64,000 nucleotides of DNA, from contig JAPETS010000017.1 of NCBI GenBank assembly GCA_026023565.1, positions 1 to 64,000 on the forward strand. Reading direction: 5' to 3'. Position numbers and translations under genes: made by a program. The stretch comes from Cirrosporium novae-zelandiae (Eukaryota). Of this stretch, positions 1-64,000 are shown piece by piece; position 1 is the first letter of the stretch, and each line of letters starts with the position of its first letter. The notes below the pieces were generated by a model. It was not told the DNA's origin. It saw only the letters and a list, made by a program, of their open reading frames with translations, and made no database searches.

Positions 1-495
1 ACCACCCCCACCCCCCCCCCCCCCTCAATATAATATAATCTATTCCCTTCCCTTCCCTTCCCCTTCCCTAGTAACTACTCCCACTCCACCCCCCATACTC
101 CCTCCCACAGTCTCACTCTTCCCTCAAAACAGCAGAACAAAGCCCCAATGAAGCCTTTACAGCAAGCCTACGGACGGACGGACGAGTAAGGCCCTTGTTG
201 ATTTTTTTTTTAGCAAGTCCGAGAAGAGGATTTTTATGTACCCCGGATAATTATGAAATGTAAATCAAGGGGTGTAGGTGTTGGGTGTAGGTGGAATTGA
301 GATGGTGGTGGTGATGGGGTATGGGGAGGAGGTTGAGTTGGAAGTTGGGAGTGAATGTTATAGGTTAGGTAATTAGTTAACTTCATAGCAACTGATATGA
401 GAGGTTATTGTCATATCCTGAAATACCAGAATCTTCATCAACTTTGTTAAAACTCTCTCTCTCTCTCATTCCAGAACCTTCCCCAAAGAGGAGGG

Positions 496-503
496 AAAAA
501 AAA
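496..503 (-). terminator. RNA Pol III oligo-T terminator of the 5S gene
   Basis: An A8 run on + (T8 on -) lies at the 3' end of the 5S sequence. Confidence 0.85.
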
Positions 504-621
504 CATACAACAGCCGGTATTCGCTGGTCGTCACCGACCCAACTACTAACCGGCCGGTCTCAAGTTTATGTATGGCAGAGCGGACGGGATGCCCAGTTCT
601 CTTGAGCCTGTGGTCGTATGT
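503..621 (-). rRNA. 5S rRNA (dispersed single copy)
   Basis: The reverse complement reads ACATACGACCACAGG...GCATCCCGTCCGCTCTGCC...TTAGTAGTTGGGTCGGTGACGACCAGCGAATACCGGCTGTTGTATGT. It is 119 nt, with complementary ends and typical filamentous-fungal 5S motifs. Confidence 0.97.
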
Positions 622-1402
622 GTTTGGATGTGGTGTTGTTAGGGTATTTGGACGTGTTTTTGTTTGAACGTGTGGGTGGAGGTGAGGGGGAGAAGGGAGA
701 AGGATGAATGAATGGATCATGACAACATGAATTTTTTTTAGATTTGTATTTGCATTTTGAAAGTATGATTTGATTGATATTATTGAGGTTAAGCAAGATT
801 ATTCTAAAAAAGAAAAAAAGTGTAGGGTAAGGAACGAACCTAAGGGAGTCGGTCAGTCATGGTCGGCTACGGAAAGAAAAGCATATACAGATATTGGCGT
901 GAAAAAAGAAAGAAAGAGAAAAGGAACAGAGGAGAAGAGGAGAGGAAGACCAGCTTTTAGGCTATAGACTATATTACTATATACAGACCCCCTACAACTG
1001 ATGGAAAGTACAATTTATGTTACGTTACGCACAAAGTAGAAGAGCCTGTGGAGCAACCGGCTTACCTACGCCAGGGTTAGGAATAGACCAGACCGTCTTA
1101 TTTGGTCTGATCTATTATTCCCTTTCGCTATTATAAAGTGAATATGGTTACCTGGATGGGTTTTGGTTTTTGTGTTCAGGAGGTAGTGCTGGTCATGTGG
1201 AAAGGCTTCAGAGGGAGTGAATGCACATCCTTCAGGGAATAGTAGATTTCATTGTTGTAGAGAGATCGTCACAACATCACCTTAGTTATAGCATAAGAAA
1301 TTGACGAAGCAAAATGGTAGTGTGTACCCCTTAACGAGAGTTGTAAACTTCACTCTTCCTTTTTCTGACACTCCACGCTCTAGCGCATTCGGGTTGAAAT
1401 CT

Positions 1403-2361
1403 TCAGTGTCCAAGACCTCCTTCCTCCTTCATTGCTACCTTCCAGGCTTCATGTGCTAGCTGGTCGGTATTGTCGAACTTTCCATGTCCATCCTCGAGTC
1501 CCAATGAAAAGCCAGGCTGAAAAAGGGGGACACCACTGCGAAGACTTGACGTGCCGCCATCGTGACCACCGCTTCGGTCACTGGAGCTGTTTTTTTCTTT
1601 GATAGCGAGCAATTTATCAAGGATTTTGTGCTGAATATCTTCTGTAGCTTCCTCGTAGCATATCTGCACCAGTGATCCAAGGTCGACCTCATTCATATTC
1701 GTAAGGTCGACCGAAGAGACGACTATAGATATGGCCAAAACATTTTTGGTGATCTTGGTTAGAGCCTCGGACGTGAAGGAGTAGGTGTAGAGATGTATAT
1801 CGACGCGGTATGGATATCCGAGACTACCAACGGTGATAAAGCTTAATACGAATCAGTATTTTAATATTTTTCATTAGGAATAGAAGATCGCATAAGCGTC
1901 TAAAGGGTACTACTCCGCATACTATTTGGTGACTTCTGCAGAGTTTGTCGTGGCCGATCCAAACAATACATTTAGTCCTACCTCTAGCACGGTCCCTAAT
2001 CCATTGGCAACATCTCCATCCGCAAAGGCCTTGTAGGTTTTTTTGACATGTTCCGCAATTAATGCAGCATCGGTGGTGACACTACACTTGATGACAGTGT
2101 CCTCTAGCAGGGTTTTGCTAATATTGACCTTGAAATTATCTCCAGTACTTCTATATGGCAGCATGCCTCGTCAGCCTTCTCGGTTTAATTATCTCACTTC
2201 ACCGCACAATAAGGACAAACTCACCTAACAGTAGTTTTGAAAAGCTGCGTCTGTAATTTTGCTAGATCCATAAGTGAATTGAGAGCGTCATTGGCCATTT
2301 TCTCTGTCTCATTGTTGTCTTTCCTTGCCTGATCTCGAACAGCGGAAACTAGTTGGCCCAT
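1403..2361 (-). CDS. Hypothetical protein, 267 aa, 3 exons (2361-2225, 2150-1923, 1841-1403), N-terminus MGQLVS
   Basis: Introns GTGAGT..TAG and GTATGC..AAG join the track ORFs 1922..2164 and 1403..1738 into one stop-free 804-nt frame (MGQLVSAVRDQARKDNNETEKMANDALNSL...YRVDIHLYTYSFTSEALTKITKNVLAISIVVSSVD). Confidence 0.8.
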
Positions 2362-3377
2362 GATTATGCACGATGTAGATAGACCTAGCAATGTTTTCTG
2401 TAGCTCAATAGTAGGGTCAATGTGATATAGAAAAAATATATTTATGGGAATTCAGATGGACTGGAATGATCGAAAAGGGTTATGAATGTTGGTCTTATAT
2501 ATACATTGGTACATGATTAGAAAAAGAAAAGAGGAGCGAGAAGACCGACGCGTCTAAGATGTGAAACTAGCATTGAGTTCCAATGCTATAACGCACTTTA
2601 GATGCAGGCATACCCGTAAAAACTGAGCATACTACTGCGAGGCATAGCACAAACCATCCAGAACATGCATGCTCTTGTATGCTCTCAAGCCGGCTCAGTT
2701 GATGTCAGCAACTGTCTTCAGAGTATATGTATTATTGTGAGGGGAAGGTCTCAGGTTGAAGAGTGATAAGTCGACGCCAGTGTAGTTGCTGAGAAGTTCA
2801 GCGGAGCAACTATCCAAGTAGGTGGCGCACGAACGACTTAGAGTCTATACACTATGCAGATTCTAGTGACTTTGACGATCGTTGAGTACTATCATGAAAC
2901 TTGAAATACCAGGTAACAAATTTCTTAAAGAAATAATAAATACATAAGTCAAAATTATAAATAAAGATCAATTTTCGTTTTAATTTAAAGTTATTTATTT
3001 ACCAAGGACTTTATTTAACTTTAATTGATCGCTTCAAACTTAATTTCAACAACCGACGAAGGACTGAGGGAGGGTTGTGGTTATAGAGCAACGCCATCTA
3101 CCAATTGCCCACCACCAGAATAGAATAACTATGAGCCTGAGAGATTTTTTTTAATTTTTTTAAAAAACATATACTCTATACCAAACGGTAGTTAACTATG
3201 GGAGTAGGAGAAACATCTTAGTTCGTTTGACTTGGTTCGTTTGGCTTGGTGTTACTGTCTATTCACCGCCGATTACCTGTTCCAGACTCGTGCTGTGTGA
3301 TTCTTTGTTTGGTTGCATGTATGCGATTGATTGCATGCTTTGCGTCTCAGGGATTCCATTTATCCACGAATTGTTTA

Positions 3378-4579
3378 TCAAAGGTCCAAATCACACTTCT
3401 TATGTATCTCTGCTATAGCCTTTGGAACTGTGCTTCGTAAAGCTTCGGTCCTGTGTTTCAATATCCCGTAGAAGTAGATATTTACTACGGGACCTCGGAC
3501 GCTAGGATAGAGCGTAAGGGGGCAAGAAAGGCAAAGGGGGGAGCAACAGGAGGAACAGTCGCTCTTCTCTACATGGTAGCTAGAGACTTCCTGCTGGACC
3601 CCGCAAAGCGCAGGACTGGATGACTCACTTCGACCTGGAGATGTGAGATCATCACTGATGCAACATTCCGCCTCTGACACAACGGCTACGCTCATATTTA
3701 GGATCGTGTACTTCACTTCCGAGTCTGTTAGAGCTAAAGGTGCTGGTATATCTGTAGCTAGAGAACCTTATATCATCTGTTTTCAGATTTGTCTCTCTTG
3801 GTAGATATTCGAACTTTTGGCTGTATTTCATATCTGCGACTTAATATGCCTTGTTACACAAACTAGCTTTAAAGAGGCGGTATATCAAGACCCAGTCTTC
3901 TATTTCGTGAATAACCCTGAAATTTGTAGTTTCATCTCGCAGCAACAGCTTCGTATTTTTCGAGTGCTTAATGGTAGTCAATGTCATTCAATTGGCCTCT
4001 CGGAACTCGGAATTGCAGTTTTAGTTATCTGTACTTGAGCCCTGCCTATGTTGAGATGGTTCATGTTTCACTTCCCACTCTTATGGCATATATAATCGTT
4101 CTGTTGATGAACCTGAAAGAAGAGGAAGCTTTTCAAAATACTGTCGCTTGCAGTCCTTGATTACAAGGTCCTCCATAATCAAAGTACTCATTTGGATTCT
4201 GTGTAAGCCCTTCATTGATCCTTTCTTACTTCCAAGTCGTGACTCCCGCTTCTCCTATAATAGTAGGACACTCTGTTGGTGACCCCTTCGACGAAGGGAT
4301 TTTTCCAGACTTGTAACCTTCTAATTGAGATATCACGCGCTCACGTTCCCGCTCGTCTAAGACAACAGCCCATATAGACGACCTCCCCGAAGGCTCCTTC
4401 GATGCCGACTTCGCTAGCCAGGCACCACGTAGAGGATGGTATATAAGGATACAGGGTTCCGGTAAGAATCGTGGCTCTAAATTTCTTGCCCGCTTTAGAT
4501 CTTCCCTCTTAGAAGTCTCAACTTCTGTTAATGCTCGTTTAACTGGTCATAGCGAAAGCTGCTGCTGATGTTGGGCCAT
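3378..4579 (-). pseudogene. Possible decayed coding sequence of unknown origin
   Basis: A frame of about 350 nt (MAQHQQQLSL*PVKRALTEVE...GVTTWK*) has one internal stop, and a 112-aa ORF lies at 3378-3716. No domain was recognised. Confidence 0.25.
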
Positions 4580-5011
4580 CTGTGCGTAAACATTGCGAAT
4601 ATCCTTAAACACTATAACAACTATGTAGTAGCGGTTGGAAATCCCTAGTTCGGTAATCATTTACACGGGAAACTTGTGTTTATGCGTAATGAACATTTGT
4701 TTTAACAATTTTTCTTTTTTAAAAAAAACTACCTTGGCGAGACATTGGTTTTCAGATAGGCTAATCGATATTGAAGGTTAAGTGTGTCTGTCATAAACGC
4801 AGGCAATCTTATCTATCGATCGGTATTAAAGTTCAGCGGAGAGGGGTTCTGTGAGTCCTAATAAAGTAGAAGGTGCGATAAACCATGGCATAACCGTTAT
4901 GTGATGGGCATATTATTTACGTAGTTGTTTACGCTTCCCTTTCCCCTAAGAAGGTGAATGATGACCACACTGAATGAAAAAATAAATTAAAATAGAATAT
5001 ACCGTCGACAG

Positions 5012-5170
5012 GTAGAAATGAAAGCGACCAGACCCAAAAAACCAGCCCAGAAAAGTGACCTTAGAGAGGTCTTTAAATTGAATTGTTATTGAAAACTGAT
5101 TTTTTTTTCAAGGCCTCTCTAGGATCACATTTCTGGTTCCATCTTTGGGTCTGGTCGATTTTATTTCTAC
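5012..5170. repeat. Imperfect inverted repeat with arms of about 60 bp (MITE-like/fold-back)
   Basis: GTAGAAATGAAAGCGACCAGACCCAAA...CCAGAAAAGTGACCTTAGAGAGGTCTT (5012-5073) matches the reverse complement of 5110-5170 (GTAGAAATAAAATCGACCAGACCCAAAG...CCAGAAATGTGATCCTAGAGAGGCCTT). The spacer is AT-rich. Confidence 0.85.
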
Positions 5171-6099
5171 TCGTTGAAAATACACTCATTGTGTGGCTAT
5201 AGTAGCCACATTATGCTGTGCCACACAGCAAGTATCGTTTGCTTTGCTTTGCTTCAACCAAGATAGAGCCCGTATACATATAATTATAGCTAGGTGTTAT
5301 AACCATTCAGGTAAGGTTAGGTGATGATGCCTCAGCTTTGAGATAGTATGAATAGTATTCAGGGTGGATGTTCTAGGAGGCCTCAGTAGAGCAGCTATCT
5401 ATGGCTATAATGTATGAGGACACATGTACCCCCTAAGACATACCATGCTTTGTGGAGGAGGTCTAAGGGAGCGTAATAGCTTTATAACTGTGTAAATGTT
5501 GATAAAAGTATTTCAGTGTGGGGATGGATAGGGATGAGTTGGAGTTGACATTGACCTCTTTTCTTGTTTGAATTTGAATGAAATTGGGAAGAACGTGATA
5601 TGTGGTCCTTGCCCTAAGGTTGTAAACCGAGGGTATTGTATGAAGGGAGTATCAGGACTCAATAGCAATGTTGGCGGCGTGATAGATAAATGGATGTAAA
5701 CAAGGAGTGTAGATGTTAACGGGTCTCTAAATCCAAGGATAGGACTAGAGTATGTTCGCTAGTACTATGATTTTAAGAACATATAAGAGTGAGAAGAGAT
5801 GTTCCAGACAGACTTCTGCATAGGCTAGGCTAGAAGGGGGGGGGTAAACAACACGAGCAGCGATTTCTGAGTAGGTTTGATATGCTGACACGGTTGTGTT
5901 GAATGAAAAGGTATTTTTCCTAGCCCCATATTCAAGCACAACATAGACAAATGGGCAGATGTGTTATTCTCTCTCTTGACGAGCACTTTGTCAACCTCAA
6001 GAATCAGATTCTTAGAACCACAACTGCTCAAGACAACTCTTTCGAATTTCAACTACTAGAAACTTCAGATATTCTGACAAATTGTGAACAACCATCACA

Positions 6100-6991
6100 A
6101 TGCAACCTAAAAAACGGTCATGGCCAGCGGATTTCACGAGAGCGGACAGCGGTAAGATTATTTTGCTGGCTGGTTTCACCTTCTGATTAATTATTCTAAC
6201 ATCTACTGCAGACGCGGCATTAGTATTGATGAATATGAGAGAGGCACCGGTTATCACAAGTGACCCCAAAAGTGTCTCCATGTTCTACCAGTGGGAAAGA
6301 ATGAAGAACCTTGAAGATTGGCAGGATGAGCAAAGGAGGTAAGCAGTATATTTGAAGTAAAATAAGAAATACACTAGAACACGTACAAAGATTCTCGGCG
6401 ACCTAATCATATTTGAAGAACAAGGAACTCACTTGCGGAAGCTACTACACCATTCTCTGAGACTATTCTAATGCCCCGATTTTGCTCTTACATTTTCGTG
6501 AAATTAAATACTAATCATACCATAGGAAACGGCGGAGACGCAGGCCCACACCGCCCTTACCTCCCCTCCAGCTGGAGACCTCATCTCCCCAAGTGCCATC
6601 CTCACCTTCTCCATCACGGCAGTCCCTCTCACCTCTACCATTTGGGTTTGCGGCAACATTCACACCGATGCGACGTTCACAGATCCGTGAAGAGCGCGAA
6701 GAGCGTGAGACGAGAGAGCGGGAGGAGGAAGAGGAGATAGAGCTATCTAACAAGATGAAGTTAAATGATGAAGACAAAGAAGAGACAAAGGAAGGAAGTG
6801 GTGATGAAACCATTGATGATGACGAGACAGAACTAGATGATGAGACAGAGTTGGAGGATGGAGAAGACAGCGGCAACGAAGAAGATGGCGGCAAAAAAGC
6901 TGACGACGAAAATCAAGATCGCGATGAGGGCATCAAAGGCGTGGATATGAGCGGAGCAAACGAGAAGTTTACAGGGATGAAGATAGTGTGA
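6100..6991 (+). CDS. Orphan protein with basic patch and acidic C-terminus, 4 putative exons (6100-6151, 6212-6338, 6378-6437, 6526-6991)
   Basis: The start has a TCACAATG context. GTAAGA..CAG and GTAAGC..TAG introns keep the frame. The third intron has a CTAAT branch point and TAG acceptor but no GT donor. Product: MQPKKRSWPADF...KRRRRRPTPP...EEEEE...DDETELEDGED. Confidence 0.55.
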
Positions 6992-7589
6992 TTGGGAAGT
7001 GTTAAACGCTCTCTCTACTCACTGCGCTTTGACTCCTTGACCAAGAAGCAATTCTTAGCCAAGAATAGGACAAAGAGGGTCACTGGTACAGATTATATCT
7101 CTTGCTTTCGTTTTTGGCGTTGTGGTTGTTGTGGTTGTGTTTGGATATTTCATCGGATGCCAAGTCGCGGATGTTGGTCGGGCCGTAGTGTCCCCTCGCT
7201 CGGGCCGAAGCTTTGGTTGTCGCTTGAGTTATCTATTTCTTTTCTGACCTCAAATTGTGTATAATAATTCCATTACTGGATACTAGATCCTCTCAGAGGG
7301 GCATGACTCTGGATATCAGGTCTCACAATCAATTAGTTTCGTTATTCGAACTTTATACAAACTCAAATATATCACTTCAGCATTTGTCCTCCTATTGACC
7401 ACCTTCCTCATGAACACATCTACATGACATGAGAATCGCTAGCATCGGATGAACTATCATATAAGAGAATCGCAGATCATTCCTCGCAAACCTAGCTTTT
7501 GAACATTTTAGTACTGTCGCAAAGTCGTGAAATCTTCCAGTCAAATCACCTACACCCTCCACCGCCTCCATCCCATCCATTGCCCAATA

Positions 7590-8645
7590 ATGTCTACCTC
7601 CAATTCCCTCTACGGAGCCCACAACCCCAAATCCTCCAAAACCAAAGAAATATCTTCCTCAGCCAACCTCTCGTTTACGTCTCAACTCTCCTCCCTCATA
7701 GCATCTAGCTCTGGGGCCCAAATAGCATCAGCGCACGGCCGCCCCCGCCCCTCGAAATCGAAATCCTCCATATTCACAACCCACAACAAGAATACCAAGA
7801 AGCGCGCCATGGCAGACGAAGAAGATTCATACGCGACACAGAAACACAAATCCCAGGCAGATCTTGGGGGAGCGGTGGATGAAGCGACGCTACATCGATC
7901 CAAACGACGGATGGAAGAAAAAGCGAAACGATACGCAGAAATGAAACGGGGGGAATACGTCGGGTCTGACGGACGGCTAGCAGACGATAGGGGATTAGTC
8001 GATTTCGACCGCAAGTGGGCCGAGAAGCAAGCGCGCGGCGGGAGGTCGTCAGACTCCTCTAGCGACTCCGACAGCTCCTTCGAACACGACTCAGACACAG
8101 AAGTCAAAGCCTCGGAAACCGTAGAATACGAAGACGAATTCGGCCGCCTCCGAACCGGCACTCAAGCCGAGGCCTCACGAGAAGCTCGAAAACAAAAAGC
8201 CCAAACCGCTGCCGCAGAGGAAGCCGCCAGCTTCTCCGCCCGCCCCCAACAACCCACAAACCTAATCTTCGGCGACACAATCCAAAGCTCTGCATTCAAC
8301 CCCTCAGAACCTGTCGCAGCGCAGATGGACAAGCTAGCGCAAAACCGAGATCGCAGTCCCACGCCGCCAGAGGACAGCCACTACGATGCCGGCGGCGAGA
8401 TTCGGAGCAAAGGGGTTGGGTTCTATGGGTTCTCGCAGGATAATGAGGAGAGGAAGGGGCAGCTGGAGGCGTTGGAGAGGGAGAGGAGGGAGACGGAAAG
8501 GGGGAAGGTGGAGAGGGTGGAGAGGAAGGAGAGGAGGAAGAGGGAGATTGAGGAAAGGAGGGCTAAGATTCGGGAGCAGAGGGGGGTTAAGCAGGCGGAG
8601 GCGTTTTTGGAGGGGTTGGGGGAGGAGTTGGCGCGTGAGGGGTAG
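7590..8645 (+). CDS. CCDC174-like (DUF4078) protein
   Basis: Intronless ORF with the motifs HYDAGGEIRSKGVGFYGFSQD, VEYEDEFGR and LVDFDRKW. Confidence 0.85.
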   Translation: MSTSNSLYGAHNPKSSKTKEISSSANLSFTSQLSSLIASSSGAQIASAHGRPRPSKSKSSIFTTHNKNTKKRAMADEEDSYATQKHKSQADLGGAVDEATLHRSKRRMEEKAKRYAEMKRGEYVGSDGRLADDRGLVDFDRKWAEKQARGGRSSDSSSDSDSSFEHDSDTEVKASETVEYEDEFGRLRTGTQAEASREARKQKAQTAAAEEAASFSARPQQPTNLIFGDTIQSSAFNPSEPVAAQMDKLAQNRDRSPTPPEDSHYDAGGEIRSKGVGFYGFSQDNEERKGQLEALERERRETERGKVERVERKERRKREIEERRAKIREQRGVKQAEAFLEGLGEELAREG

Positions 8646-9777
8646 GAGTATAGGTAGGGGTGGGGCCGGAGGTGGGAGGGAGGGATGGAGGCTTGGAACG
8701 TGGTGGTTTGGGATGTACATGTACATGTACTATATGACCTATGATACCTATTTGGCATTTGACATTTGACATTCTGCGCTGTTTCACACCTTCGAATAAA
8801 TTAAGACTCACCCCATCTCATCCCACCATATCAACCAGATATAACATCCCTCATACCCAACCCAACCCATCCCTCCACCCATCCACAAGATTCCCCTACC
8901 CAGAATACCTACCCAGAATACCTACCTAGGTAGTTTCCTTTCCCTTTCCACGTTTCTACACCACTCCACAGCGCAGTCAGTATCATTACTTATACTATAT
9001 CTATGTATCCATATCCACAAACACACCGACAAGCTCAAGCCCACATCCCAACATTCCAACGTTCCAACATCCCAGCATATTGATCCGGCTTTTCCCCCTG
9101 CCCTGCCCTGGTTTAATGTCTCTATCTCCCTCCCATCCCCCCTATCTCTCCCGTCCCTCAGGGCTCTGGTTGTACGATTATACGATAAGCAAGCAAGAAA
9201 GCATAGTATTAAACACGCGTTTTCTAGAAGCATTCATTTATTGATTCATTCATTCACTTCCTTCCTGCATTTCTTCCTGTTCTTCTTGCTAGAAATCATC
9301 ACAATCCCAGTCCCATAAGTAAAAAAACACTCCATCCCCAAATCCCCAAACCTCCAAATACTCCCCCCCCCCATATACCTCACCTCACCCCCCAAAAATC
9401 ATAACAAATCCATCAAATAGATCCATCCCCCCCCCCCCTACAAAGTTAACCAAAAAAACTCAAAACCCAAAACCCAAACCTAAACCCTAAATCTAAACCG
9501 AAAACCTCTTGAAACAATAGACTAAGACGCTATTTAGAAGAGAAAAAGAAGAAAGCCAGCCCAAAGTTAAAAACAAAATCAGAGAAATATATCCATAACC
9601 TCGCTTTAATTCACAACTTCCCTGTACCCTAGAGTTGGTACAAGTACAAGTACCATAGTCTATATATCTTGTGTGCGTCTCGTCCTTGAAGTTTTCGAAA
9701 CCAAAACAAAAAGCCCCCCTCTCATAATATATACTTAGTTCCATCGCCCCCTTTATCGAAATTCTTTGGCCTTGGTA

Positions 9778-10503
9778 TTAATGATGTATACAGCCTGGGG
9801 TAGTAATATCCATATCCTGTCCCCCCTCCTCCTCTTGTCTCCTCTTCTCCTCTTGTCTCCTCTCCTCCTCCTCCTCCCAACCCTCCTCCTCCAGCTCCGG
9901 TCCCCTATCCTCTACCGGTCCACACATATCCCAATCGACAAACTCCCCCCACGTGGTCCACCGTAAAGGTAACAAATCCGGCGTAGGGGGTAAATTGATG
10001 ATCCCTTCCTTAATCTCATCGATACTTGAAAGGACGAACTGCAACTTCGGCTGAATCACGGCCCAAAATTCGCGTTCTTTTACCGGGAACATCACTCCCC
10101 TTATTTCTAACGTTTTGAACAGTAAAAAGGTATCCATGTATTTTTGGCTAAGCTTGAGGTTGCTGCATGTATAGGATAGCTCCTCCCTAAACCTTCTCTT
10201 AACGTCTGCCCATGCGACGTTTCTTCCATCTATTTTGGGATATGCACCCAGACACTTTTCGGCAAGGTAATGGGTCTCTCTATGCAAAACGCAAGCTTTG
10301 CCCCATGCTTTGGAAGAGATCTGTTGGTGGTATTGTATGGCGTTGTGTAAGTGAGAGGCTAGAATTATATAGGCACCGTCACTTGAAACTGGAAGAGCTC
10401 TACCAGGGGGTGGCGGTAGGATGAGAGGGAGGAGATGGTCGATAATTCCTTGGTTAAAAGGAAGCGGTCCGCTGGGGTTTGTTCCGGTCGTGGGAAATGA
10501 CAT
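9778..10503 (-). CDS. Hypothetical (lineage-specific) protein, 241 aa; may have an upstream exon
   Basis: Long ORF with protein-like composition and an E/R-rich tail. The frame stays open for 18 codons upstream to a TAG acceptor-like site. Confidence 0.55.
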   Translation of the reverse strand: MSFPTTGTNPSGPLPFNQGIIDHLLPLILPPPPGRALPVSSDGAYIILASHLHNAIQYHQQISSKAWGKACVLHRETHYLAEKCLGAYPKIDGRNVAWADVKRRFREELSYTCSNLKLSQKYMDTFLLFKTLEIRGVMFPVKEREFWAVIQPKLQFVLSSIDEIKEGIINLPPTPDLLPLRWTTWGEFVDWDMCGPVEDRGPELEEEGWEEEEERRQEEKRRQEEEGGQDMDITTPGCIHH

Positions 10504-11360
10504 TAAAGACTCGGCTGCTTGTACGGGTGTTGCGTTGGCTGACTGATATTTTTGATTCTAGGGGAAAGTATCCGAGGTTGAATGACAGGTATGCACAGAT
10601 AAGAACCAGTCTCAATCATAATTAACAAGGATTTTTTAGTAATGAGGTTGAGGCATAGTCTCAGCGTTGAGCGAGTGGATTACAATACGGGTATACACTC
10701 AAGATTTTTCGCAGGCAAGGAAGACAATTCTTGCCTTCTTCCATGTATTAGGGACCTGGTCAACGAGCAAGCTACGGCAGCGCCGCTGCCAGTTATCAGG
10801 TAGCCTTTCAAGGCCACTGAAATCACCAATGCTTTCCAGAATTATGATCCTTAATGTGAGTTCCTTTTACAAAAAAATACAGTTCAAGAAGGGACAGGTC
10901 AGGCTTTCATTGCTCCGATTCAGCCCAGCTAAGGAACACCAGCCCACAGGTCGGCGTGCTGACGTTTAGATCTAGCACATCTAGGTGTTGGGGCGTAAAA
11001 GTGGAATACCATAATATGACGGATCGACTTTACTAGCGGATAGAAAGGTACCTTAAAGTCATATTCCAGTATAGTTGTCGGAAATGTGGTGGAACAGGCC
11101 ATACTAAAGCCGTGACAATGATAAAAAAGAATATTTTTCTACCTACACCTTAACTGTAGAGCGCAAAAAACCACCTTGCAACTCCAGGGTAGAGAGCTAT
11201 TCTTTATAGAATATTCGATCGCCATCGTCTGTAGGAATATCTCTTTCAATATCCTATTCCAGCCTGTATGAATATTGTCAGCAACGTCCATCACGAAGTA
11301 GCAATCCAACCCTAAGATGTCTAACCAATAAAATGTATGTATGAATCGCGTAGGAAATGT

Positions 11361-12055
11361 CTATGCTTTCCTCTCGATTAGGTGTAATCCCGACGCAGTT
11401 TCCACAACCGGACTGACTTCCCCTGGCTTGAGTCCAAATGCAGCTTCTTCGAACTCAGGTTGCATTTCTCCTCGTCCGAACCAGCCACTTGGAATAAAAT
11501 CAGCGATCTAACAAATGATAAAGATAAGGTATGACTTACAGGTCACCTCGTTTCCTCGCGCTGCTGCAATCGGATTCAGATACAGCAAGATCTCCTAAAC
11601 TGGCAGCACCGGACCTGATGCGAGCTTCATGGCCAAGAATGATGCCCATAGCTTCATCTTTACTACGAGTAATTGTCGACTCTCGCCAGCTGCTAGGCCT
11701 TCGACTGCCCTCATGCTTGACTAACAGATGGCTGGCTCGAATCTTGCCTTCGTGCTCTCCGTGACTACCATCCTGCCTCAAAGCAGGGGTGGTGTGATGT
11801 TGCGCCATATATGTCTTGAGTTTCTCAGTGTCTGTTCCTGAAGGGGGGTCCCAGCGAGAATCTTTGGTTGAAGGGTTGAAGTAATAAGGAAGATTTTTGG
11901 AATTTGAGTGCCGTACTTCCCACTCCGGGGGGAGACCGGATTCCGAAGGTGTAGACTGTTTGTTCTGATCAGCAAGATTATTCTCGCGAATTGTCACAAA
12001 AGTTTGTTTTCTCAACAATGCTAGAAGTGAATGATAGGTTCAAACAACGTACCAT
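11361..12055 (-). CDS. ESS1: Parvulin-type peptidyl-prolyl isomerase Pin1/Ess1 (Ssp1/PinA)
   Basis: WW domain (LPPEWEVRHSNSKNLPYYFN...RWDPP) plus PPIase domain (IRASHLLVKH...SDCSSARKRGDLGWFGRGEMQPEFE). Exons are 12055-12053 (ATG only), 11955-11540 and 11487-11361. Confidence 0.97.
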
Positions 12056-12784
12056 ATTGAGTTTGTTAATTGGTGATAGCGATTGATAGCGGGTGATTGT
12101 TAATTGATCTTTTGTTCAATGCAGGGACCTATCTCTAGACGTTTGGACTGGAATATGTCAAAACCCCCCAAAGTGTTTATTTATAAGTACGAAGTATTCC
12201 GTGACAAGTATGGTAGACCTCAGGTAGTTAATTTCTCTTTTGTTTTTGTTGTCTTGTCTTTTTGCGCAATAGCTTTTTACTTGTAAAGGAGGTCGTCGCC
12301 CTTTCCGATGTAGCTTGAAGGCGGGGTTAATCCGGGGCTAAAGCATGGTGTCTACATGAGGGGTTTACGGTGTGTGTATAGATAGATATTGAACATGATG
12401 GTATTGGCACACTCAATTTCGAGCACAAAGAGGTGTTTGAACAAGCTATGCTGACTCTTTTATAGGGCTGAGAACAATGTCACAAGTCAGTCGGTCGGTC
12501 GGTCGGTCGCGTTTTGAACTTGGCTTCAGCTTCTACTTCTTCTACTTAAATGTACCGTTCCACATTCCACATCCCACATTCTGTATTACTTTACTACAAT
12601 TTCACCCCCCCCAGTTGCTCAGTGATAGTTCTCATCACAAGCTCCAATAAACCATCACCTCTTCATACATACAAGACTAGAAGCTATAACACCTCGATCC
12701 ATCGTACTTCCTGCTATTCTTTCCTCCATCTATTCACACCCATCCTTCTATCCCACCACCCAAAACCACAATACAAACACGGAC

Positions 12785-13529
12785 ATGGCTTCATCTCCAG
12801 CTCCATCAAATGGTGGTGAACCACGACAAGAAGAGGTCAAGCAAATCGCGTTCCGATTCTGTCGCGAATGGTAAGCCCTTTCCCCAACATTTCATTTTTA
12901 CGCTTTGCTAATATTCCTATAGTTCCAACATGCTCTACCCTAAGGAAGATCGAGCCAACGACACTCTAATGTTCGCCTGTCGGACATGCCAATTTAGCGA
13001 GCCAGCAACTTCAGCATGCGTTTTCAGGAATCGTCTCGAGACTTCCGTTGGTGATACTGCCGGCGTTACCCAAGACGTTGGCTCTGACCCAACGGTTGGT
13101 CCACCATATCTTTGTACTCTATGTGGTCAAGTTATAAGGTGTAAGCGCTGCGGAGGCTTTGAATGTACTAGTTTCACTGCCCCGGAGTGTCTTATATCTC
13201 CGAATTCAGATTCTGAATCAGACTCAAGTTCAATCTCAGTAAATTCAGGGAGTTCGGTGAAGTCAGGGAAAAGCTAGTTTCCATTGCACCAATGCGAGAT
13301 TTTTTTGTCGCAGCAGTAGCTGACATTGGAACGTTGTCATTAGCTGCCTAGATCGAATAAAGAATGTCCTAATTGTCATGAAATGGAGGCTGTTTATTTT
13401 CAGTCTCAGCAACGCTCAGCCGAAACCGGCATGGTTAGTAACATTCTCCTTGTCCAATATTTGATGGCACTGACTGTGTTGCAGAAATTATACTACGTTT
13501 GCTGCTCGTGTGGTAATGTCTTTACGTGA
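12785..13529 (+). CDS. RPB9: RNA polymerase II subunit Rpb9, 130 aa (exons 12785-12870, 12923-13094, 13344-13433, 13485-13529)
   Basis: N-terminal ribbon FRFCRECSNMLYPKED...CRTC, linker DVGSDPTLPRS, and C-terminal ribbon ECPNC...YFQSQQRSAETGMKLYYVCCSC. Confidence 0.97.
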
Positions 13530-13766
13530 CCAAGGCTATTGAATAGAGGTGGAATTTGCTAGCAATGGTGTTGGACGGAGTTGACTATTGTTTTTGGATC
13601 TGATGCATGGCATTTTTGTTATGAAAGAGCCCTGAAGCCTAGCACAGAGATGGAAATCCCCCGGGATAACTTGATTATGGATATGGATATCATTGATATT
13701 GAATGTTATTGGTCGAAGTTGTTTTATAAGCTGGTGCAGAATGCACAGGCATTACCTGTCTCCAGC

Positions 13767-14348
13767 TTATAATTGCATAGGAGCAAGAGAAAGGATTTTT
13801 GACCACTGTCGAGATTGCAATTCCTTCCCAACCACGCCTTAGGTATATACAATTAGCAAAAGTTCTTCCATGCATCGTAGGAGCTAGATGGGACTCACTA
13901 TTCAGTCTTGTCCCGATAGGATCTCCAGCTTTACTTATCAATACACAAGCATTGTCGTCAAATCTAACTACACTCCCATCCGGTCTGGACATCTCCTTGG
14001 CTGTACGCACCACCACCGCATGACGGAGATCACCCCGTCGTACTTTGTTGGCAATAGATGTGCTGACGGAACCGACGGTCTCGGGGCCAAAGGACCGCTG
14101 TTTCTGAACGACGACAATAATGCGATCGCCTTTTCAAGCATTAGAAGGTGAACAAGAAGAGATTGAGACTAGAATAGAATAGGGCATACCAATCCTAGCA
14201 GCCGTTTTCCTGCGAAGAACGGCGGCGCACTCAACAATTGCAGCACCGGAGTTGTCGATGCAATTAAGCATCGTCTTGATTTGGAAATTGGTTAGCATTG
14301 ACTCAACAACCATGAAGAATATTAGGTGGGTACCTTTAGTTGTATCAT
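13767..14348 (-). CDS. MRPL38: Mitochondrial ribosomal protein uL14m, 4 exons
   Basis: [16 protein letters not shown]...[10 protein letters not shown]...HAVVVRT...[17 protein letters not shown]...PIGTR...WSKILSLAP. Confidence 0.95.
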
Positions 14349-14817
14349 GTTTGAGTCGTATCATAGAGTAGAGAGTGGGATTAATAGCAATAGGAATAGG
14401 AAAAGAAAGTCAAAGACAGACCAGCCGGAGGTGGCTGGATCTCCGATGGAAGCGAGAGCCAGCCATAGGCAAAGGATCTTGGACTATCATAGTCCAAGGG
14501 ACCCCTAGGTCGATGTCGCATGTACAAAGGGATACCATACACAGTCATTCAACCTTTCCACAACATTCCCCTTGACTTGGATATACGAATATTGAGAATA
14601 ATGAAATGAATTGGATCTATGCGACCAAGGTCAAGGTGTTTGTGAGCACAAAGACTACTCAATGACAAGTTATTTTTCCATCTTGTCCCTCAGCTCAGCC
14701 GCCCTCCCTCCCCCCCCCCCATAATAGTACATCTGCTCCTTCACCTCATCCCTTCGCTCGCAATCTCTACATTGACTGAAGCAGCTGTCAACATAAATAT
14801 ATGCAATCATTTTGAAA

Positions 14818-17469
14818 ATGCCAAAGAAGCCTGTTACTCCCGCTTCAGCTGGAACGCCAACTCCAACCCCAGTGGAGAAAACGCGTTTGACCCTTGCTCA
14901 GCTGGCCAGTTATGATGACATCCTAACTGATGCCCTCATTGACCGAGTAAGAGTCTTTCCTAATGGTGATTGATGCATTAGAGCTGACATACCGAAATAG
15001 GCCTGGTTCTGGTCTACGATTCGCAAAAATAGGGGAGGTAGATATTTTGCATTACGCGGTATTCCAGAAGATCGCGTCACGCATATCTTACTATACGACG
15101 TAATCGTTGGAAAGGACATAAACAAGGGCCAAGAAGAACTTTTAGCTCTCCCAGGATTAAAGAGATATTATGGATCCCTAAAATCCAAAGCAGAACAGGG
15201 TCACTTCATACGGCATATGAAGAAGTACATCCAGATTTACCTTCCTGATTGTCCCTTTGAGGTATCCACAACAAACCGTTACACAATCGTCACTCAGGAG
15301 GCTGCTGTTACAGCCAGAAGGGCGATTCAGAAAGGAGAGACGATCAAGTACCTGAGCGGGACTCTGGTGTCAATATCTCCTCAAGAAGAGAAAGATCTTG
15401 ACCTCAATCGAAAAGACTTCAGCATCGTGCTCTCTAGCAGGAAGAAGACGCCGTCATTATTTCTCGGCCCGGCGCGTTTTGCCAATCATGACTGCGACGC
15501 GAACTGCCGGTTAGTCACTAAGGGTTCTGACGGCATGGGAATAGTTGCAATCAGAGATATCGACGTTGGCGAAGAAATCACTGTGTCATATGGGGATGAT
15601 TATTTCGGGGTTAACAATTGCGAATGCCTTTGCCATACTTGTGAATTGGCCGCCAGAAATGGTTGGACTCCAAAGCTTGAGGGGGAGCATGCTCGTAAGG
15701 AGCAGATTAATGTTAAGGAGCATGAGAACGAGGCCGATGCACCCTATTCATTTCGAAGAAAAAGGAAATACAGTTCCGTGTCCCCTAGTTCTACACCCCA
15801 TCTCACTCCAAAGAAACAAAAACCAGAGCGCAGGACGTCCAAGCTTAGCCAAGAAATTTCTATGAGCGAGCTTGAAACCCGTGAAGAAGAAGTGGACATG
15901 CGGCCACTAGATGAGCGATTGAGGTCCTTGTCTGGAAAAGGTGCTATTCGCAAGACGTATTCCAAGAGAGCCAGTGTGGTTAAAGTACGACGAAATATGA
16001 AACAAGATATATTTGATCGTGAAGATTCTTTTGTGAAAGTTGAAGATGCTGAGTCTGGGAGCAGCATCGACATCCGAATACAATCTATCGAAGTGTCGGA
16101 AACTCAAGTTAAAATATCAAATGATCCACCGTTTACAGAATTAGCTCAGAGTAATGAAGAAGCCGGGAAATCTGAGACGGCAAGCAAGCAATCATCTGGG
16201 GAAGATGATGCGAGTCTTGGTTCCCGATCGTCTTTCACTCTAGTTGATGCTGTCAGCAATACTTCATGCCCACTTGAACTAAATATGGAAGGCTATACTC
16301 CTGAACAAGTCGCCTTAGCCAAGAGTATCCCCCAAGCAGAGCCAGAGATCGAGCCTGATTCTTCTACACGCAGCACCTCTCCATCTCCAAATACACAATT
16401 AAGCTCCCAGCAATCACAGTCCACGACAGCCACTTCGATTACATCTAGTACCTCAACTAATACCCCCCAAAGCGAGGAAGATGAAAACGCCGAAGACACA
16501 ATCAAGATTAGCAGCAGTATTCCACATCTGCAAACCCTAAACAACGGATATGATCCCGACGCCTCGCCCCTTTCATCCCTGTGCTCTGAGTTTGACTTGA
16601 ACGATGACGCAATGAGAGGCACCCAACATCTTCAAAATTTGCAGAACAAATCTAGAAACAAAACAAAACCACCCCCCACGTCAAACCCAGGACCCAATTC
16701 TCAACCCTCTTCCCAACCCTCGGACGAAGAAAAAGAAGAACGGGAAATCCAACCCTCGCCCAATACAACCATGGCCACGATTACGACTGAAGAACCCCCC
16801 AAACCCTCTAGGTCCAAATCTCGCACACCCAGCAGCAGCATCACCACCATTACTACCACTATCGAAGAACTCCCCGAACCTTCCAGATCCAAATCCCGCG
16901 CACCCAGCAGCACCACAACCACCACTAACGAACCCCCCGCAAAATCACCTTCCCCCTCCCCCTCCCCATCTCCCCAACCCCTCCGCCACCCACACGACTA
17001 CACTCTAATCCCAACCTTACTAACATTTCCTTACTCCCGCTGGGTAACCTGCCACACATGTCCAACATCCTTTGTACAAAACGACGCCTACTTCACCCGC
17101 GTCGAGTGTCCGCGCTGCGAGCGCCACAGCAAGCTTTTCGGATATCGCTGGCCGAAGACCGAGAAAGAGGGTAAAGGGGATGACGAGGAGAGGGTCATGG
17201 ATCATCGGACCGTGAATCGGTTTGTTGATCCGAGGGAGGAGAGGGAAAGGGGGGGCAAGGGTGGAAGGAGGAGTGGGAGCGGGAGCGAGATTGGTGAGGA
17301 TGTGGATGCGGATGCGGAGGTTGAGAAGGGGTCGGAGGAACAGAAGATCACGAAAGGAAAACCGAAGCCGAGGGGGAAAATGAATACAAATTCAAAGAAA
17401 AAGGGAACTGGAACTGGGAACGCTAAAAAACCAGCAAGACGATCAACTCGTTCTCAAATCGCGGTTTAG
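14818..17469 (+). CDS. SET9: Histone H4K20 methyltransferase Set9 (intron 14947-15000)
   Basis: N-terminus [20 protein letters not shown] domain [15 protein letters not shown]...[16 protein letters not shown]...EEITVSYG; post-[13 protein letters not shown]-terminal [18 protein letters not shown]. Confidence 0.96.
16786..16938 (+). repeat. Imperfect in-frame tandem repeat of about 75 bp within Set9
   Basis: [25 protein letters not shown] / [22 protein letters not shown] / NEPP. Confidence 0.8.
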
Positions 17470-20146
17470 AAGAAGAGGGAAAAAAGAAAAGACATACCCC
17501 CAGGCTAATTAGCGGGCTCAGAGCCAGGGAGTGCGGGTGCGGGGGAGAAAACTATTTTGGCCCCTCCCCTCCTCGTTCTCCCTCGAACCTACACTCTCAC
17601 TAAACGAATATCAAACCAGAACCTCCCTCACAGGGGTTCATCATCATCATCATCATAATACCTTACCTACCTACATACTCTACATACCTACACACCCCCT
17701 AATCTACATCCGCATCCATCCAATCCATCCAGTTGAGAATCGCAAACGCGTGGGATAATAATATATACGTATGTGTATGTGTGTACACAACGATGAACTT
17801 TTTTTTTAAGCTAGGGGGGATGGACTTGGAACTTGGAACTTGGGACGAAGGTATATAGCTATAGTCTATAAGTGCATACATATATACATATAGTTAGTCA
17901 TGCGGATATGTATATCCACGTTCCCTCCCTCCCCCTCCCCCTCCCCCTTTCACTTCCACTTCTACTACCTCTTCTACTACTATACCCACCACCACCTCCC
18001 TCCTCTCTAATCCGTAAATTTCCCTTCCCCTTCCCCTTCCCCTTCCATCATCCACCCCCCCTCCATATCCAACAATCCCAACCAAAGCCAAAGCAAAAGC
18101 CATACCCGTTCTCTTTTTCGGGTGGGGGAGGTAGGAGAGTATTTCTTTTGGTTCTTGAACGCTTGGGATGTTATCATAGTGAGGGGGCGTTTGATTCTGA
18201 TTTCGGTTTTGGTTTTGGCTGGGGGGGGGGCGAGATGTAGATAGTAGTGAGTCGCGAGGAGAGTAATGTAGGTATACACACAAACAAACACACATCCCAC
18301 ATAAACCAACCCCCCCCCCTAAAAAAAATTCCACTGTTATCTACGGCACAACCAAGTTATACATATCTATATCCTAATATCGCTAATATCTTATATATTC
18401 CCAACCCTAGAATAGCCACTTGAGCGAATATCTTATATCCCATATCCCACGTCCCACGTCCCACGTTCGTCGTCGTCCTTTCATTTAGCTATCTAGGTAA
18501 GAAGTTCTTAGATATCAAATACCATAAACACCAAGTTTAATTCGATTCCCAAGAACCCAAGATACCCAAGATGCCCAAGAGAGTGCTGATTAATTATTTA
18601 GTGATTTGGTCAGCACTGCTTTGCTACCATTGCTAACATTGCTATCAGTATCTTCTTCTTCCTCTTTGGAGTGAGTGTTTTGACTTGACTTGACTTTCTA
18701 ACATGATGACATTCCAACATAAAATCCAACCACGGAGAAAAATTAGAAAAATTATTATATTTATTTGTCAACTAGTCGATTAATCAATAATCACATTCCC
18801 CAAGTACTATATAGAACCCTATAACTAAAAATTAAAAAACTAAAAAATAAACACTAAAAAAATAAAAATAAAAATACAAGAAAAGGAAAAAAAAAGGCTA
18901 GCAAAAATGCCATACATAACAATATTGGGGGGGGTATCTAATTATTTCATCCTCTGTGGTTCGATGTTTTTTCGAAGTTATCGAGCTCGAGTTTTTAAGT
19001 TTCCCAGTGTGTATGTGTGTCACCCGTTGTTTGTCACTGTTACCCCTTTGTTTCCAGCCAGCCAACCAGCCAACCAGCCAACCAGCAAAACAATCCCCCT
19101 TTCAATCTTTACCCGCTTCCTCCTTCCCAAAGTATCGAAACCTAAGAGGGGGGGCTCTGCAAGGTCCCTCCCCCGTGTCTCTCCTAAACTTTCAAACTCA
19201 AACTTAAAAAACTCAAACTCAAAAAAAAAAATAAGACAAGGGCAGGGAAGATAAGAGGGAGAACAACAAAAACGAAAGCAAAAGCAAAAACGACGGATAA
19301 GACAAAGTGAGGAAGAAGAAAACAAACAAGAAAACAAGCAAGAAAAAAAGAAAAAGAAAAAACAAAACAAAACAAAAAGGATTTCCTTTGCATGGAAGGT
19401 CTGTAGTAGTTTGGATTTAATTTGGTTGCCTCCTTTCCTTTTCTTTCCTTTGCTCCCTGCATCTAATTTCTCAATCGTAGAAAGAGAAAGAGAGAGGGGA
19501 GGAAAGGAAAGTAGAAGAATAGGGAGAGAAAAATAAAAGAAAACGACAAAAGGGGAAAAGAAAAGAAAAATAAAAGAGGAAAACAATCTTGTTCCGCTCC
19601 GCCTCACAAGAACCACCCACCCTCTTTCTCCTGTCCCAACCCCTCTAAAAATCATTTTTGTACCTATTTATTTATTCACACCACACCGCACTTATTTTCA
19701 CCTATTCCGTTCCTCCCAGTCTTGTATCGATATCATTCTTCTTCTTCCTCCTATTATTCATTCGTATTTTCCACCCTCTCACCGTTTCGCACCCTCAAGG
19801 CTAAGATCCAGATTCCATAACGAATCCCACATACTCCTAGATCTAGATCTAGGCCTCGTGGCGATTTCTCTCTCTTCCTGGGCTTGAGCTGTGAGGCGGG
19901 CTATTGCCGGTGAGAATATAGAGACAGTGCCAGAGGGTTTGGAGGGGGATGTTGATGTTGAGGTTGATGTTGAGACGTTAGATTGGGTGTTTGGGTTTGG
20001 AGTTCGACTGGCCTACATGTAGGGTAGTCCAGTCAGTAAACTTATGTTTTGGGTTGGGTTGGGTGGGTATTCGAGTGAGGAGTAAGAGTAGGAGCGCTCT
20101 TGTAATGGATAGGTGGATGGATGGAAAAATGGATGGATGGGTTATC

Positions 20147-23100
20147 CTAAGGACCAAAGAGTTCGTCTCTCCTAACCTCGTAATGCCCACTTCCCTCCGC
20201 AATAACCACGTTACTCAATCCACTGCTCGGCTCGCGTTGATGTCCTTGCACCTGTTCTCCATTCGTCCGTTTCTGCTGCTGTAAACTCTGACTCGAATCC
20301 TTACTCGCAATCGAGTTGTTTCCCCCACTCGTCACAGGCCCCTTTTTCGAATTCGTGCTGCTCCTTCTGCTATCGAGAGATTTAGTTAGGGTTTTGGACG
20401 CTACATTGTTACTACCGATAAGCGGCTTTTTGAGGCGAATGGAACCTTTCGCGTCGACGTGTGCGGATGCCACGGTGCTTTTACCCAAACCAGGTGTTGT
20501 AGGTGCGCCGGGCTTTTCTTCGGCAGCGTCGAGAAGGTACCAGCGAAGACCATCGGAGAGCTCAAAGGGGTTTTCGTCCTTAGATTCGAGAGATGCGCCG
20601 TCGCTGTTTTCGCCTAAGGAACGTCGGTCGTTGTTGGGGCCTATGAATGATTTGGATAGATCAACAACGCGTTCTTCGACCTTGGAGATGCGTGCGAGTA
20701 ACCAGTCGCGGCTTTGTAGTTTGTGGCCATCTTGTTCGCGGAGGAAGTAATGCGGAGCGCCTACATTAAACGCGGCCCAGGGTCTCGTGGCTTGATTCCT
20801 TGTTGGGAGGAAGAGCGCTAAATCGCCCTCCTTAAAGGAGCGGAATGCGATTTTATCGTGAGCTTCGTTTTGAAATCGGTGAGATTTTTCACGATAGGCA
20901 CGAGCTTCCTTTTGCCATTTGCGGGCGGCATGTTCAACATCTCTGACACGTTTGATGATGGCGTCATTGAAGACCTTGATATCGAAACGGTTGAGATGGT
21001 CAAGGAAAGCTGTGTATTTTACGTCTTCGACTGAAGATTTCGTAACGTACATCCAAGAAAGCAGACTTGGGTCGATCTGGTTGGGTTCCTGCTTAGGGGA
21101 GAGAAATCCTGAATGAGAGGATGATTGTTGTATTGCATTTGGATCATTTAGTATGGTACTAGCATTGGCACTGCCTGATCGGGGAACACGTTGAACGACC
21201 ATAGTATTGTCTTGATGAGTGATAATGTATCCAAGATGCTCTAACATACTCCTCATCCTCTCACTCTGGTTATACACCCTCTCGGTAAGTTCCTGGGCAC
21301 GAGAATTTCGAAGATCAAGGCGGGACTTTAGTTCTTGCTCTTCGGACTCGATGTGTTTGACCTTTTCCTTCCATTCTTGCAATTCTTGTTCGAGATTCCT
21401 AGTATGCGAAGATGCAAATGCCAGTTTCTCACTTAATTCAGCAAACTTACGCTCTTCCTCGGCAACACGTTCCTTCAAGGCTTCGGAACCAGTTTCACCA
21501 GCCGTAAACTTGGATCGAAGAGTATTGAGCTCGTTCCTTTCGCTATCCAACTCAGCCTTAAGTGATGCATATCTTGCCCGTTCTGCGGTCAATGTTTCCC
21601 TCAATGAGTGGGAATTCCTCTCCTCTGCGTCAAGGTTTTGGTGCAAGGTAGACGATTCGGTCTCGAGGTTTAAGATTCTCTCTTCTAGCGTTGCCTTGCT
21701 TTCGTTGGCCAGTTTCAGGGTCTCTTGAAGATCGCTGACACGGGAAGTAATCTTTTCGGCCAAGCCTACAATTCCACCAACAAGAGAATCAAACTCCTCT
21801 GGTGGCTGTTCTGAAGGTGCTAGGTGAGCATACACTGCATTGAGGACTTCTCGGGACTTTTCACGAGAGCCATCATGCTCTTTCAGCTGAGCCCCTGCAT
21901 TTTGCAAGGCCTTCTCGAATCCAAGGACTTCGCTTTCAAGTTTTGCAGATTTATCCCTCTCTACTTGGAATTCATTTTTTAGAGATTCAATCTGTTGGGC
22001 TGCCCTTTCCATATCTTCTGTCGAGGTTCTCCTAGCTTCCTGAAGTTCAGACTGTAGCGTTAATATATGCTGGTGTACTGCAGCCTCTTGCTGGTCTCGA
22101 CTCCCCATAAGCCGGTCAATCTCATCTTGCTCTTCTTCAAGCTTGGCTTTCAACGCCTTCGACTCTTCAGTGAGGATTCGTCGCTCGGCTTCAAATTCGC
22201 GCTGCTGGGCTTCCAGGTTGGCCATCAGGTCCTTTTTAGTAGACTCGGACTCCTCATTTTTCTCGTGCAAATCCTTCTTCGACTGTTGTTCTAAGAGCAT
22301 ATCGTGTTGAAGCTTATGGGTCCTATCTTTTTCAGAATGAAGTTCTGCTTCGAGGGCTACGATCCGTTGTGCAAGTGCTTTGTCATCTCCGTTCTGATTT
22401 GAAGACCATCGGCGCGAGGATATGGAGGACCTTCTTGAGAGGGTATCAGGATGTGGTGATGACGGAGTATTTCCTATAGGTGATGATACTCTCTCCATTT
22501 CTGGTCCAAAAGAGATGCCGAAAGGGTTTGCTCCCGAGTTGCGTCTATTCCCTTGTCGATGCAAGAGATCCTCAAGCTTACGGACACGACTCTCGGAGCC
22601 TTTGAGTTTGTCCTCGAGTCGAGATTTGTCATCCCTAAGACTTCGAAGAATATCGTCGTCTCCCCGGACTAATAATGACCCTCTGAGACCGGCACCGTAG
22701 ATACTCCCATTTTTGAATGCCCTTGCCCTACGCATTTGGTGTCGCGAGGGACTATCGAGTTCTTTGACCAAAGGTGCCAGGTACTCTAAAGCAGCTTCCA
22801 TTTTTCCATGATTCTTCAGGTTTTCTATGTATGCATCGAGATCATTCCTAGATGCATTTGGCCATGGATGCTCTTCACCTTGAAGGTTGACCTCGATCCC
22901 TAGCACATTTCCCTCCTCAATGCGGCTATTCAACAGGTTATCCATGCTCTTATACCACTTACGACGTCTTCGGTCTTCTTCGTCCCTCAATATTGCTAGT
23001 TCCTCAGCGATTGTAGAAGAATCTGTAGTAATTTTGTCAGACCATTCGCGGCGTCGTATGGCCTCGATTAGTAAACACCCGTATGCCACTGGAAGTCGTT

Positions 23101-24424
23101 CACTAAAATTAAGTAGGTCGAATGAGTCTTTCCCGTCTTCTGAGACTTCAAGTTCTGCAATCTGTTGATGAACTTGGGCAAGCATTGATTGAATCCTCGA
23201 TATGGATTGCATATGTTTCTGAGCCAATACGGAACTTGAAGCTTTAAGCATGGAAGCTTCTTTCAAAGCCTCGTCTAGCTCTGTGCCGACTTCTAAGAGA
23301 GAGGGCAATAGTTCTCTCGTGTGTATTAATGCCAATTTGGAAGCTTGTGAGACTGATTTAGGAGAAGGAACAAGTTTGAGGACATGCTCATAATCCGAGC
23401 TGATCTTCTTAGCAAATGTTTCAATTTCTTCCATTACCTTCACTCTGTCTTCATCCTTTTCCTTGACGGAGACAACGGCATCAGCACTAGACATTTCAAG
23501 GAGCGTTCGGGTCTCAGTTGAGACATTCTCGACGATGTGGTTCAAGTTGTCTATGCGCTCCCGAAGCTTTTGGGATGCTACTGCACCAAGGGAGGCAGCA
23601 TTCTCTAGGTCTTGCCGATCCACGCACTCCTTCAAGTCAATGTACTCCTCAAATCGGTTCGTTTTGCCTCCTTTCGTAGAGTCGAAGTATTTGCCTCCTA
23701 CGATCAACAAAATGTCCTGTCGTACCTTGATATTATCAAGGTTCTCATAGCTCATTTCCCAATCCTTCAATGTTGACATCTCCTCCCCCAACAACTCGTT
23801 TGCCCAAGCCCCTGCATTCTCGTACTTGTTCTCCAAATTTCCGCCATGGATTCTCAGATTCTCTAGCGCAACTCGGACGCTCCGTTGGATGACATCGATC
23901 TGATCATAATGTTGTAAAAGTAATTTGTCCATAGCCTTGCACTTGTCCACTATCCGCGTCGCCCATGACTTCCTGGCCATAAAGAGATTTCGCCATGACT
24001 GAAGGTTGTTCTGGTCGGTGATTGTATCAGGTGGCTTCTGAGGCGTAAAAGTAGGCAGAGCTGGAGTTTGAGGTACAGGAAGGGAAGAGTCGGGCGAGGA
24101 GGCTAGGTATTGTCTGTCATATACGAATATCTCGTCCTTAATAATGTTTAGCCAGGAGCCCAAGGATAAGATGTCGAAACTTACTTCAGTTAACAATGTT
24201 TGCAGCTTAGCTTGTTTTCCACGAGCACTCATAAGAATTTGACGCTGGGCAGGAATACCAGCATAGCGAGAGATCCATGACCGTAAAGCTTCGGGTCTAT
24301 CTTCTGTTAGTAGCGGACTCGGTTTGGCGGCGTGCAGGGTGCTAGAATGAACTCACGAAGCGAAGGACACTGGATCAGCGCGCAGACGCTCACCCGTCTG
24401 TGCAATATATATCTGGAGCGACAT
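20147..24424 (-). CDS. ATG11: Autophagy scaffold Atg11 (introns 24356-24297 and 24184-24137)
   Basis: Starts MSLQIYIAQTGERLRADPVSFASPEALRSW, has long coiled coils, and ends in the Atg11 C-terminal domain KIAFRSFKEGDLALFLPTRN...WAAFNVGAPHYFL...NPFELSDGLRWY. Confidence 0.97.
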
Positions 24425-24767
24425 CCCCTCGACGCCCCAAAATATTATACAAACTGTGTGATTATACGCAGTTTGTCTGGACAATGCTTTGAATAAGAAG
24501 CGGAAGCTGGAAGGACCTCAGGCCCCAATCACGGGCCGACTCTCGAATAGGGCTTAGAACTAACCTAAAGTGCTGCAGGCGGGTCTACGGTGAGGCCAAG
24601 CAAGCGTGCAAGCGTACAAGCAAAGCCCAAAGTTGCGGCTTACCGAGGTATCAACAACAACAATCGAGTCATGAATGCGACTCCAACACGAGGACACATC
24701 AGCTTGACCTTTTCTCGTTCTCGTTGTTTTTCACTTACCACCTAAGGAAATCTTCACCATATTTACA

Positions 24768-25631
24768 ATGTCGGTTTCCAGAATGTCCGAACAATCCTCG
24801 TTGCTTGGCAGCGATGCTACAACACACCAGCAGCTGGACCTTTTTGATGTTCTTGGACTTGAGGATACTGTCGCGCAATTTTCACTGCAAGAACAACAAA
24901 TATTGAGTTTATATGATCGATTAAAGGCCTTACAGCTGGAGATGAAGCTGCTAGAGGCACAAAGGAAGGCAGCTACAGGTATGAAAGAGGATGAAACAAC
25001 TTATTTGTATAAATACCAACAGGACCAGATCCCACCATGTCTCGGGCAGACCTTGACCTTGACCTAGATGTCGCGGAACGTGAAGCACTTGAAGCCAAAG
25101 CGAAGTATTCACTAAGATCTAGAATTGTCGAAAACGTCATTTCAGTAGAATCCTACCTCAATACTATTAACAGTTCTACGGATATTACACCTGCTGAACA
25201 GTAGCTATCCTTTCCACCTAGCCCGTCCACCAGCGACTAATCCCTCTAGAACTCTGAAACAATATCTTCGGCGCCGAGATTTCCTTTCGATGGCCCACGC
25301 AAATATATCCTCAACCCTATCCTCTACCTCGGAGTCTTTAGCTAGTGCGCAAGTGGAAAATATGGTGTTAACGAAAGAAAATCAAGATCTCGTAAAGGAA
25401 TTGCTGACGTTGACTGGTGAGCTCAAGGAGCAAGGGAAAATGGATATTAACGATGGAAGGTTGAAATCGCAGCTAGAAGGTCTAGAAGAAGAAAACATTA
25501 CACTCAGACAAAAATGGATAATGATGAAGAGTATAGTTGCATCGGTTATTGCTGGTAGTGGGGTTGAATGGGCTTCTGATGCCGAGTTGCGCAAATTGGT
25601 TATTGATTTGGATGAAGAAGATCTGGGGTGA
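24768..25631 (+). CDS. Kinetochore protein CENP-H family (Mcm16/Fta3-like), 3 exons
   Basis: Introns at about 24980-25022 and 25201-25249 join a coiled-coil protein ending IVASVIAGSGVEWASDAELRKLV, typical of the CENP-H C-terminus. Confidence 0.85.
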
Positions 25632-26105
25632 GAAAGAAGTCAAACAAAGCATAATAATTAATAAGATCAAAGGCTAGCCCGGTAGAGTATGAAGGGAGCA
25701 TGGCTATCCTTCTTTGGTGTTTAAAGCTACCGATTGATTAAACAGCAGTTGTTTGGTAGGGTAGGTATGAAGCAGCGCGTACCTTAAAGGTGGAATGAAT
25801 GTACGAATGTATGGTATGAATGGAACCAAAGGTGACTAGCAGAACTAGTTATCAGCTGCAGGCACTTTAGTGAAGAGATCAACTGGGAATAAGGAGAATG
25901 TGGAAAATGAAAGGTACGGATGTTTTATCCAGTATCCAGGACCTTCTATGTTTAGGGATCCATAACCGCGTAAAAAGCCAACAAGACGGCCATCCATTAA
26001 GAAAAGCGGACCACATGACGTAGAACTCACGTGATCTGAGCGGTTGGTGTTTGGTGGAAGGAAAAGCAGCGAGTTTTTGTTACCATCTGGGCTTGATGAA
26101 CAGGT

Positions 26106-26275
26106 CCAGTGAAGGAAGCCAGTGAAGCCAGTGAAGCCAGTAAAGCCAGTAAAGCCAGCAGAAAGTCAGTGACTCCAGTGACTCCAGTCAACAGCCAGAC
26201 AAAATCGATACACTGATACCATCGATACCATCGATACCGCTGATACTGCCGATACAGCTGGTACAGCTGATACCA
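26106..26275. repeat. Two degenerate 9-mer minisatellite arrays (GCCAGTGAA-like; GATACCATC-like)
   Basis: GAAGCCAGT/AAAGCCAGT/GACTCCAGT units are followed by GATACCATC/GATACCGCT/GATACAGCT units. Confidence 0.75.
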
Positions 26276-27178
26276 GAGTAATACATGGTCCAACAATTCA
26301 ACAAATCCCAGTTCCCGAAACTCTTTTGTAATGATTATTGTTCATTTTAGCAACACACCACACACCTAACTATTGGGAAAACTTGACAGCTGCCACTCAA
26401 CTACCTGTACCATGTTCGGTATTAACTTCTTTGCTTACTTGTCTCGCCTTTATAAAATATTTGAATGGTCTACTGTGGTTCTACTGCCCCCATCAAATAA
26501 TTAAATTGATTAGACTTATCCATACCCAATGAGATGGCATCCCTCAAGCCCCCTCTCCCCCCATGGTTGTCTGGTTCATTACTTGTAGGAATATCTGTAT
26601 TGTTGTATTGCTAGCAGTCTTCCTGTCCTATGTGGTACAGCGGTTTCCATGCCGTTGCTATTATTGTTGTTGTTGTTGTTGCTGTTGTAATTGTCTTGCT
26701 GGGGGAGTGCTGGAAGTGCTGGGACACACACAGGACACCCATAGGACAACACCAAGGCTGGCTTCCTTTTCCCTTCTTAGTGATTCTTAGAGGATTAAAA
26801 GACCAGCAGTATTCAGACTGCAGCTCGTTCTTTGACGGGTTAAGGAATGTCACTGTAGATTGGCATGCTTCATTGCTTCATTGCTTTTAGATTGCTGCAC
26901 CAGACTTGCGAACTAAGAGAGGTGAGGGGGTGGGTTTTTTCTTAGCAAGGCGGGTGCCGCTTAGTACGGCTTGGTCGAAGCGTTTCCCATACAAAAGTCG
27001 TCTCCCTCTCTCCCCCAAAAGCTGCCCACAGCCAAAACTCGCTGTACTTTCATACTGCTGTTTTCCTCTACAGCTACTTTCGCCCAACCTCACTCACCCA
27101 CTCACTCACTCACTCCCAAATACCTCTGTGAGAAATCTCCTCCAACTCTCCTTCTCTCTATCTCTCTCTCTCCAATAT

Positions 27179-27754
27179 GTAAGTCTTATCCTAGCCCTAA
27201 TTTCATTCCATTCCAAATTATATTTATTCAATTCCTACCAATTCCCTCAAATTCACCAACAACAATAACAATAATATCCATGATGATGATTCAGATCAAC
27301 TTTCTATTCTTCTATTCATTTTCTATGCTGTTCCTCAACCTCTACCATCGTCAATCAACATCATCTTTTTCTTCCTCTTCATCGTTGTCACAATCATCAC
27401 CGTCACTTCCCAACATAATATAGCTTGATCATACTGACCTAAGATTTCAATTGCAGCCTCATATTACCTGTCGCAGATTCATTTCTGCTAAAAAAATCTT
27501 CTGCTCGTAAGTCGCAAACACCTGTGATTTAATTATTTTGACCCAAAAAATTTCATCTCATCTTCATCCATGTTGTGGGTGGTTGATCGCGTTTCCGCAT
27601 CGGGCGCGTTCTTTCGCCATCCGCTCTCACCACTTCATTCACACTCCACAACTACTTCATTAATAGTACTTCTTCCATTTCTTTTTCGCATGACCTGTCA
27701 CAATGTTATCGTCAATCTAGACATGACATGAACTAATTCATTTCAATTCAACAG
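27179..27754 (+). other. Two putative 5'-UTR introns of NHP6 (27179-27456, 27507-27754)
   Basis: GTAAGT donors, CTGAC/CTAAT branch points and TTGCAG/CAACAG acceptors lie upstream of the ATG at 27775. Confidence 0.6.
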
Positions 27755-27774
27755 AATCCTACTCTTTCATCAAA

Positions 27775-28249
27775 ATGCCTAAGGAAAAGACCACCACCCG
27801 AAAGACTCGCGCTTCCCGCACCGAGAAGAAGAAGAAGGGTAAGCTTGATTCGATCCAGTCTGTGCCCACGCCTGATTCTAATGTACTTATCAGATCCAAA
27901 TGCGCCGAAACGTGGCCTTTCTGCATACATGTTCTTCGCCAATGAGCAGCGCGAAACTGTAAGAGAGGAAAACCCAGGTATCAGCTTCGGTATGTATCCT
28001 TGGCCTCCCCTCACCTTTTCTCCTACTAACCATGATGTTTCAATAGGTCAGGTTGGCAAAATGCTTGGTGAGCGATGGAAGGCTCTCAACGAGAAGCAGC
28101 GTGGCCCTTATGAAGCCAAGGCTGCTGCCGACAAAAAACGCTACGAAGAAGAGAAGGCCAACTACAATGTGAGTGACTTCGGAGGGCTCTAATGTCCATA
28201 TAGTGACCGATTTTTGCAGGCTGGTGATGATGAGGAAGGCTCTGAGTAG
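27775..28249 (+). CDS. NHP6: HMG-box non-histone chromosomal protein Nhp6, 4 coding exons
   Basis: [10 protein letters not shown]...[50 protein letters not shown]...[11 protein letters not shown]. Confidence 0.97.
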
Positions 28250-29792
28250 TCTTAATTCTACATCAGGCTTTTGCTATTTAGCACCAGCCTCGATCCTCGG
28301 AGCTTTTCCTATTATCTATGGACTCCAAAGGTTGATGCGATGGGACTACGATGGGCATTCTATTTCTTATGGCGCTATTTATGTTAAGGGGATACATGGC
28401 TTTGTGCTCGCTCCGAGGAAGGAGAAAGGTTCATGATGTTTTTTCCTATTTATGAAAGTGGCAGGAACGGATGAAGACCACGGCAATAGGTCGGGACTAT
28501 CAAACCCTAGGTAGCTTCACTGTCGACTGTGTCAAGTTGCGACAGAGCTCTTTAACAAACATCTCTGTATACTAGCCAAAAACAACTTGTTCTGATCTAC
28601 ATGTCTCTTGGAGCATCAGTAAATATTTGACTATGATGAGCAGAATAGAGCTAACGATATAGACACAATTTACAAATTTATGGACTAAGTAAGCTGCAAG
28701 CATAATTAACAAGCTTCTTGCGTTAAGTGCATCCATACGATGTGGTGCGGCCTAATTGATACCCCTCCACCCTCCACCCTCCACTATCTTTTATTATCTT
28801 GAGTGTTAAATCTCGCAGGGTAATTTTAGCCTTAGGCATCACCTTCTACGCGCCCTCGCAGTCGCCACGTGCCCCATGTAAAGGGCTGTGTAATAAGGCT
28901 GATGGATGGGCAACACCATTGGGTTCTCCATTCTCTCATCAGAAAATAAATAGCTACAATGTCTCAAACTTCGGGAGGTTTATGTATATAAAGCCAGTAT
29001 AATCAACTTGTCTTGACTCTTCCAGAAGACATCGAGGTCTCACAACTTCAGCATCGTTGACTGTGAGAAATGTATCGGATGCATCGAGTCTGAGTGTCGA
29101 GTCTCAAGTCTAAGTCTCATTACTTGGTGTAACAAAGAATATTGAGAAAAGACTACGTCAAAGGTCACACTCTCCTCGCCATGCCTTATGAAAGATCCGA
29201 GCAAGCATAATCCTTCAAAATATCAGGTTGCCATGTCGCCTACCTACCTTTCCAGCCTTCAAGGTTACCCCTAGATATGTGGTATTTACGGTATGGTACA
29301 GCTGATGGCACTGCATGAGCGAGTTCACCATGTCTCTCTAATCATCATCATCATCAACACAACAGGCTTATTCGGGCTTCTAACCGCGACAGTAAAAGAA
29401 TTTGTGCTGTAGCCTGATCAAGGGTGATACGGTATCTTCTTCTAAATTTTTGAAACCTGGACTCCCGACAGAAATTCTTTCCCAGCCGAGAATATACCCG
29501 GGTTTTGAATGGAGGGATGGATATATGCATGGTAATCGGCTAACTACAACTAACGTTCTAGGAGTAGAGTTTTATTGGCTTCAATTGATAACCGCAGAAG
29601 TATCGATTGACACGTCAACGTCCAAAGAGCCTCAACCAAGGAAAAAGATCATCCCGATTTTACAGCTTCTAGTTCTTCTCTTTCGGAGGTTGTACCACTT
29701 GGCCCGACAATATCAAGATTATGTCCCGCGTTCATCGCAGTCCTTGTGTTTCGCTGAGCAAAAGTTTCTTTCCTGTCTGATCTCATGGGACC

Positions 29793-31616
29793 ATGTCTCA
29801 GTCTCGCTTTCTTGCCGAAGCAGAGAATGCTCAGGATTGCGGCTCCGGATTTGGTGTATTTTTGAGCAGACTTCCAGACCAAGCCGCGGAGCTCACAGCC
29901 TTGATAGCCGAATTTTTTGCTATTAGTTCAGCCCTTCGCAAACTTGACGATCTCATCCAAAGGTCCAGAATCGGCCAGTCACGCATCCAAGAAGATATCC
30001 GCCTTGTCATACCGAGCCTTTCCTACACCTTAAAGGACGTTACTGACTACTTTGCTGATCTGAACGCCGGTGCAAGTTTCATCACAGTTGGAAGATATAG
30101 GCAGATATGGCAGGAGATATCAAAGTCGGTCAGGGAGGAGAGCGACAATACGTTGTGCCAGAGACTCAGGAAATACCGGGTATTCATTGATGAATTATGT
30201 TTCGTTGTGAGAGGGTTGTCACCATCCGCGTGCTGTTGGGTTGAAAAAGGCATTGATAATTATATAGGGAACCTGTCAACCAACGTTTTCTTATCGATAC
30301 TCGAGCCACAATCCGAGCCTGGCTGAATAGACAAGAGTATCACCAGCCTATTGAGCCGTTGGCTCTGGATACTCGCCCTCCACGTAACTACTACCCACCC
30401 TACTTGGATCCTACATGCTACATTGCTTATGTTTCAACTTAGCAGCCGATGCGGTACGCAGACAGCAGTCTTACGAACGCCAACGTCCGCAACCACAACC
30501 GCTTCCCCGGTCCCCACAGTCCCCTTACTCTCCTCATTCTCCCCCACCAATCAATTTAAACTTCAATTATGTCCCTCCCTTTGTACCAGATGCTCCCGGT
30601 TCGCCGACATTCAGCAATACCTCAGACAATTGGTCTTCAAGCAGCATATCTGGAAATTCTGATCATTGGGTTACAACGATTTTCAGGGACAACCGATCCA
30701 GCACTCCGCTTCCCCGAGAAGCCCTAACCTCAGCTTGCTACGATAATTATGCTCCCGGTGTGGTCGCCCGCCTCAATGAGGAAGGATGGGTTCATATTCT
30801 CCAAATGTAGGGATACCAGTTCGAGCCAGGATCAGGCATTTGGATTAAGAAAATTGCTTACAATAGTAATGATAGCTCCTTTGCAGGCGGAGGTCTCGAT
30901 ATGCGCTTGTATTACAACTACTCCGATCGCAGAACTCGCATTGTTTGCCGTATGACACGACCATCTGGTCAAAGGGTATTCTATTACCGAACGGCATCCT
31001 CGTTAACTTTACATCGTGGCGGTGGTTCGATGTTGCAGCTTTGCCTACGCAGTGACAGAAGCTTATGGGCCAATCTAGTGTTTTCTACTTACGAATGTGA
31101 GAAATGCCATTTCGTTCTTGTTGCCTTTCTCATCCATCAAAACCAATTTTTGAGGCAGACACTAATATCTTCAAACCAGTGATGGTGCTTTTCCATTGCA
31201 CTTTTCTAGGCCTCTGCGGTGAAGATCGGCATTGTTTCATCGACCCAAAACACTGCGAACTCAAAGGCGAAGAAGAATTATACGGAGGCCAGATATCCGA
31301 CAACGGTTTTCGTCATGCTCTCCGAATCTTCCGTGACGGTGACAGTCAGGGTATCCGACTCGAAGCCTCAATCCTTGAAAAGGATCTTCTACGTGTTCCT
31401 GTTTGGACAGCTTTCATTACCAATTTAGTACCTTCAAAAACCTGGCTACGAAAAGTCACATCAAAAGTTGTCCGATTGCAGGAATTAAAAGTTCATGTCT
31501 TCAGTGAAGAGTATGAAGCAAGAAGCGTGAATGGAGCGACAGAGTTGTCATTTGTTTCAAGCAATGATGCAAAATCTTTCGTCAATATTATGGACGACCT
31601 AAGCAGAAGGCCATGA
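29793..31616 (+). CDS. Conserved fungal hypothetical protein, 5 exons
   Basis: Four GT-AG introns join the ORFs at 29793, 30415, 30901 and 31104 in frame. It has an N-terminal helical domain (AELTALIAEFFAISSALRKLD), a Pro/Ser-rich linker and a C-terminal domain (MVLFHCTFL...EEELYGG...HALRIFRD...PVWTAF). Confidence 0.8.
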
Positions 31617-31999
31617 GTGCATGACTGTTCCTAGTAAGTAAACGCATATTGATTTACTGTTTGTGGCTATTGTAAGGGCCAGGTTTCTGGATAGTTGTTT
31701 AGCCGCTGTTGGCCTTTTGGAAAAGTTGCCAAGTGAATTTGGCTGAAGTGAGTTTCGATTCACTGAACCAAGGGAAATTTTTTACATGATTGATGAAGTT
31801 ATATGATAAGATGAGTTACGATCTTTTACGAATAATGGGATATCTGACCTGTTTTTTATTTTCTGACATCTACACTTGATCCCTCTCGGGGTATGATAAA
31901 GTTGAAGCTTTCGGTTTGTACGTATAGTTTCAAGCAAACAAAGAGAGTACATTATATGAGATCAATATGCAAGCACACAATGTTTGAGGACGTCTACAG

Positions 32000-34900
32000 T
32001 CTATGTCATTCACTTAATCCCCTCACTTATCCTATTCACTAAGTTTTTGAGCTAGCTCGCCTATTATAAATATCTTGCCCATTATCCTCTGAAACTTGGA
32101 TTTTTCATCCTCACCTATACTCGCTTCTCCAAACTTCTCCCTATACGAGTTCTGTTTCTTATTTGTAATTCTCTGAGTTTCAACCTTGCTTCCCTTGTGC
32201 ATCCTTTATTATATTTCAAACATTTAATATCTATTCCTACAACAGCCCTCCCGGGCACCCTTGGAATTATAATTTTAGGTTTTTGCGCTTGTAATATAAC
32301 CGACAAAGAGGCCGCCCTAGGTTAGACGATCCATTAAATCCTCGTGCTTTAGCTTATATTTGCTTCTTCTCTGCGGTGCATATGGCACCGAAAAGTCCCT
32401 GTGAGCATACACCCTTGCCAAAAGTTATAGATACCCAATCGCTTGCCGACTTCCTTTATGCTACCACGTTACCACCCTATTCTTGTGCAGAGTTCTCAAG
32501 TCAATCTACTACAGTAACCCTTTCTCAGTCAGCCTTGGGCTAGACGAAACGATAAAAAGATGTGAACAAATATTTGGAAGGGAATTTGTCGATGCCGAAG
32601 TGGGCGAACGGTCCGAAGAGTATGAAAACGCGTCAGTAAACCTGATAACGAAGGTGACGAAAGGAAAGGAGGAGAACCTTAAGCCATCTATGACTTGTCT
32701 AGTCAACTTAAGTTCAGTTAGGCACCTCCAGGAATGGCGAATCCATTTGTGGATCATTCCACGAGAACGATCTTAAGAGATGGGTCCGACGTGATGGTTA
32801 CATTTCAGAGGATCTGCCAATCGAAGATGGAGATCGATGATATTTCTTTCCAAATGTTCGCGAAAATGGATACTAGATAAGTGAAGTTCAAGCCATAATG
32901 GAAAGACGGATTTTGATTCTCCTGATAATAGCTTCTTGGCTATCCAAACCGCACTCTTTGACAAATTTACGAAAGCTTGGATATTGATTTATATGTTCTT
33001 CGCCATTTCGTCAGCTACTAATGCCTATCTATCCAACCTCTTTCTTCCAACGGGGTAGCCGAGTCTTCGTCAGCATCACACAACTCTTAAAATAGCTTTA
33101 AACCCTTGCTTTTGTTGCCAGTACTTTTAGATGGCTAGTTCGCGTTCTTTGAGCTAAAGTGGACAGAAAGACTACGAGCAAGTCTCAAGATTATAAGATG
33201 ATTCACGCAGCTATTTCCTTTGGACGTACGTACACTAGAGCAGATGCAAACCGATAGAAAGGGTTATCTCCATATTATATCTCTATATATCAAATCATGT
33301 TTATTTACTACTAAGGAATAAAGCAAAATATCAACAGTCTGTAACACAGGTCAAGGTCACGACAACAAATGGTCAACGATCAATCTGCGACAGCAAGAAG
33401 CATCAATATCGGAGAACCCATCCGGTACATCCTACCCTCAATCGTAAATCCATCCAAGGGAGCTCGATATTACTGCACAAGAATTTAGCTTCTTGCACCA
33501 GAGTATCGAGAACGATCTCAAGCTGATTGTCTAGCACCATTCTTAAGTGTTTGGTTTGTAACAATCCTTTCTCTTATCACCAGCAAGGCACAAGAGGGGC
33601 TACTCAGGTTATACTTTCCAAGCTTTAGCTCTTCTCAAGATTTGTCTAGTTTGAGAGATGAAGAATATACATTCTATCAAGCGGAAATAGTCTATATCCT
33701 TAGATTATCGTCTTAAGGGGGAGACATCAATTTTGGATGGATTAGTCGAGAAACATGCTTTATTGCGTCACTCAACAGATCATTCGTCGAAACCACCTCA
33801 CCTTTTACAAACCCTATATTCCATTTCTTCACTTCCATTGAAGAATCCCTAATCGAAGATCCCATCTTCCCCTTAGAGGAGCACTGGCTATGGTATATCA
33901 TCCAGGGCTAATCGATACTTCAAGAAGCAAATTTCGACGCAGGACCTGTTGGGGAAAGCTCGAGATAAATTTTACTTCATCGTGGCAAATTATATTTCTG
34001 ATTCTCTAACGTTCATTAGGAGTGCTGTCTGTCCAAGAAGGATTAAAATCCTTCAGTATTAATTATTTTCAATATTAATACTAAGTAAATTTAATTACTT
34101 TTCGCCTACGACTAAATCAATTTAATAGACCAGGATTGGGGCAAAAAGCCACATCGACCAATTATAAAGATGTGATCTAGCATTATCTGACATTCACCGA
34201 AGTCAGACAAAGCCAGAGACTACTAACAATGAAGAACTTCTGCTAGAGAGGTTCCTATCATCTTTGACTCGGAAATTCTTTCATCCTCAGAACGAAGATA
34301 CCCATCCTACAAGCAAGAGTTGTGCGCTATCGTCAAGTTCTCTTCCAAATATTGCACACTTCCTTTCTTCAGATAAAACAGCTATAATCCACACCGACTA
34401 TAAACCTATAGTCTCATTCATGGACTCTAAGTCTCTTAGTATATAGTTTTTTGTTCAATTCCTTAGCGCGCGTTAGTTCCAGATTTTCAATCCCACCCGC
34501 TAGGGCTATCTATCTACCGTTTATCCTCATTTTCTTCATCTCATCTCCTTCATCCCCTTCGTTCAAAATGTCAGAATTTCCTTCCCATACACCAAATAGA
34601 AGAGAATTTAGGTCGATAGACCTCCCCTTGTTTCCACCGACAGCTAGACGTTCTCCTTCATACATGAAATATACACACAGCCTAGTGCACAGGCTCCAAG
34701 TTTGCAACCTCAGACAAACCACGGCCTGGAGGTATTGTACTTCCTTTTTCCCTTTCTTTTCTTTCACTCATTTTTTAGATTCCCGCCGTCCTTGTCCCTG
34801 GTCTTAATCGCATACTCCTCGCCGCCGATGCTACCGCTGCCGCTCCAAACAACGCTGCTGGTGACGTTTTTCGTGCTAAACTCCTCGGTTCTGCTCGCCG

Positions 34901-36040
34901 TTTCCATCGCCGTCTTGAGCGCGCGCACCAACCAACTTCTTTCCGAAGTGAATCAGTTCATCCGCTAGCTCGGTCAAGTTCTTGCGGCTGTTGTAAGTAT
35001 ACCCAAACCTTGTAACCAGTTTGCAGCTAGTATTGCCAGTGGTGATTTATACCAAGCCCAAGCTTGTACGGGCCACGAAAAGGAGTTTTTTTTTGGATCA
35101 CTTCATTCATGTACGTGTACAAGTTTTCTGCAAACCGTGACCTCGTTAATCTTTATAGCCTTGGCCATATCCAACAATATCCAGAATATTATCATCATAC
35201 AGCCAGTTATTATTGGTACGTGATATGTTCCTTCGAGGAGGTTCCACGGGAGGGCTGGCAAAGCTCTCCCCTAGGATTGCCTACATTTGCGTGATGAAGA
35301 TATGTCGTTCCAAACTAGGAAGCATAAATCTACAGAAGACAATACTGTAGATATTTCCTTAAGTGTATTGAGGTAAAGTCACATACAGGCAACTAACTAC
35401 ATGGAGGCGGAAGAACAACAACTGAGTAATTCGGTCTCATCATATGGAAGGCGGGTACTGTACAATCATTCGCTGTTGATAAACCGATCGACACAATCCC
35501 ACTCTCATTCTTTGTTTGAGTATAGTTGGGGATATATGGCGTTTCTATCTGTAGCTCTTGCTACTTCTAGAGGCTACTAGTTTTCCACCACATGAAATGC
35601 TATATGAAATGCTACGACGAGGATTCTATAGCCCTATACCCCCCGGACCACTTGCTCGAACTCACCATCGACGATCTTAACGGCCATCTGCACTGGAAGC
35701 GATCTTGACGTCCCTAACGTTTATGCTGCCATGATAGCCGCTGGGAGGACGTTCAAGAGCGGCGTCCATAGCGACACCGTCCTTATTACATCGCGTTCGC
35801 CGTTCTTGAACAATACACCGTGTTGACTATCGCAAGTGGGAAATCTGGATAACCCAGGAGTAGGGCAAAGAGGAGCATATCTAGGCGGGGGCGCATTACT
35901 GTTAGGAATGTTTAGAACTCGTTAACGATAGAAAGATCTGTACCGAGGTTCGAGCTTTTGATAAGAGTCCTGAGGTATTGAAAAGCACCTGAGGAGATTT
36001 CGGAAAGTGTGTTGCGAAAGTCTTCTCAACAACCTAACCA
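32000..36040 (+). mobile_element. Degenerate Ty3/Gypsy LTR retrotransposon remnant (outer limits approximate)
   Basis: An RNase H remnant at 34248-34440 reads EVPIIFDSEILSSSERRYPSYKQELCAIVKF, then frameshifts into TAIIHTDYKPI. A PPT-like GGCGGGGGCGCATTAC precedes TGTTAGG (35900), with CCTAACCA at about 36040. Confidence 0.7.
34568..34992 (+). pseudogene. Decayed small intron-containing ORF inside the Gypsy remnant
   Basis: CAAAATG start and a GTATTG..TTTTTAG intron (34732-34778). The second exon is Ala-rich (IPAVLVPGLNRILLAADATAAAPNNAAG...). The frames no longer join. Confidence 0.35.
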
Positions 36041-37151
36041 GTGGGATCTCATACTAGGGAAGCAAGTGTTATTCATGATTCAAAATTTCAGAGTGATCGC
36101 CGCACACTTAGGCAGACACCTTTGGAGATTCTTATGGGCATACAGTACCTCCTAGTGTCTCTAATCTCTATATTCTCAACAGCTTCGAGATTGAAAAGGG
36201 GAAGAGGGGAGTGCCTCTGCCACGTTTACCTCCTCATCCATCCCACCACCAGCAATAGCACCGAGCTTTGGGCAATTACCCAACGACATATAAGTAGCAA
36301 ATTACCATTAACACCATTTCAACTCACTAAATTCTAAACTCTAAAAAAAATAAAAGGAGTTACAATTTTTTTTTTAAAATGCCAAAACTAAAAACTAAAA
36401 ACAGCGTTTTACAAATTACAATATCCTCATCCTCTATTTTATTCCCAATCTAATCTTAACTGACTTTCCTTCCTATTTCTAATTACCAACCCTACAAAAT
36501 CCCTTCTAATATCAAACCAGCTCCACTACAGTATATATATAATTACAAAATATTACCTAAATTTTTCAACGTATCGGACAATTTCATTTACGATTGAATT
36601 TGCATTTATTATCATATATCTATGTTTAATTTTCAACTTACGAATGATACCGTCGTTGGTGAAGAGAAATGTTGATAAAGACTTCAGATACCGTCAAGCC
36701 AATCCAAAGCACCTAACATATAGAAAGATCCCTCCCAAAACAAAACAAACCGGTCATCTTAATATCTCCTCGTGTCCACCCCCCGCATGTATGCGCACGT
36801 ATACAAAAAGTCTTTAGTCTACCCCCTAATTACAGATAAAGGGACTCGAGATGAACAATGTTCATGCTAGGGCAGGCATTGGGCTAACCTTTACCAACTT
36901 CATATATCTTACTTATTATCACCTTCGTCATTATGAATACGTCTGCTGGTTGTGTCGCTAGCGGTGCGCTCTTTATTCCTATTCGCTCTTCGGGTGCTGC
37001 GAGTGGCTCGGATGGGTAACCACCCGACAGCCCACGCCAGCTACCCGAAGCCAGCTATAGAATTGTGAAAACGACGGTTACACGTCGCGCTGAATGGTAC
37101 CAGCACTGCGTTCAAAATTATATCAAATATCCAGAAGGTAGCCTACTATAT

Positions 37152-37405
37152 TGTGAAAGAGTTATAGGTTTTGGGCGTTTATACAGGCAGTTGGGGATAG
37201 AAACTAGGGCTGAGGGAAGCTGCTCGAGGGGAACTAGAAATTGTATAAGGTCCTTTGGTGTTGGGGTTGCTTGCGTGCCTTAGGTTCTAGAAACCTAGGA
37301 AAGCTATATATAATTAAAGCTGGAGGTTCAGGACTACAGTAGCCCGAAAGGGATAGGGCTGAGCCCAAAAGCCTTAGGCTGCCAAAAATCGCCAACTCTT
37401 TCACA
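37152..37405. mobile_element. Solo LTR (254 bp)
   Basis: TG...CA ends with a perfect 12-bp inverted repeat (TGTGAAAGAGTT / AACTCTTTCACA), flanked by ATAT on both sides, and an internal TATATATAATTAAA. Confidence 0.8.
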
Positions 37406-37647
37406 ATATGATATGATTATTTTTTTTATTGTTATCCCCTCCTCCCCTAAAGAACCAAAAATTCTCGAAAGATGATTTTTTAAAACGGGGTTTTTGGCTT
37501 TGGCTTGCTTCTACTTCTATCACTTCCATTACCGTTCTGTCCTACCATCCTATCTTACTATCAATCTTATTTCATTTAAACTCCTCCAGAAAAAATATTA
37601 TCGATATAGAGAGGAAATCAAGACTCAACTCGAATCCTTTGTGTTCA

Positions 37648-38151
37648 AGCTTTCCGTGTAGGGGAGGGGGGGGACAGGACGGGGACGGGACGGGGACATA
37701 TACTATCAAAAACATTTATCTCCTCTCCTCTCCTTTTTTGTTTGATCTTTGGTCAAAAAATCAAAACTAAATAATTAATTTATATATTTACACTACCTTC
37801 TGTGATAATACAGCATTATTACTGTAACCTCCTTCGAGATCTCTGCTACTATACCTATAACTAATGTATATTTGTTTTATGCTCCCCCCCCCCTCTAAGA
37901 ACCTAGAATGGAAAGGAAAGATAGTTATCACGTATGGAAGAATGGAATATAGGATGAGAAATCAAGGCCTAAGATTTAATATGAACCCCTTTTGTATCGT
38001 CCAATTTTTATCCAAATCCAAGCCCTCGCCACCTTTTGAAAAACTATTTGAACATTTGAACAAGGGACAAGGGAAACTTTTCGTGTAGGGGACGCGAGAC
38101 GGAACATAGATTATCAAAGACATTTTATCTCCTCTCTCCTCCTTTTTTGTT
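37648..38151. repeat. Diverged direct repeat (37648-37742 and 38074-38151)
   Basis: CTTTCCGTGTAGGGGA...ACATATACTATCAAAAACATTTATCTCCTCTC..CCTTTTTTGTT versus CTTTTCGTGTAGGGGA...ACATAGATTATCAAAGACATTTTATCTCCTCTC..CCTTTTTTGTT. Confidence 0.75.
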
Positions 38152-40190
38152 CGGTTGGTTAGGTCTTTTTTTTCGGTTCAAGAAGTTTGTGAAAGTAAAT
38201 TTAAATAATTTTATAAATTTTATATTTTTTGTTGGTATATACCCATGAATTTTTTTCTTTTTCTTTCCTCCCTCTGGCACTAATGTATATCTACTCAACT
38301 CCCTGTTATATTGCTACTCCCTTTTTATAGGAGCAGGAGCAGAGGCAACAGTAGCCGTAGCAGCCTCCAATCACTTCCACTGCCACTGCTACGGCTCAGC
38401 CCCAGCCCACCTCTCCAACAACCAACAGCCAACAAGCAGTCCAAATATAAATTTTTTAGTTCTTTTCCATTAACTACACATTCATATTCAAAGCAACAAC
38501 AGCAGTAGCAACAACAACGATGACAGGAACAACGATCCCCCCCCTCCCCCCCTTCCCCCTTAACAACTTACGCACTACTAGAATACTTAGAATTGGGAAG
38601 AAGGAGATGACTGATGGGTTTCTTTCTAACGAGGAGGAGAGAAGGGGGAAAGAGGGGAAAGGGAAAGGGCGTGTTAGAGTTATGTGTATGTGTTTTTAGG
38701 TGAGGTGAGATAATGCAAATTGAAACTGATTTTTTGTTCATAAGCAGGCAGATGTTGATAGTAAGTAACTTCATGATGAAGAGGAGGAGGGGGGGTAGGG
38801 GGAAGATGCAACGATAATCGCCGAAGTACTTAGGAGCTCGAAGGAATCCCCCCCCTAAACTTAGTAGCCACGCCTGGGGGAGGGGGGAGGGGGGGGGTTG
38901 GTCTGTGATAAGGCTGCGGACCATATAATACAAATACTTCATTTCTAGCATGGCCATAAGAATTATTGCGCCTATATGATAAAGTTCAGCTTTGAAAGGG
39001 AGAAAGGGAGTGGGTGAGTGAGTTTTGAGTTTTAAAAAACATATTAGTTTTTTTTTTTTTTTTTTTGAGGAAGCAGGGGGGTCTATAAAGTGGAATATCC
39101 CCAGTCGATCTGATTAGCTCGTTTTTATATTTTGTATGAATATATAATAACACGCCTGATATGGATTTTAGACTTAGACTATGGGCTATGGGGATGGGAT
39201 GGTTTATATATATATATATACATCCATCTATATTAATTTCTTAAATGAAAATGCTGTAGTAGTCCACGTCATTTCATTTATGTCTTGAATTGGGGGGTGG
39301 AGGCTTATAATGAATGAATAAATGGAATAAAATGGAGTCAGGGATGGGGGGGGGGGATAGAGGTTGAAGCATTTTGACCTGGCTCTTAACTCCTAGCTAG
39401 TTGGCTGGTGATGTATGTGTGTAGGTAGAAGGATAGGGAGGTACCTGATATAGATATGCTATTTATTGATACTTGGCTTTAACGGCAATCGCATGTTGCT
39501 TTACTCTGCTCTGCCTGTAGGGAGGGGGTTGGGGAGTTGATACGCCTTACCCTTACCTCTGCCTGTAGCGGTTACCGAATTCTGGGTTTTGTGGCTGTGG
39601 TACAATGGGTTGGGAGTGGGAGTGGGAGTGAGAGTGGGTTCTGGTATTTGTTGTTGTTAATGCTCTTGATATTGGGTTTGAGATTGCAGTTTTGGGAGTT
39701 TTGTTTATGGTTATTTATTCTCACCTAGCTTATATAGCTCTACCGGCTTCCTCCCCAAACGTCCCTCACCGCACAGCCACGCCACGCCAATCCCATCTCA
39801 TTCCAACCCTCTCCTTCTTTCCTAACAAACGTAAATGTCTTTCTTTGACCTGTGCTTAGCCTCGACTCTTTCTAAGGGCACCGTTCTCAACCCTAGTGGC
39901 AAGTGGATCAACGATATGGTGGCTCGAGAGGGGGGGGTTAAAGATTTTAATGGGGTTTGGGTGGGTTTAAAGGATGGATGGGTGGATTGGTGGATTGGGA
40001 AATGAAGATGGGAGATGGAAGATGGGATTGGTAGTGACGGTGGTGGTGGTGGATGGTGCGTTATATGGTGTTCTCGAGTGGCCCACGATACTGTACTGTA
40101 CATCAATATTGCCAAACGACTGTCCTCTAAAGACCCAACATCAGTCTGATGCCCTGTGACCTTCCTTACCATAGACCAAGCAAAACGGGG

Positions 40191-40339
40191 GCGCTCTTGT
40201 AATAGAAAGATGGATGGATGGGTTACCCTAAGGACCAAAGAGTTCGTCTCTCCCAACCTCATAATGCCCACCTACTTTCCTCCGCAATAACCAGGTTACC
40301 CAATCCGCTGCTCAGATCCCGTTAATATCCTTATACCTA
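40191..40339 (-). pseudogene. Duplicated fragment of the ATG11 3' end and 3' flank
   Basis: Aligns to 20094-20254 in the same orientation, with the shared core CCTAAGGACCAAAGAGTTCGTCTCTCC, plus substitutions and small indels. Confidence 0.9.
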
Positions 40340-41981
40340 GACCTCCTACTTAAACCCTCCATCCGGATGCTATCTCATACAAAAATGCTCCCAGGCTTTC
40401 TGATGCCGAGCAGTGCAGCGCAGCGCCTCGTTATCATTAAACCCCAAGTAAAGATTTTCGTTGCCGTCGTTATGATGGCATCTCTATGATCCCTATTCCA
40501 GCCTATTCGTCAGAGCTTTGTGTAACCGTGAATTTTGCTTTGAATGGCTTAAGAATGTTGCCTTGCCAATGAGGTGTAGTATGTACGTAGACATTGTTAC
40601 GTGCATACATTAGCCGCTGGAACACCTCATCAACTCCACCTCCACGACCCGTACGCTTCACTATAATAAGTGATTTAGGGTTTCCCTGGTCGTCGGCAAT
40701 CTAGTATTTCGTGTTGCGGTCGATAGGTATATGTATGTGCAGCTAACTATCTACCTGTAGGACGTTGTTTGCATAGCATGACAAGAAATTAGTCACTGTT
40801 TGCCTGTAGACAGTTTTTAGGCTATTGGAATGAGCTGTGATTGCTGCTAGGACTAGAAAAGGCAATGAATGAATGGATAGCAACGTTAAAAAGAGACTCC
40901 AGGAACAATCTTCCGAATAACATCTCGAGAGGCTTACCATCTCTCTCTCTCCTGAGAGTCTTTGAATAGGATATCAAGGATTAGGTTAATAGATCTTGGC
41001 TTGGCGATCAAGTGTGTTTATTCTTTTCATCTTCTAGACCTCTTCCTGACCTGTGTCATGTCCTTATCCTCCTCGACCCGCGGAGCAGCTCTGATACCAG
41101 CTTCCACACCGATAATTATTGCGGGGCCATAATTCCATGCAGATTCCTAGAAGAGAGATGGTCCGCTGTTCTTATCGTTATCCATGGAAGAAGAAAAATA
41201 CCAGGTCCTGTCACAGCAGCTTAGATATCGAAAGAAAAAAACAAGCCAACGAAATGGTACAGTACCTACTAGCTGGAAATACCAACCCGCGACACCACCC
41301 CTCAAAGAGAGACATGGATTCAGGAACTAGAAAGAGTCCGATTGCAAGCGCCCTTTGATGCATTCATGCAGGGTTTACGATTCTGATTGCTTGACTTGCA
41401 TCCGAGTAGTGGACCAGTTGGAGGATATTCGTCGTCAACCACCCGTGGTTACATTAGTCTCCGTTTATCTAAAGCTCCCTAGAGTATTCATCTGCACTCT
41501 ATTGCAATTTCCCACGCTTAACAGTAAATAAAAAAAATGCATATGAAACTAGAAACCGAGCTTCCTGATATAAGAATTATTGATCATGTCTTCTCCGAAA
41601 ACAGTGTCAGAAATATACCCTTACCCATCTCTTGTCAGAAACAAAGCGATTGATTTATTGATTCGGCGAAATATATCCCGAACATATAAAAGCAATTCCC
41701 CCGTGTTTCAAAGGAAAAGGTCCTTCTCTCTCCGCATTTGGGGTTACTTACCCCGGGATTGTTCTCCAATGATTTATATCTCTTTTTTGTTTGTTTTGGA
41801 GACGGAGGAATTCTTATGAAATGTCTGGAATGGGAGTGGAATGAGAGTGGGGGTGGTTTCTGGCTATATGTTTTCGCTAGGTCTATCTAGATTATGAAAA
41901 GAAAGGAAAAATGGCATAACAGTCATTTCCTGGTTTCGCTGTGTTGTCTCATATCATCTATCTATCTTGAACGAAATCGCC

Positions 41982-43721
41982 ATGCCGGCTTTTTTCTACA
42001 CGTTGTCTTCTTTCCTACTTTTATTATGTCTTGTCACCCGCGTACTGACATATCCCGTCTCCTCTAACTCCGCCTACGCCAACCCTATCATCTCCCTCCC
42101 GTACATCACCCTCCAGGGTGCCTATTCCTCCACCTACAACCTCACCTATTTCCGCAAAATACCCTTCGCGGCGCCGCCTACAGGACCAAAGAACCGATTT
42201 CGGGCACCCCAGCCCCCACTCCCTGTGACCAATGGCACATATGACACCGATCAGGATTTCGACATGTGCGCTCAGCGCACTGTGAACGGGAGCGAGGACT
42301 GTCTTTACCTAGGTCTGTACTCGCGACCATGGGACATGTCTAGCACGCAGAATGAAACGAAGAGACCTGTGCTCGTGGCCTTCTACGGTGGCGCATTCAT
42401 CCAAGGGAGCGCAAGCTTCACGATGCCACCACCCGCTTTCCCGATCCTGAATGTGAGCGCGAGTAACGATTTTGTCGTCGTGTATCCAAACTACCGCGTC
42501 AACGCATTTGGATTCTTGCCGGGGAAACGGGTGCTAGAACACGAAAATGCTGATCCGAATATGGGATTGTTGGATCAGCAGGCGGCGTTGGAGTGGGTGC
42601 GAAAGCATATTGGGGCGTTTGGTGGGGACGCCGAGAATGTTACCATCTGGGGACAGAGTGCTGGGGCTGGGAGTGTGGTTGCGCAGGTGATTGCAAATGG
42701 TGGTGAGACAAGCCCAAGGCTATTTAAGAAGGCGTTGGCGAGTTCAGCATTTTGGCCCAAGACTTATCGGGTTGATGCACCTGAATCGGAGGAGATCTAC
42801 GATCAAATGGTGGAGCTGACGGGGTGTGGGAATCAGACAGATACGTTGGGGTGTTTGAAGAGAGTGGATGTACAGACCATTAGAGATGCCAGTTTGGTGG
42901 TTGATGCGGACAATACATATACGACAAGCTCCTATACTTGGGCACCGGTTGTTGATGGCGTTTTTCTAAAGGAAAAGCTTACAGAGGCAGCGTTGACGGG
43001 GAAGGTCAATGCGGAGATGATCTGGGGAATGTATAATACGCATGAGGGGGAGAATTTTGTGCCATCTGGGCTCAATAAATCGACAACTTCAAAGGGGTTC
43101 AACTCAAGTGAGGAGAGCTTTGACAAATGGTTGAGAGGCTTCTTACCAAAGTTTGGAGATGAAATGATTGAGGGGGTTAAAGAATTGTATCCGAAGAACG
43201 GTAGTTCTGAGATGATTGACAGTTACGACAACTCATATGTCAGAGCAGGACTCATATATAGGGATTTGGTACTGGCATGTCCAGGCTACTGGATTGCAAA
43301 AGCTGGAAACAAAGGATATGTGGGAGAGTATTCCATCAGTCCTGCGAGACATGGGAGTGATACCATTTACGTATGTCATAATTTTTCTATTATTTTCCCC
43401 CATTTGGCACATATGTGCGTGTGTGTGTGTGTGTGTGTATATAACACTAACTCCCTCTTTCAACAGTGGAATAGAATCAATGCAGTCCAACAAACAAACC
43501 CATTGATATATAAAGGTTATGCGGGGGCTTTTGCAAGTTTCTTCGAGACAGGAGATCCAAACGCTCATAAGCTGACAAATAGTTCCGAGGCTGGTGTACC
43601 AGAGATTGACTCGGGAAAGGAATTTGTGATTACAGCAGACGGGTTCAAGCAAGTGGAGATGTCGATGCTGAAGGAGCGATGCGCGTTTTGGGAAGAATGG
43701 AGAGATTGGATACCTGTGTAG
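41982..43721 (+). CDS. Secreted carboxylesterase/lipase, type B (alpha/beta hydrolase); intron 43371-43466
   Basis: Hydrophobic signal peptide, IPFAAPP, SEDCLYL, YGGAF oxyanion loop, NYRVNAFGFL, nucleophile motif WGQSAG, EG and ARHGSD. Confidence 0.93.
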   Translation: MPAFFYTLSSFLLLLCLVTRVLTYPVSSNSAYANPIISLPYITLQGAYSSTYNLTYFRKIPFAAPPTGPKNRFRAPQPPLPVTNGTYDTDQDFDMCAQRTVNGSEDCLYLGLYSRPWDMSSTQNETKRPVLVAFYGGAFIQGSASFTMPPPAFPILNVSASNDFVVVYPNYRVNAFGFLPGKRVLEHENADPNMGLLDQQAALEWVRKHIGAFGGDAENVTIWGQSAGAGSVVAQVIANGGETSPRLFKKALASSAFWPKTYRVDAPESEEIYDQMVELTGCGNQTDTLGCLKRVDVQTIRDASLVVDADNTYTTSSYTWAPVVDGVFLKEKLTEAALTGKVNAEMIWGMYNTHEGENFVPSGLNKSTTSKGFNSSEESFDKWLRGFLPKFGDEMIEGVKELYPKNGSSEMIDSYDNSYVRAGLIYRDLVLACPGYWIAKAGNKGYVGEYSISPARHGSDTIYVCHNFSIIFPHLAHMCVCVCVCVYNTNSLFQQWNRINAVQQTNPLIYKGYAGAFASFFETGDPNAHKLTNSSEAGVPEIDSGKEFVITADGFKQVEMSMLKERCAFWEEWRDWIPV

Positions 43722-44195
43722 AAGGGTGGATTAATTTATTAAGAACAGAGTGCTATGGACCATGTCATGACTAAAAAAGTATCAGTGAAAAAGTGGCAAG
43801 AATCGTATAAAGTCGTATGAAGTCGTAAAGAATGGTCCAAGTGGTAAAACATGCTCACTGTCCTGATCTCCCCACAGCTGATTCCCATGTACCGTTCAGC
43901 TTCCGGACTCTGACGTTCCACAGAATAATGCAACTGTGCTTCAAGGTTATTTTTTGAGCATCGTACTCGTTCAGCAATGGGATTTAATTTGCATAAAGGG
44001 ATATGGTAGTTATTGTTTCAATCCTTCAACGTCGTAATTACTGGTTAACTAATATTGTTTAGTGGACCCATCATCATTTGGCCAAGAGAAACTTGCTCGA
44101 ACGCCTCTCTGTCTCCGTCTTCCCCTTATCCATCCCCCTGATCACCCGTTGATGGGCACAGGCTACACACGGACACACACCAAACATAGATACAA

Positions 44196-44222
44196 GATAC
44201 AGATACAGACACAGGTACAGGT

Positions 44223-44295
<73 letters not shown>
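44196..44295. repeat. Hexanucleotide microsatellite (GCACAG)11 with variant lead-in units
   Basis: ATACAG/ACACAG/GTACAG units precede 11 perfect GCACAG units (44227-44292). Confidence 0.95.
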
Positions 44296-44879
44296 TAGCA
44301 TAGCAATCTTCAACCCGTCATTGCCATATTATCCACCTGCCTATCATCACTACCATATACCCCTGCTTGGGTCTGGACAGAAATACAAGCAAATCAATTT
44401 TTTATCAAATCCATCTTAGTTCTCCTCTTCGGGCACTGTCATTTGACAGCCCATCCATGGATGATGATAATGATGATAATACTTGCTCGTTTCTGGAATT
44501 TCCTCGACACCTTTGACTATCATGTCGACCGTATCAATATATCAATATCGGATATGTCCAAGATGGGAAGCCTGCGCTGATACCTCTGCTGCCTGATAGT
44601 ATTGATAAATGTCCACCTGCTCTCCTTTCTTTGCTGATTTTCAGGTCCAGTGCCCACCCTCTTTTGTTGCTGCTACTCACCTTCTTTAGAGTAGGAGATT
44701 GTGACGCACATTTTCTTGGGTTCACCCATCATCACCGACACTCTTTTAGTTTGGTGTATTATCCTTTATGACATTGATTTACGGCTATTACTAGCTAATA
44801 TTCTGTCCTTTACCCTTTATTGTTATTGAGTTATTGACATTTGCAATCAAAAAAGGTCACTCTTTGAGCAGCCAGCACA

Positions 44880-47240
44880 ATGGGGCCCCCAAGACCCCGT
44901 ACCCTTTTGGCCTCGGTCATATTGGCCATATTTGTATTTATCTATGGAATTAACATATCTCACAAGCCATCAACCGAATATACCTTTGAAACCGCCCATT
45001 TTGACGAGGAGCAACTTGTCAAGAAGGCGACAACCGGAGACAAGTATTTGATAGGAGTGGGAAAAGCTGACATTACCGGGTAAGAGATTTTTGAATCTGG
45101 AGAGATAGCGAGCCAAAAGCTAATCTTGGGTCACAGGCCGGTAGTTGAGATCAACCTTGGCGGGTACGCATCCCTCGATCAGGTTGGGACCGGTTTACGC
45201 CAGCGACTATATGCCCGAGCTTTCATTTTTGGTGAAGTCGACAACAGCACCAATCGAGCTATATATCTTGTCATTGATACACAATCGGGAGATACGGCCG
45301 TAAGATATGGAATATTGAATGCTCTAGCAGACCTAGGAGATGATTACTCCATGTACGGCCAACAAAATGTTGCCGTCTGCGGTACTCATCAGCATTCTGG
45401 TCCTGGAGCTTGGTTTAATTACCTGCTCCCACAAATTACAAGCTTGGGATTCTCCACCGAGAGCTACCAGGCAATTGTGGATGGATCCATAAGTGCTATC
45501 CAAAAGGCGCATGAAAGCCTTGCTCCAGGCTATCTCACTGTTGGCACAACAAATATCACTGGCGCTAATATCAACCGAAGCCTTTACTCGTATCTCCACA
45601 ACCCAGAAGAAGAACGAGATTACTATGGAGAAGAGGTGGACAAGACGCTGACAATGATGCGTCTCCAGCGTGCATCGGATTCAAAATATATTGGTGTTCT
45701 TACTTGGTTTGCAGTCCACGGGACTTCTATGCTGGAAAACAACACATTAATCACCGGAGACAACAAGGGAGTTGCTTCTTATCTCTTTGAAAAGAGTGTG
45801 GCGAATGAAACAGATGCAGCCGATGGCTTTGTGGCAGGTTTCTCTCAAGCAAACGTGTAAGTAACATTTGGCCCACCTTTTCTCACGACCACACACTCAT
45901 AGGGACTCAACAGCGGCGACACTACCCCTAACGTCGAAGGCGCATATTGTGAAGATGCAGCGCACATGGGACAGAAATGTTCATTCGAAAACAGCACATG
46001 CGGTGGATACAGCGAATCATGTCATGGTCGCGGTCCATACTGGCGTAATAACCCCGTGGACTCCGGGGCCGCCTCGTGCTACGAAATTGGCCGTCTCCAG
46101 TATGCCGGCGCCAAGGAGCTGTATTCGTCGCTCGACTCCACCGGAACCGCCATCACCGGCACCTCAGTTCGTTTCTTCCACCACTTCCAAAACATGACGA
46201 ACTACAAATTCAATTTAGACAATGGTACCGAAGTCAGGACGTGTGCCGCCGCTCTCGGCTACTCCTTTGCCGCAGGTACAACTGATGGCCCCGGAGAATT
46301 CGACTTCACCCAAGCAGACTCGGGCTCAGCCGATGCAAATCCGCTTTGGGCCGTCGTCTCGGACCTCCTCAAAACACCCACGGCTGACCAAGTCGCCTGC
46401 CAGGGGGTCAAACCCATCCTCCTCGACGTGGGCCAGATGACAGATCCCTACGACTGGGCGCCCAACATTGTGGACATGCAAATCCTCCGAATCGGGCAAT
46501 TCTTCGTCGTCGTCTCGCCAGGCGAAGCCACCACAATGGCTGGCCGCCGCTGGCGCAAAGCCATCAAAGAAAAAGCTGTCAACGACTCTATCACCACTGA
46601 AGAACCCATCGTAGTCCTCGGCGCCCCTGCAAACACCTATTCGCACTACCTCACCACACCCGAGGAATATGTCGTTCAACGCTATGAAGGTGCTTCCACC
46701 CTCTATGGCAAGTGGACCCTCCCTGCCTACATCAACCTCACCACAACATACATGAGCTACTTAGCAGATTCCTCAACCACCCAACCCACCGAAGGTGAAT
46801 ATCCGCAAGACAACTCGGACAATTCCCTCTGTTTCATCACGAGCGTCGTCTACGACACCGCCGTAAGCGGCTACTCTTTTGGCGACGTCATGAAGGACGC
46901 CTCCTCTTCTTATACCCTGGGCTCCACCGTCAACGTCTCCTTCGTCGGCGCAAACCCCCGCAACAACCTCCGCCTCGACGAGACCTTTGCCGCCGTCGAG
47001 ACAAAACTCTCCAACGGTACCTGGTCCCAGGTTCGCAACGATGATGACTGGAGCCTGGTGTATACGTGGAAGAGGCTCAGTACCATTTTAGGCACCAGTC
47101 GGGTCAATTTGATCTGGTATACCGATGGCGAAGTGGGGAGTACGTATCGTTTGAGGTACTATGGAGATCGGAAGAATATTTTGGGGTCGATTAAAGCGTT
47201 TGAGGGGGTGAGTAGCGAGTTTGAGTTGACGGCGGCGTAA
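44880..47240 (+). CDS. Neutral/alkaline ceramidase (introns 45080-45136, 45857-45913)
   Basis: YLIGVGKADITGP, GLRQRLYARAFI, GTHQHSGPG, WFAVHGTS, GDTTPN, GYSFAAGTTDGPG, YEGASTLYG, plus an N-terminal signal/anchor. Confidence 0.96.
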
Positions 47241-48220
47241 GTGTGGGTATGTGGGTGTAGATAGGATTGGATTGGATTGAATGGGATGGGATGGGATAAA
47301 TCGGGGTTAGGAAAATAAAATAAACAACATGAGATCGTTATATCAAAGAGTGAGAGAAAGAGAAAAAACGAAAAGGAGGGAGCGAGGTAGCTAGCTAGTA
47401 TGAAATATATATATTATATATATAGTTACACAACCATACCCATACAACAATACATGAACCCCCCTTCCCCCCCGTTTCTTCCACCCCCATGATCCCCCAC
47501 ATCTATCCCACAAACCAAACACCCTCTTTGAATATTGGATAACCTTCTGTTAGCTACTCGGTTGCTTTTGAGGTTGTACGTATATATATATTTAGGATTT
47601 TCGTTTTTTTTGGGGGGGGTTTCTATAAATGTAAAAATGTATAGGATAGGATGTGTTGTTTATCGCCAGAGCATGACCATACCATGCTATGCTATATATA
47701 TATAACAAAATAAACAATGGGGAAATACATGCATGGTGGGGTATGGTATGGTATGGTATGGTATATATATATAATAGATGGTATAATATATCCAAACGAT
47801 TATTCCTAATCAATATCTTCAACTAACTAATAGCTCCGATCTAATATATCCAACCCAACATATCTAACACAAACCAAATTAACTAGCCATATATAACCAA
47901 TCCACCCCCCTCCGCTTTTCATTTTCATTTTTTTTTTTCCTACTACCATCATCTTACCTAATTATCGTTATCTAGATAAATCACGAAACCATAAACCATG
48001 AACCGTGAGGAAAGAAAAGAGGGAAATTGTATGGTATAGATTATAGATAGATAGATAGGATGATATGATATGATATATCCAACCGACATTTCCAACATAT
48101 CCGATCCAACATCTTCAACCAAACTAGTTCATATAAAATCTCCCTTTCTATTTTCCACCTCTTACTTTTCACTTTCCATCCCCCCCCCCCCTCTCTCTCT
48201 CTCACCACCCCACCATCATT

Positions 48221-49933
48221 TCACCCAATTTTCGCTTTCTCCTCGATCACATCCCCCGCCCCCGCCACTGTGGTGATTTCACCTTCTTCCATTTCTTTTT
48301 CCTTCTCTTCTGGGGTGGTAGTAGTTGGAGATTCATTTTCAATGCAAGAGTTGGTAAGGTGATGATGATGTGGAACTGCTTTTTCGATATCGGGATCTTG
48401 GTCGTTATTGTTGCTGGTGTTGATACTGATGTTGAGGTTGGTGTCCACGTCCACATCCACGTCATCATCAGTATTAGCATTAGCATTACCATCTCTCCTC
48501 CTCCGAATATTCCACCCGCCCCTCCACCCCACCCACCTCGTCTCCGTCTCCCACGGTCCCCTAACAGCCGCAAGCAGCAACCCGGCACCCAAAAACCCAA
48601 TACTCACACTCCCACTATTAACCCACCCACCCCGCGCATAGACATGATTCCCCACCGCAGTCCCGACCAGCTGTCCCGCAAACACACAAACCATAAACGC
48701 CGTATTCGCTCTATTCTGCGATGAATGCAGCTGGGGGATGCTATAGAGGGAAGAGCGATTCGCGATCTGCGTGGCCTGGATACCCAGATCGAGGAGAAAG
48801 GCTTGCAGGATGGGTCCTGCAACGGTGTGTTTGCCCGCGAAGGTGCCGATGAGGACTCCGGCGAGGGTGATGAAGAGGCCGCAGATTACGGAGAAGAGAG
48901 GGACGAAGTTGTCGATTACCAGGCGTGCGCAGAGAGGGGAGGTGAAGAGGGCACCGATGCCGATGAGGGCGAAGAGGCCGATTATTACGGAGGAGTAGTT
49001 GTAGGGCGGGGAGGAGAGGAGGGCAGTTAGGGTCGTCCAGAAGTTGGTGAAGGTTGTTGAGGTGCAGAGGCTGATGAGGCAGGCTTGCACGAGGAGGGGG
49101 TACTTGTAGAACATTTGAATAATTGTCCAGAGGGCGTGCAGGTAGTTGAGGTCGGGGTTTTTGGAGGGGTAGTCCGGGAGGAAAAGGTAGAGGAGGATAC
49201 AGATGAGGTATTGGAGGCCTAGGGCTAGCCAGTAGATGTTGCGCCAGTTTGTGTACTGTGTGACGATGCCGGAGAGGATGCGGGCGATTAGTAGTCCGAG
49301 CATTAGGCCCGCCATGACGATGGAGATGGCGGAGGCGCGTCGGTGCGGCGGGGCTAGGGCTCCTGCCAGAGGCACCATCAGCTGTGGGGTTACGGTCGTG
49401 GCGGCGCAGATGAAGCTGAGGGCCGTGAAGACGGAGAAGCTGCTTGTGGCGCAGAGCCCAATCCATACCGTCGCGCAGATGAAGATCAGTGCCAGGACCA
49501 TGAATCTGATCCGGAAGAGATCTCCTAGCGGGCAGATGAAGAGGAGACCCGCCGCATATCCTCCCTGCATCACCGTGGGTATGACTGAAGCCTGCTCGTA
49601 CGATACATGGAAATCTTCTGCCAGGATGTTCAAAATGGGGTGGTTGTAGTATAGGTTGGCCACCGTGAAGGTACCAGCAAATCCAAAGAGGAGATTCAAT
49701 CCCATTGAGAATTCATGGGGTCGTGCAGGGTCGTATCGACATCGTGGGGGCATCCACGTTAGGATGTTGAACAGTCGTTGCCATGTTGACCGCAGCGGAG
49801 AGGATGTTGCGTCTGTCTTGGAGGAAATCGACGTCTGTGATGATGGAAATTCGGGATCAGGCTGTCCATCATGCTTCAAGGATCCTGCTGCTGCATCTGC
49901 ATCTGCATCTGCTGTTGTGGTAGTGGTGGCCAT
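48221..49933 (-). CDS. Major facilitator superfamily transporter
   Basis: About 12 hydrophobic segments, with the motifs ANLYYNHPIL, QGGYAAGLLFICPLGDL, and GLLIARILSG. Confidence 0.92.
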   Translation of the reverse strand: MATTTTTADADADAAAGSLKHDGQPDPEFPSSQTSISSKTDATSSPLRSTWQRLFNILTWMPPRCRYDPARPHEFSMGLNLLFGFAGTFTVANLYYNHPILNILAEDFHVSYEQASVIPTVMQGGYAAGLLFICPLGDLFRIRFMVLALIFICATVWIGLCATSSFSVFTALSFICAATTVTPQLMVPLAGALAPPHRRASAISIVMAGLMLGLLIARILSGIVTQYTNWRNIYWLALGLQYLICILLYLFLPDYPSKNPDLNYLHALWTIIQMFYKYPLLVQACLISLCTSTTFTNFWTTLTALLSSPPYNYSSVIIGLFALIGIGALFTSPLCARLVIDNFVPLFSVICGLFITLAGVLIGTFAGKHTVAGPILQAFLLDLGIQATQIANRSSLYSIPQLHSSQNRANTAFMVCVFAGQLVGTAVGNHVYARGGWVNSGSVSIGFLGAGLLLAAVRGPWETETRWVGWRGGWNIRRRRDGNANANTDDDVDVDVDTNLNISINTSNNNDQDPDIEKAVPHHHHLTNSCIENESPTTTTPEEKEKEMEEGEITTVAGAGDVIEEKAKIG

Positions 49934-50373
49934 TGATGAAGAGGTACATCTGGGTTCCCCTCGTTGAGCATACGGCTAAAGAGCTGGGACGAAGGATTTG
50001 GGATAAAAGGAGGAAAGGAGCCATAAAAGGCACAGACTGTGAAAAATATCATGATTACGGTTGAAGTGTGCCGGGCCTTGAAGAATTTGGGTTGTTCCAT
50101 GCAGATGAGGATGTAATGGATTCGGTGTTATCGGGCACAACAATGTCCATCGATGATCATTTTCAGAGTTAGACTCAAACCAATTGAACAACGGTTTTAG
50201 GCTTTAGTACTTAAATATTACCGGCACTAGTCAAAACTCACCGTCGGACCGTTTTGTTCACCGTTGTCACTTATTAATCAACATGGCCATGACAACCAAT
50301 ATATGTACAGTACATGTCCAGTACATGTACAGTACACATCCGTTCCTAAACTAGCCTCAATTCATCATCATTT

Positions 50374-51930
50374 CTATTCCCCGCGAAGATATTCTTTTAC
50401 CTCCTTTCCCCAGACCACTCCCCTCTTATAGAACCACATCTGACTCACACTCCCAGTCCTCAATCCATCAATAGCTTCGGCCAACACTTCCCCACTCCCC
50501 TCCTCTTTTACATCTGAGATCGGATACAGATAAGTATGGAATCCAAAGACCAACGCTTTAGTCTCCGGGAGACGATGGAGAGTCTGTCGTTCCACCCGCA
50601 GTCGAGTTTGAGAAATATCAACAGAAGCGTCAGGGATCTCTTCACCTTCATACAAATGATTTCCCGATGGGGAGAAAAGGTTGGTATGTGTAGTGATGGA
50701 CCACTGAAAGAGTATCAATTGAGATAAATAAAACAAAAAAGAAACTGGATATAAAATATGCACAAGGGGCAACTGACGTTGACACGTCTGACGATTCGTC
50801 CGACCTCGAGTCTCGAGAAGAAGCGATCCATAGATTTTTCGAGTTTGGCTTTATACCCGGGAACTGGCGTCTGCAAAACGCCACTTGGTTATCTCCTCGT
50901 TACACAATGCATCACCGTTGGCAATAAGCTAGAAGTTCTAACAAAGCCAGCGCAGCCTTGTTTTGGGCTGTTCACTGGGAATTCCCCTGCCATATACATA
51001 AGTAAAACAAAAAAACTTACATGAATATCCCTCAACTTTTTCCCGAATTTTTCTCTAGTATCAAAACCTGAAGGATAACAATTTACAAAGGCTTCCAACA
51101 CATATTGATCGCCATCTTCAGATTCCAGAAGAATTAAGAAATCCTCATCTACAGTCATCCCAATTGCTTTAAGGGTCTCTATGGGATCCTTGTATGGGGA
51201 AGTTGGATAGACCGATCCAGTGACAAGATTGTGCAGCATTTCTTGCTTTTCAGAAGAAGCGAGTTGGAACATGGTTGGATACCGCGTTGGAAGGAATTTG
51301 GACATGAGGTAGGTGTAGAGTTCATTGATGGCAGGTACCGAACGCGCGTTGTATCTGAGTGTGTTATCAGGAACCTCGTTGAATAACTTATTGCGCAATT
51401 CCAGGCGCTCTTCATAGGTCTTGTCAATCAGAAGAAGCTCAGACGTTTCACAATTTTCAAGACCTATTTCAAACCGCCTCTACCCGAGATCTCGGGTGAA
51501 GCAGAGGGGAGAATTAGATAATGCGCAATCTTTCCAATTGTAATGAACTTGATTGAGCAGTGACATACCCATAGACATATGATACTTTGGCTTAAAAGGT
51601 CTGAACTTGGGTACCGGAGCTGTACGCCAATCGAAGTCGAGAAGGGGTTCAATTGGGGTTGAATAAACCTTTTCCTTCAATGGCTGCGAGCTTTGTGGTG
51701 TTGATACTTGGGGTTTTGCATTGCGCTGTTAAAGCATCACCTAATTAGTTCGGGTTTGCATGCATCTCAACCGTTTCTCAATTGATTCGTGTAGATCCGC
51801 TAATGAGAACAGTAATCATCCTTACTCGTCTATTATAAAGAAACACCATTGATCCCATCAGGGAGATAAACACGGCATATACAAGCCATGAAGAGAGGCA
51901 TGAGTGAGAAATGGAACGTGGAAGAATCAT
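50374..51930 (-). CDS. DUF3445 / heme-dependent oxidative N-demethylase alpha-subunit-like protein, 5 exons
   Basis: RPFKPKYHMSMG, VDEDFLIL, CYPSGF, IHTPVPGYK...SMDRFFSRL, RRVNWSI, RLRVERQTLHRLP, FGFHTYLYP, plus an N-terminal hydrophobic segment. Confidence 0.88.
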
Positions 51931-52380
51931 GATGAATGCTCCTATGTGAATAAAAATGCAATAATGATTTGTTCAAAATGTACACAGAGAATAAATAAAA
52001 AAGAGTCATCTGCAATGGGGAAGACAATAATAGACAAGTTTTATCTCGGCAAATGATGATAATGATAATGGGCTTTGATTCCGTGTTGATGGACGGAGAA
52101 GCCCATACCGGATAAAGTGACCAGATTTGGATTAGCGTGGCGATAAGACGAGTTTGCTCCGAAAAGTAAAAACATTTACATTGTTTGTTTGTTTGCTTCC
52201 TCCACTTTTCACCTCATGTGAAGAACCAATCATTGAGTGTCTGTTATTTCGCCCACTTATAATCCCGAGTCCTAAATAATTCTGCGTGTCTCATCCATCT
52301 CCAAGCTAACCGCCATCCATACATTATTCGCTTTCACAATTTCCTCCCACAGTATCAGCGCTGTATCAAGAGTGGTTAAT

Positions 52381-53105
52381 TTAGACATAATTCAACAGAG
52401 GTCGCCTTGTCCGCTGATCTCGCTCGTGTTGCGGGTCGACAAGTCGACCAGCTCCGAGGAAGTCGTAGAGAACCCAGAGCTTATGTTTTCGGAGATGATC
52501 ACCGCTTGGAGGTGAATCTCTTGGATGCAACCCCATGAGTGCTCGAGCGTCATATGGTAGTCGATAGGATTGTAATATCCGATCCAGTTGTGTAGCTACT
52601 CGGATTAGTATCAGAGAATCGATGCGGGACCCTAGAGTCTCACTGTCTAGTAGTTTGAAATCCTCAACTGTCCGGGGTGTCTTGAAGTCCGCTGGAAAGC
52701 TCCCATCCTTGCACATCATTGGGTGAAGTTGTGAATAAAGTGATCGAGAGCTCAGGAGGTGATTCGCCAGAGCAGCTGCGAGATTTGTTCTGTTGGCGAA
52801 TGTGTTAATATTCTCTACTTCTGTTCCGAGGACAATCAGAGAGCCAACCTTCTGACCAGCTCGTCGATAGGCATCAACGGCGGCATTCCGTAGACTTCGG
52901 ATTCATTGGGAACGGGACCGAATGGGGATCTGGGTCGGGGGTATGATCCATAACCGGTGAAATAGTCAGGCTCTAGATGACTTAGCCTGCTAGCATGCTC
53001 GAAGCTGGTTGTGACATCTTGCCCAGAAAATTGACGAGGATCGACGGCATAAGGTGTCGTGGGCATTGACCTGTAGCCCTCACTAAGGAAAGGTCGTGCG
53101 TTCAT
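52381..53105 (-). CDS. Hypothetical protein; C-terminal part loosely resembles a Mug135-like domain
   Basis: The ORFs at 52836-53195 and 52381-52719 can be joined by a GT-AG intron. Segment: FKTPRTVEDFKLLD..QLDRILQSYRLP...LYDFLGA. Confidence 0.6.
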
Positions 53106-54117
53106 GATACAAGTCTTGTAGATCTCAGGTACAGAAATATAACAAGTTGGTTTGAATTTTGTAGTCGGATTATCAAGATTGGAGTGTGGAAGCAAAATAC
53201 GGATGGATACTGAAGTCGAACAAGGTCTTTATTAGGAGACGGTCGAACGCTTCAGCATTTCAATGTTCATCACACTTGCTGAACATAGCAACTACTGTGA
53301 GGCTAGCACATCAAGCACAGTAGCACAATTCAGTCAAACAACCCACACACATACACCGCCGGGGTATCCTACCCCTAACTTTGCTGTCATTACACAGCAG
53401 CCAGCCTCCAGCGTTGGGCATCTTCGGAGCAAACGGCGACCTGCAGGATGAGGTACTCCTCAGCTGCTGCCTTCCACATTAGATGAGTATTACCCAGAGG
53501 CGAATGTACACAAAAGGCAAGTAAGCAAGATCTAGAATTCCGAATGCGCCGACCAAACTTCGCCCGTGTTCGCTTGCGACCATGCCTTGGGTAACGATCA
53601 CCTGGGATGAAAACAGCACAAAACATCAAATCTGCATCTAACAGTCCAATGTCAAAGTTACAGTCAAGCCAAACTCGCATTGAGAATCCCTAATCGCCTT
53701 AAATGGAGATGTCTGAATCGCTTCTGCAGATGTTTGCATGTAAGATTACCAAGGACTAAAATGTGGTATATGGCCGCCCTCAATCAAGGTTCATAAGGCT
53801 CATGTCCTCCTTCTACTGAGACCTGAGGTTGTTTGATAGAAATTTGCTATCTGTGGCTGATATCGCTGTCAAAGGAAATTGTTTCCCTAGCCCACCTTCA
53901 AAGGAATGAATGTTGGAGGCCGCACTCCCGCAGATCTTATTATCGACGCTATACTGAGATCGAGAATCGCATGGAGCCAGCCGAACTCCAGTCTTCAGTC
54001 ATGTTGTCGTGGCACGGTTGCAACAAACAATCGAGGGGGTACCCATATAGCGGTTCTTATCGCTCGTTTCTTGGTCGGAATCGGCGTCGTCTGTCCAAAA
54101 ATTAAGCCTTGCTGTCG

Positions 54118-54475
54118 TCATTCTGCTTTACCAACAGGAGTAATTGGGCGGCTTAGGCTGAAAGTTCTGGGTCTACCATTTGGGCGTTCTGATAAGCTTG
54201 GTGCTCTCGGTCGCTGTCTCCCTCTTGCGCGACCTCCAATGACGGGAATTTCATAGGTCAAAGCTCTCCACAGATAGAGTAGGAGATCGTAGGAAAGTAA
54301 AAGGGCCCAAGGTCCGATAGTTAGCATGCCGAGGAGAAGCTATCGGAGGGGGGGGGGATGGTAATTAGTGTTTTTTGTTACTTTTTGAAGGTGATGTGAT
54401 GAGACTTACGAAAAAGTTGACGAGCCATGTTTCGAGCTGAGTGAGCTCCGCAGGTAACAGAGAAAGCCAGGACAT
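54118..54475 (-). CDS. Small conserved fungal membrane protein, 2 exons
   Basis: MSWLSLLPAELTQLETWLVNFF|LLLGMLTIGPWALLLSYDLLLYLWR...GGRARGRQRPRAPSL, with a GTAAGT..TAG intron. Confidence 0.75.
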
Positions 54476-55283
54476 ATTGTGGATTTTAATTTGTTGGAGT
54501 TTGGAAGTGTTGGGTGTGTGGGTATCAGATGGGGGACCTGGGAAGGAAAATGGAAGAAATGAAGGAAGGAAGGAAGGAATAACAAGGAGAGGTAGACAAG
54601 TTTATTATCTAAAGGGATACTATTTGAAGCTCCCCCTAGACATTTATTGAAGGCTGAGGGCTTGAGAGGGCTTTTCACGGGCTGAAAGGGTTGAGAAGGT
54701 TGACCATGTAACGGGTTACACGGAAGACTGATAGCCGATGACTTTCATCAGAGTGCCCAGGGCCCAGGGGACACAGGGAGGCCTCAGTGTTCCCTAATGA
54801 AACAAGAATTGTCCACGACTCACGACCTGCCCACTTCTAAATCTGAACAGCCGAAATTTCAATAATTATGCAATCAATCTAAGGAAAGAAAAAAAAAGAC
54901 TTGGGTTGACACGACGTTGCACTGGGAGACGTTGAGAGATTTATACGTATTTGTTTTTGTTATTTCAAAATGCAATTCTAGTGGCCCCATGGTCCATGCT
55001 CTAGCCCCAATTCTCATCGCTTTCCCATCAATTGGACAAATAACCCATTCCACCACCCCATTACACACCACCTACTATGCTCCTATTATCCTCCTAATGC
55101 TATGTCGCTATTGCACGCCCGCCCCCCCGAAGCCCACAATGCCCCTCCCCCCCCCCCCAATACCCCCCCAATACCCCCCCCTCTCCATTCCAAAAACTTT
55201 ATCGCCTTTTCTCCAACGCCCGCTTAAAATAACTACACAGAAAAAAAAAAAAAAACACCCTAGGTATTTGACTTCTCAAATAT

Positions 55284-58272
55284 CTAGTGCCGTGCACTTC
55301 TGAAATAATCATAAGACATGGGATCATCTTGTCCAACCGGTCCATATCCCGGCCTGCCGGGTCTCCATCTGTTCATACTAATCTGTTCCCCCGCTGTCGT
55401 TTCTGGCATCGCTTGAGCACTAGTCAATAATGCTGCATCGTCACTCGTGCTATCATTTGCTTGGTTATATCCTGTTCTTGATACTCCCAGGTCTCCATAA
55501 GGCGAGTTCATGTCCCGCAGCGCTGGGTGGTCCCGATAGGCGGGGTCGTAAGGATTGATCGGAACATTGGGAATAGGAGAAGATGCTCGCGAAGATGATG
55601 GAGAATCGTTGGTACTCCCCATAAAAGTTCGTGCAGTGCTCGGTCGATCTGATATGAGATCCTCCGGTTTTCCAAATATACCACCACCTCCATGATCATC
55701 GGCAAATTCTTGCCGGTTCTTGTAATAAGAAAAGTCGAGCTGGCTTTCAGGCACAATCTCAAATGGCGCATTGGGCGCAGTAGACGCAAACCTGGCCGCT
55801 TTGCCTGGTTCCGTCTGCGACATTTGCTCCAAGGCAACATCTGAATACCCAGTCCCATTATTCTCTCCCGCATCCAATCGTCCTCTGTAAACTTGCCCTA
55901 AAACATGCTGGGCCTTGGCATGCACCATCGGTGTGATCAGAGGCTTATATAAGCCCGGATGCCCAAATCTTGTGGCTATCTTACTGCTACCCTTGCTCGC
56001 CGTTCTTTCAGAGTCCTCCACAATATCTGCCTTGTTATAGTACTTGCATCCGGCATCGAATGTCTTGACACAATACCACTTAAATCCCAATATGAGTATT
56101 GGTAAAGGAAGGAGGGCAAAGAGCATTGACCAGGTGGCCCTGGGCGTGATGATCAGGGCCACAATACAATTGGCAAGCAATATGGCAAACAACATCCTGT
56201 TAAATAGATGCCGCCAAAATTGTCCACCGGATTCCGTCTTCGTTACACAGACGTACAGTAGGATATACTTCTTCAGCACAGAATCAAATGAGAAATATAA
56301 TGCAGTCACAGGCAGGACAATTGGTTGAAGTGTCGCAAAACATAATGCAACCGTTGCGTAGAATAAAAAGTAGTTGTAGTAAGGAGCATAGTCAAAGGGG
56401 GGTGGGGCAGTCCATTCTATCCACTGTCTTGGTGTTGGGTGCATAAAGGTTCTCGCAAACCAGGCCCGTGTGAGGCCAAAGAGCTGTGCAAGATCCGCTG
56501 CAGCTCCGAGGTTTCTTTGTAGAAGCCAGGTAATCCAGAAAGGCGAGACCGTACAAAGAGTAGTCATAATCTTTGTAAAGATGTCTCCATCTTTAAGGGC
56601 CTCGAAAACATCCTGATCATTATCCCTCGCGTTGATAACAGCTGACACGAATTGCCAAATTGCCGAGAACAGAGAGAAAACGATCAGATTATTGAACACA
56701 AAGAAGGCATAAAGTTGGTGGAGGACATGCTTTTCTCGATTGGTCTTGGTCATATCACCAGAGCGAATTGCAAGCCGCCGGAAGATGATTGGCAAAAGAA
56801 GGTAGATAAGTGAGGTGATTGCGGGAGATAGAACACCTTGGACAGCAGCCCAGGTTTTTGGATTGGCATTCAATTGTGTCTGAAATGCCTGCCAAACTGA
56901 CCCTAGATTGTTCAGGTTGGCCAAGAATACCGCTATCAAAGCGTTAGGTACAATCCATACGATTGTTAGCAATGCCACCCAGATACCAGTGACAAACCGC
57001 TTCCAACGACGATTTTTTGTTGTAAGTGACAGGTTATCCCAGATCAGGTCGTTAGGCCTTGTTGCCAAAACAATCGTTGTTCCCTGGGGATGCTTTCTTC
57101 GAGCATTGAAAGCCACGGCATGAGCATCTATAATCCTCCCCCAGCTTGCAAATCCATAAGGCATTGCATTGCGTTTATCAATCGTTTCACGGGTGTCTTT
57201 TATCCGTGCCTCAAGTTGGCTGATCTGTTCGGTGAGAAACTCAATGGCATCAACCTGCTGGCCCTTCCTGACTCCACGGCGGACCTTAGTTGTTGGTCGG
57301 GTCGCTGGTAAGTTATCAGGCTTCTTTAGATATTTAGAAAGAACGGCTTCCAATTCGCGCACTGTCTCATCATGCTGCTCAATGAGTTCGGGCAATTCTT
57401 TCACATTACGCCCAATGACCGCTCTGGGAACTCCGGACGTCGGGTTGACCTCGTCTGCAATTCGTAGAATTCCTTCATCTGTTCGGTGGGATTTGGGTAT
57501 TTCAGTAATCTGAGAATAGTTAGTGGCAGTGTACAATATACAACCCAGCTCCAGAGGGTCTCACCATCAAGGTCCGTGCATGTAAACTCCGCTGATACTC
57601 AGGACTCTCAAAATGCTGTTTCCTCAGTCTTTTTACAGATCTGTAGTTCCACCAAAGAAGCCCCATGACGCAAATATCAAATAGCCAAGAACAAACCACA
57701 TGGCTCCAGAGTGCTGTACCCCACACATTCAATGGTGTCATTAACAGGAGATTTCCATTCGAAATAGAAGTCGAGTATGAGGATTCAAAGTTTTCGTTAT
57801 TGATAATATTAATAGGAATCATTATCCCACAGCCAAAGATTGTCATGATCAAGAATAGGTTTCGTAGCATTTTGGTAAAGCGAAGGAATATGGCTGCATC
57901 GAGGCCGGCCTTGGAAATGACTTCCTGCTCCTTAGTCGTATAGAGGGGTTTAACCCAGGAAAACACTCCTCGACCGAGCGGTGGTGGCGCATGTTTATCG
58001 TCTGCATGTTTGAGCTTGGGCGCATAAACGACGTTGTGGTAAGGACGTATGAAGGAGAAGGCTAGACCGATGAGCAGACTGACTCCGATTGAAGTTCCAA
58101 GGGCCGTCCAGAAAGCATTTTGTTGAAACTGTAGATGTTATCAGTACATGTTTTTCTTGGTTTGAACTGAACGTACCGAAGCTGCAAAAGGGTCTTGAAT
58201 TAGGTTCAGGAGCTGATTGACTCCGTCCGACGTCGCCCGGTTCTTCAACAGCAGTCGGAAGCTGGAAGACAT
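55284..58272 (-). CDS. CSC1/OSCA/TMEM63 (DUF221, Rsn1-like) calcium-permeable channel, 3 exons
   Basis: VVYAPKLK, GLDAAIFLRF, ARTLM, RPNDLIWDNL, YAFFVFNNLIVF, PPPFDYA and ESGGQFW motifs. Confidence 0.95.
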
Positions 58273-59693
58273 TCCTGGGAGAATATGATGGAGGTCCTTT
58301 GGAAAAGATGTTATGGAAACAATGGTTTCTACACGTTCAAGCGGTTAATCCTGTGGCCATGGGGTCTGATATATTCTAATCGCTTAAACGGTTTTAAAAG
58401 ACGGGAGGTGCAAAAACGAGGGACAAAGAAGTTTCATCCAAACAACGGGATGATTCAAGCGTTGTAAGGGATGGGGGGAACTTAAAGATAAGGTGACACT
58501 TGCAGAGGCAGAGGAGAGAAAAACCAAAGCATCACCATAGGGTTTGGGGAGTTTTGATACGGGATAATTCTTGGGGGTTCTCATGAATACACTATCGCTG
58601 GGCATGGTTGGGGTCGCGCATGATACTAATCGCTTTGTTTCCGTCATTTTTGTGGGACCCTTGGCTAAGAATAGTATTCTTTGAGGAAGCTTAAGACGAA
58701 CTTTCGAGCTCCAACACCACTCAAAAGATTCCATTTCATCCCAGGAACACGAAGCTTACAGCAAGACACAGCCCTTTGCTACAAAGTTATGATAGTACAC
58801 GTCCATGGTACCTCTGGAACCTCCCTGAACGATGCCGGAACTTAACCTTGGTATTACTTCAGGCCGAACTGCTACCGCCTTTCGCTTCGAGGTGCTACCC
58901 TCCCTAGATAATAGTTAGTCTAGTGCTCATATTTTTGATATCTATCTAATATCTAGTCACAATAGTCTAATTGATTTGTGCGCGCCCCCTTTTAGTTTAG
59001 CTTGAGCATTATTGCACATCACCTCGGTTAAATCAGAGCTTGCCAAGACAGAATAGGCCTAGCGTACGTATCCACGGTATCCCAAGCTAAGTCTTGGTTC
59101 CAGATGCCAGGGTGACATTAGTTAGATCGATTATGCATAAAGCTTTTATGCAATCACCACTTTCCTACTAAGGACTACTTTAATGGAAGATCAAATTACC
59201 CTCCTTGATGATGATGAGGATAATGATTAAATTTTTATGTCTGCATGTCGCTTTAAGAGCTATGACGGACAAGGCTTCGGGGCTTACAGCCTAAGCTTTG
59301 GACCCTTCTGCGTCCCCTTACGGGTATGCCTTTAACTTAAGAGTGGTGGTTGGGGGCCCCCTAGGTAAACTTAACTTATAAGGCCTGTCTACCTACCACC
59401 TTTGTTCCAACGCTTCGAATAATGCTCAGTGAGGCTCTTATCTAGGTGTATAACTTGGTGTGGATTGGATGACTTAAGGTCTAGAATCTAAGGTGCAAGG
59501 CTCAGGGATATAGAAGCCTGAGGCATACATGTGGCTTAGCATCCGTAACAACCTTCAATCCTTCCGACTACGTCAAAAAAGGATACTGATCCCAATCAAT
59601 TTCTTCAAACTATCGTTTCCCTATGGTGCGTAATGCGTTAATCCAACATAACAATCTCATAATGCCTTTCTAATGGGCTATTGTCAACTTTTT

Positions 59694-61079
59694 TCATAGT
59701 TTGCCGTCGGTATTGAAATCCACCAGTGCCTCTTTGACGCGATCCCGCATCGTTTCTTCTCCCTTGCGTACCCACACTCTTGGGTCGTAGAACTTCTTGT
59801 TTGGCTTATCTGCACCATCTGGGTTACCGACCTGCTGCATGAGATAATCTTTCTTGCTGAGAACATAATCTCGAATTCCTGTGAGATATGCCCACTGAAG
59901 GTCTGTGTCCACATTGACCTTCACTACACCGTAAGAGATGGCATCCAAATATTCTTGCTTGCTAGATCCAGATCCTAAAATGAAGGACAAAATGATCAGA
60001 GATTGTAAAGATCGTCATGAGTGCTCAATCATAGAACAGTAGCTTACCTCCGTGGAAGACGAGGAAAACAGGCTTGTCTTCTTTTGCGTTCAATTGTTTC
60101 TTCACATAAGCTTGATGCTTTGCAAGGAGCTCAGGGTGTAACTTGACATTTCCAGGCTTGTACACTAAAAGGGTATTAGTGGATGATGTCATCGGGGAAA
60201 GGTGGTGAGCTCACCTCCGTGGACGTTTCCAAAGCCAGCTGCAATGGAGAAATATGGGCTGATCTTTGAGAGAGTGCTATAGATAGTCCAGATGTCTTCG
60301 GGTTGAGTATAGAGAGAGTTATTATCAACATCTTCGTTGTTGACACCATCTTCCTCTCCACCAGTAATTCCAATCTCCATCTCCAGCCATTGCTTCATAG
60401 GAGCAGCCCTTTTCAGGTACTTGGCTGTCGTCTCAATGTTCCACTCGACAGACTCCTCGGAGAGATCAATCATGTGGCTTGAGAAGAGAGGTTCGCCGTG
60501 CTCCTTGAAATACTTTTCATCTGCGTCCAGCATGCCATCGAGCCACGGCAGGAGTTTCTTAGCGCAGTGATCGGTGTGTAAAACTATTGGAATGCCATAG
60601 GCGGGTGCAACTGAACGAATGTAATTGGCACCGGCAACGGCACCAGCAATTGAAGCGGCTTGGTCTCCATTGGCGACGCCCTTGCCGGCAAAATATGCGG
60701 CACCACCTTGACTCATCTGGAGGATTAAAGGAGCTTTCTTATCCCGAGCCGCTTCAAGAGCCGCTACCACGGTGGAAGAAGATGTGACATTGACGGCAGG
60801 AATGGCAAACTGCTTCTCTTGGCAGTAGTTGCTACAAACAAAACTATGAGTCTAGGGCTTCCTTGGTATATATATAAGAAGGAATAGCATACAAGAGCTA
60901 GAAATAGCGACATGTCAGCGAATTCCAAGTTCGCAATAACCAAGGGAAATGTCAGCTTACATTTAGGACATCATCCCCGACAATAACACCAGTCTTCCTT
61001 TCTATACCAGGAAAGTTAGATGAGAAACAGAGGAGATAGAGTTGAGGATAGACAAACTCAGGACGTCTTGGCAACCCAT
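59694..61079 (-). CDS. FBA1: Fructose-bisphosphate aldolase class II, 6 exons including a 5-nt microexon
   Basis: FAIPAVNVTSSST, VLHTDHCAKKLLPWLDG, SSHMIDLSEE, LEMEIGITGGEEDGV, FGNVHG, VFHGGSG, VKVNVDTD, KFYDPRVW. Confidence 0.98.
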
Positions 61080-62270
61080 TTTCAATGATAATTGATGATT
61101 CAGGGTAGATTTCTGTCGCGGGAGTTGGAGAGTAGAGATTTTTCTGTAAAGTAGACGAGGAGCTGTCAGCTTTTTTTTCGGCGACTTGGATATTTTTATG
61201 TATCTATGACTCCGGTTCCACAGGGCGGGGCAGGGTTGGCGCTGAGGGAAGAAACAAGTAAAAAGTGGAGATGATGCCGTCAGAGCAGAACTTACCGTCC
61301 AGGATAATGAGAAGGACCGATATCAAACTGCAAGATGAAGAGGTAAGACCAACTGGATTTTGAAAATGGGATAAAGCTGGATGAAACAAGAAGGAAAGGA
61401 TGAGCGGGGAGATAGGAAGAAGACTTTATGACCACGGGCGGAGGGGTGAATTAGAAGGTGAAAGAAAGCAAAGGTGAAGAAGGAGGGGTTCCAGATTTGG
61501 ATAGCAATTAGACTTGTTAGACTTGGGTCATGTACCACAGTATAGTCCCGCAGTTACAATGCAAGAGCGCAAACGCCTGGTTCCCTCCACCTTGGATAAC
61601 ACAATAAGCCCCGCCGAAAGGCCCACAGGGTCTGTAATGATGAAAAAAAGGCTGACGAAACAAAATGTTGGAAAGGAACTACTTTCTCTAGTTACCCGAG
61701 GTATTTCCTCACAATCTTCTCAACGCCTCACAGCCTCTTACCTCTTCTGTCCGATTTGACCCTAGCAATCTTATTCCCACACCCCGCCCATGCAATCCCC
61801 ACCTCAGTATTTACAACTGACAACTCCTTGGATGTGTGCCCTCATTCTCCTTCAATGGAGACGACATACATTGATCGTAAAGAGTCGTCATTTTTATTTC
61901 CTAGTTATAATAGATAGTATGTGCAAAGTAGCCTTTTATTCCCCCCCTCTTCAGCCACATTCATCAACCGAAGAACGCCTCCAAAGCTCGTCACATGCAT
62001 TGACATCTTTTTAGATTCAACCACCAGGAAATAATCAACATTTCCGATTTTCATGTCTCTCCCGCCTAATTCCGGTTCGACGCCTCAGCGTTCCCCCACG
62101 ATCCGAGAAAGCCCTTTAAAGAAACACCAGAGAAATGTTGTATATACATGCAGTCATGTGCTTCACCGACTCCAAGGCCCTAGCTTTTAGCCTAGCCAGA
62201 TGACTGGACAACCTGAAACCACAAGCATCCGTAGTCAACCATTCAGTCAACCAATAGTCCTGTTAGTCTA

Positions 62271-64000
62271 TTAGTCATTGCCATTGCCCTTGTCCAATTC
62301 ATAGAAAAGCAAGTAGACCTCGCGTTGGAATGACAAAACTTCACTTGTCTTGCATTCTTTAACCTTTTCGTCGCTTATACGCCACCATCGATTATTCGCT
62401 GCCTTCTTTTTGTGATGCCGATGATACCGTCCCTTCTTCAGGCCGGCATCTACATCATCAATCTGGATGCTAGGTGCTTCTCGAATTGAACTGGGCTGTG
62501 AAGGTCTGGTACCATTACTTTGGGGTCCAATATTGAGAGTGGAGCTGGATGGGCTTTTTAAACTGTTACTTGCAGAGTGTGCTGAGACAGCCTCGTGCAT
62601 TGTTCCTGTCTCAGTGGGAGATGCAGAGAGAGGCGATGGGACTCGTGGTGAAGGTGTTTGATCGGGTACTTCCAAGCTGGGTAAACCCGAAGGCGTATCC
62701 CGTCCGCTAACATGATTTACGGCTTGTAGGCGAGGGCTTGGCTTTCTCGAAATATCCCTACTGGGCGTCCTTGAGTAGGGACCAGTATTTTCCCAGAGAT
62801 TGGGGGTAGAGAAAGGAGGATGGACTATCTGTCTGCGGAAGGTTTCATAATGGCCGCTATCATGGCTACCTCGGTGAGCGACGATAGCAAGGAGTTTGTA
62901 CCTATGTTGATCCAAAATCCCCCCTAAAGTTAACGCCTCCGGAAAAGAAACTTTTGCCGCATTCTTGCTCGAGTAGCTTCCTACCGAGTATATTGATCTT
63001 GATAGATGTATCGCTGCAATTTTCGGATACTTTGAAAGCCGGGCATATTTTTTGATCCGCCGTTTCGGGGCCTCTTTCGTATCTGGTAAAACAAGATCTG
63101 GGGGGGGATTTTCTGGATCTTCGAGAATAGCTTGTTCAAGCTTATCGATATCTGATTGAATGGAAGCCTTCTCCTCTTGCGACCATGCCCGACCCAGGGC
63201 CGCAGATCGCTTTTTGAGGGCATCCACCAGTCGGCATTTTTCACATTTGTAATCTTCTATCTCTTCAGCTTTGAACATGCCATCGAAGCAATGACTCAAC
63301 GTAGTAGAATTTTGTTGGGGAACGTTAAGGGTCAACACAGTAATCGTATTTGAATTTGGCCTGGTTTTGTATCCGCAATGTTGACATTCTATTTGAGACT
63401 CGATAATACCTTCGAAGGGGAAACCGTCTTCATCTTCAACATTATCAACATTCTGGCTCTGTATTCCCCCATGCCCTTCCGCTTTCTCTGTTAACATCTG
63501 TTGCTCAGGAGTGTCGGTACGTTCCGTACTGCTCGTATCCTCAGAAGTACGTTCTAAAGGCTGAATACTTCTTGCCCGTCTCCTTGCATTACAACCAGCA
63601 TGGTACTCATCGCACAATCTTTCCGTGACAACCTGTAAGAATTCTTGTGCATCTTGCTGTTGCCTGCTGAACCTTGTCTGATATGCCATTTCCAATGCCC
63701 CCACAAATTTTTGAGCCGATATAGTCTTCTTATACAATGTTCGTTGGTTGAGACTATCAAGCATTTCCTTAAGTGCTCTCGTAACCAATCCATCTTCCAA
63801 ATGTTTTAACACCAGCGCCTTCCGTTTGTCATTTCCAAACATCGCTTCCGGCGGTTGGTAGATCTCAGGACCGTCGAGGTCTCTGCGATGAAACTCTCGT
63901 ATAAGATATGTTCTCAGGTCACCCAGCCCAGCGAGGGCCTGTAAAACCGAATTGTAAAAACAGTCATTTGCAGAGTTGGAGAGGCCGACTGCGCCCTTCT
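62271..64000 (-). CDS. Ubiquitin-specific protease (Ubp16/USP30-like); 5' end lies outside the window
   Basis: Cys box VGLSNSANDCFYNSVLQAL, QQQDAQEFL, His box HRGSHDSGHY, WWRISDE, VYLLFYE. Confidence 0.9.
   Translation of the reverse strand, partial: KGAVGLSNSANDCFYNSVLQALAGLGDLRTYLIREFHRRDLDGPEIYQPPEAMFGNDKRKALVLKHLEDGLVTRALKEMLDSLNQRTLYKKTISAQKFVGALEMAYQTRFSRQQQDAQEFLQVVTERLCDEYHAGCNARRRARSIQPLERTSEDTSSTERTDTPEQQMLTEKAEGHGGIQSQNVDNVEDEDGFPFEGIIESQIECQHCGYKTRPNSNTITVLTLNVPQQNSTTLSHCFDGMFKAEEIEDYKCEKCRLVDALKKRSAALGRAWSQEEKASIQSDIDKLEQAILEDPENPPPDLVLPDTKEAPKRRIKKYARLSKYPKIAAIHLSRSIYSVGSYSSKNAAKVSFPEALTLGGILDQHRYKLLAIVAHRGSHDSGHYETFRRQIVHPPFSTPNLWENTGPYSRTPSRDISRKPSPRLQAVNHVSGRDTPSGLPSLEVPDQTPSPRVPSPLSASPTETGTMHEAVSAHSASNSLKSPSSSTLNIGPQSNGTRPSQPSSIREAPSIQIDDVDAGLKKGRYHRHHKKKAANNRWWRISDEKVKECKTSEVLSFQREVYLLFYELDKGNGND

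Follow-up and report, generated by a model that had tools for sequence, protein, structure and literature searches.

The window analysed here, a stretch of 64,000 nucleotides of Cirrosporium novae-zelandiae DNA, contains an RPB9 gene of four exons:

12785..12870, + strand: RPB9 exon 1, with the ATG at 12785 and the first CxxC of the N-terminal ribbon (FRFCREC)
12871..12922, + strand: RPB9 intron 1, 52 nt, GTAAGC...TAG
12923..13094, + strand: RPB9 exon 2, the remaining Zn1 ribbon and the linker, ending ...VGSDPT (GAC CCA ACG = DPT)
13095..13343, + strand: RPB9 intron 2, 249 nt, with donor GTTGGT, a CTGAC branch-like site at 13320-13324 and AG at 13342-13343
13344..13433, + strand: RPB9 exon 3, where the canonical TFIIS-like Zn2 ribbon begins (LPRSNKECPNC...ETGM)
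13434..13484, + strand: RPB9 intron 3, 51 nt, GTTAGT...CAG
13485..13529, + strand: RPB9 exon 4, KLYYVCCSCGNVFT followed by a TGA stop; it holds the CCSC knuckle

The N-terminus encoded by exon 1 agrees with the C. novae-zelandiae protein P0001 and its orthologues, and removal of intron 1, which is missing from 12 of 80 related loci, yields FCRE-C-SNMLYP, the same as in the orthologues. Exon 2 is identical to P0001 (100%) and is recognised by Pfam as Zn_ribbon_RPB9 (PF02150; E 6.9e-07, 29.5 bits, cut-off 25.2); its identity to Lasallia pustulata RPB9 (84%) and to the 15 kDa subunit of Xylona heveae (82%) marks the gene as an RPB9 orthologue. Exon 3 matches Zn_ribbon_TFIIS (PF01096; E 2.9e-09, 37.1 bits, cut-off 21) and has a mean column identity of 87% over 35 loci, and the product of exon 4 is the same as the C-terminus of P0001. 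By both ribbons and by orthology, the canonical spliced product is Rpb9 (POLR2I). The window's own gene model, of 110 aa, drops the first Zn2 knuckle. In S. pombe, rpb9 has four introns, according to the available part of the source (PMC13300194).

The original prediction had singled out intron 2 for its length (249 nt, against about 50 nt for the other two) and its weak GTTGGT donor, and both points were borne out, the three introns measuring 52, 249 and 51 nt. The reading frame of exon 2 continues into this intron, where we found the following features:

13095..13277, + strand: candidate alternative coding end, frame 0 being open for 60 codons (13095-13274) before a TAG at 13275-13277
13110..13166, + strand: conserved core LCTLCGQVIRCKRCGGFEC, two CxxCG knuckles with 4 residues between them, plus a fifth Cys
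13191..13274, + strand: Ser/Asp/Glu-rich tail, predicted to be disordered

In frame 0 the intron translates as VGPPYLCTLCGQVIRCKRCGGFECTSFTAPECLISPNSDSESDSSSISVNSGSSVKSGKS, with knuckles in the pattern CxxCG-x4-CxxCG. The read-through product would have 86 + 60 = 146 aa and, ending at 13277, ahead of exon 3, it would have no second ribbon: Pfam reports PF02150 only (12924-13274), and PF01096 is absent from the alternative end. The 60 codons, the stop at 13277, the CxxC-x5-CxxC motif and the 146-aa size had all been predicted correctly; the peptide end given at the time ('...DSSS*') omitted the last 14 residues. The alternative end itself belongs to no Pfam family, the best match being zf-CCHC_2 (PF13696) at 13.5 bits (E 0.065), below the cut-off of 27 for a CCHC zinc knuckle of this kind; the motif holds no His. 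Tandem Repeats Finder returned nothing over 12900-13500, the Ser/Asp tail not being scored as a tandem array. AlphaFold2 models, predicted without metal, gave a pLDDT of ~72 at the motif of the window, 75-76 in protein P0017 and 53-57 in the tail, with a low pTM (0.25-0.32), pointing to local order at the motif, at only moderate confidence, with a disordered tail.

How surprising is such a reading frame? We compared it with 5000 dinucleotide shuffles of the body of intron 2 in which the donor hexamer and the last 30 nt were held fixed. An ORF of at least 60 codons appeared in 208/5000 shuffles (~4%), any CxxC within the ORF in 84/5000, six or more Cys in 2/5000, and the pattern C..C-x(3-7)-C..C in 0/5000. 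The open frame by itself is unremarkable; the cysteine pattern is not chance, in line with the earlier suspicion that such knuckles are unlikely in neutral intron DNA.

Relatives of the intron-encoded peptide surfaced only with exon 2 as the query. A word-indexed protein search with the 60-aa peptide alone found no candidate with three common 5-residue words, the ESM Atlas gave no usable match to the sequence, and PDB searches with the single peptide (PRDM9 zinc fingers at E 0.014, desulforedoxin at E 0.4) or with a profile produced chance-level hits only and no PDB sequence relative. A profile of the tail region only (A3) likewise matched no protein of 208-2000 aa at E up to 0.01, which is weak evidence against a homologue of the knuckle that stands alone or is fused to another protein. 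An origin of the knuckle by duplication of exon 3 was also considered, and hhalign gave a probability of 22% over 16 columns, leaving common descent unsupported.

Searching with exon 2 alone returned 775 matches, of which the best 120 were classified. Among these, 82 models run through the intron into C..C-x(3-7)-C..C, 11 are canonical and 27 were classed as 'other', 21 of the latter still having CxxCG when read by eye from the listing. All of these read-through 'proteins' are computational gene models, and a predictor that misses the weak donor will produce read-through. Metagenome loci with a recognisable end of exon 2 carry the canonical exon 3 (LPRSNK.CP.C...) 159-621 nt downstream in 72/78 cases, and the remaining 6/78 contigs stop 64-468 nt past exon 2. 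The knuckle therefore lies in the same gene, and not in a paralogue. Named carriers are Cirrosporium, many lichen fungi, Aspergillus terreus, A. affinis, A. udagawae, A. ochraceoroseus, Polytolypa, Arachnomyces and Paracoccidioides (Onygenales being among them), Hymenoscyphus albidus, Trichoderma atroviride, T. gamsii, T. viride, Tolypocladium, Macrophomina, Acrodontium, Stereocaulon, Parastagonospora nodorum, Rhizodiscina and Trizodia. In T. atroviride the read-through form is the 192-aa model TRIATDRAFT_302057.

We then looked at the introns themselves. Of the non-redundant orthologous introns examined, 58/58 have the ORF in frame 0 together with the first CxxC knuckle. The median number of codons to the first stop was 57.5 in frame 0, versus 30 and 17.5 in the other frames, and frame 0 was the longest open frame in 43/58 introns. 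ORF length follows intron length (r = 0.85), with a median of only 66 nt from stop to acceptor. Alignments A1 and A2, whose rows were picked for having the motif, show four invariant Cys; 20/58 introns have three Cys only (CLLCG..V.CEGR) and some lineages two (CTYCG...), so that a strict Cys4 zinc site is not universal. Leaders of variable length inserted ahead of the motif preserve the frame, and the tails of the relatives are acidic (median D+E 0.22 versus K+R 0.05). Gap runs in multiples of 3 amounted to 3/4 and 2/2 before the earliest stop, and to 2/17, 12/28, 2/6 and 0/2 later, counts too small to carry weight. One further set, of 80 loci, was ranked with a query containing the tail and overstates prevalence. 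Taken across these genomes and gene models, the comparison showed that the ORF, the motif and their position in the same gene are kept in at least Xylobotryomycetes, Lecanoromycetes, Eurotiomycetes, Leotiomycetes, Sordariomycetes and Dothideomycetes. The original prediction, which had proposed aligning orthologous introns for frame and cysteines, thus held on both counts.

The same proposal included a measure of selection. At the conserved Gly, all four codons are in use (GGT 20, GGC 19, GGG 9, GGA 8), and Cys is encoded by both TGT and TGC. Variation by codon position in frame 0 was 0.46/0.39/0.63, the third position being the highest. Pooled pN/pS, calculated from uncorrected proportions, was 0.54 in frame 0 versus 0.96 and 1.0 in the shifted frames, and hence below 1 in frame 0 only. 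In 27 independent pairs, exon 2 had a pN/pS of 0.10, the core one of 0.34 (binomial p 2e-22) and the remainder of the ORF one of 0.59; this last value, for a poorly conserved tail, is biased low by the protein-guided alignment used. As judged from these substitution patterns, we have shown that the intron ORF evolves under protein-level purifying selection.

Selection on a peptide has to be weighed against what a weakly spliced intron could do without one. Donors of intron 2 read GTNGGT in 47/52 orthologous introns, while those of intron 3 in the same genes are mostly GTAAGN or GTGAGN, with A at +4. The fold of the window shows a small hairpin over the donor, for which the flanking sequences of the 58 loci revealed no consistent complementarity. 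The exon 3/4 junction (13433) follows the in-intron stop (ending at 13277) at a distance of 156 nt, and an mRNA retaining intron 2 with intron 3 spliced could be a target of NMD, with little protein output. Moreover, the length of intron 2 is a multiple of 3 in only 16/58 loci and a stop precedes the acceptor in 57/58. The conserved weak donor and this classic geometry, which the original prediction had foreseen in suggesting an NMD switch, are what one would expect of regulated unproductive splicing, where retention of intron 2 feeds NMD and tunes Rpb9 dosage and the peptide is functionless. The available part of one report (bioRxiv 10.1101/026799) links Rpb9 level to fidelity and to intron retention, which would fit such tuning. 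Any stop would suffice for this purpose, ideally an early one, and yet the median open stretch is 57.5 codons long; the codons for Cys and Gly persist amid synonymous turnover, and pN/pS in the core is 0.34. We therefore regard a functionless peptide as unlikely. Unproductive splicing can act alongside a functional peptide, not in its place. As a poison intron needs the stop only, and not conserved Cys and Gly codons, the reading of intron 2 as encoding a putative Pol II subunit variant, also part of the original prediction, is supported and preferred over a pure NMD switch, on sequence evidence. An added regulatory role through NMD may exist alongside the variant.

Constraint could also act on nucleic acid: the 5' end of the intron might harbour a structured RNA, a binding site or a splicing silencer, and the frame would then be open only as a by-product. 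Nucleotide conservation does peak in the first ~60 nt of the intron and drops downstream, and the predicted fold of the intron in the window is slightly better than those of its shuffles (z = -2.0; 9/200 shuffles equal it). Against such an element, variation is concentrated at frame-0 third positions, the conserved glycines use all four codons, pN/pS in the shifted frames is near 1, and leaders of varying length before the motif keep the frame. An Rfam search of 12300-14100 with E up to 10 returned nothing beyond a 9-bit chance match to a lncRNA, so that intron 2 holds no snoRNA or other known RNA family. Every antisense frame has stops in 30-40 of the 58 loci within the first 90 nt, which also rejects an antisense gene. 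We consider an RNA or DNA element improbable as the source of the pattern.

Slightly less probable again is an internal insert, in which a second in-frame donor would join the knuckle to exon 3 and yield an Rpb9 that has Zn2 as well as the knuckle. The window does offer candidate donors for it:

13239..13262, + strand: two in-frame GT sites, GTAAAT at 13239 (after 48 codons) and GTGAAG at 13257 (after 54 codons), which could in principle splice to exon 3

The gene model P0111 (Letrouitia) has the knuckle followed by LPRAIKRCPNC, and there are two representatives of this '4Cys+Zn2' kind. Among the best 120 models, however, 1 has the knuckle with Zn2, and consensus-like in-frame donors occur in 2/58 loci, versus 5 and 3 at the other offsets. 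Lastly, it is very improbable that the intron is neutral DNA whose frame is open by chance and was multiplied in databases by gene predictors reading through: long ORFs do arise in shuffles (208/5000) and the peptide alone found nothing by words, but the four-Cys motif never arose, it is common to several classes, and it is under purifying selection.

We consider it likely, from the comparison of sequences, that intron 2 of RPB9 also serves as an alternative final coding segment and gives rise to a 146-aa Rpb9 variant. In this mechanism, the weak donor (ACG|GTTGGT) would go unused, leading to retention of the intron or possibly to polyadenylation inside it, and translation would continue past ...DPT into intron 2. 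The variant would retain the Zn1 N-terminal zinc ribbon and the whole linker, and its TFIIS-like C-terminal ribbon (Zn2) would be swapped for a small Cys4 knuckle and a disordered Ser/acidic tail. On evolutionary grounds alone we infer that the isoform is expressed. The variant would then be translated, its four Cys would hold one Zn, and Zn1 and the linker would place it where Rpb9 sits on Pol II; such a polymerase would lack the Zn2 ribbon and bear an acidic appendage. The ratio between the two forms of Rpb9 would be fixed by the conserved poor donor. A form without Zn2 can be active, since in yeast residues 1-52 of Rpb9 (Zn1 and linker) are enough for ATG1 transcription and autophagy, with Zn2 dispensable, as far as the available part of that study goes (PMC9638876).

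A second form of Rpb9 thus probably exists, previously undescribed: our literature search found no description of an Rpb9 isoform or of intron 2. To our knowledge, core Pol II subunits are generally regarded as single-form proteins. If selection does maintain a second form of Rpb9 in the major classes of Pezizomycotina, polymerase composition would be subject to regulated change in a group to which Aspergillus, Trichoderma and many plant and animal pathogens belong. The intron 2 ORF would also explain why fungal annotation of this gene is inconsistent, with public RPB9 models in canonical, read-through and mis-spliced versions.

More tentatively, filamentous ascomycetes might possess two kinds of Pol II, the Cys4 knuckle and the acidic (often aromatic-acidic) tail of the variant altering its partners and the poor RPB9 donor setting the ratio. 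Rpb9 acts in yeast in start-site selection, proofreading, the response to TFIIS and transcription-coupled repair. If the idea is true, the tail would recruit or exclude TFIIE, TFIIH or TFIIS, altering start-site choice, proofreading or transcription-coupled repair. Since Rpb9 affects both elongation and fidelity, a feedback loop could also arise between the quality of the polymerase and the splicing of one of its own subunits.

The closest system for comparison is canonical Rpb9 (POLR2I, PF02150 plus PF01096), with which the proposed form would share the gene, the promoter and the first 86 residues. The canonical ribbon has ~24 residues between its knuckles (exons 3-4 of the window), whereas the alternative end has 4, followed by the acidic or Ser-rich disordered tail. 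The C-terminal ribbons of TFIIS, Rpa12, Rpc11 and archaeal TFS, including the inhibitory TFS paralogues, work at the polymerase rim or pore and alter cleavage and fidelity. The likeness with RPB9 lies in a C-terminal zinc module that is varied within one protein family; the difference is that those are separate genes with a full ribbon, while here a single gene would achieve it by alternative use of an intron, with a much smaller module. Fungi also have intron-retention isoforms with functional read-through, such as PTC7 of S. cerevisiae, and alternative C-termini with peroxisomal signals. As in the PTC7 type, an in-frame retained intron would add or replace a protein segment and splicing efficiency would set the isoform ratio. 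Unlike it, the RPB9 case concerns a core Pol II subunit, would replace a whole domain and is conserved in several classes of Pezizomycotina. With poison introns coupled to NMD, intron 2 of RPB9 shares a weak splice site, an in-intron stop and a later exon junction more than 50 nt away. Those introns need no protein-level purifying selection ahead of the stop, whereas the substitution patterns point to just such selection in intron 2 of RPB9.

We read RPB9 in the window, from the sequence and its stop-to-stop frames, as a plus-strand gene of four exons.

Features of RPB9 in the window
12785, plus strand: RPB9 start codon (ATG)
12785-12870, plus strand: exon 1
12871-12922, plus strand: intron 1, 52 nt
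12923-13094, plus strand: exon 2, Pfam Zn_ribbon_RPB9 above the curated cut-off
13095-13343, plus strand: intron 2, 249 nt
13344-13433, plus strand: exon 3, Pfam Zn_ribbon_TFIIS above the curated cut-off
13434-13484, plus strand: intron 3, 51 nt
13485-13529, plus strand: exon 4

Intron 2 starts at ACG/GTTGGT; CTGAC is found at 13320, and the AG at 13342-13343 closes the intron. The exon 2 frame can be read on through it for 60 codons, up to a TAG at 13275-13277; the encoded peptide is VGPPYLCTLCGQVIRCKRCGGFEC... and then a stretch rich in Ser and Asp. The original prediction had proposed this frame as an alternative C-terminus, and re-reading the sequence bore out all of its figures (249 nt, 60 codons, stop at 13277, 146 aa, CxxC-x5-CxxC), the only departure being a quoted peptide whose end was abbreviated. 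As to the surroundings of the gene, a short microsatellite of the (GTCG)n type (cagtcggtcggtcggtcggtcg) occupies 12487-12510 of the window, ~280 nt upstream of the start codon, and a Ribosomal_L14 open frame (PF00238, E 4e-21) lies downstream on the minus strand at 13690-14133, convergent with RPB9, and probably represents a single exon of a gene of the uL14 family, perhaps of the mitochondrial type.

The 60-residue peptide alone gave zero matches in a word-indexed protein search. Scoring on exon 2 instead brought up 775 proteins at E up to 0.001, and among the best 120 of these models only 11 showed the canonical continuation (DPT-LPRSNK...), while 82 continued as DPT-V... and then C..C-x(3-7)-C..C; another 27 were classified as 'other', yet CxxCG, read by eye, was still present in 21 of them. 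The consensus is DPTVG-LP-x-F-CTLCG-xEIx-CxxCG, then an acidic stretch. Since the V after DPT and the G, S or C next to it are the translated donor (GTN-NGT), these models read through the same splice site. In public databases the read-through form appears only as unremarked gene models, titled 'hypothetical protein', 'RPB9' or 'RPB9-like zinc ribbon domain-containing protein'. The 100% match to exon 2 is the public model P0001 (110 aa), whose source is a metagenome-assembled genome of Cirrosporium novae-zelandiae (Xylobotryomycetes). In P0001, DPT is spliced to an acceptor at 13402-13403, with loss of LPRSNKECPNCHEMEAVYFQ, which forms the first knuckle of the C-terminal, TFIIS-like ribbon (Zn2). 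The deleted stretch is kept in 35/35 aligned orthologous exon 3 sequences, so P0001 is probably mis-spliced through an annotation error.

Scanning metagenome contigs with an alignment of read-through models, whose rows were picked for having the motif, yielded 80 loci with DNA; their ranking, for which the query contained the tail as well, is uninformative on prevalence, for which the exon-2-query sample of 120 is the informative one. The end of exon 2 was located by pattern in 78 of 81 sources (the 80 loci and the window). In 72 of the 78, canonical exon 3 (LPRSNK.CP.C....AVFFQSQQR..ETGM), preceded by an AG, is present 159-621 nt further downstream, and in the remaining 6 the contig stops 64-468 nt past exon 2. 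Wherever this could be checked, therefore, the Cys-bearing ORF is within intron 2 of an ordinary RPB9 gene. Intron 1 is missing in 12/80 loci (L043, L053, L056, L064-L067, L073, L075, L077-L079), so that the ATG opens a single frame that takes in exons 1 and 2 and the intron-2 ORF; at these loci no ORF is longer than the alternative form, which gene callers blind to introns will output.

Neither a known RNA family (none matched) nor a tandem array (none detected) was found as the source of the extra length of intron 2. To gauge chance we shuffled the intron body 5000 times with its dinucleotides preserved: an open frame of at least 60 codons arose in 208 (4%), a CxxC in 84 and six or more Cys in 2, and the C..C-x(3-7)-C..C pattern appeared in 0/5000. 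Among the 58 introns left once identical ones were dropped, median length is 215.5 nt, and the median number of codons to the first stop is 57.5 in frame 0, 30 in frame +1 and 17.5 in frame +2, with frame 0 the longest in 43/58. ORF length follows intron length (r = 0.85), the median gap from stop to acceptor is only 66 nt, and intron length is divisible by three at the chance rate (16/58). The excess length of intron 2 is essentially the ORF.

Intron 2 opens with a weak donor that is itself conserved and continues the exon 2 frame as a conserved coding stretch on which selection acts. The first knuckle is in frame 0 in 58/58 introns; the Gly after it is encoded by GGT (20), GGC (19), GGG (9) or GGA (8), and the Cys columns use both TGT and TGC. 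Mean pairwise differences at codon positions 1/2/3 were 0.46/0.39/0.63 in the 17-codon core and 0.18/0.16/0.56 in exon 2. Pooled pN/pS (here and below as uncorrected proportions) was 0.54 for frame 0, against 0.96 and 1.0 for the two shifted ones. Over 27 phylogenetically independent pairs, with one use per locus and an exon-2 distance of 0.04-0.30, pN/pS was 0.10 for exon 2, 0.34 for the core (Sd 162.5 over 316 sites, Nd 195.5 over 1115 sites; one-sided binomial p 2e-22) and 0.59 for the aligned rest of the ORF (p 8e-11), where the protein-based alignment lowers pN. Antisense frames contain stops in the first 90 nt in 30-40/58 loci, and nucleotide conservation peaks in the first ~60 nt of the intron.

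Of 52 distinct loci, 26 have the donor GTTGGT, 18 have GTGGGT and 3 have GTAGGT; with G at +4 in 47/52, this non-consensus donor is conserved. At intron 3 of these genes the usual donor is GTAAGN or GTGAGN. The hexamer may be kept since it also encodes Val-Gly, inefficient splicing may be under selection in its own right, or both may hold. A near-palindrome spans the site in the window (13086-13101, CCAACG/GTTGG) and is predicted to fold into a 4-bp stem across it; a donor hairpin was rejected, the flanks of the 58 loci showing no consistent complementarity. Internal in-frame donors at 13239 and 13257, which would place the knuckle ahead of Zn2, are not conserved, such donors occurring in 2/58 loci. 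At one locus (L072:612-791) the motif is degraded (CLLCVSLWLC...), the donor is GTGAGT and exon 3 is intact; in this lineage the alternative end may be being lost and the donor improved.

When 1.84 billion cluster representatives were searched with a profile, 1148 matched at E up to 0.001. Among the best 150 of these, 135 were newly seen: 78 with four Cys, 23 with CxxCG, 21 with neither and 13 in which the anchor was missed, the motif being visible by eye in 11 of the 13. By source name, and with class placements that we take as presumed except for Cirrosporium (Xylobotryomycetes), carriers come from Lecanoromycetes, Candelariales and Coniocybomycetes, from Eurotiomycetes (Aspergillus, Onygenales), Sordariomycetes (Trichoderma, Tolypocladium) and Dothideomycetes (Macrophomina, Acrodontium, Parastagonospora nodorum, Rhizodiscina), and from Leotiomycetes, where Hymenoscyphus albidus has a three-Cys form (CLLCG..V.CEGR). 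Tails are acidic (median D+E 0.22 vs K+R 0.05), and in some lineages the short motifs ..FDLSEMS.MEEED.. and ..DPF.EYDEE.. recur; the window's tail has neither and is Ser/Asp-rich instead. A single-knuckle lineage (CTYCG or CTLCG only; loci L064, L065, L075, L077, L078 and protein models P0125, P0131, P0177, P0250) carries ..FDLSEMS.MEEED.. further along, within a very acidic stretch. The aromatic-acidic ..DP[FY].EYDEE.. is frequent in the tails of L053, L043, P0155, P0162, P0167, P0180, P0201 and others, in lineages with Trichoderma and Tolypocladium among their members; an xYDEE-type pattern occurs in 37/252 tails, and the motif looks like a short linear interaction motif.

AlphaFold2 gave the full-length read-through model P0017 (83-row alignment) a pLDDT of 81-89 in the N-terminal ribbon, 75-76 in the knuckle and <60 in the tail; for the window's 117-residue fragment the values were 72 in the knuckle block and 53-57 in the tail. 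The tail had no match in Pfam families, PDB sequences or Atlas clusters. Profile-profile comparison of the tail with exon 3 reached 22% probability, leaving descent from the Zn2 knuckle unsupported.

Leaving intron 2 unspliced, or forming a 3' end inside it, would yield an alternative Rpb9, predicted to have 146 aa and to consist of the N-terminal ribbon (Zn1), the linker, the Cys4 knuckle and the acidic tail, without Zn2. Its evolutionary record suggests that this isoform is expressed; the four Cys would bind zinc, and the variant would take the Rpb9 position on Pol II. Judging by yeast, a form without Zn2 can be active, given that transcription of ATG1 and autophagy were restored there by Rpb9 1-52 and were unaffected by mutations in Zn2 (PMC9638876). 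If intron 2 is kept and intron 3 spliced, the stop lies 156 nt before an exon junction, so NMD could limit the retaining mRNA, and dosage control may exist alongside a functional peptide. Full-text literature searches turned up no description of an Rpb9 isoform or of the intron 2 ORF. Intron-encoded alternative C-termini are of a kind already known; here a probable one belongs to a core Pol II subunit and is conserved in the major classes of Pezizomycotina.
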